Shown here: positions 1 through 42,687 of the stretch, piece after piece
How positions within the stretch are numbered: position 1 is the stretch's first letter
How the letters are laid out: the number at the start of each line of letters is the position of its first letter
Assembly (NCBI GenBank): GCA_964438315.1
Contig: CAYTKH010000001.1
Coordinates: forward strand, 1 to 42,687
Direction of reading: 5' to 3'
DNA length: 42,687 nucleotides
Source of the DNA: an uncultured Muribaculaceae bacterium
GTDB taxonomy: Bacteria; Bacillota_I; Bacilli_A; RF39; UBA660
Position numbers and translations under genes: made by a program
The notes under the pieces: model-generated
The model's input: the letters and a program-made list of their open reading frames with translations, nothing else
Database searches by the model: none
Told to the model about the DNA's origin: nothing

Positions 1-57
1 TAATTATAGATCTTATTTTTAGGTTATAAATCTCCACACTTATTCTACACTAACTGC

Positions 58-88
58 AAAAAAAATAAGCTAACCAACTAAGGCTAGC
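58..88 (-). terminator. Rho-independent terminator after the endolysin gene
   Basis: Minus-strand RNA folds as GCUAGCC-uuaguu-GGUUAGC (one G.U pair), followed by a U-run (A8 at 58-65 on the + strand). It lies just downstream of the lysin stop at 100. Confidence 0.6.
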
Positions 89-99
89 CTCTTTTAATT

Positions 100-987
100 T
101 TAAAATAATTTTATATTATCCCATCTAGTTAAACCATTTTTAAGGTTAAGATTTACTTGTCTTTGTACTTCATCATAGTTAGAGCCTAAAGCTTTTCTAC
201 GAGCTTCTCCATTACCGAAGTCCCCTTTAATAGTTTTCTTAACTAATTCAAGAATATCTACTTGTGGTTTTGGTGCTGAAGTTGGTGTTGATGGTTTATT
301 ATTACCAGCTAACATCTCATTTACTTTAGCTTGTACTTCGCTATATCTTGAACCTAGAGCATTTTTACGAATGTCACCATTTCCATATTTACCAGCTATA
401 ACCTCTTTAGCTAACTCCTCTATTGTCTTATTATTTATATTAGTATTGCTTGTGTTAGTTACAGTATTATTTGAATCATTTAATCTCTTATTTACCTCAT
501 TAGCAATATATGGAAATTTGCTTTGTAGATATGGTCCAGGACAAGTGGTATTAGCAAACATATTATGTCTAGTTAAGTTACCACTAGAGTCTCCAGTATA
601 ATTTAAACTATCTATTCCATTTCTTTTGCATATATCAACACATAGATTGATTAAACTTTCTATCGCTTTATCTGATACATGCCAATTAGTTTTTGCTCCA
701 CCATCATTAGCAACTTCAATAGTTATAGCTTGATGGTCATTTTTCGGATTTGAGGAACACCAACTACGATTCTTTTCTTCTACATACATTCCAATCCTTC
801 CATCAGAACCAATTCCATAATTAGAACTTGCTTGTCTTTTAGCATTTGCAAAAATTCTACCACATGTTTCAATTGATAAATTACCAGCCATATGATGGAT
901 AGTAATCTTCTTAATTTTATTATTTCTAAAATTACTATTTGGTGAAATAGCTACATAATTTACTAAAGAACTATTACTCATTTTCAT
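100..987 (-). CDS. Endolysin: N-acetylmuramoyl-L-alanine amidase (Amidase_2/PGRP type) with two C-terminal Cpl-7/CW_7-like repeats
   Basis: Amidase motifs ITIHHMAG..SSNYGIG..AITIEVANDGG..TTCPG. Two repeats, GKYGNGDIRKNALGSRYSEVQAKVNEML and GDFGNGEARRKALGSNYDEVQRQVNLNL. The likely start is the ATG at 987 (or 981) behind SD GGAGAGGAG; the track ORF extends to 1020. Confidence 0.85.
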   Translation of the reverse strand: MKMSNSSLVNYVAISPNSNFRNNKIKKITIHHMAGNLSIETCGRIFANAKRQASSNYGIGSDGRIGMYVEEKNRSWCSSNPKNDHQAITIEVANDGGAKTNWHVSDKAIESLINLCVDICKRNGIDSLNYTGDSSGNLTRHNMFANTTCPGPYLQSKFPYIANEVNKRLNDSNNTVTNTSNTNINNKTIEELAKEVIAGKYGNGDIRKNALGSRYSEVQAKVNEMLAGNNKPSTPTSAPKPQVDILELVKKTIKGDFGNGEARRKALGSNYDEVQRQVNLNLKNGLTRWDNIKLF

Positions 988-1105
988 CTTTCTCCTCTCC
1001 TTTGTTATTTGATAATTCATTTATTGTATCTTCTTGCACTTCTTCGTCTGTTTCAACAACTGCTAAAACATCTTGTATTTCTTCAATAACAATTTCTTTT
1101 TCCAT
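974..1105 (-). CDS. Small acidic ORF (43 aa) between holin and lysin
   Basis: Hand-translated as MEKEIVIEEIQDVLAVVETDEEVQEDTINELSNNKGEEKDENE. SD AAGGAGGT lies 7 nt upstream. It overlaps the lysin start. Confidence 0.3.
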   Translation of the reverse strand: MEKEIVIEEIQDVLAVVETDEEVQEDTINELSNNKGEEKDENE

Positions 1106-1153
1106 TTTCTTTACCTCCTTTGAAAAAGATTAATTATATAAAAAAGAGAACAA

Positions 1154-1435
1154 CTACTTGTTTTCTTCTTTAACTTTGTTAAAATTACTTAAGCCATTGC
1201 TACCTAAACTTATTGATATAGAAGTTAAAATATATAAAACTATATCAACGTATTCAAAGGTATTATTTACTACATTTGTTATAACTAATAGCATTAATGA
1301 TACAAAAAAACTCCAATATTTTGTTGGAATTTTATTTATAAATTTTAGTTCTTTTGTAAATTCTACTACCATAAATACTATTGATATAAAACTAGCATAA
1401 GTTTTTAATATTTCCCATGTCAAAAAATTTTCCAT
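1154..1435 (-). CDS. Holin (small multi-TM membrane protein)
   Basis: 93 aa with 2-3 hydrophobic helices and a charged C-terminus (KVKEENK), directly upstream of the lysin. ATG at 1435 follows SD GAGGTG. Confidence 0.65.
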   Translation of the reverse strand: MENFLTWEILKTYASFISIVFMVVEFTKELKFINKIPTKYWSFFVSLMLLVITNVVNNTFEYVDIVLYILTSISISLGSNGLSNFNKVKEENK

Positions 1436-1451
1436 TAAAATCACCTCTTTC

Positions 1452-1763
1452 CTATTTGCGAATTTGTTCTAATAAATATTCTTCTATTTCTCTTATAGAT
1501 TGTGTAACTGGACCATTGCACCCCTGTTCTTTTAGTCCCTTAAGACAAGCAAGTTGCCCCTTTAGGAGAATCAAATTTTCTTCTTTATTTTTCTTATTAT
1601 CCTTTTCCAATATTTCAATTCTTTCACAAATATCATTTAATTCTTGTGTAATAGTCCTTTTTAACCATTTTTTTATATAACCATATAAAAGTGCTATTCC
1701 TGTACTTAAAGTACACAAAAAAAGGACTATCGCACTTATTTGTCCTAAAGTAATATTTTCCAT
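1452..1763 (-). CDS. BhlA/UviB-like holin-associated membrane protein (N-terminal TM plus coiled coil)
   Basis: MENITLGQISAIVLFLCTLSTGIALLYGYI forms a TM helix, followed by a charged coiled coil. It sits at the head of the lysis cassette. Confidence 0.4.
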   Translation of the reverse strand: MENITLGQISAIVLFLCTLSTGIALLYGYIKKWLKRTITQELNDICERIEILEKDNKKNKEENLILLKGQLACLKGLKEQGCNGPVTQSIREIEEYLLEQIRK

Positions 1764-1790
1764 TTTTATCACTTCTTTCCTTTTTTTATT

Positions 1791-2183
1791 TTAATTATTT
1801 AATACTATAGTACCTGATAATTTTAACCAACTACTCGTTCTCATTCTAATATAGACACCTCTTTCGCTAATTGTTTTTTCACCAGTACCATCGGTAATAT
1901 ATATTTGACAGTCTGAGAAGTCAGACCTTCCGTTATAAGTTATTACTATTAATAATCCATATGGATATGCACCACGAGGAAATCCCTCGATATTTTCATG
2001 ACCTACTCCAACTTGATAAATTTTAGCTGATTTAGGACCTAAATCACTATAAAGTTCATTCCAACTTTTATTAGAAAGATAAGGTAATACACCAAAATCT
2101 AATATTTCATTCAATGATTTTCTGTTATGAATTATACCTGTACTATCTATTTTTTTATCATTTCTTAATTCATATGTATTCAT
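1791..2183 (-). CDS. Receptor-binding 'knob' paralog C (tail fibre tip protein)
   Basis: N-terminal box KIDSTGIIHNRKSLNEIL is shared with 2208..2591 and 2618..3493. The C-terminus GVYIRMRTSSWLKLSGTIV resembles the end of 2618..3493. No SD is visible upstream. Confidence 0.5.
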   Translation of the reverse strand: MNTYELRNDKKIDSTGIIHNRKSLNEILDFGVLPYLSNKSWNELYSDLGPKSAKIYQVGVGHENIEGFPRGAYPYGLLIVITYNGRSDFSDCQIYITDGTGEKTISERGVYIRMRTSSWLKLSGTIVLNN

Positions 2184-2207
2184 TTTTTTGCTTTAAATAA
2201 TCGTTTA

Positions 2208-2591
2208 TCAAATATTTTCATATGGTATTTTTACCCAATTAGTCCATACGCCATCTATAAGTTTTCGTAAATAGATATTCATATCACTCATCTGTGAATA
2301 GAATTTTTGTAAACAATATCCAGCCTCTACTGGATAATTTACAACTTCCAAATATCCCCATTGCATTGCATTTTCTGTTCCATATAAAGGACCATTTATT
2401 AAATTATTACCATAATAAAATCCTGTGCTTTTTATATTATTTAAATCTTCACCAAAGATATTTTTACTATATCCATCTTTTCCACATATTGGAATACTAG
2501 AAACAACATCACTCAATAATTTTCTGTTATGAAATATATTTGTACTATCTATAAAACGATTATTCCTTAATTCAAAACTACTCTTTTGCAT
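2208..2591 (-). CDS. Receptor-binding 'knob' paralog B (tail fibre tip protein)
   Basis: N-terminal box FIDSTNIFHNRKLLSDVV. The C-terminal domain is divergent and ends WTNWVKIPYENI. No SD is visible upstream. Confidence 0.5.
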   Translation of the reverse strand: MQKSSFELRNNRFIDSTNIFHNRKLLSDVVSSIPICGKDGYSKNIFGEDLNNIKSTGFYYGNNLINGPLYGTENAMQWGYLEVVNYPVEAGYCLQKFYSQMSDMNIYLRKLIDGVWTNWVKIPYENI

Positions 2592-2617
2592 ATTTTTCTA
2601 TGTTAGTAGATGCTTAT

Positions 2618-3493
2618 TTATACTATTTTTGATACAAATGTACCAGATAATTTTAACCAATTATCATTCCTAATTCTCACATATATGTATCTGCCTTCAG
2701 TATTACCTATATTATCTTCAATATAAATTTGTGTGTTCGTATAATTATTATTTATACCTATATTTATTAATATTCCATAGTTATAACAATCTTTTGGAGC
2801 ACCAATCAAATTACCACCACCAATTGCAAATAATTTTATTCCATTATTATAATTATCAGAATATATTGAATCAAAATTTGCATTTGTAATATATTCATAA
2901 GTTTTAAGTAATTCACTTAACAATTTCCCATTGTGAATTATATTTGTACTATCAATATTTGTATATCCAAACTCTTTATATTCCACAAATGAAGTTGCCA
3001 CATTACCTTTTTCTAATTGAACTTTTCCACAATTTAGTGTATTTCCTATTGTTGAAATATCTGCCGAACCAATAATTATTGCTATTATATAGATTGACTG
3101 TTCAGCTTTAAAAACATATCCCTGTAAAGCATTATCTACTGATTTATAGGCTTCTCCATAAATTATATCTTTATATATAATAATTTTAGAATTAGATGTT
3201 ATAGTGTAGTTTTGACCAACTTCTAAATTGGAAATAGTATAATATACAAAACCACCACCACTAGCAGTTCTTGTTACTATCAATTCATTATTATTTATAC
3301 TAATACTTAAATTTTTACTTACAATAAGATTGTTATAATCAAATAAATTCTTACAAGTAATATCTTCAACTATTATACTTCCCATTGATTCTTGACCTTT
3401 AAAAACATCACTCAACAATTTCCTATTATGGGTAATACCTGTACTATCAATATAAGCATCTTTTTTAAAAATAAACGATTGTTTGTTAGCCAT
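2618..3493 (-). CDS. Receptor-binding protein paralog A (two-module tail fibre protein)
   Basis: Carries the conserved box twice: YIDSTGITHNRKLLSDVF at the N-terminus and NIDSTNIIHNGKLLSELL at aa 179-196. The C-terminal knob ends YIYVRIRNDNWLKLSGTFV. SD GAGGTGA lies 6 nt upstream. Confidence 0.6.
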   Translation of the reverse strand: MANKQSFIFKKDAYIDSTGITHNRKLLSDVFKGQESMGSIIVEDITCKNLFDYNNLIVSKNLSISINNNELIVTRTASGGGFVYYTISNLEVGQNYTITSNSKIIIYKDIIYGEAYKSVDNALQGYVFKAEQSIYIIAIIIGSADISTIGNTLNCGKVQLEKGNVATSFVEYKEFGYTNIDSTNIIHNGKLLSELLKTYEYITNANFDSIYSDNYNNGIKLFAIGGGNLIGAPKDCYNYGILINIGINNNYTNTQIYIEDNIGNTEGRYIYVRIRNDNWLKLSGTFVSKIV

Positions 3494-3641
3494 TGCTAAT
3501 CACCTCGTTTAATCTAACATTAAACCTCCAATCTCTTGAAGATTTATTAGAAGAGTATGTTTTAAACAGCATACCCTCCCTTCTTGTAAATTTGGCTTGT
3601 AAGCCCCCCCCCCCCGTGTGGGTTATTATATTATTTTTCAT
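3486..3641 (-). CDS. Unannotated 51-aa bridging ORF containing the G12 tract
   Basis: Hand-translated as MKNNIITHTGGGGLQAKFTRREGMLFKTYSSNKSSRDWRFNVRLNEVISNG. SD GGGAGGA lies 6 nt upstream. The start overlaps the upstream stop (TAATG) and the stop overlaps the downstream RBP start (ATGGCTAA). Confidence 0.4.
   Translation of the reverse strand: MKNNIITHTGGGGLQAKFTRREGMLFKTYSSNKSSRDWRFNVRLNEVISNG
3604..3615. repeat. Homopolymeric C12 (G12 on the coding minus strand)
   Basis: Read directly: aag-cccccccccccc-gtgtggg. It is conspicuous in otherwise AT-rich DNA. Confidence 0.95.
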
Positions 3642-3835
3642 TAATCTTCCTCCCAACTATCTACTAATTGAAATATTGAATTAAATATTTCTTCATCTGT
3701 TGCTACAGCATCATTTATTGCTGATTCTATATCATCTTGCATTTGATTTAAATTTTGTACATTCAACGGTGTTGACGTGTCTGGTAAATTTTTAAATTCC
3801 TTTTTAGTCATTTCAACTTCTTTTATTTTTGCCAT
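3641..3835 (-). CDS. Short tail-fibre N-terminal (anchor-like) protein
   Basis: LPDTSTPLNVQNLNQMQDDI resembles the N-terminal motif of Firmicutes phage tail-fibre proteins, but the ORF is only 64 aa. ATG at 3835 follows SD GAGGTG. Confidence 0.4.
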   Translation of the reverse strand: MAKIKEVEMTKKEFKNLPDTSTPLNVQNLNQMQDDIESAINDAVATDEEIFNSIFQLVDSWEED

Positions 3836-4043
3836 TATTTTCACCTCTTTCTTTTTTAATATAATTATTCATATTTTTTTCTAATTCCTTATTAGACATT
3901 AAATCAACTTCATTTAAAATATTCGATAGTATAATATGTAATAAACAAAGTGGTAAATTATTTCTTTGACATATTTCATTTATACTACTCACTATTTCAT
4001 TTTTCGATAATTCCATAGCTACATCTATTGTTTTATTTTCCAT
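3813..4043 (-). CDS. Hypothetical tail-region protein
   Basis: 76-aa ORF lying between the fibre genes, with 11- and 23-nt overlaps with its neighbours. Confidence 0.4.
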   Translation of the reverse strand: MENKTIDVAMELSKNEIVSSINEICQRNNLPLCLLHIILSNILNEVDLMSNKELEKNMNNYIKKERGENNGKNKRS

Positions 4044-6927
4044 TTAATAATTCCTCCAATTTTTCTATTTTATTTTGCATAACTTTACATATTGTAAGTA
4101 AATATTTATCAAATGTATCTGAATTATACTTTTTTACATAAATACATCCTTTAGGCATATTTTCTTTTGTATAATCCTCATAATTTGAAAAGTCTAATTC
4201 ACTTTTATTTACTTTTGCTACATCACCTTCAAAATCAAAAAATTTATTATAATTTTCTAACTTTTCAATTTCATCGATTATAAAACCATATTGATGTTTA
4301 TTTCTATAAAAGTTGTATTTATAATCATAGCTGTATATTTTAATATCTTTCAATAAATTATAAGCTTCAGTATAATTGGTAGAGTTAAATTCTTTTATAT
4401 TTTCTTTTACATTTTTTGATGAAGCACTACCATTGTCCGTTTTGATACGTGCATTATTTAAATTGTGACCTTTAGCCCAAATACTAGAATTTCCTATAGC
4501 CTCTAAAGAAATTCTAGAATGAATATAGATAGAAGCATTAGATGCTATTTCTACTCCTTCAGCACCATAAATATTAAGTTCATAATTAGTACCTTCTGCA
4601 TTATTAGGACCTTGATAAATAACAGACTTCAAACTACCAGGATTTTCCTGATTTGTACCTGTTAAAAAGTAAATTCCTCTAGTTGAGCCATTCGCTAAGT
4701 TGATGGCACTCATATATGGATGAGTTGTTTTTCTTGTACTAAAAAAACCTCCGCCATCTGTTGAAATTTGTGTTTTTCCATCAGATTCCACTGAGAAGTA
4801 TTTAGATATTTTAATACTACCACCCGTGATATTACCTAAGTTTGAACTAATACTTGATAGAGTTGTAATATTTAATTTTGAAGCATCTATAGATCTAGAA
4901 CTAATTCTTGCTGCACTTATGGTTCCGGATACAATTTGATTGGCACTAATATTTTGAGCTGATATATTTTCGACTGTAATGATATCTTGTGTAACTTTAC
5001 TTATTCCAACAGCTCCATCTTGAATTTTTGAGTTAGTAATAGCACTATCGCTTACTTTATCACTTGTAATAGATTTATCTACGATTTTATCAGCTGTAAT
5101 AACACCTGCTTGTATGTTTTCAGCTTTTATAGCACCTGCACTAATTTCATTTGATGTTATTGAACCTGTTGTTATTCTATTACCATTTATAGTTGTTGTA
5201 GTTCCATCGTTTATTAAACTTATTATTCCATTAATATCTATCTTACTTGCTAAAATTGATATTAATTCTGGACTTTGATTTATAGATGATATAACTTTAT
5301 TTTTGGCTACTCTAGAACTTATATTTTCTGCCATTATTTGAAATTGTGCATTAGTTTGTTCTGCTCCTGCTTTTTTATTAACTTCTAATTCTATTTCTTG
5401 CTTTGTTTGATTTATAACACTATTCATTTCAACTTTTAAGGCAAATTGAGTTGTAAAAGGATTAGAAGCTAGTAATCTAATTTGAAGATAACCACTTGTA
5501 TATCCTAATAATTCAACTTTGTAATTACCATCCGTCAAATGAATTCTTGGATATTCAAATTCAATTGTTTGTGGTGTACCTAATAATTCGTTTACTCCAT
5601 TTACACCTGTATGTTTTAATTTTTTATTGACATAGCATGTTTCACTAACATAACTTAAAATGAACTCATCATATGTATCTTCATCATAATAAAGTAAATC
5701 TATTGGTAATTCATAATCAAATATTTCACCAGTTGTTAAATTATTAAATCTTAAGGTTCTATCTTTTAAATACAGATTATCATTTGGATATAAAGTTTCA
5801 CTTGGATATATATATGAAATATCTTCACCTATAGGCCGAACAACTATTGTAATAGGTTCTGATTCATTTACATTATCTAGTGTTAGTTTTGCTATAGTTG
5901 ATTCACCACTTACTGTAATATCAGCTATATCACTTATTTTTGAATTTAAATTATCCACAGTTTGTGTTATTTTAGCTATTTTCTCATTTTGATTATTGGT
6001 TTGACTTACTATATTTGTTATTTGTTGTGAAGTAATTCCTATTTGAGCTAAATATTCTTCTTTTGTTGTATATTTATTTGAAGCTTCTGATTTTACACCA
6101 TCAATATACGTATTTAACTCAGTCGATGTTATATAAGTTTGTGATACAGTTAAAGTTATCTCATCTATTGCCTTTTTAATTTCTGAAAGCATTTTTCTAT
6201 CTATTTCAGTTATACTAGGTAGTATGTAAACAGTATGGTACTGTTCTTGTTCAATTTTAAAAGCTTCAACATAATCATCTCTTTTTTGCCAGTGTTCATC
6301 ATTAAATACACTTGAATTTTCAACAGCTATTTTGGTTTCTGTTCCAAACCATAAATCACCTTTTTTATAATCAGACGGATTTTTTAAAAAGATTTTTTTA
6401 TAACCATCAATAACATCAAATAGAGAACTAGGAACACTTCTTTTTACCCATTTATAAGTAACGGGGTTAGTAGTTTGTTTAACATACTGAAATGTATCTG
6501 ATAAATCATGCCATAAATCACTTATATGCTTTTCTTTATCTAAATCAGTGGGCCAATCTATACTAGGATCTCTAGCACAATAAAATGATTCTATTAAACC
6601 ATCTTCTTGCTCAACATACTCTAGTTTATTAACATCATATATAGCCTTTAATGAATTACTTATATCTTCAGTATTTACGGCCAATTGCCAATCGGACATA
6701 GAAAAAGAACCAGTTAATCGGTTCTTTATGCACTTATATATTTTACCATCTAATACTAATAAACTATTTACATAATAAGGTGGATTAGGTGGTGCATTGT
6801 AATTTTTAGGAAGAATTTTTATTTGTTCATTATTTAATTCTGTTTCTTCCTTTAAAATTTTCTTTAAATACCCCAAAGTAACATTATCATTATCGTATTT
6901 TGGATTTCTATTATTCAATTTAAACAC
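4033..6927 (-). CDS. Tail fibre/spike with a C-terminal S74 intramolecular chaperone (autoproteolytic) domain
   Basis: S74 signature near the C-terminus: GSASSKNVKENIKEF...YSYDYKYN...HQYGFIIDEIEKL. There is also a long run of I/V-x-S/A repeats (SITSNEISAGAIKAENIQAGVITADKI...). Confidence 0.7.
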   Translation of the reverse strand: MFKLNNRNPKYDNDNVTLGYLKKILKEETELNNEQIKILPKNYNAPPNPPYYVNSLLVLDGKIYKCIKNRLTGSFSMSDWQLAVNTEDISNSLKAIYDVNKLEYVEQEDGLIESFYCARDPSIDWPTDLDKEKHISDLWHDLSDTFQYVKQTTNPVTYKWVKRSVPSSLFDVIDGYKKIFLKNPSDYKKGDLWFGTETKIAVENSSVFNDEHWQKRDDYVEAFKIEQEQYHTVYILPSITEIDRKMLSEIKKAIDEITLTVSQTYITSTELNTYIDGVKSEASNKYTTKEEYLAQIGITSQQITNIVSQTNNQNEKIAKITQTVDNLNSKISDIADITVSGESTIAKLTLDNVNESEPITIVVRPIGEDISYIYPSETLYPNDNLYLKDRTLRFNNLTTGEIFDYELPIDLLYYDEDTYDEFILSYVSETCYVNKKLKHTGVNGVNELLGTPQTIEFEYPRIHLTDGNYKVELLGYTSGYLQIRLLASNPFTTQFALKVEMNSVINQTKQEIELEVNKKAGAEQTNAQFQIMAENISSRVAKNKVISSINQSPELISILASKIDINGIISLINDGTTTTINGNRITTGSITSNEISAGAIKAENIQAGVITADKIVDKSITSDKVSDSAITNSKIQDGAVGISKVTQDIITVENISAQNISANQIVSGTISAARISSRSIDASKLNITTLSSISSNLGNITGGSIKISKYFSVESDGKTQISTDGGGFFSTRKTTHPYMSAINLANGSTRGIYFLTGTNQENPGSLKSVIYQGPNNAEGTNYELNIYGAEGVEIASNASIYIHSRISLEAIGNSSIWAKGHNLNNARIKTDNGSASSKNVKENIKEFNSTNYTEAYNLLKDIKIYSYDYKYNFYRNKHQYGFIIDEIEKLENYNKFFDFEGDVAKVNKSELDFSNYEDYTKENMPKGCIYVKKYNSDTFDKYLLTICKVMQNKIEKLEELLNGK

Positions 6928-6930
6928 CTC

Positions 6931-9900
6931 CTATTTATATATTTTGTTGTCTTTTATTGTAAATCCTAATTCTTTTAGCTTCTCACTTTTTTCATACTTA
7001 GTAATATTTGATTCTAATATATATTTAATTAAGTAATCATCATAATTTGAAAATCCTATTTTTTTTGCAAATGTAGATTTTTCATATTTACTCATATTTA
7101 AACTATTAATATATTTTAAAATGTTATTATCATATTTTTTGTAACTTTTATATGTCATCTTAGCAAGAATTGCCTTTTGAGAAATATTTAGGTTCAAACC
7201 ATTTATATAATTTAGAACCTTATTCTTTTTAGAATCAGAAATAACACCTTTACCGTCATAATCACTTTCAAACTCTTGTGAATTATATTTAATAAATTCT
7301 CTAATAGGTATTTTCATCGCTATTATATCATTTACTTTTGATTCATCAGAATAATATTTAGAATATAAATGTGCAAGCTGTTCATCACTTAAGTTTGAAT
7401 TTAAACACAAATCTGCTATTTCCTTATGTTTATCAGAAGATTTTTTTACTTTTTCTGACTTTATAGATGACATCTTGACTTTTAAATTATAATATTCATT
7501 CTTTTGACTTTCTGACATATTTAATTTATCTAAGTTATCTTTATCGGATTTATCAATAACATTTTTTAGCATTATATTTTTTTGATTAACAGTTATATCT
7601 TCTAATTTATTTATATAATCAACCTTATCTATATTTTTTTTGCCTGCTTTAGTTAATCCTTGATTATAATTTCTATATTCTGTACTATTCATCTGTAAAT
7701 CTTTCATTTCTGATATTTTTGTTGATTTTATTGTTTTATAGCCACTTTCTATATAATCTTGAGCCTCTTTACTAGAATATTGACCAAATAATAAAGCTTT
7801 ACCAACACCTATAGGACTTTTATCTGCTGTAAATCTTAGATTACCACTATCTGTATAAGAACCTGCTGTAGGCAATTTTTTACTGTACATTTTAGCACCC
7901 TCTATTGTCTTTTTAAGTTGACCTCCGCCAAAAGGCATTGCTATATAAAATATAGGTTTAGATAGTTCTTTATATAAAGTTTTTCTTGCTTTATCAGAAG
8001 TAAAAGCATCGGGAATATTTTTTAATACATCATCCGTATTTGGAATTGCTGCTTGTATAGGTAACCTACCTCCTCCGAATACTCCCCCTACAAATGGTAG
8101 TTCCCCAGCTAAATCTTTTGATACTTCAGATAATTTATCACCAATAGACAAATTATCATTAGTGGCTGTTTTAATAGAATCATAAGCTATATCTATTGGA
8201 CTAAATGCACTATCTCTTCCAGTAAGTGATTTACTAAATTTATTATACAACCATGCCCCTACAAATATTTTTAAAAAAGCTGATACAAGTTTATGTTTTG
8301 CCTCGTTGCTTAAATTTCTTGGTAAGTCTTTTAACATATATCCAAACTGATTATTTACTTCTAATTGAAAGGCCGTAAGTAATTTAGTAAAAGCACTTTG
8401 CTTATTAAAAATCGTTGGCATACTTCCTTTATCACGTCCACCCATAATACTTTTAGCAAAGTTATTAGCATTATTGATAGCTTGTAATTCTGTCATTCCT
8501 TTTTCTATGTTATCGTAGTATTTACCACGTACGATAACATTTGCAGTAATTGAATCTACAGCTTCAAATATAACACTAGCTTTATCATTTATCGTATCTA
8601 GTTTAGTTTTATATAATCTATCTGCTGATTTCGTCCTATTTATTAAAAAAGTTGAGCAATTATCAAAACCATCGTTATGGAATTGATTTGCTATACTGTC
8701 TTTTATAGCTTTGGCCATATTTTTTGTTGATACTTCTCCCCAAGCCTGTGTTATTGGTATAAAATTAGTTAAAGCGGAAGAAATATTAAATCCAACCATA
8801 TTAGCACTGACTCTAGATTGAATATTCTTCATAATTGTATAGCTATTACGTCCAAATAGATGTTCCATGCCACGATCACCAACATCTTTTTTATTAGCAA
8901 GAGAATCAGTGTAATCCCTTAATTCGGTAACAAAATTAGGAAGAGGATTATTAATTTTTGCAAATTCTAAATCTATTAGAGCTTGTTTTTGTTCCATATC
9001 GTATTCGGGATTATTAGAAATCTTTTCGATTGTATCCCGTATAGATTTATCAGTATATTGTGTTCTAATTACTGTTTCTAATGCTCTAAGCTTTTGAATA
9101 TCCTCTGTATGAAAAATTAAATCTGCAGCACCTCTAATATAATTATCAAAACCTTTTAAAGCATCATAATCAGTTATCTTTCCCATTCTCCTTTGGGAAT
9201 TTTTAAAGTATGTTTTTCCTGGTTTAAATAAATCAGTAGTACCAGCTATATCTGTAGGTAATTCTTGATTATTAACTTTGAATCCTAATTTTTCAGCTAA
9301 TTTAGAAAACTTTGTTTGTCGTGTTTCTTCAATAAAATGGGGAAAATAACCTTTTCTATAGTCTATTTCTGGATATCCCTGTTCTTTTAAAATAGCATTT
9401 ATTTTTGGTAGTAATTCGTCATATATTTTTCTGAATTCTTCTACTGAAGTAGATAATTTATTATAATTTAATTTATTCTTTTCAATATATTCATCCACTT
9501 GTAAACCAGTTAATAAAGTCTCAGAATTATATTTATATTCACCCAACATTTGTACTGCTATAGATTCCCTTTGATTTAAATTTAATTTTTTAACTCTTTC
9601 ATTATACGAAGTTATAAATTGTTCAATTTTAGCATTATTATCAGTTATTGGTTTAAAATATGTATTATACATTGATTCTGCCTCATGTTTAGGCATCATA
9701 TCATATAGATTTCTTTCCATTGTATTAATCTTATATTTCAATCCACTAGTCTTATCGTTCCAATCTACCATATTTTCGGTCAATTTATAAGCAAGATCAA
9801 TATATTGTTGTTTTTTTGTTATTCGTTGTTCTTTGATTTTAAATTCCTTTGACTGCATTGTTTTATTTTTATTTTCTAAAAATTTTATTCTTCTATCATA

Positions 9901-12900
9901 ATCTAATTTTCTATTTTTAAGTTGGTTATTAAGATTAGATATTTGAATATTTAGTTGAGTAGCTATTTTAGTATCTTGATTTGATTTAGACTTTAGTAGT
10001 TCCTCTTTTAATTTAATTTTTTCTTTCATACGTTTTTCTAATTCGTTTTTTTCTTGTTTTAATCTACCTATAGCATTAGAATTGTTTTCTATTTTTTGTT
10101 TATTAATTTCCTTAATAGAATTTTTATTTACTGCTTCAATATTATTTATACTCTTTTGAATATTAGTTAAATCACTATATTTTGGTAATACTTTACCTTT
10201 TAATTCCCTCATGTCTGTTCTAGTCCCTGTTGCTTTATAGTTTTTTTCTAAGTATTCTTGCCATGTGGTATTATTTTGAGAATATTTAGCATCAACTTTA
10301 GCATATTGACCTTGTGTAGGGTCTATCCAAGCTATATCTTCAATATTTACTTCTTTTGAATAAACTTTACCTGTTCCACTATAACTTTCTGCTTCCATTT
10401 TAGATGGACTTACAAATATTCCTTGTTCTATTGGATATGATGAATAAACCGTTATTTTGCCTGTTTTTATTGCATTCTCTATATCTTTTTTCGATAAATC
10501 CGGATTAAATTCATCATAATCTGACCAATTATCATCTTGTAAAGTTTCTTCTAGTGTCTTAATATCATCTACACTTCTTATCCAGGTATGAAGTTCATCA
10601 TTTGCTGGATTTGATTTTTGTATAATTTCATTTTGTTTTTCTTTCAAATTAAAAGAACTATTATCTAATTTTTGTGTATTATTTTGATTATTTTGCATAG
10701 AATATTTAGGTAATGTACCACTCTTGACATTAGTATTAGATTGTGATATATTACCACTAGGTTGGTTGCTTGAACCATCAAATCTAGCTGAACTCATTTC
10801 TGAGTTGGAAGCTACGGATGGCAAGTTGACCAATTTTTTTTGTGGTTTTAGATTTAATATATCATATAAGTATTTTTTTTCATTTGCATCATTTCTTATT
10901 AAAACTGTACCAGTATATACTTTTTCTTGCCCATTGTGATTGAATGAAAAAGTAGTATCATATTTATAAAATCCATACTTAGCATTTACTTTATGACTTT
11001 CATGTTTATATGGCTCCCATTTCCTATTAGTTGAATTTTCTACAATTTCTTTTAAATTAGTAACAGCCCTACCCTTTGCTAATTTTTTTGTTGTTGGTAA
11101 TGATTGAGCTGATTTAGAATAGGCATATTCTCCAGGTAAATCTTCACCTAGATATACTTTTTGACCACTTTCAATAATAGTATAAACATCTCCAATATGG
11201 TTTTCTAAATATTCTTTAATTGTTTGATTTATAGATTTTCCATTATTGTTTTCAAATATATTTTCATTTATTTTTATTCTATTTAATGTTCCATCATTAT
11301 TATAAACTTCTGAAAATTTTGTATTTTTTAGATTACTAATAGACTGTTCAGTTGTAGTATTCCTATAAGCTGTTTCCCATTTATTTTTTAAATCTCTAAT
11401 AAATAAACCTTCTTTAGAATTTCCAGTTATTTTATTAGCAATCTCTATAATTTTATTATAGATTTTTTTAAAAACACTAGGTTCTTTCACAGATAAGTTA
11501 TTAATAAATTCCTGATTCCCAAACAATTGTCCTGAAATATCTGCAATAACTTCACTTGATACATCATTTGTTCCATATGTTTGTTTTAAAGCTTCTAAAG
11601 ATTGATTAAAATCACTGTTTTTACTAGCATAATCTAATATTAATTTTTTCATATTATCTGTTTCAACAGCATGTGTTATCTCATGAGTTAATAAAAATTC
11701 ACCAGCACGTGATGAATTTGGATTTAATCTTATTTCTACTTCGTTATTTTCTAATGTTTTTATTTGAGCATTAACCGATTTATTTTGACTATTTACAATA
11801 GTATCATCAAATAATACATTATAATTTTTATCTTTAATTATCTTATCTATTGTATTTAATAAATCAATCGTCTCTTTTTTATTATTAAAATATTGTGATG
11901 CACTCTTTCTTAGAATATTTGTTTTTTCGTTAGCTGTTGGTAAATATGAATATTTACTATTAATGTTATCACCACTATATTTAATGTCATTTAAGCCATT
12001 TTGAGGCACTACTTTGTTTTTTTGTATATTTATATCAGTTTGTACATTTTCGTTTAAAATTGACTGGTTATTTGCAATATTTTGATTATATACAGCACGT
12101 GGTAATGTTTGCTTAATTGCACCTTTTATATTAGATGCATTTATTGGTGCTTCTAATATACCACCTGTTATAGCTCCTGATATAAAACTTTCTAAAACTG
12201 CATTACCATCTATTTTTTCTCCTTTAGAATAGGTTGCATTTTTTAAATAAGGATTTAGAAGTTCTGATAAAGCTTCTTCACTACCTTCACCAATTATTTT
12301 ATAACCTGCATTTAAAACTTCTTTAACTACTTGATTTGATACTTTATTTAACCCTTTTTCTGCTAGAGTATCTAAATTTAATTTATTAAGAAAATTAGCA
12401 GTTTTAGATAACTTAGTATTTTTAGCAACAGATGCAACCTTTTGAACACCTGGTATTCCTCCAGTTAACCATTCTGTAGCACTCTCTACTGCAGCATTAC
12501 CTACACCATATAAATTGGCTTGTCCTCTATTAGCACCATCGTTATAAGCTTCTTCAACACCACTACCATATGAATTTGCTCCCATTGATAACATAGCCCC
12601 CGCATTACCTACACCAGTATATCCTAAAGCTATACTAGGTAACATGTTTCCAATTCCTTCGGTTATAGCACCTGCAAAATTATTACTTTTAATTAAAGAA
12701 TTATCATCGATTGTTTGTTGTAATGTTTTACCATTTGGTAGCACTTTATTATATCCTAGTGTTTCATTAAATAAATGTTGTTTTCCGTTATCTTGGATAA
12801 TTTCTTTTGCAATATTTTGATAGTCATTTAATTTTGATTGGTCTTTACTCCATGGTGTTTCACCTGTTGCAATCCACATTCCAGGATTATATTTAGAAGA

Positions 12901-13215
12901 ACCTAATTGAATTAATGGATCTACAATCATATGCTCTAATCCACCTACTACACCTTTTAATGCTTGTGATTTTAATCCTACTAATGTACCTGGTACCTTT
13001 AATATATTCTTTCCTATTGTTTCTAAATTTGATTTAAAATCATTATCTTTACTATAAACAACTTTACCAGGCGAAATAGTAGTTTTGTTTATTAATTCAA
13101 TATCACTAGAAGTAGCATTATTATTTCCTAATTTATTTTTAGCATTAGTTAAATTTATGATTCTTTCTTCTTGTTCTTCCCACTCTCTACCATTCCATAT
13201 TTTCAAATGAATCAC
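6931..13215 (-). CDS. Giant 2094-aa polyvalent virion protein (ejection or tape-measure-like), with a zincin HExxH motif
   Basis: Gly/Ala-rich hydrophobic segments at aa ~180-360. LLTHEITHAVE at aa 508-518 (nt ~11671..11685). A K/E-rich coiled coil near aa 1000-1130. TMP-like hydrophobic repeats in the C-terminal third. The start is GTG at 13215, or possibly TTG at 13206. Confidence 0.55.
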   Translation of the reverse strand: MIHLKIWNGREWEEQEERIINLTNAKNKLGNNNATSSDIELINKTTISPGKVVYSKDNDFKSNLETIGKNILKVPGTLVGLKSQALKGVVGGLEHMIVDPLIQLGSSKYNPGMWIATGETPWSKDQSKLNDYQNIAKEIIQDNGKQHLFNETLGYNKVLPNGKTLQQTIDDNSLIKSNNFAGAITEGIGNMLPSIALGYTGVGNAGAMLSMGANSYGSGVEEAYNDGANRGQANLYGVGNAAVESATEWLTGGIPGVQKVASVAKNTKLSKTANFLNKLNLDTLAEKGLNKVSNQVVKEVLNAGYKIIGEGSEEALSELLNPYLKNATYSKGEKIDGNAVLESFISGAITGGILEAPINASNIKGAIKQTLPRAVYNQNIANNQSILNENVQTDINIQKNKVVPQNGLNDIKYSGDNINSKYSYLPTANEKTNILRKSASQYFNNKKETIDLLNTIDKIIKDKNYNVLFDDTIVNSQNKSVNAQIKTLENNEVEIRLNPNSSRAGEFLLTHEITHAVETDNMKKLILDYASKNSDFNQSLEALKQTYGTNDVSSEVIADISGQLFGNQEFINNLSVKEPSVFKKIYNKIIEIANKITGNSKEGLFIRDLKNKWETAYRNTTTEQSISNLKNTKFSEVYNNDGTLNRIKINENIFENNNGKSINQTIKEYLENHIGDVYTIIESGQKVYLGEDLPGEYAYSKSAQSLPTTKKLAKGRAVTNLKEIVENSTNRKWEPYKHESHKVNAKYGFYKYDTTFSFNHNGQEKVYTGTVLIRNDANEKKYLYDILNLKPQKKLVNLPSVASNSEMSSARFDGSSNQPSGNISQSNTNVKSGTLPKYSMQNNQNNTQKLDNSSFNLKEKQNEIIQKSNPANDELHTWIRSVDDIKTLEETLQDDNWSDYDEFNPDLSKKDIENAIKTGKITVYSSYPIEQGIFVSPSKMEAESYSGTGKVYSKEVNIEDIAWIDPTQGQYAKVDAKYSQNNTTWQEYLEKNYKATGTRTDMRELKGKVLPKYSDLTNIQKSINNIEAVNKNSIKEINKQKIENNSNAIGRLKQEKNELEKRMKEKIKLKEELLKSKSNQDTKIATQLNIQISNLNNQLKNRKLDYDRRIKFLENKNKTMQSKEFKIKEQRITKKQQYIDLAYKLTENMVDWNDKTSGLKYKINTMERNLYDMMPKHEAESMYNTYFKPITDNNAKIEQFITSYNERVKKLNLNQRESIAVQMLGEYKYNSETLLTGLQVDEYIEKNKLNYNKLSTSVEEFRKIYDELLPKINAILKEQGYPEIDYRKGYFPHFIEETRQTKFSKLAEKLGFKVNNQELPTDIAGTTDLFKPGKTYFKNSQRRMGKITDYDALKGFDNYIRGAADLIFHTEDIQKLRALETVIRTQYTDKSIRDTIEKISNNPEYDMEQKQALIDLEFAKINNPLPNFVTELRDYTDSLANKKDVGDRGMEHLFGRNSYTIMKNIQSRVSANMVGFNISSALTNFIPITQAWGEVSTKNMAKAIKDSIANQFHNDGFDNCSTFLINRTKSADRLYKTKLDTINDKASVIFEAVDSITANVIVRGKYYDNIEKGMTELQAINNANNFAKSIMGGRDKGSMPTIFNKQSAFTKLLTAFQLEVNNQFGYMLKDLPRNLSNEAKHKLVSAFLKIFVGAWLYNKFSKSLTGRDSAFSPIDIAYDSIKTATNDNLSIGDKLSEVSKDLAGELPFVGGVFGGGRLPIQAAIPNTDDVLKNIPDAFTSDKARKTLYKELSKPIFYIAMPFGGGQLKKTIEGAKMYSKKLPTAGSYTDSGNLRFTADKSPIGVGKALLFGQYSSKEAQDYIESGYKTIKSTKISEMKDLQMNSTEYRNYNQGLTKAGKKNIDKVDYINKLEDITVNQKNIMLKNVIDKSDKDNLDKLNMSESQKNEYYNLKVKMSSIKSEKVKKSSDKHKEIADLCLNSNLSDEQLAHLYSKYYSDESKVNDIIAMKIPIREFIKYNSQEFESDYDGKGVISDSKKNKVLNYINGLNLNISQKAILAKMTYKSYKKYDNNILKYINSLNMSKYEKSTFAKKIGFSNYDDYLIKYILESNITKYEKSEKLKELGFTIKDNKIYK

Positions 13216-13218
13216 CCC

Positions 13219-14298
13219 CTATTTGACTGCTAGTCTAGTTTGATAGCCGTCTATTGGTTCATATGTCATTTTAGAACCGTTCCAAATCCATGCTTGACCG
13301 TTATTTGTTACCCAAACTTTTTGATTAGATACGTTTACACCACTACTATTTTTAAAGTTTTTATTTGCAGTCCATTCACCTACTGTCATTACTTTATTTC
13401 CTCTTTTGGCAGTGGTTAAACTTCCATAATCTTTACCTTCATAAATTACACCCTTTGGTTGATATTCAATACCGTTTTTATCTTTAGTTCCAAATGTGCC
13501 ATATTTATTTATAGCAGCCTTTTGTTCATCTGTCATATTTCCTTTATAATAGTTAGTTTCTAGTTTAATATCTGATGTTCCATCTGTTAATTCAGGAGCA
13601 GAAGTCCCCACAGAAGTCTTTAATGAATACCATTTTTGAGCATTAGCGATAGCATCTTGTTGTTTTTGGTATTCTATTTGTTGCTTTTGTAAAGCTAAAT
13701 TCTCATTGTATTGTCTTATCGCTTCTTGTCTTGCTAATTCCGCTTGTTGATTTTCATATTCTTGTTGCTTATTAGCCAAATAATTACTATAAACAGTATT
13801 GTATTGATTTAAGGCTTTATCATTAATAGATTGTTGTAAATTAGCTAAATTATTGCCATACTCGTTTTCAAGATTAAGCCTATTGGTATTATAAGTTAAT
13901 AGTGTATTATTTTTTTCCTTTTCCAAATTTCTTAAATCAGTGGTTTTTTGATTTAATACAGCTGTTAAATTATTTCCATAGTCATTATTAATTTCATTAA
14001 CTTGACTACCTACTATTCCTTGTGTTCCTAAACCTGCTCTATTCATTGCACTTTGATTTTGTTTTAAAGCCATTAATTTAGCTACATATAATTGTTTTGC
14101 ATTATCAGTAGCTGTTTGATTAATATCTCCTTTATTTGCATTTAAATTATAAATTGAAGCATCTTGTTGTGCTTGTAATTGATTTAATGTATTTTGCTTG
14201 CTTTGGTTTAATTGGTCTATTAAATACTGATTACTTTGCCTTATTTCGTCTGCATATCGTTTGGCTCTTTCATTTGCTTCTCTCATCCATTCATTCAT
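13219..14298 (-). CDS. Q/N-rich coiled-coil tail protein (needle/plug-like) with a beta-rich C-terminal domain
   Basis: About 220 aa of heptad-like Q/N/L repeats, followed by a globular C-terminus. Its position after the hub-like gene matches a P22-style order. Confidence 0.3.
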   Translation of the reverse strand: MNEWMREANERAKRYADEIRQSNQYLIDQLNQSKQNTLNQLQAQQDASIYNLNANKGDINQTATDNAKQLYVAKLMALKQNQSAMNRAGLGTQGIVGSQVNEINNDYGNNLTAVLNQKTTDLRNLEKEKNNTLLTYNTNRLNLENEYGNNLANLQQSINDKALNQYNTVYSNYLANKQQEYENQQAELARQEAIRQYNENLALQKQQIEYQKQQDAIANAQKWYSLKTSVGTSAPELTDGTSDIKLETNYYKGNMTDEQKAAINKYGTFGTKDKNGIEYQPKGVIYEGKDYGSLTTAKRGNKVMTVGEWTANKNFKNSSGVNVSNQKVWVTNNGQAWIWNGSKMTYEPIDGYQTRLAVK

Positions 14299-14304
14299 AA
14301 TTCA

Positions 14305-16143
14305 TCACTCTCCTTTATATCTTCCAGCAAGTACATACTCACATAATAATCGTTCAAAACTCATCAAATGATTTGTATTATTTTTTACATAGAACTTAAC
14401 AAACATAAAATTTTTTATTCTTTCTTTTTCACTTATTGTTTTAGGAAAATCATCAGTTAAATTTTCATATAATTTAGTAATAATTTCACTATCGCCATCA
14501 TCTAATTCATAGCCAAATGTTATATGCGAACTAAAAAAAGGATTTAAAATCAATGTAACTCTTTTAATTGTTTTAGCATATCTATTTGTATCTAAGTTCA
14601 AAAATGGCGTTTCCCAATAAACATTTACTGGTTCATCTATATCTAAATATTCATCTGTAAATTCACATATTTTTCCATCTATTGTGCCAAAGTATAATTT
14701 ATTATTCCATGAAAAAAATATCCTCGCTGGAATATTATCCCAATAATACCATTCATATTGATATTGTTCTGTTTTTGCATTTTTTGGATAACTTAAATAT
14801 CTAGAATCTGCTATATAAACATGATTATTAATTCCTATATAGTATTTACCATCTACAGATATACCTATAGCTTCTTCTAAATTTGGTTCTTTTAAAAGTT
14901 TTCCATTAATATAATAACTTCTTTGCATAGCATACTTTTCATTATCAATTCCACCATTTACTATTGCAAACACACCTTGTTCGGTTAAAGTTAATGGATC
15001 ATTTAATAAATTAGCATTGGCATATTTACTAATGCAACCTATATTTTTAACTCCATCTTTTAATGGAAATATTTCTTTTTCATCTAGTAAATTATAACTT
15101 CTAAAATAAACTGTATTATCAGTATCACTGTGTTTTTTTTGTATAGCTAAGGTACCATCATTCAATTTACTATAATTTATTATTGGTTCAACACCTATTT
15201 TTGTAAAATTTTCATCTGGCCAATATAATGGATTTTCTTGTTCACAATGATAATCATAATTAGGATAATCTTTATTACCTGATGCAAATATTCTATTATT
15301 GTTTCCCTCATAACCATATAATGTCGCTATAGTACAGTTATTGATTATATCAGCATTTCCATCTTTTACTTTTTTAAACAAGACTTTTAAATTATCTACA
15401 CCTTCTATTGGACTTAATCCTGGATTACAGTTTAATACACCTGCTACTTTATCAACCGTATATTCTATATTTTCCCACTCTGCACTATCAGTTAGTTTTT
15501 GTACTAGTTCTATACTATCAATATCGTTTTCACTTAATTTAAATGATGTTTGTACCTCATATGTAGGATTACCAGAACTATCTAGTTCTTTCTCTATATT
15601 TTCTACTAAAAAAGTATTTATTTGATATGGTGATACAAGATTTTCTTTTTCATATGCCACACCTCCACCGTTTCTATTTCTTGAAATAGAAGTTGTTGGG
15701 ATATAACCGCATTCGTCTAAAAATTTAGCTTGATAGTTTATTCCATCAAATTTAGAAAATACTACAGTTCTAACACCATCAAATATTATTAAATATTCAT
15801 TAAAGTAAAGTCCTTTACTTTTACTATTACTCATACCAGTTAATATTTCCAAAAAATTTTTAAAGTCACTAGTAGTCTGATATAATTTGTTTCCAGAATG
15901 TACTAAAAATAAGTCTGTATCGGTGTCTATATTCCATACACCATTAATACAAGTACCTATTGTATTCACAACTTGGTAACCGTTTCTTGTTTCATTAAAT
16001 CCATTATTATTAATGATGTTTTTAGCATTCGGACTTCTTTTTTTATCTACTTGAAGTGGTGACGATGTAAAGTCTACACCTTTAAAGTCTGTTATTTCAT
16101 ATGCATATCTTTCCTTTTGACTAGGTATATTAAATTGTGCCAT
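14305..16143 (-). CDS. Large tail hub/nozzle-like structural protein
   Basis: 612 aa. ATG at 16143 overlaps the upstream stop (TAATG). Position is between the adaptor-like and needle-like genes. Confidence 0.3.
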   Translation of the reverse strand: MAQFNIPSQKERYAYEITDFKGVDFTSSPLQVDKKRSPNAKNIINNNGFNETRNGYQVVNTIGTCINGVWNIDTDTDLFLVHSGNKLYQTTSDFKNFLEILTGMSNSKSKGLYFNEYLIIFDGVRTVVFSKFDGINYQAKFLDECGYIPTTSISRNRNGGGVAYEKENLVSPYQINTFLVENIEKELDSSGNPTYEVQTSFKLSENDIDSIELVQKLTDSAEWENIEYTVDKVAGVLNCNPGLSPIEGVDNLKVLFKKVKDGNADIINNCTIATLYGYEGNNNRIFASGNKDYPNYDYHCEQENPLYWPDENFTKIGVEPIINYSKLNDGTLAIQKKHSDTDNTVYFRSYNLLDEKEIFPLKDGVKNIGCISKYANANLLNDPLTLTEQGVFAIVNGGIDNEKYAMQRSYYINGKLLKEPNLEEAIGISVDGKYYIGINNHVYIADSRYLSYPKNAKTEQYQYEWYYWDNIPARIFFSWNNKLYFGTIDGKICEFTDEYLDIDEPVNVYWETPFLNLDTNRYAKTIKRVTLILNPFFSSHITFGYELDDGDSEIITKLYENLTDDFPKTISEKERIKNFMFVKFYVKNNTNHLMSFERLLCEYVLAGRYKGE

Positions 16144-16736
16144 TAGTACCACCCATATACACTTACAAATTGAGAATTATTATCTTTTGAATATTTGTTA
16201 TCAACTTGTGCTTCAAATTCATTTCGATACATGGTGGCTTGGGCTATATCATCATCTTTATATAATTGGCTAGCAATATAAAGTGGTAAAATCATTAAAT
16301 TTTCTATATGATTTTTAATTTCAGTATCATCTGTTGTATTTGTATCAACTAATTCAGGATATGCTTCATAAATTATAGTTACTTTATCATTCTTTTCTAA
16401 TTTAGGTATTTCAATTATTTCATCGGTTACAAGTTTATAAAGATTGTTTTCTTTACCAAAAACTACGAACTTGTATAATTTATAATAATCAGGTATAAGC
16501 TCTTTTAAATTATATAGTGTAGTTGTCCCATCACATATTATTTCGTGCGTTTTTAATATTTCACGGCCTCTTCTCATACATATTATTAGTCCTTCATTTA
16601 AAGCTTGGTTGAACATATTTAAATATGTATGATACTTTTTGTCATCTTTATATTTATCTAAATTTTCAATATCAATAGGTTTGCTGTTTAAATACATTTT
16701 TTTCAATGTTTCTATTTTTAATTCTCCTAAAGTCAT
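16143..16736 (-). CDS. Head-to-tail adaptor-like structural protein
   Basis: 197-aa ORF downstream of the capsid gene, translationally coupled to the hub-like gene. Confidence 0.3.
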   Translation of the reverse strand: MTLGELKIETLKKMYLNSKPIDIENLDKYKDDKKYHTYLNMFNQALNEGLIICMRRGREILKTHEIICDGTTTLYNLKELIPDYYKLYKFVVFGKENNLYKLVTDEIIEIPKLEKNDKVTIIYEAYPELVDTNTTDDTEIKNHIENLMILPLYIASQLYKDDDIAQATMYRNEFEAQVDNKYSKDNNSQFVSVYGWY

Positions 16737-16752
16737 AAATCACCTACTTATT

Positions 16753-16977
16753 CTATTTTTGTTCGCTTTGTTTTCTTAATTTTTCTTGCTCTTCATCGAA
16801 TTCTATTTCTGCTCCCATTTGTTCAGCTTCTTTAAATGCCTGTAATAAATTAGTTAAAACAGCTCCATAGCAACTATCTTCTACATGAAGTGTTTTTGCT
16901 ACTTTAATTCCTTCCTCTACTTGAATATTTAATGTTTCAACAATGGCTTTTTTGTTTTGTTTTATTTTTTCTTTCAT
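16753..16977 (-). CDS. Small head/neck-associated protein
   Basis: 74-aa ORF, the first gene after the post-capsid terminator. Confidence 0.3.
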   Translation of the reverse strand: MKEKIKQNKKAIVETLNIQVEEGIKVAKTLHVEDSCYGAVLTNLLQAFKEAEQMGAEIEFDEEQEKLRKQSEQK

Positions 16978-17037
16978 ATTTTTTCTCTCTTTCTACGAGT
17001 TTGTGAGAATTGCACTCACCATTAACTTTTAACTCGA

Positions 17038-17076
17038 TATAAAAAAGTAAACAGTTTTCTTTTTTTACTGTCTACT
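17038..17076 (-). terminator. Rho-independent terminator/attenuator after the major capsid gene
   Basis: Minus-strand RNA has a 10-bp stem, AGUAGACAGU...ACUGUUUACU (one G.U pair), an 11-nt A-rich loop, and then UUUUUAU. Confidence 0.6.
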
Positions 17077-17104
17077 TTTATCTTATCACTTCATTTTTCT
17101 ATTC

Positions 17105-18109
17105 TTAAAGGGCTGTACCGCCAGTTACACCACCAACGGCAATAGAACGCCAATCATTAGCACCACAAACAAATCTTGCACGACCACGAATAGCATTGTT
17201 ATCATTGTTTTTATCAACATCAGATGTAACTTTTAATTTTAACCTATCTTGGAATACTAAACCAAAATGATTTTCATTATAGTTAGTATCTTCAATAAAG
17301 AATGGTTTATCACTATTACTATTATTTAAAATTGGATTTAAATATGGATTAATTAATACATTCCAACGACCATATTGATAATTAAATGCATTATTTGAAG
17401 TTTCTGGTGCTTTATCAGAACCTATTGCTTTAAATACAGCATTTTTTAATGTGTAATCATTTGGAATTATAATTAAATTTGGTGATATAGTTAATACTTC
17501 ACCATTATCATCTCTATAATCTTGCATTTTAGTTTCAATTTTTCCTAAAATTGTTTCACTAAATGCTCCTGCAAATTTATTAGATTGGTTACCATAATTT
17601 CCTGTTTTACTTGGATGTGATGTACTAAATAATGAAACACCATCTGCACTCTTGCAATCCATAGTTTTACCACGGAAACTAGTACTTGTTCCATATGTGG
17701 CACCAATTAATAATTGAGCTCCATATTTTTCACGTGTCAAATAATAATCTTCAATGAAATTTCCAGCCCCAGTTTTATGTAAATCTAAAACTTGAGCATC
17801 TTCAACAGCCTCTTGTGTAATAAAGAAGCTATTTTTCCAAGTTATATTTGATAATAACTTATCATATGTTCCTTCCATTTCGTCTGTTGGATATGCACCA
17901 CCTTCTCCAACTGGTTGCATACCATTTGCAAAACCATTCATTCCACCATATGACTCTGCAAAGTGTTCACTTGTAGTCATTTTAAATACATTTTTTACTA
18001 ATGAACTTTGTTCATAAGCTTTAGCCCTTTTTTCTAAATATGCTTTTAATGGAGCCTGAATTTTACCAAATACGGTATCATTCATTCCACTTGCTATACT
18101 AAATATCAT
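17105..18109 (-). CDS. Major capsid protein
   Basis: 334 aa, downstream of the scaffold gene and followed by a strong terminator. The composition is typical of HK97-fold coat proteins. Confidence 0.6.
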   Translation of the reverse strand: MIFSIASGMNDTVFGKIQAPLKAYLEKRAKAYEQSSLVKNVFKMTTSEHFAESYGGMNGFANGMQPVGEGGAYPTDEMEGTYDKLLSNITWKNSFFITQEAVEDAQVLDLHKTGAGNFIEDYYLTREKYGAQLLIGATYGTSTSFRGKTMDCKSADGVSLFSTSHPSKTGNYGNQSNKFAGAFSETILGKIETKMQDYRDDNGEVLTISPNLIIIPNDYTLKNAVFKAIGSDKAPETSNNAFNYQYGRWNVLINPYLNPILNNSNSDKPFFIEDTNYNENHFGLVFQDRLKLKVTSDVDKNNDNNAIRGRARFVCGANDWRSIAVGGVTGGTAL

Positions 18110-18126
18110 ATCTTATCATTCCTTCC

Positions 18127-18528
18127 TTATCTTCTAAACATTCCACGAACCATTGAACCTACTGTTGTTCCTTCAAGTTCTGTTATGGTAAATACGCCTG
18201 ATGTTTTTGTGGATGTTACTTTTAAACCATCAGTACTAATAGTTACAGCATCACCAACGGCTAATGTTGCATTTTCTGCTGGTGCTGCACTAAGTTCAGT
18301 TTGATAAATATCATTTTCCATCAAACGAACTACTGGTGCTACAACATTAGTACCTGCCTCTCTTACCCCTACAGATACAAATTCAGGTTTATCTGCACCA
18401 CTTGCTTTAGTAAGTTTACCACCTGAAATTTTTAATAATTCACCTACAGCTATTGCTTCATTGTCTGTTACTAATAATTCTTCAATAAGCTGACTTTTTG
18501 GTGCATTTGTTGAATAAAATTTAAACAT
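18127..18528 (-). CDS. Head-associated protein (possible decoration or capsid accessory)
   Basis: 133-aa ORF immediately upstream of the capsid gene. Confidence 0.3.
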   Translation of the reverse strand: MFKFYSTNAPKSQLIEELLVTDNEAIAVGELLKISGGKLTKASGADKPEFVSVGVREAGTNVVAPVVRLMENDIYQTELSAAPAENATLAVGDAVTISTDGLKVTSTKTSGVFTITELEGTTVGSMVRGMFRR

Positions 18529-18541
18529 AATATCATCCCTT

Positions 18542-18937
18542 CTATATATTTTCGAACCATTTTTTTAGTTCCTCTTGATCTAATGTAGATAATTTTTTAA
18601 AATCATCGGAAGCAATATAATCCTTTGCATGAGTATAATTTTTAAATCCTCTTGCTTTAACAATTATATTTTTATCTTGTTCAATTTCCTTGCATTCATC
18701 TTCATTCAATATTTCTTCATCTACAGCATCTTTATCTAATATATCATCTAATACAATTTCATCGTTAGGAACATTATCTTGAATTGATACATCTTCATCC
18801 GATACTTTACTTTTATCAGTTGTATCATTTGGTTGATGTTCTTTAATATATTTTATTAGTTCTTCTTTTGAAGTACCAATAACCTTTTCCATTCCTAACT
18901 CTTTAGCTTTAATTTGTAAATCCTTATAACTTTCCAT
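18542..18937 (-). CDS. Acidic head-module protein with an N-terminal HeH/Rho_N-like motif
   Basis: LQIKAKELGMEKVIGTSKEELIKYIKEH resembles the Rho N-terminal/SAP-like helix-extension-helix. Confidence 0.35.
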   Translation of the reverse strand: MESYKDLQIKAKELGMEKVIGTSKEELIKYIKEHQPNDTTDKSKVSDEDVSIQDNVPNDEIVLDDILDKDAVDEEILNEDECKEIEQDKNIIVKARGFKNYTHAKDYIASDDFKKLSTLDQEELKKWFENI

Positions 18938-18938
18938 T

Positions 18939-19802
18939 TTAATTATCTCCCTTCAAAAATCTTTCATAATCTTTTTTTATTTCCTCTTCAGTCATTTCTG
19001 GCATATTTTTTTTATAAGATGCCATAACATCAGCTGGCACAAATGTTTCATTTCCACCCTTGCCTGATGCTGTTTTCATATGACTTTTGCTATTGATATT
19101 ATCAATAACAAATTGCCTGCTTTCATTTATTGTTTTAGCCTGTATTCTATTAAATGCAACAATTTTAAAAGCATCAGATAATGAATATCCTCTGTTGACT
19201 GCTTTATCCATTAATTCATCATATTCTGGAATTAATGCTAAATCATCAATTGTCTTTATAGCAGGGTCCATTTTAGAAATTATTTCAATTTCACTATTTA
19301 AAGCCTTTTCTATCTCAATATTCTTTTGAGTTTCTAAAACCTTTTTAGCTTCTAACACTGTAGGATTATTATTTATTTTTTCTTCCAAAAACTTATTGAA
19401 TGCTTCTTGGTCTACTATACCCATATTTTCCAATTGTTCTTGCTCATTTGCTTTTTCTAATTCATTCCAATCAAAAAATCCTCGTGATTTTGCGAAATTA
19501 TCTAATTTTGCTTGATGTTCCTGTTGCATTTTGTTTTTCTCTTCTTTAAGCCTTCTTGAAAATGCTTTAGTTTGAGTAATATCTTCATCATTACTCTTTT
19601 CATTTGATTCAGGTTCTGCAGTACCATCATCATTAGTATTATTGTTTTCATCAATTACTTCTACTTCACTGTTATCAGTAAAATCAACAATACCATCTTC
19701 TCCGTCAGCGACCTCGGCATCTACTTCATTATTAGTAGAATCATTATCAGCTGGGTCAGCGAATAATTGAATATTTAATTTCATTAATTCGTTTTTTTTC
19801 AT
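18939..19802 (-). CDS. Scaffolding protein
   Basis: The N-terminus MKLNIQLFA is a hallmark of Firmicutes phage head proteins. The protein is acidic and helical, and sits between the portal and capsid genes. Confidence 0.6.
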   Translation of the reverse strand: MKKNELMKLNIQLFADPADNDSTNNEVDAEVADGEDGIVDFTDNSEVEVIDENNNTNDDGTAEPESNEKSNDEDITQTKAFSRRLKEEKNKMQQEHQAKLDNFAKSRGFFDWNELEKANEQEQLENMGIVDQEAFNKFLEEKINNNPTVLEAKKVLETQKNIEIEKALNSEIEIISKMDPAIKTIDDLALIPEYDELMDKAVNRGYSLSDAFKIVAFNRIQAKTINESRQFVIDNINSKSHMKTASGKGGNETFVPADVMASYKKNMPEMTEEEIKKDYERFLKGDN

Positions 19803-19865
19803 ATTTTCCTCCTTGCTCTATTTTTAGGCGAATTTCGGTGAGCTTCCGTTTTTCAGCCATGTTAA

Positions 19866-19991
19866 TTATTTACTTTTTGTTCTCAAATCTTTACCAGTTT
19901 TTACTTTACCAGCTTTAGATTTAGGCATTTTAAATGGTGCATCTATTTTTTGAGCCCCTTGATTTGTTATCTTGCCTTCATATTTACTCAT
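19866..19991 (-). CDS. Small Lys-rich ORF (41 aa)
   Basis: Hand-translated as MSKYEGKITNQGAQKIDAPFKMPKSKAGKVKTGKDLRTKSK. SD GGAGGT lies upstream. Confidence 0.35.
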   Translation of the reverse strand: MSKYEGKITNQGAQKIDAPFKMPKSKAGKVKTGKDLRTKSK

Positions 19992-20038
19992 ATTGCTACC
20001 TCCTTTCTCATGGACTTACATGTTTTACAATGCCAATT

Positions 20039-20209
20039 TTATTTAATATTTAATACTTTATTGATATTTTTATTTCTCCTTTTTAATTCTTCTCTAGCTT
20101 TTTTTAGCCTTTCACTATTTGATAACAATTCTGAATAGTTTTCTAGAGTTCTTACATCATCCATTAATTGCCATTTTTCATCTTCTTTAGATGCCTTTAC
20201 TTTACCCAT
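20039..20209 (-). CDS. Small helical ORF (56 aa) coupled to the portal stop
   Basis: Hand-translated as MGKVKASKEDEKWQLMDDVRTLENYSELLSNSERLKKAREELKRRNKNINKVLNIK. SD GGAGGTG upstream. It overlaps the portal stop by 8 nt. Confidence 0.4.
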   Translation of the reverse strand: MGKVKASKEDEKWQLMDDVRTLENYSELLSNSERLKKAREELKRRNKNINKVLNIK

Positions 20210-22007
20210 TAATATCACCTCCCATGCTAGCCATTAATTGTTGTTTCACATTTATTTCATGTTGCCTATTAGTAAGTTGTTTTAAAGCCATTTTTGCACC
20301 TGGATAATGTAACTTATCCATGATAGTCCAAAACATTATTAATGTACTTATATCGCTAGTTGGGCCATATGCACCACTAGTAAAGTTCAATCTTGTTTCT
20401 TGCCACATACTCTCCCTGTTTTGGCTTAATGTCGCACTTACATCTGTTGAAAATATAAATTCATCATTGTAATAATAATTGCCTGAACTATCTTGTTCTA
20501 AAAAATCATATCGACTAAAAGTTCTATATACATCATCGCCATCTTCTGTTTGGGTTATATATGTTCTCGGTTCATCTGCAAATGCTAATAAAAATTTAAA
20601 CATTAATTGATATAACTTACTAAATGCAAAGTCTTTCATAGTCTTTTTACTATTTAGTCTACCTGCTGTTTGTGCAGCTGCAAACTCTTTGGCTTTTCCT
20701 GATGTTGCTGTAGGATCCTGTCTTCCTTGAAAACTATCAGTTATGCCAATTGTTTGCCTTGAATACTGGTATTCATTTTCTTGCATCACTACATCTTGGG
20801 AACTATCTGCCTGTATATTCATAACTTTGATTTTTGATAAATCTTGAGGATTATCTATATCCAATATTTTTAATTCTTCATCTGTACTTTTAAAATTTAA
20901 GTCTTTAGGTTTTACAACAATAGAACCACCTTTTAATGTTTTTTCTTTTATTTTAGTGTTATATATAGCAATTTCATTCTGCAAATCCTTTATATAAGTA
21001 ACATCACTACTACCCAAAAATTTGTTTAGCTTTGATACATTTTTTCTTACTATTAATGGATATTGGTTTAATTCGTAGTAAGGTATTTCTAGTTCTACTA
21101 TTTCTTCACTTTGTACAGTTGTTGGCATTCCTGTATTAGGGTCTAGTATCGTTTTAGTTGTCATTTGTGGAAATTTTACAACTTCAGTTTTTCTTTTTAC
21201 CAGCTTAAATTGCTTTGAGCTACAACGGTGACACTTATCTATACCATTTTTTCTAATTTCACCACATTTTGAACATACTTCCTGCTTTCTTTCAAAGTAA
21301 TTGTCATAGTCTTGAACAATTGTATCTCCTACCCATGAAAATAATCCTATTCCTCCATTTTCATTACGATAAAGTGCAAACACATGTGTTCTTACTTCAT
21401 CATTAGTCTTTTCTGTATCAGATTCATTTCCGTCATCATCTTCTACATCTATACCATACTTTTGTTTTATTTTTTGTTTTGACTGTTCAAATGTTAAAAA
21501 TATATAATCCATATCCTCAAGTTTATATACCCCATCTTGTGGTATTACCTGTTTAGAATCTAATACTTGAAGTGTAATATCACCTATCGAAGAACTTGTT
21601 TTAATGCTATTATCCCATTCTAAATAAAATATAGCACCACCTGATACCGGAGTTATTCTCTCCTGAATATCATTAATTTCTTCGGTATCAAGTCTATCTA
21701 TTTCGCTTTTTAAAACATCTTCTATTTTTTGTGATAATTCATCTTTGTTTGCTTTTCTACTTGTTACTTTAGGCAAAGGTATATTACTATCTACCTGTGA
21801 TTCTGTTAATTCAAAACATACTTTTCTAATTATCTTACCTTGCTTTTTAGATATTTCATCAGTATTTATGTTTTTTAATTCTCTTGTTCCCTCATAAGAA
21901 TTTTCATTGTCAACAATTTCCTTAATTTCATTTTCATAAGAAGCTTTTGATTTATGAAACTTTTCTTGCCAATACTGTAATTTTGATTTATTGCTTTGGT
22001 TTTCCAT
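20202..22007 (-). CDS. Portal protein, with an inserted CxxC...CxxC zinc-ribbon-like segment
   Basis: 601 aa, immediately after terL with a 20-nt overlap. Contains CSKCGEIRKNGIDKCHRC at aa 245-262. Confidence 0.7.
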   Translation of the reverse strand: MENQSNKSKLQYWQEKFHKSKASYENEIKEIVDNENSYEGTRELKNINTDEISKKQGKIIRKVCFELTESQVDSNIPLPKVTSRKANKDELSQKIEDVLKSEIDRLDTEEINDIQERITPVSGGAIFYLEWDNSIKTSSSIGDITLQVLDSKQVIPQDGVYKLEDMDYIFLTFEQSKQKIKQKYGIDVEDDDGNESDTEKTNDEVRTHVFALYRNENGGIGLFSWVGDTIVQDYDNYFERKQEVCSKCGEIRKNGIDKCHRCSSKQFKLVKRKTEVVKFPQMTTKTILDPNTGMPTTVQSEEIVELEIPYYELNQYPLIVRKNVSKLNKFLGSSDVTYIKDLQNEIAIYNTKIKEKTLKGGSIVVKPKDLNFKSTDEELKILDIDNPQDLSKIKVMNIQADSSQDVVMQENEYQYSRQTIGITDSFQGRQDPTATSGKAKEFAAAQTAGRLNSKKTMKDFAFSKLYQLMFKFLLAFADEPRTYITQTEDGDDVYRTFSRYDFLEQDSSGNYYYNDEFIFSTDVSATLSQNRESMWQETRLNFTSGAYGPTSDISTLIMFWTIMDKLHYPGAKMALKQLTNRQHEINVKQQLMASMGGDING

Positions 22008-23652
22008 ATAATTCCTCCATCTTCTTTTTTAGTTTTTTATCAGCCTTGTAGTAATCTTCAAGCATATCTTTAGTCCACTTAATATTCTTATCTGTATATT
22101 CCTCTGTTGGTTCAGTATTTTGCTCATCTGATATGCTATAAGCAATACCCAATGCCATAGTATGGTCATCATGATAGCCTTTTTGTGCCTCTGGTTTGCC
22201 TTTTTCATTTTTTATAATTGTTATCATTTCAGTTAATGTATTAATATCATTTATTTTATCTATATTATCTCTTACCATTTTAACTAGTATCGCAAATAAA
22301 TTTGGTCTTGTTTTCTTTGTTGTTAAGAAACCATACGACTTTGTTAAATTACCTGTATACCTATCTGGTGCTTCTTTTCTTATGTATTGATTTGGATAGT
22401 TTAGTTCACCTAATTTCATAACTGGATAAGTACTAAAATTAGTTTCGATACCCATTAAGGCTTTATTGTAATACATACCTAAGCAATACATTTGAAATGT
22501 ATATATGTCTTCTGCAAGTTCTTGCTCTAATATTGCTACTTGATTATCGTTTGTATTATCTATAACCTGTCCTATGTACATATCACTACCTTCACCTGCT
22601 GTATCCCCTCCTATAACATATGGATAGCCTTTTTTCGGTTCTTCATAAATTGTTATATAACCATTACTATCATCTAACCATTCGATATTGCTAATTGTTT
22701 CATCCTGATATGTATATAAAAAGGAACCTTTTTTTATTGGTTTCTTGTCTTGTAATTCTGCTATTCTATTAGCGATGATTTCCTTGTTAAAAACACTAGC
22801 ACCTGTACTTAAAAATGCTTCAAAAGGATTAATTGGATATTCTTGTTTAAATAAATCAACATCACCACCACAGTTATTTTTAAGACACCATCTTCGCCAT
22901 GTTATTTGTTCTAATGACAAATTATATTTATTTTTGATTTCTTGCTCTTCTTCTGTAAGTTCAAAGTCCGTATATGGCATTTTATATTCATCTAGTTCAT
23001 TCCAACCTACAAATAATGGGATAAAATCATTTTCTTTCTTTACTGCCTTATCCCATATCTCTTTAAAATATTCATATCCGTTTGCTGTTGATTCTATTAT
23101 AACCATTGTATTTGGTAAATTTGGTACTGCTTGAAGTAAACCATTTAATGTGGCTTTTTTATCGCCAGGCCAAAAAGCAAACTCAGATATATGCAAATTA
23201 TTAAGTGTATCAGAACGTCCTGTGCCTTTACTACCTGCTGTCATACACTTTATTTTACTTTTTAGTCCTGTGCCTTTTTCATTATCAAACACCAATTCTT
23301 TAGCATTACTATTTTTAAGTGATGGTTTCATCTCTAGTGGTAAAAAGTCATACATTCTTTTACTTATATTGAACAAATTATTTGTTGCCTCATCTTTATG
23401 GGTTATTATACCTGTATTGACATTAAATTTTGTAGCTGTTTCTTTAAAAAATATTGATTCTGTTAATGTACTAAAACCCATTTGTCTTGCTTTTAATATT
23501 ATAATTCTTATAGGCTTGTTTTCTTGCTTTAAGTTTTTAATAATATTATACAATTTTAATTGTGGTTCATTTAAAACAAAATTTACTACGTCTCCTGCTT
23601 TATTTCTTATTTTGATGTACTTTTCAATGTATTTTTTTGTATTAATACTCAT
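21988..23652 (-). CDS. terL: Terminase large subunit
   Basis: About 554 aa. It follows the small subunit and precedes the portal. It has an ATPase region (ILKARQMGFST) and a C-terminal nuclease-like region with acidic residues. Confidence 0.75.
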   Translation of the reverse strand: MSINTKKYIEKYIKIRNKAGDVVNFVLNEPQLKLYNIIKNLKQENKPIRIIILKARQMGFSTLTESIFFKETATKFNVNTGIITHKDEATNNLFNISKRMYDFLPLEMKPSLKNSNAKELVFDNEKGTGLKSKIKCMTAGSKGTGRSDTLNNLHISEFAFWPGDKKATLNGLLQAVPNLPNTMVIIESTANGYEYFKEIWDKAVKKENDFIPLFVGWNELDEYKMPYTDFELTEEEQEIKNKYNLSLEQITWRRWCLKNNCGGDVDLFKQEYPINPFEAFLSTGASVFNKEIIANRIAELQDKKPIKKGSFLYTYQDETISNIEWLDDSNGYITIYEEPKKGYPYVIGGDTAGEGSDMYIGQVIDNTNDNQVAILEQELAEDIYTFQMYCLGMYYNKALMGIETNFSTYPVMKLGELNYPNQYIRKEAPDRYTGNLTKSYGFLTTKKTRPNLFAILVKMVRDNIDKINDINTLTEMITIIKNEKGKPEAQKGYHDDHTMALGIAYSISDEQNTEPTEEYTDKNIKWTKDMLEDYYKADKKLKKKMEELYGKPKQ

Positions 23653-24049
23653 CCTTATCACTTACTTTTTTTATAGCTTCTTCATAAGCTAGTTGGCCAG
23701 TTATTTCGACATTTTCTTTTGGTTTTTCACCTAAAGTATCACGTATTGTATTAAATGCACTCACTGCGTTTTTACCACCATTTAATGAAGCTAAAAATAG
23801 AGCAAAAGCCATAGCTGTTTGATTATCTATTTCATTTTCTTCTATTCCTAAATTTTTAATTTTAGTTACTAGTGATTTATATGATTTTCCTTTAATATTA
23901 AATGGTTTAGATAACAAGATATCTAATGTGTTTTTTAGATCTCTTTTTCTTCTTCGAGCTTCTCCACTTGCTTTACCTGCTTTTTGGGCTAAAACTTTTC
24001 GTTCAGCCTCTGTTCGTTCATTTAATGGTATTAAATTTTCTTTTGACAT
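23642..24049 (-). CDS. terS: Terminase small subunit
   Basis: 135 aa with the basic N-terminal segment KAGKASGEARRRKRDLK. It overlaps the terL start. ATG at 24049 follows SD AAGGTGGTG. Confidence 0.5.
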   Translation of the reverse strand: MSKENLIPLNERTEAERKVLAQKAGKASGEARRRKRDLKNTLDILLSKPFNIKGKSYKSLVTKIKNLGIEENEIDNQTAMAFALFLASLNGGKNAVSAFNTIRDTLGEKPKENVEITGQLAYEEAIKKVSDKDEY

Positions 24050-24069
24050 GATTTTCACCACCTTTCATA

Positions 24070-24093
24070 CAAAAAAGAACCTTAAAGTTCTTT
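24070..24093 (-). terminator. Hairpin plus U-run between the late regulator and terS
   Basis: Minus-strand RNA AAAGAAC-uuuaag-GUUCUUU followed by UUUG, about 20 nt before the terS SD. Confidence 0.45.
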
Positions 24094-24143
24094 ATAATTA
24101 ACTCATTTGCGAGTTTTTCACAATACCATAATACATCATTAAA

Positions 24144-24160
24144 TGGTGCATAGTGGTGCA
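24144..24160. repeat. Direct heptamer repeat TGGTGCA-tag-TGGTGCA upstream of the packaging genes
   Basis: Read directly. The spacing is 10 bp, and it lies in the 105-bp gap between the late-regulator gene and terS. Confidence 0.5.
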
Positions 24161-24166
24161 AACATA

Positions 24167-24580
24167 TTATTTTTTACTTTCTATTTTATCTATAATCCTT
24201 TTTATTGACCATCTACTAATTCCACCATGTCTAGCTGATATCTTAGCATTACTCCAATGAAATAACTTTTTTTCCACATATATTTTTTTATCATAATCGT
24301 TGTGCCTTTTATAATTATTATATTTTTCTTTAGTGAGTGAATTAAGATTTTTTAATTTATTTATTGCCTCATCTAAATAAATGCCCGTCTGCGTATATTC
24401 ATTTAATGCTGCTTGTTTTGTATTTGATGAAGAACATCCACTGACTTTCATATCATCGATAACTGAAGCTTTTAATCCTACTTTAGATTCTAATCTTTTT
24501 CTTTCTTTTGTGTAATATTTAATATCGGCAATTGTATCATTTTTTTCTTCATTTAATTCAAATAAATTCATCTCATTCAC
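24167..24580 (-). CDS. Putative late-gene transcriptional activator (sigma region-4-like HTH; ArpU/RinA positional class)
   Basis: 137 aa. The C-terminal segment WSNAKISARHGGISRWSIKRIIDKI looks like an HTH. The gene lies directly upstream of terS. Confidence 0.4.
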   Translation of the reverse strand: MNEMNLFELNEEKNDTIADIKYYTKERKRLESKVGLKASVIDDMKVSGCSSSNTKQAALNEYTQTGIYLDEAINKLKNLNSLTKEKYNNYKRHNDYDKKIYVEKKLFHWSNAKISARHGGISRWSIKRIIDKIESKK

Positions 24581-24586
24581 CCTTTC

Positions 24587-24790
24587 TTATTCAAAAATTT
24601 CTTCCGAAATAGTATATTTTTTGTTTCTAAGTTCTTGAAGTTGATATTTATCAAATGTTTCTTTATATAATTTTTCTTCTTTTCCATTTATCACTTTATA
24701 AACCTGATATAAACTGAAATTTTTATATTCTTTTATTTTTTGAATTTTCAATTTAAAATATTCACCATCAATAGTCTTTAATACGTCCAC
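24587..24790 (-). CDS. Hypothetical protein
   Basis: ORF with SD GAGGTG 6 nt before the GTG at 24790. The track start at 24799 lies inside the SD. Confidence 0.35.
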   Translation of the reverse strand: MDVLKTIDGEYFKLKIQKIKEYKNFSLYQVYKVINGKEEKLYKETFDKYQLQELRNKKYTISEEIFE

Positions 24791-24972
24791 TTCTAACACC
24801 TCTTTTTTTAATTTTTTTATGCAAGATAACCTTTATATTATATTGCACGACTTTTTTTCTTTTTTTGCCTTATAAATAAATGCTAAAACACTATTTTTTT
24901 ACTCATGATACTTTTTATGTTTTTTTTACAACTTTTTTATGCTATAATTACCTCCTAAAGAGAGGTGGTATT

Positions 24973-25122
24973 TTGAATAAAAATATTGAACAAATGTCAT
25001 CTGATTTAACTGATAAAATTTTAGGTTTGCTTATGAAGAAAAGTATTAATGAAGCAACTTATAATATTTATAAAACTAAAGTTTATCAATTAATTTTAGA
25101 GTATTTAAAGTCTAATTCTTAA
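24973..25122 (+). CDS. Small plus-strand ORF (49 aa) with its own extended -10 promoter
   Basis: TGcTATAAT at 24940-24948. SD GAGAGGTGG, then TTG at 24973. It has the opposite orientation to all flanking phage genes. Confidence 0.35.
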   Translation: MNKNIEQMSSDLTDKILGLLMKKSINEATYNIYKTKVYQLILEYLKSNS

Positions 25123-25282
25123 TATATTCTTCCAATATAGGTACTTCATTCAATATTAAATTTATCGCTTTAAGTACTTCTTTTTTTAATTCAAATTCTC
25201 GCTCTTGTGATCGTAACTTATTAATACTATATCTTAAAATTCCTAAATATTTTAATAAATTTCCGTATTCTTCTTTTGTCAT
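25112..25282 (-). CDS. Small ORF (56 aa) downstream of the tyrosine recombinase
   Basis: Hand-translated as MTKEEYGNLLKYLGILRYSINKLRSQEREFELKKEVLKAINLILNEVPILEEYIKN. SD AGGAGGT upstream. The start is 10 nt after the recombinase stop. Confidence 0.45.
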   Translation of the reverse strand: MTKEEYGNLLKYLGILRYSINKLRSQEREFELKKEVLKAINLILNEVPILEEYIKN

Positions 25283-25292
25283 TAATTACCTC

Positions 25293-26144
25293 CTAATACT
25301 TTATTTTTTCTATTTTTTCTTTCTTTTCTCGACTTGATGTTTGTGTGTATATTGCTGTTGTTTTTATATCTGCATGTCCTAAAATATCCTGTAACTCATC
25401 TAAATCTATTCCTATCTCTTTTGCTTTTTTTGCAAATAAATGTCTCCATGCATGTGGATGTATTTTATCTGGATTAATTTTTGCTGATTTAGCGATTTTT
25501 TTAAGTTTTCTCCAAATTGTACTATTATCCCACATAGCACCTTTTTTAGCCTTTGGTGAATTACTAATAAATATATATCCAGTTTCTATTTTTTTTCTTT
25601 TACAATAGTCTTTTAAGTCTCTTTTTAAATCATTTCTTAAAATAATAGTTCTTTCTTTACCCTTATTGAATACTTTTCTTATATAATTACTATCTAAATT
25701 TTCTACTGTAAAAAACCTTAATTCATCTACTCTACAGCCAGTATAAGCAAATATTTCTAATATAAAGTACATATCTTCCATATCTAATTTTTTAGCCCAT
25801 CTAAGCATCCTTTTATGCTCTTGTTCCCATATAGGATCATCGATAGATGTTTTTCTTTGTGTTTTAAATTTTTTCAAAATACACTCATTAAATCCATAAT
25901 ATTTTAAAAATTTATTTATTATAACAATATATTTATTTCTTGAATTTAGTGCATAATTTTCTTTTAAATAATCTTTATAATCTATCATAAGATTTTTATC
26001 AATATTAAAAGAAGAATCCTTTATCCATTCTATGAACAAATTTACTCCATGTCGATATTCAATAATTGTTTTTTTTGAATATTCATCTAATCTCTGTTGT
26101 ATTATCCATTCATCTAATTTCTTTTTGATTTCTTCTTTTGTCAT
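25293..26144 (-). CDS. Tyrosine site-specific recombinase (XerC/D / phage integrase family)
   Basis: N-terminal SAM-like core-binding domain. Catalytic signature AYTGCRVDEL (R), HPHAWRH (H-x-x-R), LGHADIKTTAIYTQ (H..Y). Confidence 0.85.
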   Translation of the reverse strand: MTKEEIKKKLDEWIIQQRLDEYSKKTIIEYRHGVNLFIEWIKDSSFNIDKNLMIDYKDYLKENYALNSRNKYIVIINKFLKYYGFNECILKKFKTQRKTSIDDPIWEQEHKRMLRWAKKLDMEDMYFILEIFAYTGCRVDELRFFTVENLDSNYIRKVFNKGKERTIILRNDLKRDLKDYCKRKKIETGYIFISNSPKAKKGAMWDNSTIWRKLKKIAKSAKINPDKIHPHAWRHLFAKKAKEIGIDLDELQDILGHADIKTTAIYTQTSSREKKEKIEKIKY

Positions 26145-26159
26145 TATTTCACCTTCTTT

Positions 26160-26492
26160 TTAATAGCTATATTTTTTATATACTAAGTCTTTTTCATTCC
26201 AGTTTTTATATTTGCTTTTTAGGTAATGTTTAATTTTATTTCCTATTTCTTTACGTTCTTTTTGGGTTCCAAAATCATACTTTCTATGACATTTATTTTC
26301 TGTTAATTCTGTACACATTGTAACAACATTCTCTTCTATTCCTAAACCACCTTTAGATCGTGGTATATAATGTGCATTAGGCATAACATTATATGTATTG
26401 CCACATACTACACACATATGACAATCTCTTTCAAAAACCTTATTTTTAACTGCTGTATTTATATCTGTAGCTTTACTTCTTTTTGTTTTCAT
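26160..26492 (-). CDS. HNH endonuclease family protein
   Basis: CVVCGN...AHYIPRSKGGLGIEENVVTMC...CHRKYD has the Cys-pair plus H-N-H spacing. Confidence 0.55.
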   Translation of the reverse strand: MKTKRSKATDINTAVKNKVFERDCHMCVVCGNTYNVMPNAHYIPRSKGGLGIEENVVTMCTELTENKCHRKYDFGTQKERKEIGNKIKHYLKSKYKNWNEKDLVYKKYSY

Positions 26493-26536
26493 TTTATCAC
26501 TCCTTTATGATAATTTCTCTAGATAGCGAGGTGTTT

Positions 26537-26701
26537 ATGAAACTAACTAATGAACTAATTAATATTTTTATTAATGATACAACCAATAGAATCGTTACTA
26601 TGCTTTTTGCTACCAACAAACATTTTTCAACACCTATTATTGTTTGCAAAAAATATATACGAAAAATTTTGGAAGAAGAATTAACTAAAATATCAAGTTA
26701 A
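26537..26701 (+). CDS. Small plus-strand ORF (54 aa)
   Basis: SD GAGGTG 4 nt before the ATG at 26537. It is embedded between minus-strand genes. Confidence 0.3.
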   Translation: MKLTNELINIFINDTTNRIVTMLFATNKHFSTPIIVCKKYIRKILEEELTKISS

Positions 26702-26974
26702 TTCTTTTATTATTTCTATATGCTTATTTTTAATATCATTAATACTTTCTATTGCTTTATCATATATTTTGTTAATTTTATCGATATTTGTAGTTTTTAT
26801 ATCGTAGATAAAGCAATGTACATCAGCACCCTCTATTTCAATATTTTTATTTATTTCTACTTCTATCAGACTCATATCATTTTTATATGAATATACATTA
26901 GTTTTTAAATTTGTATATTCTTGAAGTACTAATTTTAAAATTTTATCTTTACCATTTGTTTTTTCTTTTAACAT
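26693..26974 (-). CDS. Hypothetical early protein
   Basis: 93-aa ORF with SD GAGGTGA upstream. Confidence 0.4.
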   Translation of the reverse strand: MLKEKTNGKDKILKLVLQEYTNLKTNVYSYKNDMSLIEVEINKNIEIEGADVHCFIYDIKTTNIDKINKIYDKAIESINDIKNKHIEIIKELT

Positions 26975-27015
26975 TATTTCACCTCAGATTTATTAGTATT
27001 GTTTTCTTTTCTTCG

Positions 27016-27192
27016 TTAGTCATTGTTAGTTGCCTCACAATAAACTTTATCTTCGATTGTTATACAATTATTAGTTACAACTTTTAATTTATCGTTTATT
27101 TCTGTTATGTATACTGAATCTACAATTAAAATTATTAACATAATACCTATTAAAATCATAATTGTAATTACTATTGAATCATTTTCAATCAT
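27016..27192 (-). CDS. Small single-TM membrane protein (58 aa)
   Basis: Hand-translated as MIENDSIVITIMILIGIMLIILIVDSVYITEINDKLKVVTNNCITIEDKVYCEATNND. ATGA overlap with the ASCH gene stop. Confidence 0.4.
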   Translation of the reverse strand: MIENDSIVITIMILIGIMLIILIVDSVYITEINDKLKVVTNNCITIEDKVYCEATNND

Positions 27193-27521
27193 TGTTTCAC
27201 TTCCTCTACATTTAATATTTTCAAAATATAGTATTCTTTGTTAGGCTCTGCTCCCCAAATTTTAAAACCTGTACCTATTGTTATATCAACCATGCACTGT
27301 ATTTTTGGACTATTTTTACCATATCCATTTTTAAATATAACTGTTTTAGTAAAACTACAACGTCCTTGTTTCATACTATTAATTATTGCTTCTTGCTTAA
27401 ACTCGATATCAGTTTTTAAAAATCTTTTAGTCCAATAAGGTTTAATTTCCCTATATTCTTCTTTCTTTTCGCCTGACTTTATCATTTCAAACCATTTCTT
27501 TTTTATTGGTAATGTTAGCAT
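27189..27521 (-). CDS. ASCH domain protein
   Basis: MLTLPIKKKWFEMIKSGEKKEEYREIKPYW matches the ASCH/PUA-like N-terminal signature. Confidence 0.6.
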   Translation of the reverse strand: MLTLPIKKKWFEMIKSGEKKEEYREIKPYWTKRFLKTDIEFKQEAIINSMKQGRCSFTKTVIFKNGYGKNSPKIQCMVDITIGTGFKIWGAEPNKEYYILKILNVEEVKQ

Positions 27522-28072
27522 TTGTTCTCCTCTTCTAAAGTTTCTAATAATTCCTGGTATTTTTCAACTTGTTTATATGTACATTCTTGAATATCTTTTG
27601 CAATAAATTCTTTTACTTTGTTGATAATGTCATCTCTTTGTTTAAGTTGATATTCAAGCTGTTCAGTATACTCGTTTAATTCTTCGTCAGGTATATAAAA
27701 ATCTTTTTCCTCTTCGTCATCAAGTAAAAATAGTTCGTTATTATGTCTATTAATATATACTTTTCTTTCTTCATCGAAATCTACATAGCCTATTTTTCTC
27801 AAATACCTTAAAGCAAGTTCAGGATCATCACCAAATGCAATCCAATTTAATTTTTGTTTTAATTCTTCGTTTTGTGATTTTAGTTGTTGATTTTCATTAT
27901 GTTGTTCATCAAACGTTTTCTTTAAATTTATATAAGCCAATTGTTCTTTTGTTAGATTGCCTTGCAATTCATCTACATAATCTTGTATCATTAACCAGTC
28001 TTCATATTCTGCTGTATTGTCTAATTTTTCTGTGATATGTCTTGCTAATTGTAAATATTCTGCTTCACTCAT
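27515..28072 (-). CDS. Hypothetical coiled-coil early protein
   Basis: ORF in a tight same-strand array. ATG at 28072 lies behind a purine-rich SD. Confidence 0.4.
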   Translation of the reverse strand: MSEAEYLQLARHITEKLDNTAEYEDWLMIQDYVDELQGNLTKEQLAYINLKKTFDEQHNENQQLKSQNEELKQKLNWIAFGDDPELALRYLRKIGYVDFDEERKVYINRHNNELFLLDDEEEKDFYIPDEELNEYTEQLEYQLKQRDDIINKVKEFIAKDIQECTYKQVEKYQELLETLEEENKC

Positions 28073-28084
28073 ACTTCTCACTTT

Positions 28085-28417
28085 TTAACCTTTCTTACAA
28101 TGACATATACTTTTAGGAATAAAAGCATCGTATCTACTACTTCCACCAAGTTCATCAGAATATCCATGATACCACTCATAACCAAGATTTAGCATTTTTT
28201 GTAAATCTGTTCTCTCGACTTGTATAAAGCCAACATTTTCATTATGGCCACAACAACAGCCTTTCGTATGTATTCCAAGCCACCACAATCTTTTTATTTC
28301 ATCTACTAAACATTCATCTATTTCTATAAATTCCTCTTTATAAATGTCTTCATTTACAATTACATTTTTTATAAGAAAATTTGGAGGTATTCTTACTAAT
28401 TCAATTTTCCTATTCAT
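28085..28417 (-). CDS. Hypothetical Cys/His-rich early protein
   Basis: 110 aa containing HTKGCCCGHNEN and CHCKKG. No family recognised. Confidence 0.4.
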   Translation of the reverse strand: MNRKIELVRIPPNFLIKNVIVNEDIYKEEFIEIDECLVDEIKRLWWLGIHTKGCCCGHNENVGFIQVERTDLQKMLNLGYEWYHGYSDELGGSSRYDAFIPKSICHCKKG

Positions 28418-28715
28418 AATTATTATTTTTTATCCTTTCTAAAATGTCTATATAAGCGGTATAAGCACCATAACCAAAACTGTCTTTGTATTCTCGTGGT
28501 TGTTCTATGAATTTTATCTTATCTTCTAAATACTTTATGAAATTCTCTTGTCTTTTTATAAAATTAATTATTTCATTATGTTGCATTTGATTTTCTGATA
28601 ATAAATGTTTTATTGCTTCAATATCTGTTGCATTAATATCTGTACTACCATAATTGAAATGTTCTATTAGACTGTTTAATTGAGTTTCGCATTCTTCACT
28701 ATTCATCTTCTTCAC
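28410..28715 (-). CDS. Hypothetical early protein
   Basis: 101-aa ORF with an 8-nt overlap with the downstream gene. Confidence 0.4.
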   Translation of the reverse strand: MKKMNSEECETQLNSLIEHFNYGSTDINATDIEAIKHLLSENQMQHNEIINFIKRQENFIKYLEDKIKFIEQPREYKDSFGYGAYTAYIDILERIKNNNYE

Positions 28716-29127
28716 TCTTTTCTAACTCATATATTTTTCTGTTAAGCTTATCTTTGCTAGCTAAAACACATGCATAATCAGTTTTTGTATTTACGAGCCA
28801 ATAGCATTGCTCATGAACCTCGATACCATCTTCACTAAAATATAGTCCTTCGTTTTCTAAGAAGTCATTGTAAGTTCCAAACCATCTCTCAAGATAATCT
28901 TTTAAAGGATGATATTGTCTTTTTAATATTTCAAGTATTTCATCATAAGTAAATAATAAATTATTTAAACCAAATGGATCTTTATTATCCAATTTTTTTA
29001 ATAATTGCAAGTATTTATCTTGTTGATATTTAATTGTATTGTCTTTCATTTCAATAGTATCATTTAATCTATCAACTTCATTTTGTTGTAAATTAACTTT
29101 TTGAACAATTATTTTATCCGTTGTCAT
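28699..29127 (-). CDS. Hypothetical early protein
   Basis: 142-aa ORF in a same-strand array. Confidence 0.4.
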   Translation of the reverse strand: MTTDKIIVQKVNLQQNEVDRLNDTIEMKDNTIKYQQDKYLQLLKKLDNKDPFGLNNLLFTYDEILEILKRQYHPLKDYLERWFGTYNDFLENEGLYFSEDGIEVHEQCYWLVNTKTDYACVLASKDKLNRKIYELEKSEEDE

Positions 29128-29145
29128 GATTTCACCTCTATTCTT

Positions 29146-29478
29146 TTACAATTCACTAATATACACAAATATTGCTTTTTTCCATTTCATATTTTTTAAT
29201 TCATCTTGTAGTTTATGTTCAGCTTCCTCTTCGGATATATCATCTTCAAGGTAGTTTTCAAGCATATATTCTTCCCAATCTTCTGTATCATCTTTAAATA
29301 ACCATTCAGAGTCAAATGTGTGTGTATATGAATAATCTAGTTCTACATATTCTCTTATACTTGCATGAGTGAATCTTCCACCCCAATAATGACTGTCATC
29401 TTGAACAACTTCCCCATTTACCCAAGCATAAATTGGCAAATTTGGATTATCCTTTACTAGTTTTAATAAATTACTCAT
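29146..29478 (-). CDS. Hypothetical, strongly acidic early protein
   Basis: 110 aa. The C-terminal half is rich in D/E (EDWEEYMLENYLEDDISEEEAEHKLQDE). Confidence 0.4.
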   Translation of the reverse strand: MSNLLKLVKDNPNLPIYAWVNGEVVQDDSHYWGGRFTHASIREYVELDYSYTHTFDSEWLFKDDTEDWEEYMLENYLEDDISEEEAEHKLQDELKNMKWKKAIFVYISEL

Positions 29479-29662
29479 ATTTTAAATCCTCTAACCACAT
29501 ATCCCAAATGGCTGTGTAAAATGCAAATGTTATCTCATTACAAATACTTGATATAATAAGTAGTATTCTTCCATCACTATAAATACACAATGCTAAGAAG
29601 AACGTATTAACTATTAATGCGGTTAAACTTATATATTTCATTATTGTTATAAATATTTTCAT
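29471..29662 (-). CDS. Small two-TM membrane protein
   Basis: 63 aa, hydrophobic throughout. Confidence 0.4.
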   Translation of the reverse strand: MKIFITIMKYISLTALIVNTFFLALCIYSDGRILLIISSICNEITFAFYTAIWDMWLEDLKYE

Positions 29663-29666
29663 ATTT

Positions 29667-29831
29667 TTACACCTCTACTTCTTCTAATTTGATATCAATA
29701 TAATTTCCAAGATTATCGTATATTTCATTAAAGATTTGTTCTCTCGCTTCCCATATATTTTCTGCTTCTACTTCATCATCAATAAATATTCCAAACATAC
29801 CTAAGATTTCTACAACTTTATACTTTTTCAT
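29667..29831 (-). CDS. Small acidic ORF (54 aa)
   Basis: Hand-translated as MKKYKVVEILGMFGIFIDDEVEAENIWEAREQIFNEIYDNLGNYIDIKLEEVEV. It has the same SD-plus-spacer (GAGGTGTAAAAAT-ATG) as the next gene. Confidence 0.4.
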   Translation of the reverse strand: MKKYKVVEILGMFGIFIDDEVEAENIWEAREQIFNEIYDNLGNYIDIKLEEVEV

Positions 29832-29835
29832 ATTT

Positions 29836-30039
29836 TTACACCTCGCTTTTTATAAAAAATTTTAATTTATCATAACAATGCTTGTTATGTACTGTATCGA
29901 TTGGACTTGCGGTTTCTTCCCTAGCTGAATCAGTTAGAGGATTATACACATAATAAACTTGTCCAACTTTTAATTTTAAAACTTTATCTTTTTTTATTTC
30001 TTTGTAATATTTTTTTAAATGCTTTAATTGTTCAGTCAT
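29836..30039 (-). CDS. Hypothetical early protein
   Basis: 67-aa ORF in a same-strand array. Confidence 0.35.
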   Translation of the reverse strand: MTEQLKHLKKYYKEIKKDKVLKLKVGQVYYVYNPLTDSAREETASPIDTVHNKHCYDKLKFFIKSEV

Positions 30040-30041
30040 GA

Positions 30042-30464
30042 TTATTTACCTCCTACTTGAGTTTCAATTTTGATGGGTACTATGCTTTCAGGTTTAAATA
30101 CTATCTCATAATCATATTTTGATACTTCACTATAATCTAATTGTTCAACTGTATAAGTTGTTTCGTTTGATAAATACAAGAAGTGTTTTTGATATTTATC
30201 ATCACCAACTTTACAAATAACTTCTAATTGATTATCACTGCTGTCAGTTTCTATTGAACAGTTACCTGTTATTGAAAATAAATAACTATCATGTCTTAAA
30301 TTGACAAATACGATTCTTCGTTTAACTCTAAACTGATCTGCTTCTTTGCTAACGTTATGTGAAGCTATTTGTGCATCACTATTGAATGCACAACCTGTTG
30401 CATAACTTAGTATAATTAATATAAATACTATAATTATTATTAAATTTGTTATTATTTTTTTCAT
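30042..30464 (-). CDS. Predicted lipoprotein
   Basis: Signal peptide MKKIITNLIIIIVFILIILSYATG|C with a lipobox-like ATGC. Confidence 0.5.
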   Translation of the reverse strand: MKKIITNLIIIIVFILIILSYATGCAFNSDAQIASHNVSKEADQFRVKRRIVFVNLRHDSYLFSITGNCSIETDSSDNQLEVICKVGDDKYQKHFLYLSNETTYTVEQLDYSEVSKYDYEIVFKPESIVPIKIETQVGGK

Positions 30465-30694
30465 TTTGTTTTCTCCTTTTCTAATTCTTGCTCTATGTAT
30501 TCATTTAAATTTTCTTTACTAAGATTTAAATATTTCACTTGCAGTAATTCCAATGCTTTGTCATATCTTTTTTGCAATTGTTCTTTTTCTTCTAAAATAT
30601 CGTAAACTGCTTTGTTGTATTCTAAAAAGAAATACTCATCGTCAACATTTATTTTTATGTCTTTTATTTTATCTATAAATTTCTCTTTGTTCAT
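30461..30694 (-). CDS. Hypothetical coiled-coil early protein
   Basis: 77-aa ORF with an ATGA overlap with the lipoprotein gene. Confidence 0.4.
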   Translation of the reverse strand: MNKEKFIDKIKDIKINVDDEYFFLEYNKAVYDILEEKEQLQKRYDKALELLQVKYLNLSKENLNEYIEQELEKEKTK

Positions 30695-30710
30695 ACTTGT
30701 TTTTCCTTTT

Positions 30711-31235
30711 CTAAATCCATATAATCTTTTGCTTTAGCGAATCAACGTTATAACATATCCAACAACAACCTTTATTGAAACTTGTAGCTTTACCTAAAAA
30801 TTTAATCCTCTTTTTGAATATCAAAATACTTAATTTATCTATATACCTTTCATACATCCCAGCTCTAGTCGGTGTTTCTAATGTTGATAAAGGTAATAAC
30901 AAACAAAACGATTTTATAAGTCCGTCTTCTACTAATTGAAATGTTCTTCTTATAATGTCATTTTGTTGAGAAAAAGGCGGATTACTAATCAATAAATCAC
31001 AGTTTTTAGGTGGTTGCGTAGTAAAGAAGTCATTACCCAAATCATCAAATATATGAGTTGCTTTATATTTCAAATTTAATTCATCCGCTTTAAGTTTAAA
31101 TTCTGAATCGTAATTATTAAACGGGAACCATATATTTTTAAATGATTGTATATCAATTAGTTTATAAATATCTTCAACTACAAATCTTGGCGTTGCAACA
31201 TGATCACTATTTGTTTTTTTATCTTCTTCATACAT
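30711..31235 (-). CDS. Putative orphan N6-adenine DNA methyltransferase (small EcoRI-methylase-like family)
   Basis: DLLISNPPFS (NPPF, motif IV) and an N-terminal ATPRFVVEDI segment. No adjacent restriction gene. Confidence 0.45.
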   Translation of the reverse strand: MYEEDKKTNSDHVATPRFVVEDIYKLIDIQSFKNIWFPFNNYDSEFKLKADELNLKYKATHIFDDLGNDFFTTQPPKNCDLLISNPPFSQQNDIIRRTFQLVEDGLIKSFCLLLPLSTLETPTRAGMYERYIDKLSILIFKKRIKFLGKATSFNKGCCWICYNVDSLKQKIIWI

Positions 31236-31241
31236 ATTGTT

Positions 31242-31484
31242 TTATTTATTCACCTTCCTCTTAAAACTTGCATAATCTGAACAACCAGCTGTCACTAAAA
31301 TATCTTTAATTATTTTTATACATTGCACGAATGCATCGACATTTCCATTTTTTACTTTTTCAATGATATAATCGTTGTACTCGTCATAGTTCATTCTTTT
31401 ATATGGCCTTTTATTGTATTTTTTTATAAAATCAAAATCTATTTTTGTTATTGCTATCTCATCTTTTACTTCAAATAGTTTCAT
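31242..31484 (-). CDS. Hypothetical early protein
   Basis: 80-aa ORF. Confidence 0.35.
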   Translation of the reverse strand: MKLFEVKDEIAITKIDFDFIKKYNKRPYKRMNYDEYNDYIIEKVKNGNVDAFVQCIKIIKDILVTAGCSDYASFKRKVNK

Positions 31485-31504
31485 TCGGTAATTTTTCTAA
31501 AGCT

Positions 31505-31804
31505 CTAAAATGCTCTTTCTTCTAAATATTTTTTAATTAATTCTTCATCGGTGGAATTAATAATTTTATTGTTATCTTGATAAGTTACTTTTACACTTCC
31601 ACCATAGGTGTTATATACCTCAAATGATTTAATTCCTCTATCGTTTTTATAGTTACTTATAGCCCTAGCTCTAGTAACTCTTGTATCATAATCCCAAAAT
31701 TTCTTTTCTCTGATAAAAAATGCTAAATCTTGTCGCCATTGTTTTAAATTAAAATTAACTTTTAATTTTTCTGCAAACCACGTGCTATTATAATGTTTTG
31801 CCAT
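31505..31804 (-). CDS. Hypothetical early protein
   Basis: 99-aa ORF. Confidence 0.4.
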   Translation of the reverse strand: MAKHYNSTWFAEKLKVNFNLKQWRQDLAFFIREKKFWDYDTRVTRARAISNYKNDRGIKSFEVYNTYGGSVKVTYQDNNKIINSTDEELIKKYLEERAF

Positions 31805-31805
31805 T

Positions 31806-32051
31806 TTATACCTCTTTCCTTTTTTTATTGATTTTAGATATATTTGATTCTAAGTTACTTTTTTTTATTTCTTTTAAGTCATTTTTATATTTTGTTGCTA
31901 ATTCTTTATACAAATCTCTTTCATCGATTAAATTACTCTTCTTTCGATAAAGTGTTAGTAATTCTTCATTTAATGCTATACATTTTAAATTTAATGTATT
32001 TAATTTCTTTTTTAATGATATATTTTCTGTTACTAATTTTAATAATTTCAT
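31806..32051 (-). CDS. Hypothetical coiled-coil early protein
   Basis: 81-aa ORF. Confidence 0.35.
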   Translation of the reverse strand: MKLLKLVTENISLKKKLNTLNLKCIALNEELLTLYRKKSNLIDERDLYKELATKYKNDLKEIKKSNLESNISKINKKRKEV

Positions 32052-32093
32052 ATTTTCTCCTTACCTCTTTTATTCATTCACAATAATTTATAA

Positions 32094-32663
32094 TTAATCA
32101 TTTTCCAAAATATAAGTGGCTTTTAAATCGGCAATATGTAATGCTAAAGCTAAATTACATTTTTTATAAGCTTGTCCTAATGATTGATATTCTTCTTTAG
32201 GGACATAAGCACCCATGTGCCAACGAATAGCTAATATTTCTTCATCTGTTAAATTGATATATTTTTGTATTAATATAACTGATTTTTCACCATGTCCAAG
32301 TGGAAGTTTTTCATCATATGTATAAAATGGTACTTGAATCCACTCATCTTTTTCATTCTTAACATTTTTTGTTGATTCTTTATAAAAATTAATTTTACAT
32401 ACATCATGTAACAGTGCTACTATTTTCAAAGTATCACTTTTTGTTTTTGTTATTACTTCTCCCATGGTTACTTCTTTTAATAATAATTTATAAACATTTA
32501 AACTATGTTGGACTAAACCTCCGACATAACAACAATGATATTTTGAACTTGCTGGAGCTTCAAAAAAATCAGTGTTAAGTAGATAATCTATTAGTTCATC
32601 AATTCCCTCTCTATCTACTGTTTTTAATAATTCTAAATATATTTTTTTGTTTTCTTCTTGCAT
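32094..32663 (-). CDS. HD-domain phosphohydrolase
   Basis: H...HD motif (VALLHDVCK), then GHGEKS and RWHMG. Confidence 0.65.
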   Translation of the reverse strand: MQEENKKIYLELLKTVDREGIDELIDYLLNTDFFEAPASSKYHCCYVGGLVQHSLNVYKLLLKEVTMGEVITKTKSDTLKIVALLHDVCKINFYKESTKNVKNEKDEWIQVPFYTYDEKLPLGHGEKSVILIQKYINLTDEEILAIRWHMGAYVPKEEYQSLGQAYKKCNLALALHIADLKATYILEND

Positions 32664-32675
32664 ATTTTCTCCTTT

Positions 32676-33482
32676 TTAATTATACTTTGCTAATAATTCT
32701 TCCATTTCTTTTAATTCTTCTAAAGTAGCTTCTCTTGTTTCTATTTCTTTATCAAACCATTTAGGTTTAGTTTCCTTTCTTTTATTCCGCATATAGTTTT
32801 TTGGAACTTGCTCAATTGTTTTTATATTCGAACCTATCCAGTTATTTAAAATACCTTCTACATAATTAAAATTTTTAGCATCACTCATAATTGATATTTC
32901 AATTGCTTTATACAACAATCTGATATCTTCTAGTGATTCAACCCAATTTTGAATTTTTTTTATTTCAATAGCTGTTAAATTTCTTTGATAATTTTTTTCT
33001 ATAAATTCGAATATATTAGTATTTAGATTAGTCTTATATAATTTATATTTTTTATTATAATTTATATTATTATTTATAATTACAATTACATTTTCTAAAA
33101 TGCATTTATTCGGTACTTGCACGGGCAATGCCACGGCATTACTTTGGCATGTATTTGGCTGTTCTTGTTTTGGCTTATTTTTCCAACGTTTTTTTGCTCT
33201 CTCACTTTGCTTTTTACTATATTCTTTTCGATTTTCAATTATTTTTTCTAAAGTTTTATCGTAAAAAAATCCGTTTTTATCTTTAGAAAATTTTGATAAA
33301 ACATCTTTACTAATATTAGGTATATTTAACTTAATTATTTTTTCGCTTAAATGACCTGTTTGTTGTTGCAAACACCACATTGTTATGTATTGGCCTCTTT
33401 CTTCAAAAGTTAAATCAGAACACTCACTTAGAAAATCATTTGAATAAAGAAGAAAAGCAGGATCTTTTTCTTTTTTTGACAT
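32676..33482 (-). CDS. Replisome organiser: DUF1376/YdaU-like N-terminus plus a DnaD/DnaB_2-like C-terminal domain
   Basis: N-terminal PAFLLYSNDFLSECSDLTFEERGQYITMWC. C-terminal IFEFIEKNYQRNLTAIEIKKIQNW...NFNYVEGILNNW. Confidence 0.65.
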   Translation of the reverse strand: MSKKEKDPAFLLYSNDFLSECSDLTFEERGQYITMWCLQQQTGHLSEKIIKLNIPNISKDVLSKFSKDKNGFFYDKTLEKIIENRKEYSKKQSERAKKRWKNKPKQEQPNTCQSNAVALPVQVPNKCILENVIVIINNNINYNKKYKLYKTNLNTNIFEFIEKNYQRNLTAIEIKKIQNWVESLEDIRLLYKAIEISIMSDAKNFNYVEGILNNWIGSNIKTIEQVPKNYMRNKRKETKPKWFDKEIETREATLEELKEMEELLAKYN

Positions 33483-33497
33483 TGTTCCTCCTAATTA

Positions 33498-33526
33498 TTG
33501 ACTTTTTAATTTATTATTGATATAAT
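33498..33526 (+). promoter_or_regulatory. Near-consensus sigma-A promoter pointing antisense to the early operon
   Basis: TTGACT, a 17-nt spacer, then TGaTATAAT (extended -10), read directly. Confidence 0.6.
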
Positions 33527-33532
33527 CAGTAT

Positions 33533-33588
33533 GTAATTATTATTTAATTACAACTTGTGAGACTTGTTTTTTAACAAGTCCTTTTTCT
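33533..33588 (+). ncRNA. Candidate ~55-nt antisense sRNA (type I antitoxin-like or OOP-like)
   Basis: The promoter above is followed by the hairpin GACTTGTT-tttt-AACAAGTC (33561-33580) and CTTTTTCT. There is no ORF. The RNA is complementary to the 3' end of the 47-aa peptide gene. Confidence 0.5.
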
Positions 33589-33683
33589 ATATCATTTTTT
33601 AATGCTAATGCATTTAATAAATTAATTAATAGAACCCCCAATATAAATATAATTAATAAGCTATATTTTTTTATTTTTTTCAT
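33540..33683 (-). CDS. 47-aa hydrophobic peptide (type I toxin-like, or a small membrane protein)
   Basis: MKKIKKYSLLIIFILGVLLINLLNALALKNDIEKGLVKKQVSQVVIK. SD AAGGAG lies 8 nt before the ATG at 33683. The track ORF extends artificially to 33803. Confidence 0.5.
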   Translation of the reverse strand: MKKIKKYSLLIIFILGVLLINLLNALALKNDIEKGLVKKQVSQVVIK

Positions 33684-33703
33684 AGTATTACTCCTTTTAT
33701 TTT

Positions 33704-33847
33704 TATTTGAGTACTTAAAGAAGCCTAGTCTTAATTTAGAAAGGAAATGTTTTATTTTTATGTATATAATACCGTTAAAAGTCAATTTTGGTTGTAAAAG
33801 CATAATATAGAGATTTTTTTGACTAGACTTCTTTAAGTACTCAAATA
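33704..33847. repeat. Inverted repeat pair IR1: 27-bp arms (26/27) around a 90-bp spacer
   Basis: Arms are 33704-33730 (tatttgagtacttaaagaagcctagtc) and 33821-33847 (gactagacttctttaagtactcaaata). Confidence 0.9.
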
Positions 33848-33888
33848 TTTTTATATTTTAAGCTTGTCCTTCTATTATAAGAAGTTCT

Positions 33889-34026
33889 TTAAACTTCCTT
33901 TTTTACGGAATAAGTTATTTTAATTTTTTCCTGAAATTCATATAATTCAATCAAAGTTTTTATAATATTATCTGAATTTTCTTTAAAAAATTTTTTTAGG
34001 TTGGTAGCCTCTTTTTTGTTTTCCAT
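33889..34026 (-). CDS. Small ORF (45 aa) between the two inverted-repeat pairs
   Basis: Hand-translated as MENKKEATNLKKFFKENSDNIIKTLIELYEFQEKIKITYSVKKEV. SD AAGAGGTGA upstream. Confidence 0.4.
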   Translation of the reverse strand: MENKKEATNLKKFFKENSDNIIKTLIELYEFQEKIKITYSVKKEV

Positions 34027-34086
34027 TTTTTCACCTCTTATAAAATTTTATGTTTTTATACTTGTACATTATATTTAATTTCTTTT

Positions 34087-34201
34087 ACTCGAACACTTAA
34101 TGAAAAGTAGATATTGAAACAACTAAAAGTTTTTAATTAGTAATTTAATAGAATAAAAAGGATTGAATAATTAATATCTACTCTTCGCTAAGTGCTCGAA
34201 T
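34087..34201. repeat. Inverted repeat pair IR2: 29-bp arms (24/29) around a 57-bp spacer
   Basis: Arms are 34087-34115 (actcgaacacttaatgaaaagtagatatt) and 34173-34201 (aatatctactcttcgctaagtgctcgaat). The core is related to the IR1 arms. Confidence 0.85.
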
Positions 34202-34267
34202 ATGTTATATTTTGTTTTGCTTTTGTGTTATAATTACCCCATGCAGTATACATTAGAAATGAGGTGT

Positions 34268-34432
34268 ATGATTTTGGCTAGTCAGCGAAAAACTAGTAGT
34301 AAGGCTGCCACTGCCACTTCTAAAGTTCTAAGAGATGGTCGCACATCTAAAGATTCAAAGACCGCAGCCGGTTCGGCTTTATCTCAAGTTGCTGGCAGTG
34401 CATTATCTCAATGTTCTAGAAAAGGTAAATAG
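34268..34432 (+). CDS. Small hydrophilic Lys/Ser/Ala-rich protein with a duplicated AGSALSQ motif
   Basis: MILASQRKTSSKAATATSKVLRDGRTSKDSKTAAGSALSQVAGSALSQCSRKGK. Extended -10 TGtTATAAT at 34226-34234. The true start may be the TTG at 34274, which is better spaced from SD GAGGTG. Confidence 0.45.
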   Translation: MILASQRKTSSKAATATSKVLRDGRTSKDSKTAAGSALSQVAGSALSQCSRKGK

Positions 34433-34453
34433 TTCTCGCTAAAGATTTCAAGT

Positions 34454-34666
34454 TTAATTTATCAGGCTAGACTTGATTTCTTTTTTTATTTTTTCTAAAT
34501 TAATATCAAATAATATTGCTATATTTATTAGCTCATCAGCCGTAAATTTTCTTTTACCGTTTAAAGATAAATTAATTTTACTTCGTGCTATTTTAGTTCT
34601 AGTTGCAATCTCGTATTGCGATATTTTATTTTCATTAAAGTATTCTTTTAAATAATTGGATATCAT
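34454..34666 (-). CDS. XRE-family HTH protein (70 aa)
   Basis: ISQYEIATRTKIARSKINLSLNGKRKFTADELINIA is a typical Cro/C1 HTH. SD AGGAGGA upstream. Confidence 0.7.
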   Translation of the reverse strand: MISNYLKEYFNENKISQYEIATRTKIARSKINLSLNGKRKFTADELINIAILFDINLEKIKKEIKSSLIN

Positions 34667-34686
34667 ATTTTCCTCCTATTTTTTAT

Positions 34687-34715
34687 TTGAAGTTTTTACC
34701 TCTTACTGCTATAAT
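34687..34715 (+). promoter_or_regulatory. Sigma-A promoter for plus-strand ORF 34744..35121
   Basis: TTGAAG, a 17-nt spacer, then TGcTATAAT. Confidence 0.55.
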
Positions 34716-34743
34716 TTTTTTTATAGAAAGTGAGGTGAAAATT

Positions 34744-35121
34744 TTGAATACAACAGAAATAATTGCTTTGAGTGCTGTTATATCGCCCAGTGCTATAACT
34801 CTAATAAATAATTATTATATTTTTAAAACTAAGCGGATTGAAAATTATGATTTAGCTAAACGTGGAGCATTAGAGGAATTTTCAATTGCAGTTAGCACAT
34901 ATTCAACTTCTGGTCATAAAAAAGATGAATTTGCATATAACAATGCTCTATCTAAATTAATCATATATTTTTCATTATCTAAAAATGATATTGATGCTTT
35001 AAATCAAACTACCGATTTTAATTCATTATTAATCGAAGCTAACAAGCTAATTTTTAAATTATCCCGGCAGATTCAGCCCACAAAGCTATTACAATTGAAG
35101 CGTATATTCCGTAAATTATAG
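34744..35121 (+). CDS. Plus-strand accessory ORF (125 aa, helical, no family recognised)
   Basis: SD GTGAGGTGA 5 nt before the TTG at 34744. It has its own promoter, and its 3' end overlaps the convergent small peptide gene. Confidence 0.45.
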   Translation: MNTTEIIALSAVISPSAITLINNYYIFKTKRIENYDLAKRGALEEFSIAVSTYSTSGHKKDEFAYNNALSKLIIYFSLSKNDIDALNQTTDFNSLLIEANKLIFKLSRQIQPTKLLQLKRIFRKL

Positions 35122-35209
35122 CAGGATATAAACCGCCACTTATTAAAAAGTATATAAAACTTATTATTGCTGATATAATTAAAATTAATAAAAACGTATC
35201 ATTACTCAT
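35054..35209 (-). CDS. 51-aa two-TM hydrophobic peptide downstream of the cro-like gene
   Basis: Hand-translated as MSNDTFLLILIISAIISFIYFLISGGLYPAIIYGIYASIVIALWAESAGII. SD GGAGAAG upstream. The start is 10 nt after the stop of 35220..35462. Confidence 0.45.
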   Translation of the reverse strand: MSNDTFLLILIISAIISFIYFLISGGLYPAIIYGIYASIVIALWAESAGII

Positions 35210-35219
35210 TTTACTTCTC

Positions 35220-35462
35220 CTATTCTTCTTTTATTGCGTTTTGCAATATATGTTTCAAAAAAAATTCAAATAAATTCCAATCAAGATATTCGCTTAATTT
35301 AAATGCTTGTTCCAAATTCATTTTGTTAGGATTATATTCTAATTCCCTATATGTAGGAATGGATATATGTAACAAATTGGCACAATCTTCTTGACTTTTC
35401 TTTTGTTTAAATCTTTGAATTTTTAATTCTTCACTTAATTTAAAAATTTCATCTGCATTCAT
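35220..35462 (-). CDS. Cro-like XRE-family HTH protein, first gene of the leftward (lytic) operon
   Basis: KSQEDCANLLHISIPTYRELEYNPNKMNLEQAFKLSEYL forms the HTH. It is transcribed from the consensus leftward promoter. Confidence 0.7.
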   Translation of the reverse strand: MNADEIFKLSEELKIQRFKQKKSQEDCANLLHISIPTYRELEYNPNKMNLEQAFKLSEYLDWNLFEFFLKHILQNAIKEE

Positions 35463-35485
35463 ACTTTACCTCCTATCTGTCACAA

Positions 35486-35514
35486 ATTATACATTGCATT
35501 TTGCAATATGTCAA
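35486..35514 (-). promoter_or_regulatory. Consensus leftward (lytic) promoter
   Basis: On the minus strand: TTGACA (35514-35509), a 17-nt spacer, TATAAT (35491-35486). The spacer contains the operator palindrome. Confidence 0.7.
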
Positions 35515-35555
35515 TGCTTTTTTGCAAATTGTAAAAAAAACATTGCATTTTATGT
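35494..35555. promoter_or_regulatory. Three operator-like sites of type TTGCA-N3-TGCAA
   Basis: TTGCAtttTGCAA at 35494-35506 (perfect), TTGCAaatTGTAA at 35522-35534, TTGCAtttTATGT at 35543-35555. A fourth copy, TTGCGtttTGCAA, is at 35234-35246. Confidence 0.6.
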
Positions 35556-35571
35556 TTTCAGATGTTATAAT
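35543..35571 (+). promoter_or_regulatory. Rightward (lysogeny operon) promoter
   Basis: TTGCAT, a 17-nt spacer, then TGtTATAAT. It overlaps the third operator. Confidence 0.6.
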
Positions 35572-35595
35572 CAAACAAGAAAGGAGTTATTTAAA

Positions 35596-35952
35596 ATGAA
35601 AAATTATTTTGCCAAAAATATTAAATATTTGCGAAAAAGAAAAAATATAGACCAAAACGTTATGGCAGAGGATTTAGGTGTTGCCCAATCAACTCTAAGT
35701 TGTTGGGAAAATGGATTAAGGACACCAGACTTAGATATGATTGCTAAAATTTCGAAATATTTAAATGTCTACGATGACTTTATTTCTAAAGATTTAACAA
35801 ATATTGATAATGATAATAAATATGATGAATTAGATATTCTCTTTTCTAAACATAAAAACATCTTATCAGAAAGTGACAAAAACATAATAAAAACTATTAT
35901 TGAAGAAAGAAAAAAAGCTATTGATAAGGAAATTGGTGAAGAAGAAGATTAA
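35596..35952 (+). CDS. XRE-family repressor (ImmR-like partner of the downstream ImmA-type protease)
   Basis: NVMAEDLGVAQSTLSCWENGLRTPDLDMIAKISKYL forms the HTH. ATG at 35596 follows SD AAGGAG. The track ORF start at 35494 lies in the operator region. Confidence 0.7.
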   Translation: MKNYFAKNIKYLRKRKNIDQNVMAEDLGVAQSTLSCWENGLRTPDLDMIAKISKYLNVYDDFISKDLTNIDNDNKYDELDILFSKHKNILSESDKNIIKTIIEERKKAIDKEIGEEED

Positions 35953-36007
35953 AAATAAGTATGCTAGTATAGATACTTAATATATGAAGTAAAGAGGTGT
36001 ATTAAGT

Positions 36008-36331
36008 GTGGAAATTTATAACTTATTAAAAAATGAAATAACACAGCAAGAATTGCTTAATTATTATAATGCCAATATCACAATAATTGAATTGCCAAAG
36101 GGAATAAATGCTTTTGTATTTAGTTATAGAAATATTCATAATATTATCATTAACAAAAATTTATCATATTATAAAAGAAAAAAAGCTATACTACATGAAT
36201 TAGCTCATATAGAGTTAAGTCACTTGCAACAGAAAGATAATGATTTATTTGCTTTTAAAATTGATAAGTACGAAGATGAAGCAGATAGATATATTAAAAT
36301 TATTTTAGAAAGTATTGAAGAGAAGTTGTAA
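36008..36331 (+). CDS. ImmA/IrrE-family zinc metallopeptidase (short form)
   Basis: HEXXH with a downstream H: ILHELAHIELSH. It lies immediately after an XRE gene, as in ImmR/ImmA pairs. Confidence 0.6.
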   Translation: MEIYNLLKNEITQQELLNYYNANITIIELPKGINAFVFSYRNIHNIIINKNLSYYKRKKAILHELAHIELSHLQQKDNDLFAFKIDKYEDEADRYIKIILESIEEKL

Positions 36332-36428
36332 TATCAATGAAGAAAAATAAAATATATATTTTTTATTCGCGTTGCTATTAATTTTACTTCCATTTGATAC
36401 AGTTCAAGCAGGTAGAGGTTGATGTACT

Positions 36429-37127
36429 ATGAATTATATAGGTAATTTCATAAAAAAATACCGTGGTGATATGTCTCTAAGAGAATTTGCAGAAAAATGT
36501 GATATAAGTCATACTCACTTAGATAGTATAGAAAAGGGAATTGATCCTAGAACTGGCAAACCAGTAAGAGTAACTGTGGACACTCTAAAAAAAATTGCCA
36601 AAACAATGGGAATGACAATTAATGACTTACTTATTCAATCTGGAGATGTAAAAATTGAGGATTTAAACTTTGACAATGCAGAATTTTTAAATCATGATAC
36701 TAATGATGACAATATAGCATATATACCAATTTTAGGAACTATAAAAGCTGGTGTGCCACTAGAAGCACAACAAGATATATTAGAATATGTTGATATACCT
36801 AAATCTTGGTTAAAAGGTGATAAAATGTATTATGGTCTAAAAATAAGTGGAGACAGTATGTATCCAAAATACCTTGAAAATGATATTGTTATATTTGAAA
36901 AAAATGAGGACATGTATTTAGCTGATAATAAAGACTGTGCTATATATGTTAACGGATTCGATGCTACATTTAAAAAAGTTAAATTAAACCAAAACGGTAT
37001 TACATTGATACCATACAATTTAGATAATACCGATGGCTTTGAGACTACATATTATGATAAAGAACAAATAGCAAATTTACCAATCAGAATAATAGGTATT
37101 GCTAGAGAAAAAAGAACTAGATTATAA
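36429..37127 (+). CDS. LexA/CI-type repressor: XRE HTH plus S24 autopeptidase
   Basis: N-terminal HTH (MSLREFAEKCDISHTHLDSIEKG). C-terminal S24 signature GLKISGDSMYP (Ser) ... DATFKKV (Lys). Confidence 0.8.
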   Translation: MNYIGNFIKKYRGDMSLREFAEKCDISHTHLDSIEKGIDPRTGKPVRVTVDTLKKIAKTMGMTINDLLIQSGDVKIEDLNFDNAEFLNHDTNDDNIAYIPILGTIKAGVPLEAQQDILEYVDIPKSWLKGDKMYYGLKISGDSMYPKYLENDIVIFEKNEDMYLADNKDCAIYVNGFDATFKKVKLNQNGITLIPYNLDNTDGFETTYYDKEQIANLPIRIIGIAREKRTRL

Positions 37128-37173
37128 TTTAAAATTTATATTAAATGAAATAGATTAGAAAGAAGTGAGATGT

Positions 37174-37590
37174 ATGCCGTTTATTATTAATTTATTAATT
37201 ACAATGTTAGCCTATATGGCTTACCCAATATTTAAATTTAAAATATTAAATAACAATAAAACTTTTACAAAAGAAGAAATTAGCAAAATTTGCATTATAA
37301 ATAGTATAGTAATGGCAATAGTTTTTATGATAATAGGGGTTAGTATAGGTAAAAACTATACCCCAAATTTTACACCAGCTTTCTTTTGGTATTGCATTAA
37401 TATTTCTATTTTTAAGAGTTCAAAGAATGATAAAAAGTCAATTAAAATAAAAGAAAACAATTCAAAAAGAGATGACGAAAATGTCGAAAATAGTAAATAC
37501 ATACTAATAATTGGAATAGCAATATTATCTTTTGTATTAATTATTGCGCTAATAACAATGTTAGCTACTATTTGTGAAATGGAATTTTAG
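37174..37590 (+). CDS. Multi-TM membrane protein (superinfection-exclusion-like position)
   Basis: Three to four hydrophobic helices separated by a K/D/E-rich loop (KSSKNDKKSIKIKENNSKRDDENVEN). Confidence 0.5.
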   Translation: MPFIINLLITMLAYMAYPIFKFKILNNNKTFTKEEISKICIINSIVMAIVFMIIGVSIGKNYTPNFTPAFFWYCINISIFKSSKNDKKSIKIKENNSKRDDENVENSKYILIIGIAILSFVLIIALITMLATICEMEF

Positions 37591-37648
37591 AATTAAAACA
37601 TGCTAGTACAGGTATTTTAATATATGTTAGGTAGGAGGTAGTAACAAA

Positions 37649-38170
37649 ATGCAATCAACGATTAAAGAAAAAACACAAATTGAAAAAATAGATTACAGTA
37701 ATACAAATTATAAATATGCTTATAATTCTAATTGTTTAAAATTTAACTGGTTAGGCAATTGGTTAGAAAAGCAGTCAACTGTATTCAAAAACGAAGCCAA
37801 TAAAAATAGCAATAGCAAGCCAAATTTCAAAAGAGGTGAGATTATAAAAGTTGACTTTGGAATTAATATGGGGTCAGAACTATCGAACACACATTTTGCC
37901 ATTGTATTAAATAGTGATGATAATAACAGTGTTGATAACATAACTGTATTACCGTTAACATCCAAAGGCGGATATAAAAGATTATATTTAGGTGATTTAC
38001 TCAAACAATTTAAATATGACAAAAAATATAATAAAAAAAGTTATGGTTTAATAACTCAAATAACCACAATTAGTAAAAATAAAATTTTTAAAGATGCTAT
38101 TAGGGCTTATTGTAATAAAGATACAATGAATATTATTAATAAAGAGATAATAGAATTCTTAACGAAATAA
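37649..38170 (+). CDS. PemK/MazF-fold protein with a ~60-aa N-terminal extension
   Basis: KRGEIIKVDFGINMGSELSNTHFAIVLNSDD...ITVLPLTSKGG...SYGLITQITTISKNKI follows the MazF/PemK pattern (RGD-I/V..DF..G.E...RP.VVL ... P.TS ... Q.RTI). SD GGAGGT upstream. Confidence 0.55.
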   Translation: MQSTIKEKTQIEKIDYSNTNYKYAYNSNCLKFNWLGNWLEKQSTVFKNEANKNSNSKPNFKRGEIIKVDFGINMGSELSNTHFAIVLNSDDNNSVDNITVLPLTSKGGYKRLYLGDLLKQFKYDKKYNKKSYGLITQITTISKNKIFKDAIRAYCNKDTMNIINKEIIEFLTK

Positions 38171-38365
38171 AAATGACTATTACAATAAGTAATAGCCATA
38201 CGACCAAACGGTCACAGTCACTCGACTTTCGCCGATACGTTCATAAAGAACACAGTTGATAAAAGCACCTGCTTTTATGACTAAATAATATCATAAAAAT
38301 TACTATTTAGTCAATATTATTATATACAAAATTCAATAAAATATGAAAATGAGAGAAAATGACAG

Positions 38366-38425
38366 CAAATAAAATAACACAAAAACAAATAAAACTATAT
38401 TAAAACAAATAAAAAAAGTCTTAAG
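38366..38425. repeat. Three phased 20-nt A-rich direct repeats, each starting CAAATAAAA
   Basis: CAAATAAAA occurs at 38366, 38386 and 38406, exactly 20 nt apart. Confidence 0.7.
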
Positions 38426-38446
38426 TCCACACGGAATACTTAAGAT
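38411..38446 (-). terminator. Rho-independent terminator, minus strand only
   Basis: 8-bp stem TCTTAAGT/ACTTAAGA with an 11-nt loop, followed on the minus strand by U7 (A7 at 38411-38417). Confidence 0.5.
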
Positions 38447-38570
38447 CATACAAATATATCATATTGAAAAAAGACCTCGCACAGCAAATACAAGGTCTAA
38501 TGAAAACTCAAACATAAGGCCACCAACCTATGAAACAAAAATAGACAAGCTATAATTGTATGGAGCTTTC
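38411..38570 (-). ncRNA. Candidate minus-strand sRNA upstream of the integrase gene
   Basis: Extended -10 TGcTATAAT on the minus strand (38578-38586). A first, weak terminator at 38466-38498 (AGACCT..AGGTCT plus U6) and a second at 38411-38446. The only internal ORF is 18 codons long. Confidence 0.3.
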
Positions 38571-38616
38571 GCATATAATTATAGCACAAAAACAAAAAAA
38601 AAGGAAGTGCTATAAA

Positions 38617-40014
38617 ATGAATAAAACAAAAGAAAATATAATAAAGGCTGTACTTTATATAAGAGTATCCACTGAAGAACAAGTAAGACATGGATATTCA
38701 TTAGATTCACAAAAAAATAGATTATTAGAATACTGTAAAGAAAAAGGATATCAAGTTATTGATATATATGTGGATGAGGGAAAGACTGCACGTTCTAAAA
38801 TAAAGAATCGTACAGAATTATTAAGACTTATAGAAGATGCTAAAGAGAAAAAATTTGATAGGATTGTTTTTTGGAAATTAGATAGATGGTTTAGAAATAT
38901 TGCTGATTATTATAAAGTTCAAGAAATATTGGAAAATAATAAGATTGATTGGGAATGTAGTGATGAAGAGTATAATACAACAACCTCAAATGGGAGACTA
39001 CATCTTAATATAAAATTATCTATCGCACAAAATGAATCGGATCAAACAGGAGATAGAATTAGATTTAATTTTGATAATATGGTTAAAAACGGTAAAGCTA
39101 TAACAGGGTCACATGCTGTTCCTTTAGGATTTATGGTTGCGGGTGAAGAAAGAAATAAAAAAGTAGTAAAAAATCCTGAAACAGAACAAATAGCAATTGA
39201 TATGTTGGATTATATAAGAAAATGCGGTAGCATTCGTGAAACACTATTTCATATAAATGAAAAATATAATTTAAACATATGTTATGATAGTATGCGACAT
39301 TATTTAAGAAATACCAAATATTATGGTTGTTATCGTGGAAATGAAAATTATTGTGATTCATACATAACAAAACAAGAATTTGATGAAATACAATCATTAA
39401 TTAAATGTAATGTAAAAATGAATAAGGTACATGACTACATTTTTAGTGGTTTAATTAAGTGTCCAATTTGTCACCGAAACATGGCTGGATTTCGCTCTAA
39501 AAATACACGTTCACATGGAAAAAAGGTAAATTTTATTTATCCTAGCTACCGTTGTAATTATGCATTTAATGCAAAAAAATGTACAAATAAAAAAAGTATC
39601 GTAGAAAATACATTAGAGAAATATTTAATAAATAATATTCAAGAAGAAATGAAAAAATACATTATTAATTTAGAAAAGATTGGAGATACAACTGATAAGG
39701 AAAATGTTGTTATTGATAAGGATAAAATAAAAGCAAAATTAAATCGACTTACTGATTTATATATCGATGGTAAAATACTACGTGAAAAATATGATTTAGA
39801 ATTTGAAAAATTAAACAGTCAACTAAATGATACTAGTGTAAAAGTTAAACAAGAAAAACGAGATTTAAATATATACAAAGAATTCATTGATTCTAATTTA
39901 TTGGACCTATATAATAAGTTAAATAATAAATCTAAAAGAATGTTTTGGGCAAAATACATTGACTTTATAGAAAAAATAGGGGATAATGAATACAAGATTT
40001 ACTTTAAAAATTAA
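38617..40014 (+). CDS. int: Large serine recombinase (phage integrase)
   Basis: N-terminal resolvase domain AVLYIRVSTEEQVRHGYSLDSQ (catalytic Ser). Recombinase domain, zinc-ribbon (CPICHRN...YRCNYAFNAKKC) and a coiled coil. ATG at 38617 follows SD AAGGAAG. Confidence 0.9.
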   Translation: MNKTKENIIKAVLYIRVSTEEQVRHGYSLDSQKNRLLEYCKEKGYQVIDIYVDEGKTARSKIKNRTELLRLIEDAKEKKFDRIVFWKLDRWFRNIADYYKVQEILENNKIDWECSDEEYNTTTSNGRLHLNIKLSIAQNESDQTGDRIRFNFDNMVKNGKAITGSHAVPLGFMVAGEERNKKVVKNPETEQIAIDMLDYIRKCGSIRETLFHINEKYNLNICYDSMRHYLRNTKYYGCYRGNENYCDSYITKQEFDEIQSLIKCNVKMNKVHDYIFSGLIKCPICHRNMAGFRSKNTRSHGKKVNFIYPSYRCNYAFNAKKCTNKKSIVENTLEKYLINNIQEEMKKYIINLEKIGDTTDKENVVIDKDKIKAKLNRLTDLYIDGKILREKYDLEFEKLNSQLNDTSVKVKQEKRDLNIYKEFIDSNLLDLYNKLNNKSKRMFWAKYIDFIEKIGDNEYKIYFKN

Positions 40015-40026
40015 GGGTTTTACTAA

Positions 40027-40362
40027 CACGATGAACCATTTTCAGCTTTGGATTACCAGACTAGATTAGCGGTAGCTGATGATGTTTACAATATAATAAA
40101 AAATGAAAAAAAAAGTGCTATTATGGTAACACATAATTTATCAGAGGCAATATCTATGTCAGATAGAGTTATTGTGTTATCTAAAAGACCTGGAAAAATT
40201 AAAAATATATATAAAATCGAAATACCTAATAGAACTACACCTACCGAAAGTCGAAAGACAAAAGAATTTACTGAATATCATGATTTAATATGGAAGGATA
40301 TAGATTTTAATGACAAGTTTAGAACATATAAAGTATCTAAAGAAGATAAAAAAGCAAAATAG
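40027..40362 (+). pseudogene. 3' fragment of a NitT/TauT-type ABC transporter ATP-binding gene, split by the prophage
   Basis: Begins in-frame at (H)DEPFSALD (Walker B and D-loop) and continues through the H-loop (IMVTHN). It lacks Walker A, the Q-loop and LSGGQ. A stop codon lies at 40024-40026. Confidence 0.8.
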
Positions 40363-41095
40363 ATTAGTTAAATTCTTTCAAATATTCATAGTTGTAGTTT
40401 TCATTTTAATTTGGCAATTTCTTGCTGATAGAGAAATAATTAATACCTTTATTTTTTCAAGTCCTAAAAATGTTATAAATACTATAATAGATTTATATAA
40501 AAGTAATGATATATTTAAACACATATATGTAACGATATATGAGACAATTATAAGTTTTAGTATTGCTACTATACTAGGTTTTCTGATTGCAACTGTATTA
40601 TGGTGGAATCGTTTTATAGAAAGAGTCGTTGACCCATATTTAACAATATTAAATAGTCTTCCTAAAGTAGCTCTAGGACCAATTATTATTATTTGGTTTG
40701 GTGCTAATATTAAGGCTATAATCATCATGTCACTACTAATATCACTAATCATTACTATTATCAATATTACAAATGGTTTTAAAGAAGTTGATAATAATAA
40801 AATTAAATTAATGTTATCTTTTAAAGCCAATAAATTTCAAATATTTTCAAAACTCATTATGCCAAGTAGTTTTAAGACGATAATATCAACACTTAAAATC
40901 AATACTGCTATGTCTTTAATTGGAGTTATTATGGGAGAATTTCTAGTATCTAAAGAAGGTATTGGATATCTAATTATGTATGGTTCGCAAGTATTTAATC
41001 TAAATTTAGTTATAACAGGAATTATTCTATTATGTGTCATTTCAGCTGTTATGTATTATATTGTTTTCTATATAGAAAAAAGGCTAGATAAGTAG
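40310..41095 (+). CDS. ABC transporter permease (BPD_transp_1, SsuC/TauC-like)
   Basis: Six hydrophobic helices, with the loop TILNSLPKVALGPIIIIWFG typical of NitT/TauT permeases. It overlaps the ATPase 3' end. Confidence 0.75.
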   Translation: MTSLEHIKYLKKIKKQNRLVKFFQIFIVVVFILIWQFLADREIINTFIFSSPKNVINTIIDLYKSNDIFKHIYVTIYETIISFSIATILGFLIATVLWWNRFIERVVDPYLTILNSLPKVALGPIIIIWFGANIKAIIIMSLLISLIITIINITNGFKEVDNNKIKLMLSFKANKFQIFSKLIMPSSFKTIISTLKINTAMSLIGVIMGEFLVSKEGIGYLIMYGSQVFNLNLVITGIILLCVISAVMYYIVFYIEKRLDK

Positions 41096-41103
41096 TCTTT
41101 TTT
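41076..41103 (+). terminator. Possible terminator after the permease gene
   Basis: AAAAAAGGCTA-gataag-TAGTCTTTTTTT: a short stem with one G.U pair, flanked by A and T runs. Confidence 0.35.
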
Positions 41104-41329
41104 ATTGTCATTACTAGTCAAATAAAGGGTAATAATAAAAATAAAGAAAATTCTGATACTATAAGAGTTTATAATTTATCTGATTACCACTTTAAAACCA
41201 ATACACAGCAAAATATAAAAAAATTTCTATATTATTTTTTATTCTTCTTAAAGTTTAATCTTTTCTTAACATTCTAAAAATTTTATCATTAAGGAAAATA
41301 CTTTTATCAACGATGATATATATGTAATT

Positions 41330-42151
41330 TCAACATAATTCAGAATAGATACTTTCTATTTCACTTAATTTTTCAAACTGTTCCTGGGATGCATTTCTAT
41401 TCATCATACTTTTCTTAATAATATCTATTCTTGAACCATAAGTAAGACAAGCATATTCATTACTTTTATTTCTGAATTCTTGTAATAAATTCAAATAATC
41501 ATCACAAACGGGAATAACTTTAAATTTATTACCAATTGGTACAACATAATTTACTTTTACACCAATTGATAAACATTTTGAGATGAAATTTGGTAATAAT
41601 GCATAACATTTATTGTGAGCTTCAATGTTTGATAATTTAGCATTAATACTTCCTGATATTTCTTTTTCGTATCGTTCTCTTGTTGCAAGTAAACTTGATA
41701 AATTACCGACTACAACAACATTTATAACAACATCACAATTATGGGGAATCGTTTTTATCAGTTCCAATAAACTATAGTCAATTGGTGCCTTTTCTCTTAA
41801 AACAGAATAACCATTTTGGATTGCATAAGCAAAAAGTTCATCACCCCATAAATGTGCATCAAAATTTGTAAGTTTCACATAGTCCGTTGGATATTTTTCT
41901 AATATTTCATTAGAATACTTACTAAATCTACGATAATCATCGGAGTTTATGACTATATACTTCGACAAACCTGACCCCTCTATAAATGTTGTTTTCCCAC
42001 AACCAGGTTGACCAACAACAAACATAATTGATGGATATTTTTCAGCAATCTTACCTACAAATAAATCTTTTTTTAGCAATTCTAAAACTTTATTATGTTC
42101 TTCTTGAGATAATTTATATTTTTCAATTAATTCATTTATCTGTTTTTCCAT
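41330..42151 (-). CDS. Zeta-toxin-family P-loop kinase
   Basis: MFVVGQPGCGKTTF (Walker A) followed by VINSDDYRRF, matching the zeta pattern GGQPG.GKT ... D.D.F(R/K). ATG at 42151 follows SD GGAGGG. Confidence 0.55.
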   Translation of the reverse strand: MEKQINELIEKYKLSQEEHNKVLELLKKDLFVGKIAEKYPSIMFVVGQPGCGKTTFIEGSGLSKYIVINSDDYRRFSKYSNEILEKYPTDYVKLTNFDAHLWGDELFAYAIQNGYSVLREKAPIDYSLLELIKTIPHNCDVVINVVVVGNLSSLLATRERYEKEISGSINAKLSNIEAHNKCYALLPNFISKCLSIGVKVNYVVPIGNKFKVIPVCDDYLNLLQEFRNKSNEYACLTYGSRIDIIKKSMMNRNASQEQFEKLSEIESIYSELC

Positions 42152-42195
42152 CCTTTTCCCTCCAAAATGATTACTATTTTTTAATTTGCATTTAA

Positions 42196-42687
42196 TCAAA
42201 TACCAATTTTATTATTTTTCTTGGCTTCGATATTCCATTTTATGACACCATAAATATTTATTAATAAATAACCAATAGATACAAGTAACATCATTATTGA
42301 TCCATTTCCACCATTTATTACAGTTATAATCCAAATTATTAAATCTATAATATTATTTATTAACCATAACCACCACGATTCTTTAAATCTTAATATCATT
42401 AAGATTACACCACAAAGATTTATACAATTTGAAGTAGCATCCATAAACGCTAATCTTTGATTAGGTATTAATGTTAAAAATAATACTACCTATTATACAA
42501 GATAAAGTTATTATAATAGAATTTTTTTTAGTAAATTCTCGTGCCTTAACATTCTTATCATCATTCAAATTTTTATTCCAAGTAATAAACCCATTAACTT
42601 GAAGTGGAGAAAAAATAAATATATAAAAGAAAAAGATACCAAATAAATTATTTTTATAAGCAACATATCCCATTAATAAATTATTTA
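42196..42687 (-). pseudogene. pnuC: PnuC-family (nicotinamide riboside-type) transporter gene, frameshifted and 5'-truncated by the window end
   Basis: The C-terminal part (FKESWWLWLINNIIDLIIW...YGVIKW) is typical of PnuC. The two halves (42461..42673+ and 42196..42444) are in different frames, and the frames overlap near the A5 run at 42476-42480. Confidence 0.6.

Follow-up and report, generated by a model that had tools for sequence, protein, structure and literature searches.

Introduction

To date, phage-encoded contingency loci have been described in the receptor-binding protein (RBP) genes of the Campylobacter phages of the Fletchervirus group and, recently, in T-even phages. According to the account given in PMC12633550, which cites Sorensen 2021, the polyG tracts of the Fletchervirus RBP genes, 7-11 nt in length, create host-range diversity; the same account (PMC12633550) includes a report of contingency loci in phages T2 and T4. 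The locus that we describe here also recalls the contingency loci of bacteria (Haemophilus, Neisseria, Campylobacter): its repeat exceeds the instability threshold and lies early in an ORF, and its three reading phases have different translational outcomes, which in our case are predicted from the sequence alone. Loci of this class are defined by a length polymorphism within the population and by a phenotype, both still hypothetical in our case.

The second process of concern here is translational coupling, of which the UGAUG junction of trpE-trpD and the coat-to-replicase and coat-to-lysis arrangements of the RNA phages are examples. The present locus brings stop/start overlaps together with a long G homopolymer in the leader of an RBP gene.

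Results

Organization of the fibre locus

The features of the locus are collected in Table 1; the window is the whole stretch of DNA analysed, 42,687 nt at 26.6% GC.

Table 1. Features of the anchor-RBP region and of the genes that follow it, in window coordinates
Feature	Position	Strand	Remarks
Stand-alone fibre-anchor gene	3641..3835	(-)	64 aa from ATG 3835; 67 aa from GTG 3844
SD of the small ORF, GGGAGGA	3648..3654	(-)	6 nt before ATG 3641; inside W-E-E codons of the anchor C-terminus
Bridging ORF, 51 codons (stop included in the coordinates)	3486..3641	(-)	spans the gap between anchor and RBP genes
G12 homopolymer	3604..3615	(-)	codons 10-13 of the small ORF, GGG GGG GGG GGC, preceded by ACG
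Leader hairpin A	3549..3580	(-)	predicted -12.7 kcal/mol, z = -4.2; hides GGGAGGG and AUG
Leader hairpin B	3521..3546	(-)	predicted -9.8 kcal/mol, z = -4.25; hides GGAGG (3529-3525)
Leader hairpin C	3472..3511	(-)	predicted -11.7 kcal/mol, z = -3.6
RBP gene, 291 aa	2618..3493	(-)	assigned by homologues and structure model
ORF127	2208..2591	(-)	linker and head-domain paralogue; no SD; 26 nt after RBP stop; codon score 0.60
ORF130	1791..2183	(-)	head-domain paralogue; no SD; 24 nt after ORF127 stop; codon score 0.73

The preliminary description of this DNA had named a fibre-anchor-like ORF, an RBP and paralogues devoid of SD, and these labels hold. The anchor is homologous to residues 1-45 of the fused fibres of about 290 aa found in related loci and matches the N-terminus of PHROG 2012 (minor tail protein). 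The RBP (RBP291) is composed, in order, of an N-terminal linker motif, a CBM-like β-sandwich (residues ~45-175), a second linker motif and a C-terminal head domain; its structure model (pLDDT 72) suggests a fold of the CBM35/4/61/29 type. ORF130 is 41% identical to residues 180-287 of the RBP, and the four copies of the linker motif are direct repeats with no more than 65-77% identity, for which reason an exchange of cassettes between them was set aside. Since neither ORF127 nor ORF130 has an SD, both plausibly rely on translation coming from upstream, and the neighbouring tail genes are tightly packed or overlapping throughout.

All the elements of the FKNLPDTSTP-anchor fibre family, a family of uncharacterised prophage fibres of Bacilli and Clostridia, are present: the anchor motif, the CBM-like domain, the head domain and the location downstream of an S74-chaperone tail protein. 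In this phage, the modules are spread over separate ORFs. RBP291 has no match among the PHROG families, nor by tblastn among 50,697 phage records, and the search for relatives among cultured phages found none.

The G12 tract

Positions 3604-3615 of the plus strand read C12, that is, G12 on the coding strand, at the length assembled. The tract had been singled out as the sole long G/C homopolymer, and indeed no other G/C run of the window exceeds 5 nt; from base composition, the tract has an expectation of about 1e-5 to 1e-7. No G/C run above 5 nt occurs in 25 related loci (146.6 kb in total, 25-31% GC) or inside the genes of RBP291, ORF127 and ORF130. GGG is, furthermore, the rarest glycine codon of the phage (22 of the 462 Gly codons, 4.8%), and an in-frame GGGGGG is found in its genes at the tract only. 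The length exceeds the threshold of instability of polyG/C homopolymers (about 7-8 nt or more), and codons 10-13 are a location typical of translational phase variation. The tract is a real feature of the assembled sequence and very likely prone to slippage, and it may be hypermutable.

Every protein of the locus forms, in the protein collection, a singleton cluster derived from a single contig. A sibling copy of the RBP was sought by exact protein and a spacer with a variable tract length by exact-pattern scans of IMG/VR, and neither was found. A similarity search with the spacer gave nothing significant elsewhere in the window or in 21 related loci, region 2500-4100 has no blastn match among 50,697 phage records, and scans of the genome-contig and viral-contig collections for RBP291 returned nothing. 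A role of the tract as promoter spacer or as part of a terminator was discarded, no minus-strand site of either kind overlapping 3480-3660. Rfam gave nothing at the gathering threshold over the whole window and chance-level matches only in 3300-3900.

The bridging ORF and its three phases

The ORF that carries the tract, running from 3641 to 3486 on the minus strand, would encode the 51-aa product MKNNIITHTGGGGLQAKF...EVISNG. Its start and the anchor stop (ORF 3835/3844..3641) share a TAATG restart (3643-3639), and its stop overlaps the RBP start at 3493 in ATGGCTAA (3493-3486), so that stop/start overlaps of the kind seen in coupled pairs exist at both ends. These two overlaps and the SD GGGAGGA, all of which figured in the preliminary description, were confirmed in every detail checked. 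On the other hand, coupled pairs are also recognized by a downstream gene devoid of an efficient SD, and this applies to ORF127 and ORF130 but not to the RBP, which owns the strong SD GAGGTGAT 5 nt before its ATG.

In shuffled sequences, the frame that follows the tract stays open up to the RBP ATG in about 3% of cases per frame and in about 10% for any frame. The 51-aa ORF was also predicted by a gene caller, and the protein collection contains it as a singleton derived from the 42,687-nt NCBI contig. Its codon log-odds amount to -0.02 per codon (real genes reach 0.75, out-of-frame readings -1.2 to -1.6), and its codon usage lies below the first percentile of real-gene windows.

A change of one nucleotide in the tract alters the frame of the small ORF, generating three phases and three stops. 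G9, G12 and G15 lead to a stop at 3488-3486, G10 and G13 to a stop at 3564-3562, and G11 and G14 to a stop at 3511-3509, 16 nt from the RBP ATG and at the foot of the RBP hairpin; the recomputed frames agree with the positions that had been given for G11 and G13. Termination in the G11 phase would still be close to the RBP start; no more than one of the three phases would be uncoupled. The phases could, moreover, be blurred if ribosomes slipped on the three rare GGG codons in a row. The idea of a single frameshifted fibre gene rescued by another tract length was rejected: the anchor and RBP share the same frame, but four stops precede the tract in it and two follow. No slippery heptamer is present at the junctions.

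Predicted structure of the leader

According to in silico folding, the initiation region of the RBP gene ranks first in structure among 36 gene starts (-12.4 kcal/mol, P(unpaired) 0.35), and the spacer comes second in stability among 213 windows of 160 nt taken genome-wide. The three leader hairpins are significant when compared with shuffled sequences (z = -3.6 to -4.25), their stability being modest (-10 to -13 kcal/mol). The stem of hairpin C holds the RBP SD (3506-3499) and its apical loop the RBP AUG (3493-3491), while the GGAGG hidden in hairpin B is the SD of a mini-ORF of three codons (ATG 3520 to TAA 3509) in the RBP frame. The three phase stops map onto these hairpins in a graded manner: the G13/G10-phase stop falls in the loop of hairpin A and leaves hairpins B and C intact, and the G11/G14-phase stop constitutes the first three bases of hairpin C. 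The structured RBP start, the three hairpins and the location of the G13 stop in the loop of hairpin A give the coupling idea indirect support. The tract itself is mostly unpaired, and varying it from G0 to G15 changes neither the predicted RNA structure nor the RBP accessibility.

Discussion

A possible leaky modulator of RBP translation

The analysis establishes the anatomy of the locus, its reading frames, its predicted structure and the fact that the tract is unique; from there, we propose a model in which the length of the tract would tune, rather than strictly switch, the translation of RBP291. The bridging ORF, which is short and lineage-specific, would date from the division of one fibre gene into separate genes for anchor and RBP, and it would take over the SD and the TAATG restart that start the RBP itself in other relatives of the split type. 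In five such loci (L007-L009, L014 and L015), which have stand-alone anchors of 71 aa, TGGGAG (W-E codons) and TAATG start the RBP gene directly. In the G12 phase, the ribosomes leaving the anchor gene would be carried through a leader of 110 nt and three hairpins and would be released at the RBP start (ATGGCTAA), thereby melting the hairpin that hides the RBP SD and AUG. Lengths of 9, 12 or 15 would result in full coupling; with lengths of 11 or 14, release would take place at the foot of the RBP hairpin and would probably still allow coupling; lengths of 10 or 13 would release them 70 nt upstream, with two hairpins intact and the lowest RBP output. Reinitiation would extend the effect of tract length to the two head-domain ORFs that have no SD. 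The OFF state would be leaky, some uncoupled expression being likely for an RBP with a strong SD of its own.

The preliminary description had spoken of a host-range switch. The anatomy and the frames on which that proposal was built stand; the wording goes beyond the evidence, and a possible leaky translational modulator is what fits the sequence. The proposal is weakened by the strong SD of the RBP, by the G11 stop so near the RBP start, by the orphan nature and atypical codons of the small ORF, and by relatives devoid of any tract. We tentatively regard the G12 ORF as such a modulator, a plausible reading which we hold with rather less than even confidence and in which the RBP would depend on coupling and the host range might be affected as a consequence. 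Its stronger version, that of an indirect contingency locus where a hypermutable G12 tract in the leader ORF sets the site of termination among the three hairpins, and hence the output of the RBP and of the two head proteins, with the result that a lysogen would release a burst of virions with mixed fibres, appears to us rather unlikely.

The spacer as a possible trace of recombination

A neutral origin is nearly as likely as the leaky modulator, even if in itself it remains on the unlikely side. The spacer and the G run would be the scar of the fibre-gene split or of the insertion of an RBP cassette that brought its own leader and SD; the tract would slip, the RBP would run from its own SD, and the small ORF would be an accidental or barely selected read-through of the leader. 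The comparison with related loci speaks in favour of such an origin. In the closest relatives, whose versions of the adjacent 964-aa protein are 54-57% identical to the one here, the fibre is always a single fused protein of about 290 aa and there is no spacer, whereas in this phage the fibre is split into the anchor, a spacer of 148 nt and the RBP. The homology breaks exactly at the spacer, residues 44-67 of the anchor and 1-26 of the RBP having no counterpart in the fused fibres. Neither tract nor spacer was found in the relatives. The strong SD of the RBP, the orphan status of the small ORF, its intermediate and non-native codon statistics and a spacer that matches nothing elsewhere point in the same direction, as does the singleton status of the locus, with long-term upkeep of the tract a supposition.

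Other observations speak against a mere by-product. At 27% GC a G12 run cannot come from point mutation and, unless recent or under selection, it should decay fast. The ORF overlaps both gene boundaries, which has a chance of about 3%, and the length found in the assembly keeps the frame. Finally, the leader has more structure around the RBP start than is usual, and in this respect it looks regulatory rather than junk.

Less probable alternatives

The small ORF could also encode a functional basic protein of 51 aa, for instance an assembly factor or a moron, which would itself be phase-varied between ON and OFF, with the effect on the RBP being secondary. The good SD and start, the tract in the 5' part, the gene-caller prediction and an open frame that is improbable by chance are what one would expect of such a protein. 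On the other hand, an exhaustive phmmer search of 1.84 billion representative proteins recovered only the ORF itself, two further weak matches being repeat proteins that score via a repeated 10-mer; neither Pfam nor PHROGs gave a match, no transmembrane segment or motif is recognisable, and the codon usage is unlike that of all neighbouring genes, the small ones included. We consider a functional product of this kind improbable.

If the tract were a sequencing or assembly artefact, or if its length were miscalled, the true run being shorter, longer or no clean homopolymer, the arguments based on the frames would fail. The locus is known from a single contig whose sequencing platform is not stated, long G/C homopolymers are error-prone on all platforms, and the homology to the relatives is interrupted at the tract. 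The artefactual poly-G runs of two-colour chemistry, however, have at least the length of the assembly k-mer and lie at contig ends, and the 12-nt tract lies in the contig interior, within a syntenic tail module and between coherent genes on both flanks. The contig record has neither terminal overlap nor Ns. A priori, one length in three would bring the ORF to its end on the RBP start, and the assembly has such a length. A poly-G assembly hub was judged unlikely on these grounds, and an error of whatever kind at this position has in our opinion a low probability.

The most doubtful proposal is that the tract works at the level of the RNA or the ribosome, by ribosomal frameshifting or pausing, by slippage of the RNA polymerase, or through a G-quadruplex with the GGGAGGG located 26 nt downstream, thereby fixing the ratio of leader read-through in every cell, with no heritable switching: three codons of the rarest Gly type form a slippery, SD-like run on which tRNA re-pairing is perfect in every frame, and two of the three frames are open for 30 or more codons past the tract, but no stimulatory element occupies the canonical position, the tract is mostly unpaired and its length is without effect on the predicted structure, bacterial RNA-polymerase slippage is best documented on A/T runs, and the proposal is purely speculative.

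Comparison with known systems

If the tract varies and tunes the RBP, phage contingency loci would extend to the temperate phages of Gram-positive gut bacteria, with a bearing on the hedging of host range by prophages and on phage engineering. In the stronger version, which we hold to be rather unlikely, the locus would be the first SSR-driven host-recognition switch outside the Campylobacter phages and the first to act by coupling and not by breaking the RBP frame. If the tract is merely a recombination scar, the locus would still be a clear case of modular fibres split and re-joined at a conserved linker motif.

As in the Mu Gin, P1 Cin and BPP-1 DGR systems, the element concerned is a tail-fibre/RBP module, and alternative C-terminal binding domains lie side by side (the RBP head, ORF127 and ORF130). 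Here, in contrast to Mu and P1, there is no adjacent invertase and there are no inverted repeats at the cassette borders; in contrast to BPP-1, there is no reverse transcriptase or template repeat. The repeats are direct and just 65-77% identical. The T2 and T4 loci are short runs (6 nt or more) within ordinary genes, whereas the ORF affected here is apparently a leader and not an effector.

With Fletchervirus, the locus shares an AT-rich phage genome whose host-recognition module contains a long run of G, a frame that shifts with the length of the tract, and the idea of a progeny mixed in its receptor binding. The tracts of Fletchervirus, however, are part of the RBP ORFs themselves, which they switch directly, whereas the present one precedes the RBP start by 111 nt and belongs to another ORF, an orphan read in a different frame. 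The former are lytic myoviruses of a Gram-negative host that has polyG contingency loci of its own; the latter is temperate and siphovirus-like, and its host is a low-GC Gram-positive (Bacilli-like) bacterium. No sequence homology links the two, and any effect in our phage would be indirect and leaky.

The locus agrees with classical translational coupling in its TAATG and ATGGCTAA overlaps, in the hairpin containing SD and AUG that an upstream ribosome would melt, and in the following ORFs (ORF127 and ORF130), which have no SD. It departs from it in that the RBP also has a strong independent SD, and in that the upstream ORF contains a presumably hypermutable tract that would set the site of termination, a feature foreign to the classical examples. 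Could a hypermutable leader ORF control the coupling to a set of alternative receptor-binding modules? If so, this would be a new logic among the known systems of host-recognition control.

Results

The window carries a large serine recombinase, an S24 repressor and an endolysin of the Amidase_2 plus CW_7 type, which point to a temperate phage of a Gram-positive host. This phage is distant from any cultured phage; the tail modules nearest to its own are those of metagenomic contigs, among them a 'Bacilli bacterium' MAG. Two regions outside the fibre locus deserve mention. The 2094-aa tail-module protein, flanked by a 359-aa protein on one side and the 964-aa S74-chaperone fibre on the other, is unusually large for its position, and its homologues in the related loci L001, L022 and L023 (53% identity) carry a PF18819 MuF_C match. 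At the record end, adjoining the serine recombinase, a zeta-toxin family gene (289 aa) follows two short ORFs of 82 and 70 aa, the whole being probably a prophage-borne epsilon/zeta-type toxin-antitoxin module.

Features of the G-tract region, the fibre locus and other phage genes
Feature	Position	Strand	Remarks
SD of small ORF	3654-3648	minus	GGGAGGA
Small ORF	3641..3486	minus	51 codons
G12 tract	3615..3604	minus	C12 on the forward strand
Hairpin A	3580-3549	minus	-12.7 kcal/mol, z -4.2
Hairpin B	3546-3521	minus	-9.8 kcal/mol, z -4.25
Hairpin C	3511-3472	minus	-11.7 kcal/mol, z -3.6
SD of mini-ORF	3529-3525	minus	GGAGG, good
Mini-ORF	ATG 3520, TAA 3511-3509	minus	3 codons (MLD), in RBP frame
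Fibre locus	1791-3835	minus	anchor, RBP (linker, CBM-like, linker, head), two SD-less head-domain ORFs
2094-aa protein	6931-13215	minus	tail module
Serine recombinase	38560-40014		
Zeta-toxin region	41330-42673	minus	record end

The preliminary description had singled out a run of 12 G, and across the 42,687 nt of the window (26.6% GC) this tract, read on the minus strand as ...ACCCACAC-G12-CTTACAAGCC..., is indeed the sole run of G or C that exceeds 5 nt. Base composition predicts 1e-5 such runs or less, and none is found in 25 related loci (146.6 kb). The tract supplies the codons GGG GGG GGG GGC, the two rarest Gly codons of the phage (4.8% and 7.6% of Gly, genome-wide), and two in-frame GGG codons in succession are found in no other phage gene. 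Long G/C runs are known to be hypermutable, and on this ground the tract, itself real in the sequence, would be prone to slippage.

The small ORF that spans the tract is present as first described: its SD lies 6 nt 5' of the ATG, a TAATG at its start overlaps the stop of the 64/67-aa anchor ORF, and its end overlaps the start of the 291-aa receptor-binding protein gene (RBP291) at 3493 through ATGGCTAA. The stops announced for G11, G12 and G13 were reproduced by in-silico editing of the tract, which places termination at 3564-3562 for G13/G10, at 3511-3509 for G11/G14 and at 3488-3486 for G9/12/15. The ORF is also predicted by a gene caller, and only ~3% of shuffles keep its frame free of stops up to the RBP ATG. 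It is a singleton, from this same contig, in the protein collection, and phmmer, run exhaustively against 1.84 billion representatives, returned the small ORF alone, two weak matches having been rejected as repeat artefacts. Its codon log-odds is -0.02 per codon, against a mean of 0.75 (1st percentile 0.24) for 51-codon windows of real genes and 0.33-0.84 for all seven neighbouring small genes, and it clearly exceeds the values of the out-of-frame distributions (-1.2 and -1.6). The evidence that it is a gene is mixed, the SD, both overlaps and the open frame speaking for it, orphan status and codon usage against. A leader or bridging ORF that is translated, or a chimeric ORF of recent origin, accounts for this profile better than a conserved protein does.

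Residues 12-45 of the anchor (EFKNLPDTSTPLNVQNLN...) align with the N-terminal part of a fibre-protein family of ~290 aa and match the N-terminus of PHROG 2012, which identifies this ORF, on alignment grounds, as a true fibre anchor; RBP291 aligns with the same family from residue ~31 (GQESMGSIIVEDITCKNLFD) and is the remainder of such a fibre. Its model contains a CBM-like beta-sandwich (residues 45-175) resembling CBM35, CBM4, CBM61 and CBM29, followed by a C-terminal head domain of which ORF127 and ORF130, each without an SD and each behind a copy of one ~22-aa linker motif, are stand-alone paralogues. The three heads may be alternatives that compete for a single docking site, or silent cassettes. 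The linker motif, F.L.N..IDST.I.HN.KLL, occurs in four copies in the locus, 65-77% identical as DNA.

In the five closest relatives, whose adjacent protein is 46-57% identical to the 964-aa fibre, the gene order is always ~985 aa, ~73 aa, a single fused fibre of ~290 aa, followed by holins and lysin, and neither the spacer nor the extra cassettes are present in any of the five. Nothing in the fused genes corresponds to the 24 C-terminal codons of the anchor, the 148-nt spacer or the 26 N-terminal codons of the RBP. The comparison indicates that the locus is a split, expanded form of the single ~290-aa gene, the split being derived. Split anchor/RBP pairs are a natural architecture, as shown by a more distant group (L007, L008, L009, L014, L015) in which a stand-alone 71-aa anchor ends in ...EEWEIIE*, its W-E codons provide the SD, and a TAATG overlap directly starts a 166-aa RBP (e.g. 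L008 4001-4716). The small ORF of the window thus uses the restart that belongs elsewhere to the RBP. Together with L026, where a 143-aa head-domain gene is separate and has its own SD, these anchors show that fibre splitting at module borders recurs in the family.

The RNA 3' of the tract is predicted to fold into three hairpins in a row, all of them significant against shuffles and each burying an SD-like purine run; in hairpin C the RBP SD lies in the stem and the RBP AUG in the loop. Among 213 windows of 160 nt taken across the genome the spacer ranks second in stability, and of 36 minus-strand gene starts that of the RBP has the most structured initiation region. No Rfam family matches the hairpins. 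On this predicted fold the three phases map in a graded manner: G13/G10 stop in the loop of hairpin A, G11/G14 on the three bases with which hairpin C begins, and G12 past the RBP AUG. Tract length does not change the predicted fold, so that any effect of the tract must act via the reading frame. A mini-ORF runs up to the foot of the RBP hairpin and shares its stop with the G11 phase.

Discussion

The model we tentatively put forward, as possible but short of likely, combines a slippage-prone tract, translation of the small ORF by restart and a phase-dependent boost of RBP291. Ribosomes leaving the anchor gene would restart and translate the small ORF; in phase 12, and probably in phase 11, this would bring them into hairpin C, raising initiation of RBP291 and, consequently, reinitiation at ORF127 and ORF130, which lack an SD. 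In phase 13/10 the ribosomes would come off 70 nt upstream, leaving the RBP to depend on its own SD within the hairpin. Since this SD is a strong one (GAGGTGAT, spaced 5 nt from the ATG), the tract would be a leaky modulator rather than an ON/OFF switch. The coupling switch first proposed for the RBP is partly supported: its anatomy is right and its coupling plausible, while the switching itself is putative.

A recombination scar without function is nearly as probable as this model; a derived, singleton spacer, an orphan ORF and an RBP with an independent SD speak for it. A phase-variable small protein is improbable. An artefact or a miscalled tract length is equally improbable, a poly-G hub artefact being unlikely for a 12-nt run that lies in the interior between coherent flanks, on a contig that lacks a terminal overlap. 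Slippage at the ribosome or RNA level, to which the use of GGG, the rarest Gly codon, would lend itself, or a G-quadruplex, is the least probable reading.

As for phase-dependent modulation of RBP291, a literature search of limited coverage found no example in a temperate phage of Gram-positive hosts. The nearest precedent is provided by the polyG tracts in Fletchervirus RBP genes, as related in PMC12633550, which cites Sorensen 2021. In the present phage the tract lies outside the RBP ORF, which differs from Fletchervirus on the defining point of membership, and no homology of the RBP to Fletchervirus RBPs was found. At the sequence level, the length and position of the tract make this a candidate contingency locus. 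Of the three hallmarks of translational coupling, the overlap of stop and start codons is present and the occlusion of the RBP start by structure is predicted; the third, a downstream gene short of an efficient SD, does not hold for the RBP.

Follow-up and report, generated by a model that had tools for sequence, protein, structure and literature searches.

A candidate OOP-like antisense RNA opposite a small membrane-peptide gene at the replication junction of a prophage

What does a near-consensus promoter do when it points backwards into the end of a hydrophobic mini-gene, among the early genes of a prophage? Such a promoter lies at position 33498 of the DNA analyzed here, a stretch of 42,687 nucleotides that we call the window, and a preliminary description of the locus had offered two answers: the RNA started there could be the antitoxin of a type I toxin–antitoxin (TA) pair, or it could follow the layout of the OOP RNA of phage lambda. 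For lambda, a cis-antisense RNA just ahead of the replication genes is textbook material. In the literature that we located (including PMC12197685), we came across none at this junction for phages whose hosts are Gram-positive or uncultured small-genome Bacilli. We address in turn whether the signals are likely to form a real transcription unit, whether the arrangement is kept in relatives and which of the known systems it resembles.

Results

Prophage Setting and Host

The window is a single contig of a metagenome-assembled genome of 1.28 Mb (69.5% complete, 25.6% G+C), in a host family whose genomes measure about 1 Mb. A prophage spans the window from roughly position 100 to 40014, with the structural and early genes on its minus strand and, on the plus strand, a lysogeny block made up of an XRE regulator, an ImmA-like protease, an S24 repressor, a MazF-like protein and a serine integrase. 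A second copy of the prophage in the host genome was considered and rejected, the match in question (C20) being a dnaB-like gene that belongs to the host itself. An RNase III gene is present in the host, recognized with 232.7 bits against a cut-off of 166. Two landmarks of the prophage and the elements around the junction are as follows:

100–1020: amidase endolysin gene of the prophage
35514, leftward: early promoter, a perfect TTGACA-17-TATAAT
33704–33730 and 33821–33847: inverted repeat of 27 bp, 96% complementary, 90-nt spacer, just upstream of the Shine–Dalgarno (SD) sequence of the peptide gene
33695..33691, minus strand: SD AGGAG for the peptide, spaced 7 nt from the ATG
33683..33540, minus strand: peptide ORF, 47 aa, MKKIKKYSLLIIFILGVLLINLLNALALKNDIEKGLVKKQVSQVVIK, ATG at 33683, double stop TAA-TAA
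33492..33487, minus strand: SD AGGAGG of the replication gene, 6 nt from the −35 element of the antisense promoter
33482..32676, minus strand: replication gene, 268 aa, with an N-terminal DUF1376/YdaU-like and a C-terminal DnaB_2/DnaD domain

The replication protein is matched by the Pfam family DnaB_2/DnaD (1.5e-14) and by phrog_186, "DnaD-like helicase loader" (4.6e-21). The gene upstream of it is much as it had first been described, a 47-aa peptide with one transmembrane (TM) helix and a good SD: the product has a basic N-terminus, a single TM helix (at least 2.2 in a 17-residue Kyte–Doolittle window), and a polar tail of 20 aa whose net charge is +3. Searches for relatives of the peptide returned the peptide itself as the sole match, both among 5.8 billion clusters and in 1.84 billion representatives scanned in full with HMMER, and no family was matched in Pfam or NCBIfam (E ≤ 5) or in PHROGs (E ≤ 0.05); the peptide has no helix-turn-helix. 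An ALA-LK segment resembling a signal-peptidase site led us to consider a secreted signaling pro-peptide, an idea that we rejected: a receptor gene is absent nearby, and the sole hint was an insignificant match to PhrA (E = 0.11) for the peptide of a relative, L146.

A consensus scan of the minus strand from 34429 to 33684 revealed no sigma-A-like promoter (at least 9/12) for the peptide gene, which therefore seems to belong to the early lytic operon. The sole candidate is a degenerate TTGACT-17-CATAAA at 33786..33758, which lies inside the loop of the inverted repeat and is an inverted copy of the promoter on the opposite strand. The repeat itself forms a long hairpin on either strand, followed on the plus strand by TTTTTATATTTT; judged by its sequence, it could stop read-through from the antisense unit described below, and a longer read-through RNA ending at the repeat is possible.

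The Antisense Unit

Facing the early genes, the plus strand carries these signals:

33498–33526, plus strand: antisense promoter, −35 TTGACT (33498–33503), T-rich spacer of 17 nt, extended −10 TGaTATAAT (33518–33526), 11/12 plus TG
about 33533–33588, plus strand: predicted small RNA (sRNA) of about 55 nt, no ORF
33533..33551, plus strand: predicted 5' stem-loop GUAAUUA-uuauu-UAAUUAC
33561–33588, plus strand: intrinsic terminator, GACTTGTT-tttt-AACAAGTC (33561–33580; 8 bp, 3 G-C), then CTTTTTCT (33581–33588)

The promoter and the terminator had both been named in the preliminary description, and both are present. The promoter occupies exactly the 57-nt gap between the peptide ORF and the replication gene, the only non-coding gap, and lies 39 nt upstream of the start codon of the latter; the stem of the terminator begins 34 nt past the −10 element. 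As a terminator the hairpin is modest, with about −8 kcal/mol and an interrupted T-tract. Its orientation is clear, the T-tract being found on the plus strand only and the minus strand having an A-run before the hairpin; we considered the same hairpin as a terminator of the minus strand and rejected this, as no T-run follows it on that strand.

With its start at about 33533, placed by the position of the −10 element, the predicted RNA would be complementary to the final 49 nt of the ORF that encodes the peptide, stop codon included (33540–33588), and the earlier claim of an ORF-less RNA of about 55 nt that covers some 49 nt of the 3' end of the peptide mRNA is thus correct in its coordinates. 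The molecule is predicted to fold into two hairpins with a free energy of −14 kcal/mol (z = −4.35; 0 of 200 shuffles as good), and the minimum-free-energy and centroid structures agree on the 5' stem-loop, which begins at the predicted start. When we scanned positions 31000–37000 against Rfam 15 at E ≤ 5, only chance-level matches to unrelated families appeared.

The two genes share their letters in a way that is visible in the peptide. The terminator hairpin falls within the codons for ...EKGLVKKQV..., and the U-tract and the A-rich loop of the predicted sRNA, read on the opposite strand, supply the lysine codons of the tail (EK, KK), with AAA codons in the window and in two relatives, L027 and L146. 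The Lys-rich tail of the peptide is therefore, in part, a dual-coding by-product.

A sobering explanation of these signals is that they coincide by chance in AT-rich DNA, with no stable RNA made from the plus strand and the hairpin only a coding-region structure of the early mRNA. The numbers agree with this for either signal taken alone: in 400 order-2 Markov simulations of the window, 3.98 promoters of at least 11/12 were expected and 4 were observed, so that in DNA of 26% GC the promoter alone is not significant; two of the four are antisense inside large structural genes and look spurious. Terminator-like sites, too, are at chance level in the 5.5-kb region (1 observed, 1.3 expected). The pair is a different matter. 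Defining a cassette as a promoter of at least 11/12 followed by a terminator within 10–120 nt, we observed one in the window against an expectation of 0.04, or 0.0075 if the stem must have at least 8 bp. In the 1.28-Mb host genome, 266 promoters reach 11/12 or better, yet cassettes number just 12; tRNA genes account for at least 3 of them, and several more resemble, by sequence, leader or attenuator units. On account of this scarcity and of the tRNA genes, a cassette of promoter and terminator seems a fair guide to genuine small transcription units. Chance is further disfavored by the exact fit of the promoter into the only non-coding gap, by the one-sided T-tract and by strongly nonrandom predicted folds here and in the relatives described next (z from −2.8 to −5.6).

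Relatives of the Locus

Since the peptide has no homologue, the comparison followed the replication gene, whose closest homologues are 37–50% identical at the protein level. At the DNA level, close relatives were sought with little return: there was no match in the phage collection, a search of 60 related genomes gave low-complexity matches only, and three DNA patterns built from the window and the relative L027 found nothing in viral or metagenome collections.

In the relative L027, the DnaD protein is 45–49% identical to that of the window. Just upstream of its DnaD gene, we identified an uncalled ORF of 52 aa with one TM helix and a GTG start preceded by an SD. Antisense to the 3' end of this ORF is a cassette consisting of TTGATT-17-TGcTATACT, the same 34 nt from the −10 element to the stem as in the window, the hairpin GACTTGATTCA-ttgcag-TGATTCAAGTC and T8; it can be aligned with that of the window from the −35 element to the hairpin without a gap, and the predicted RNA folds alike (z = −5.09). 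The two also have the stem word GACTTG/CAAGTC in common, which we tried as a marker of homology and rejected. It is a generic terminator of the bacterial family, found in 36 of 401 genomes and in none of the control, and 29 of the 30 loci inspected were ordinary gene-end or tRNA terminators without a promoter; being so common, the word is no proof of homology. Among the candidate RNAs, only those of the window and L027 can be aligned, and even in that pair MAFFT misaligns the 3' arm of the stem. A BLASTP match between the peptides of the window and L146 (E = 0.011) reflects composition only and was rejected as a sign of homology.

We surveyed 157 loci with a DUF1376/DnaD gene, 142 after removal of duplicates. 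In 10 of the 142, the 300 nt upstream of the gene contain an antisense cassette, compared with 2 of 284 reversed-sequence controls (p = 0.0005), and 1 of 153 loci, duplicates included, has one inside the body of the replication gene. The sense-strand control is above zero, as the chance explanation would have it, with cassettes in 4 of 142 loci, and the contrast of antisense and sense strands is weak (10 vs. 4, p = 0.17; among low-GC loci 7 vs. 1, p = 0.06). The cassette follows something more specific than the replication gene. In 5 of the 142 loci, a small TM ORF preceded by an SD ends at most 150 nt from the replication gene, and 4 of these 5 have the cassette, against 6 of the 137 others (Fisher p = 6e-5, a value that, as for any Fisher test on loci that are relatives of one another, overstates their independence). 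L242, in which the cassette overlaps a membrane-protein gene, is a fifth case and stands outside the 4/5 count.

The cases that we regard as convincing are the window, L027, L028, L146, L048, L043 and L071, with L242 added later. In these, the −10 element is mostly TGnTATAAT and lies 30–90 nt upstream of the start of the replication gene; those that were folded show a 5' stem-loop and a terminator hairpin in all but L048, the 5'-terminal stem-loop being predicted in L027, L028, L146, L071 and L043 as in the window. In five loci (the window, L027, L028, L242 and L146), the antisense promoter has an extended −10 element and sits 30–62 nt upstream of the replication gene start, and the terminator hairpin falls within the last 35–50 nt of the membrane-protein ORF. 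The proteins encoded by these ORFs vary: 75 aa with two TM helices in L028, 50 aa with one in L146 and, in L242, 104 aa with a TM helix at the N-terminus and a long polar stretch.

Intergenic DNA should be randomized at 37–50% protein identity, and the arrangement is nevertheless found in at least three relatives besides L027, L027 itself having the spacing of the window. The persistence of the layout at this distance, between peptides that are no longer recognizably alike, argues for selection on the layout. Weighing these points, we consider a chance origin of the signals distinctly unlikely. The plus-strand unit at 33498–33588 is very probably a real gene for a noncoding cis-antisense RNA of about 55 nt, probably transcribed constitutively, and its recurrence in distant relatives supports the earlier proposal of an RNA from the lysogeny strand that would oppose the early transcript.

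The same comparison bears on a different explanation, in which the promoter matters more than the RNA and its transcription activates or primes a phage origin next to or inside the DnaD gene, by an R-loop or by transcriptional activation. Such a role was first proposed for lambda oop and was later demonstrated for the activity of the pO promoter at ori-lambda, which affects lambda replication independently of the level of oop RNA (PMC3985674). The fixed position of the promoter close before the initiator gene in five loci would suit such a role, as would the AT-rich region and the 27-bp inverted repeat nearby. The transcript, however, is directed away from the replication gene, and neither iterons nor an origin were identified here. 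Moreover, the junction lacks the cassette in L030, L244, L245 and L247, which have the same replication gene and an upstream gene that does not encode a membrane protein; L030 has only a weak antisense cassette match some 180 nt upstream. The cassette is therefore tied to the membrane-protein gene and not to an origin, and we regard a primary role in origin activation as very remote.

Comparison with Type I Toxin–Antitoxin Systems

If the cassette accompanies genes for small membrane proteins, a bona fide type I TA pair comes to mind, with the 47-aa TM peptide as a membrane toxin and the RNA of about 55 nt as its antitoxin. The preliminary description had filed the locus with the BsrG/SR4 and TxpA/RatA pairs, and part of this stands. 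The peptide has the look of a toxin, being hydrophobic and shorter than 60 aa, with one TM helix and a positively charged tail (compare PMC7699646). Small hydrophobic peptide genes in prophages are what the window has in common with yonT/SR6, bsrG/SR4 and txpA/RatA of Bacillus subtilis, and the RNA would converge on its partner and overlap the 3' end, as in all four Bacillus systems studied (PMC6562991). The antitoxin RNAs of these systems bind the 3' ends of the toxin mRNAs and promote their decay (PMC6562991, PMC5848175). Even a place inside an operon has a precedent: the message for YonT is likewise polycistronic, and the antitoxin SR6 extends across the boundary with the following gene (PMC5848175), with RNase III-assisted decay as the expected mechanism (PMC5848175, PMC6562991). 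The presence of RNase III in the host and the tendency of the cassette to track membrane-protein genes, including that of L242, and not the replication gene as such, agree with a TA pair as well.

Other parts of the comparison did not hold. Whereas the toxins of B. subtilis have their own promoters active in the lysogen, no promoter is visible for the peptide of the window, which would be made only together with the lytic early operon and therefore fits poorly with post-segregational killing from a lysogen. The peptide belongs to none of the toxin families known to Pfam, NCBIfam or PHROGs. The antitoxins of B. subtilis are 100–220 nt long, with 100–140 bp of complementarity (PMC6562991), against some 55 nt and an overlap of 49 nt here. 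The type I TA systems in prophages of Clostridioides difficile (CD0977.1/RCd11 and others) resemble the window in having antisense RNAs with sigma-A promoters (PMC7699646), but their toxins form a recognizable conserved family with their own promoters in lysogens, unlike a peptide without homologues inside an early operon. The partners in relatives are not toxin-like either, to judge by the two TM helices of the 75-aa protein in L028 and the long polar region of the 104-aa protein in L242, and the Lys-rich tail that contributes to the toxin look is in part the complement of the terminator of the sRNA. A genuine TA pair thus seems to us rather unlikely.

Comparison with Lambda OOP

Beside the replication genes of lambda, OOP covers the 3' end of cII on the opposite strand and exerts its effect through RNase III; its promoter pO interferes with transcription from pR (PMC3985674). 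OOP-BTP1 of the Salmonella prophage BTP1 is a further example (PMC7067206). The window matches this design in several respects (PMC3985674, PMC7067206). Like OOP with pO and tO, the RNA predicted in silico for the window would be short, noncoding and self-contained, with its own sigma-70-type promoter and an intrinsic terminator; it would be transcribed against the early lytic operon; it would overlap the 3' end of the gene that directly precedes the replication initiator; and its promoter is, like pO, convergent with the early promoter and adjoins the replication genes. The OOP-like layout of the earlier proposal, an antisense unit facing the 3' end of a gene for a small membrane peptide, ahead of the replication gene, gains further support from its recurrence in distant relatives.

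The differences concern the components. The target is a 47-aa membrane peptide in the window and a transcription activator of the cII type in lambda; the replication gene is of the DUF1376/DnaD kind in one and O in the other; and the host is a low-GC bacterium of the class Bacilli as opposed to an enterobacterium. We found no sequence relationship between the RNA of the window and lambda OOP.

Discussion

The reading that we favor, and to which we give slightly better than even chances, is that the unit produces a cis-antisense sRNA of the OOP kind, which would lower the output of the membrane-peptide gene and control the passage of early transcription into the replication module. There to be seen are the signals and how improbable they are as a pair, the predicted fold, the layout repeated in relatives and the RNase III of the host; from these we infer transcription, the 5' and 3' ends of the RNA, pairing in vivo, cleavage by RNase III, interference and the direction of the effect, and these steps would run as follows. 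The sRNA would form a perfect duplex with the final 49 nt of the peptide ORF in the polycistronic early mRNA, and this duplex may be cut by the RNase III of the host, a step that is conceivable because the host encodes the enzyme, leaving less peptide to be made. As the pairing region lies just before the replication gene, the cut would also sever or destabilize the message at that point. In addition, RNA polymerase bound to, or firing at, the strong convergent promoter should interfere with early transcription entering the replication gene. Together, these actions would keep leaky early transcripts quiet in the lysogen and, once the prophage is induced, impose a threshold or a delay.

A more ambitious interpretation takes the membrane peptide, the antisense RNA and the DUF1376/DnaD gene as one conserved module of replication licensing and RNA immunity. 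A constitutive, fast-diverging sRNA of the prophage would then act in trans on a superinfecting phage of the same type and cut its early message right ahead of the replication gene, providing homoimmunity that is sequence-specific and independent of the repressor. The peptide would serve as a membrane anchor in replication (or be a toxin), and its dose would have to match that of the initiator. We consider this a long shot. Homoimmunity of this kind can be likened to a plasmid incompatibility determinant.

Read as an OOP-like unit, the RNA of the window would be a further case of a known kind of phage control element, and its interest would rest on the recurring coupling to genes for small membrane proteins. 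If the RNA is real, the pO/OOP design of a convergent promoter and a short antisense RNA before the initiator gene would have arisen, or persisted, in a very different lineage of phages, and would there be coupled to small membrane-protein genes. It would also carry a warning for annotators, as the Lys-rich tails of mini-proteins can stem from an antisense terminator and a hydrophobic mini-ORF opposite an sRNA would not automatically be a type I toxin. For the biology of these prophages themselves, a real RNA would offer a simple handle on how they keep replication silent.

The inverted repeat upstream of the 47-aa peptide gene

The gene for the 47-aa membrane peptide, which the predicted antisense sRNA overlaps, is preceded by an inverted repeat, and other elements lie elsewhere in the prophage and at its flank.

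Features of the prophage and its flank
33704-33847: 27-bp inverted repeat around a 90-nt spacer (26 of 27 positions complementary)
34268-34432, plus strand: 54-aa ORF matching phrog_5079 (1.1e-15, unknown function)
34687-35121, plus strand: convergent ORF with its own promoter, TTGAAG-17-TGcTATAAT
35054-35209, minus strand: another small membrane peptide, 51 aa long with two TM helices, directly after the cro-like gene
37649-38170: PemK/MazF-fold protein inside the lysogeny block (Pfam, 1.8e-12)
38173-38347, minus strand: second promoter-plus-terminator cassette, between the MazF-like and serine integrase genes
38498..38472, minus strand: further terminator
41330-42199: zeta-toxin-like kinase gene, beyond the integrase end (7.2e-17)

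The Shine-Dalgarno sequence of the peptide gene lies immediately downstream of the 27-bp repeat, which is predicted to fold into a long hairpin on both strands and is followed on the plus strand by TTTTTATATTTT. Within its spacer, positions 33758-33786 match the sRNA promoter region (33497-33525) in inverted orientation at 76%. The repeat may serve as a back-up terminator that yields a long form of the antisense RNA, may form a structure in the 5' UTR, or may act as an element of the DNA itself.

Other elements of the prophage

The early region that holds the 47-aa peptide gene has a second sense/antisense pair at a membrane-peptide gene, where the convergent plus-strand ORF overlaps the 51-aa peptide gene at its 3' end. 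The 54-aa ORF, likewise on the plus strand within the leftward early region, is preceded by a TGtTATAAT element (34226-34234) and is likely a lysogen-expressed moron. Within the lysogeny block, where the PemK/MazF-fold protein has an N-terminal extension of ~60 aa, the second cassette combines a minus-strand promoter (TTGACT-18-TGnTATTAT at 38314) with a terminator of 11-bp stem (38199..38173), and is a candidate source of an RNA of about 85-110 nt opposing the lysogeny operon.

Links to the host and its family

Over its final ~37 codons (32677-32786), the phage DnaD-type replication gene has 87% DNA identity to the 3' end of the host dnaB-like replication gene (428 aa; C20:12433-13719 in its own genome), and the proteins are 67% identical over the final 45 residues; this identity at the 3' ends suggests that the phage C-terminus was borrowed from the host. 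After the host gene comes a 303-aa gene, putatively DnaI-like as judged from its position. A borrowed C-terminus would perhaps let the phage protein interact with the helicase loader of the host.

Of 401 genomes from the bacterial family, 36 contain the terminator word GACTTG-N4-20-CAAGTC-T6, which is absent from the reversed control. Because its sites in related genomes (e.g., L111-L140) lie mainly at ordinary gene ends and 3' of tRNA genes, GACTTG/CAAGTC is a preferred terminator stem across the family.
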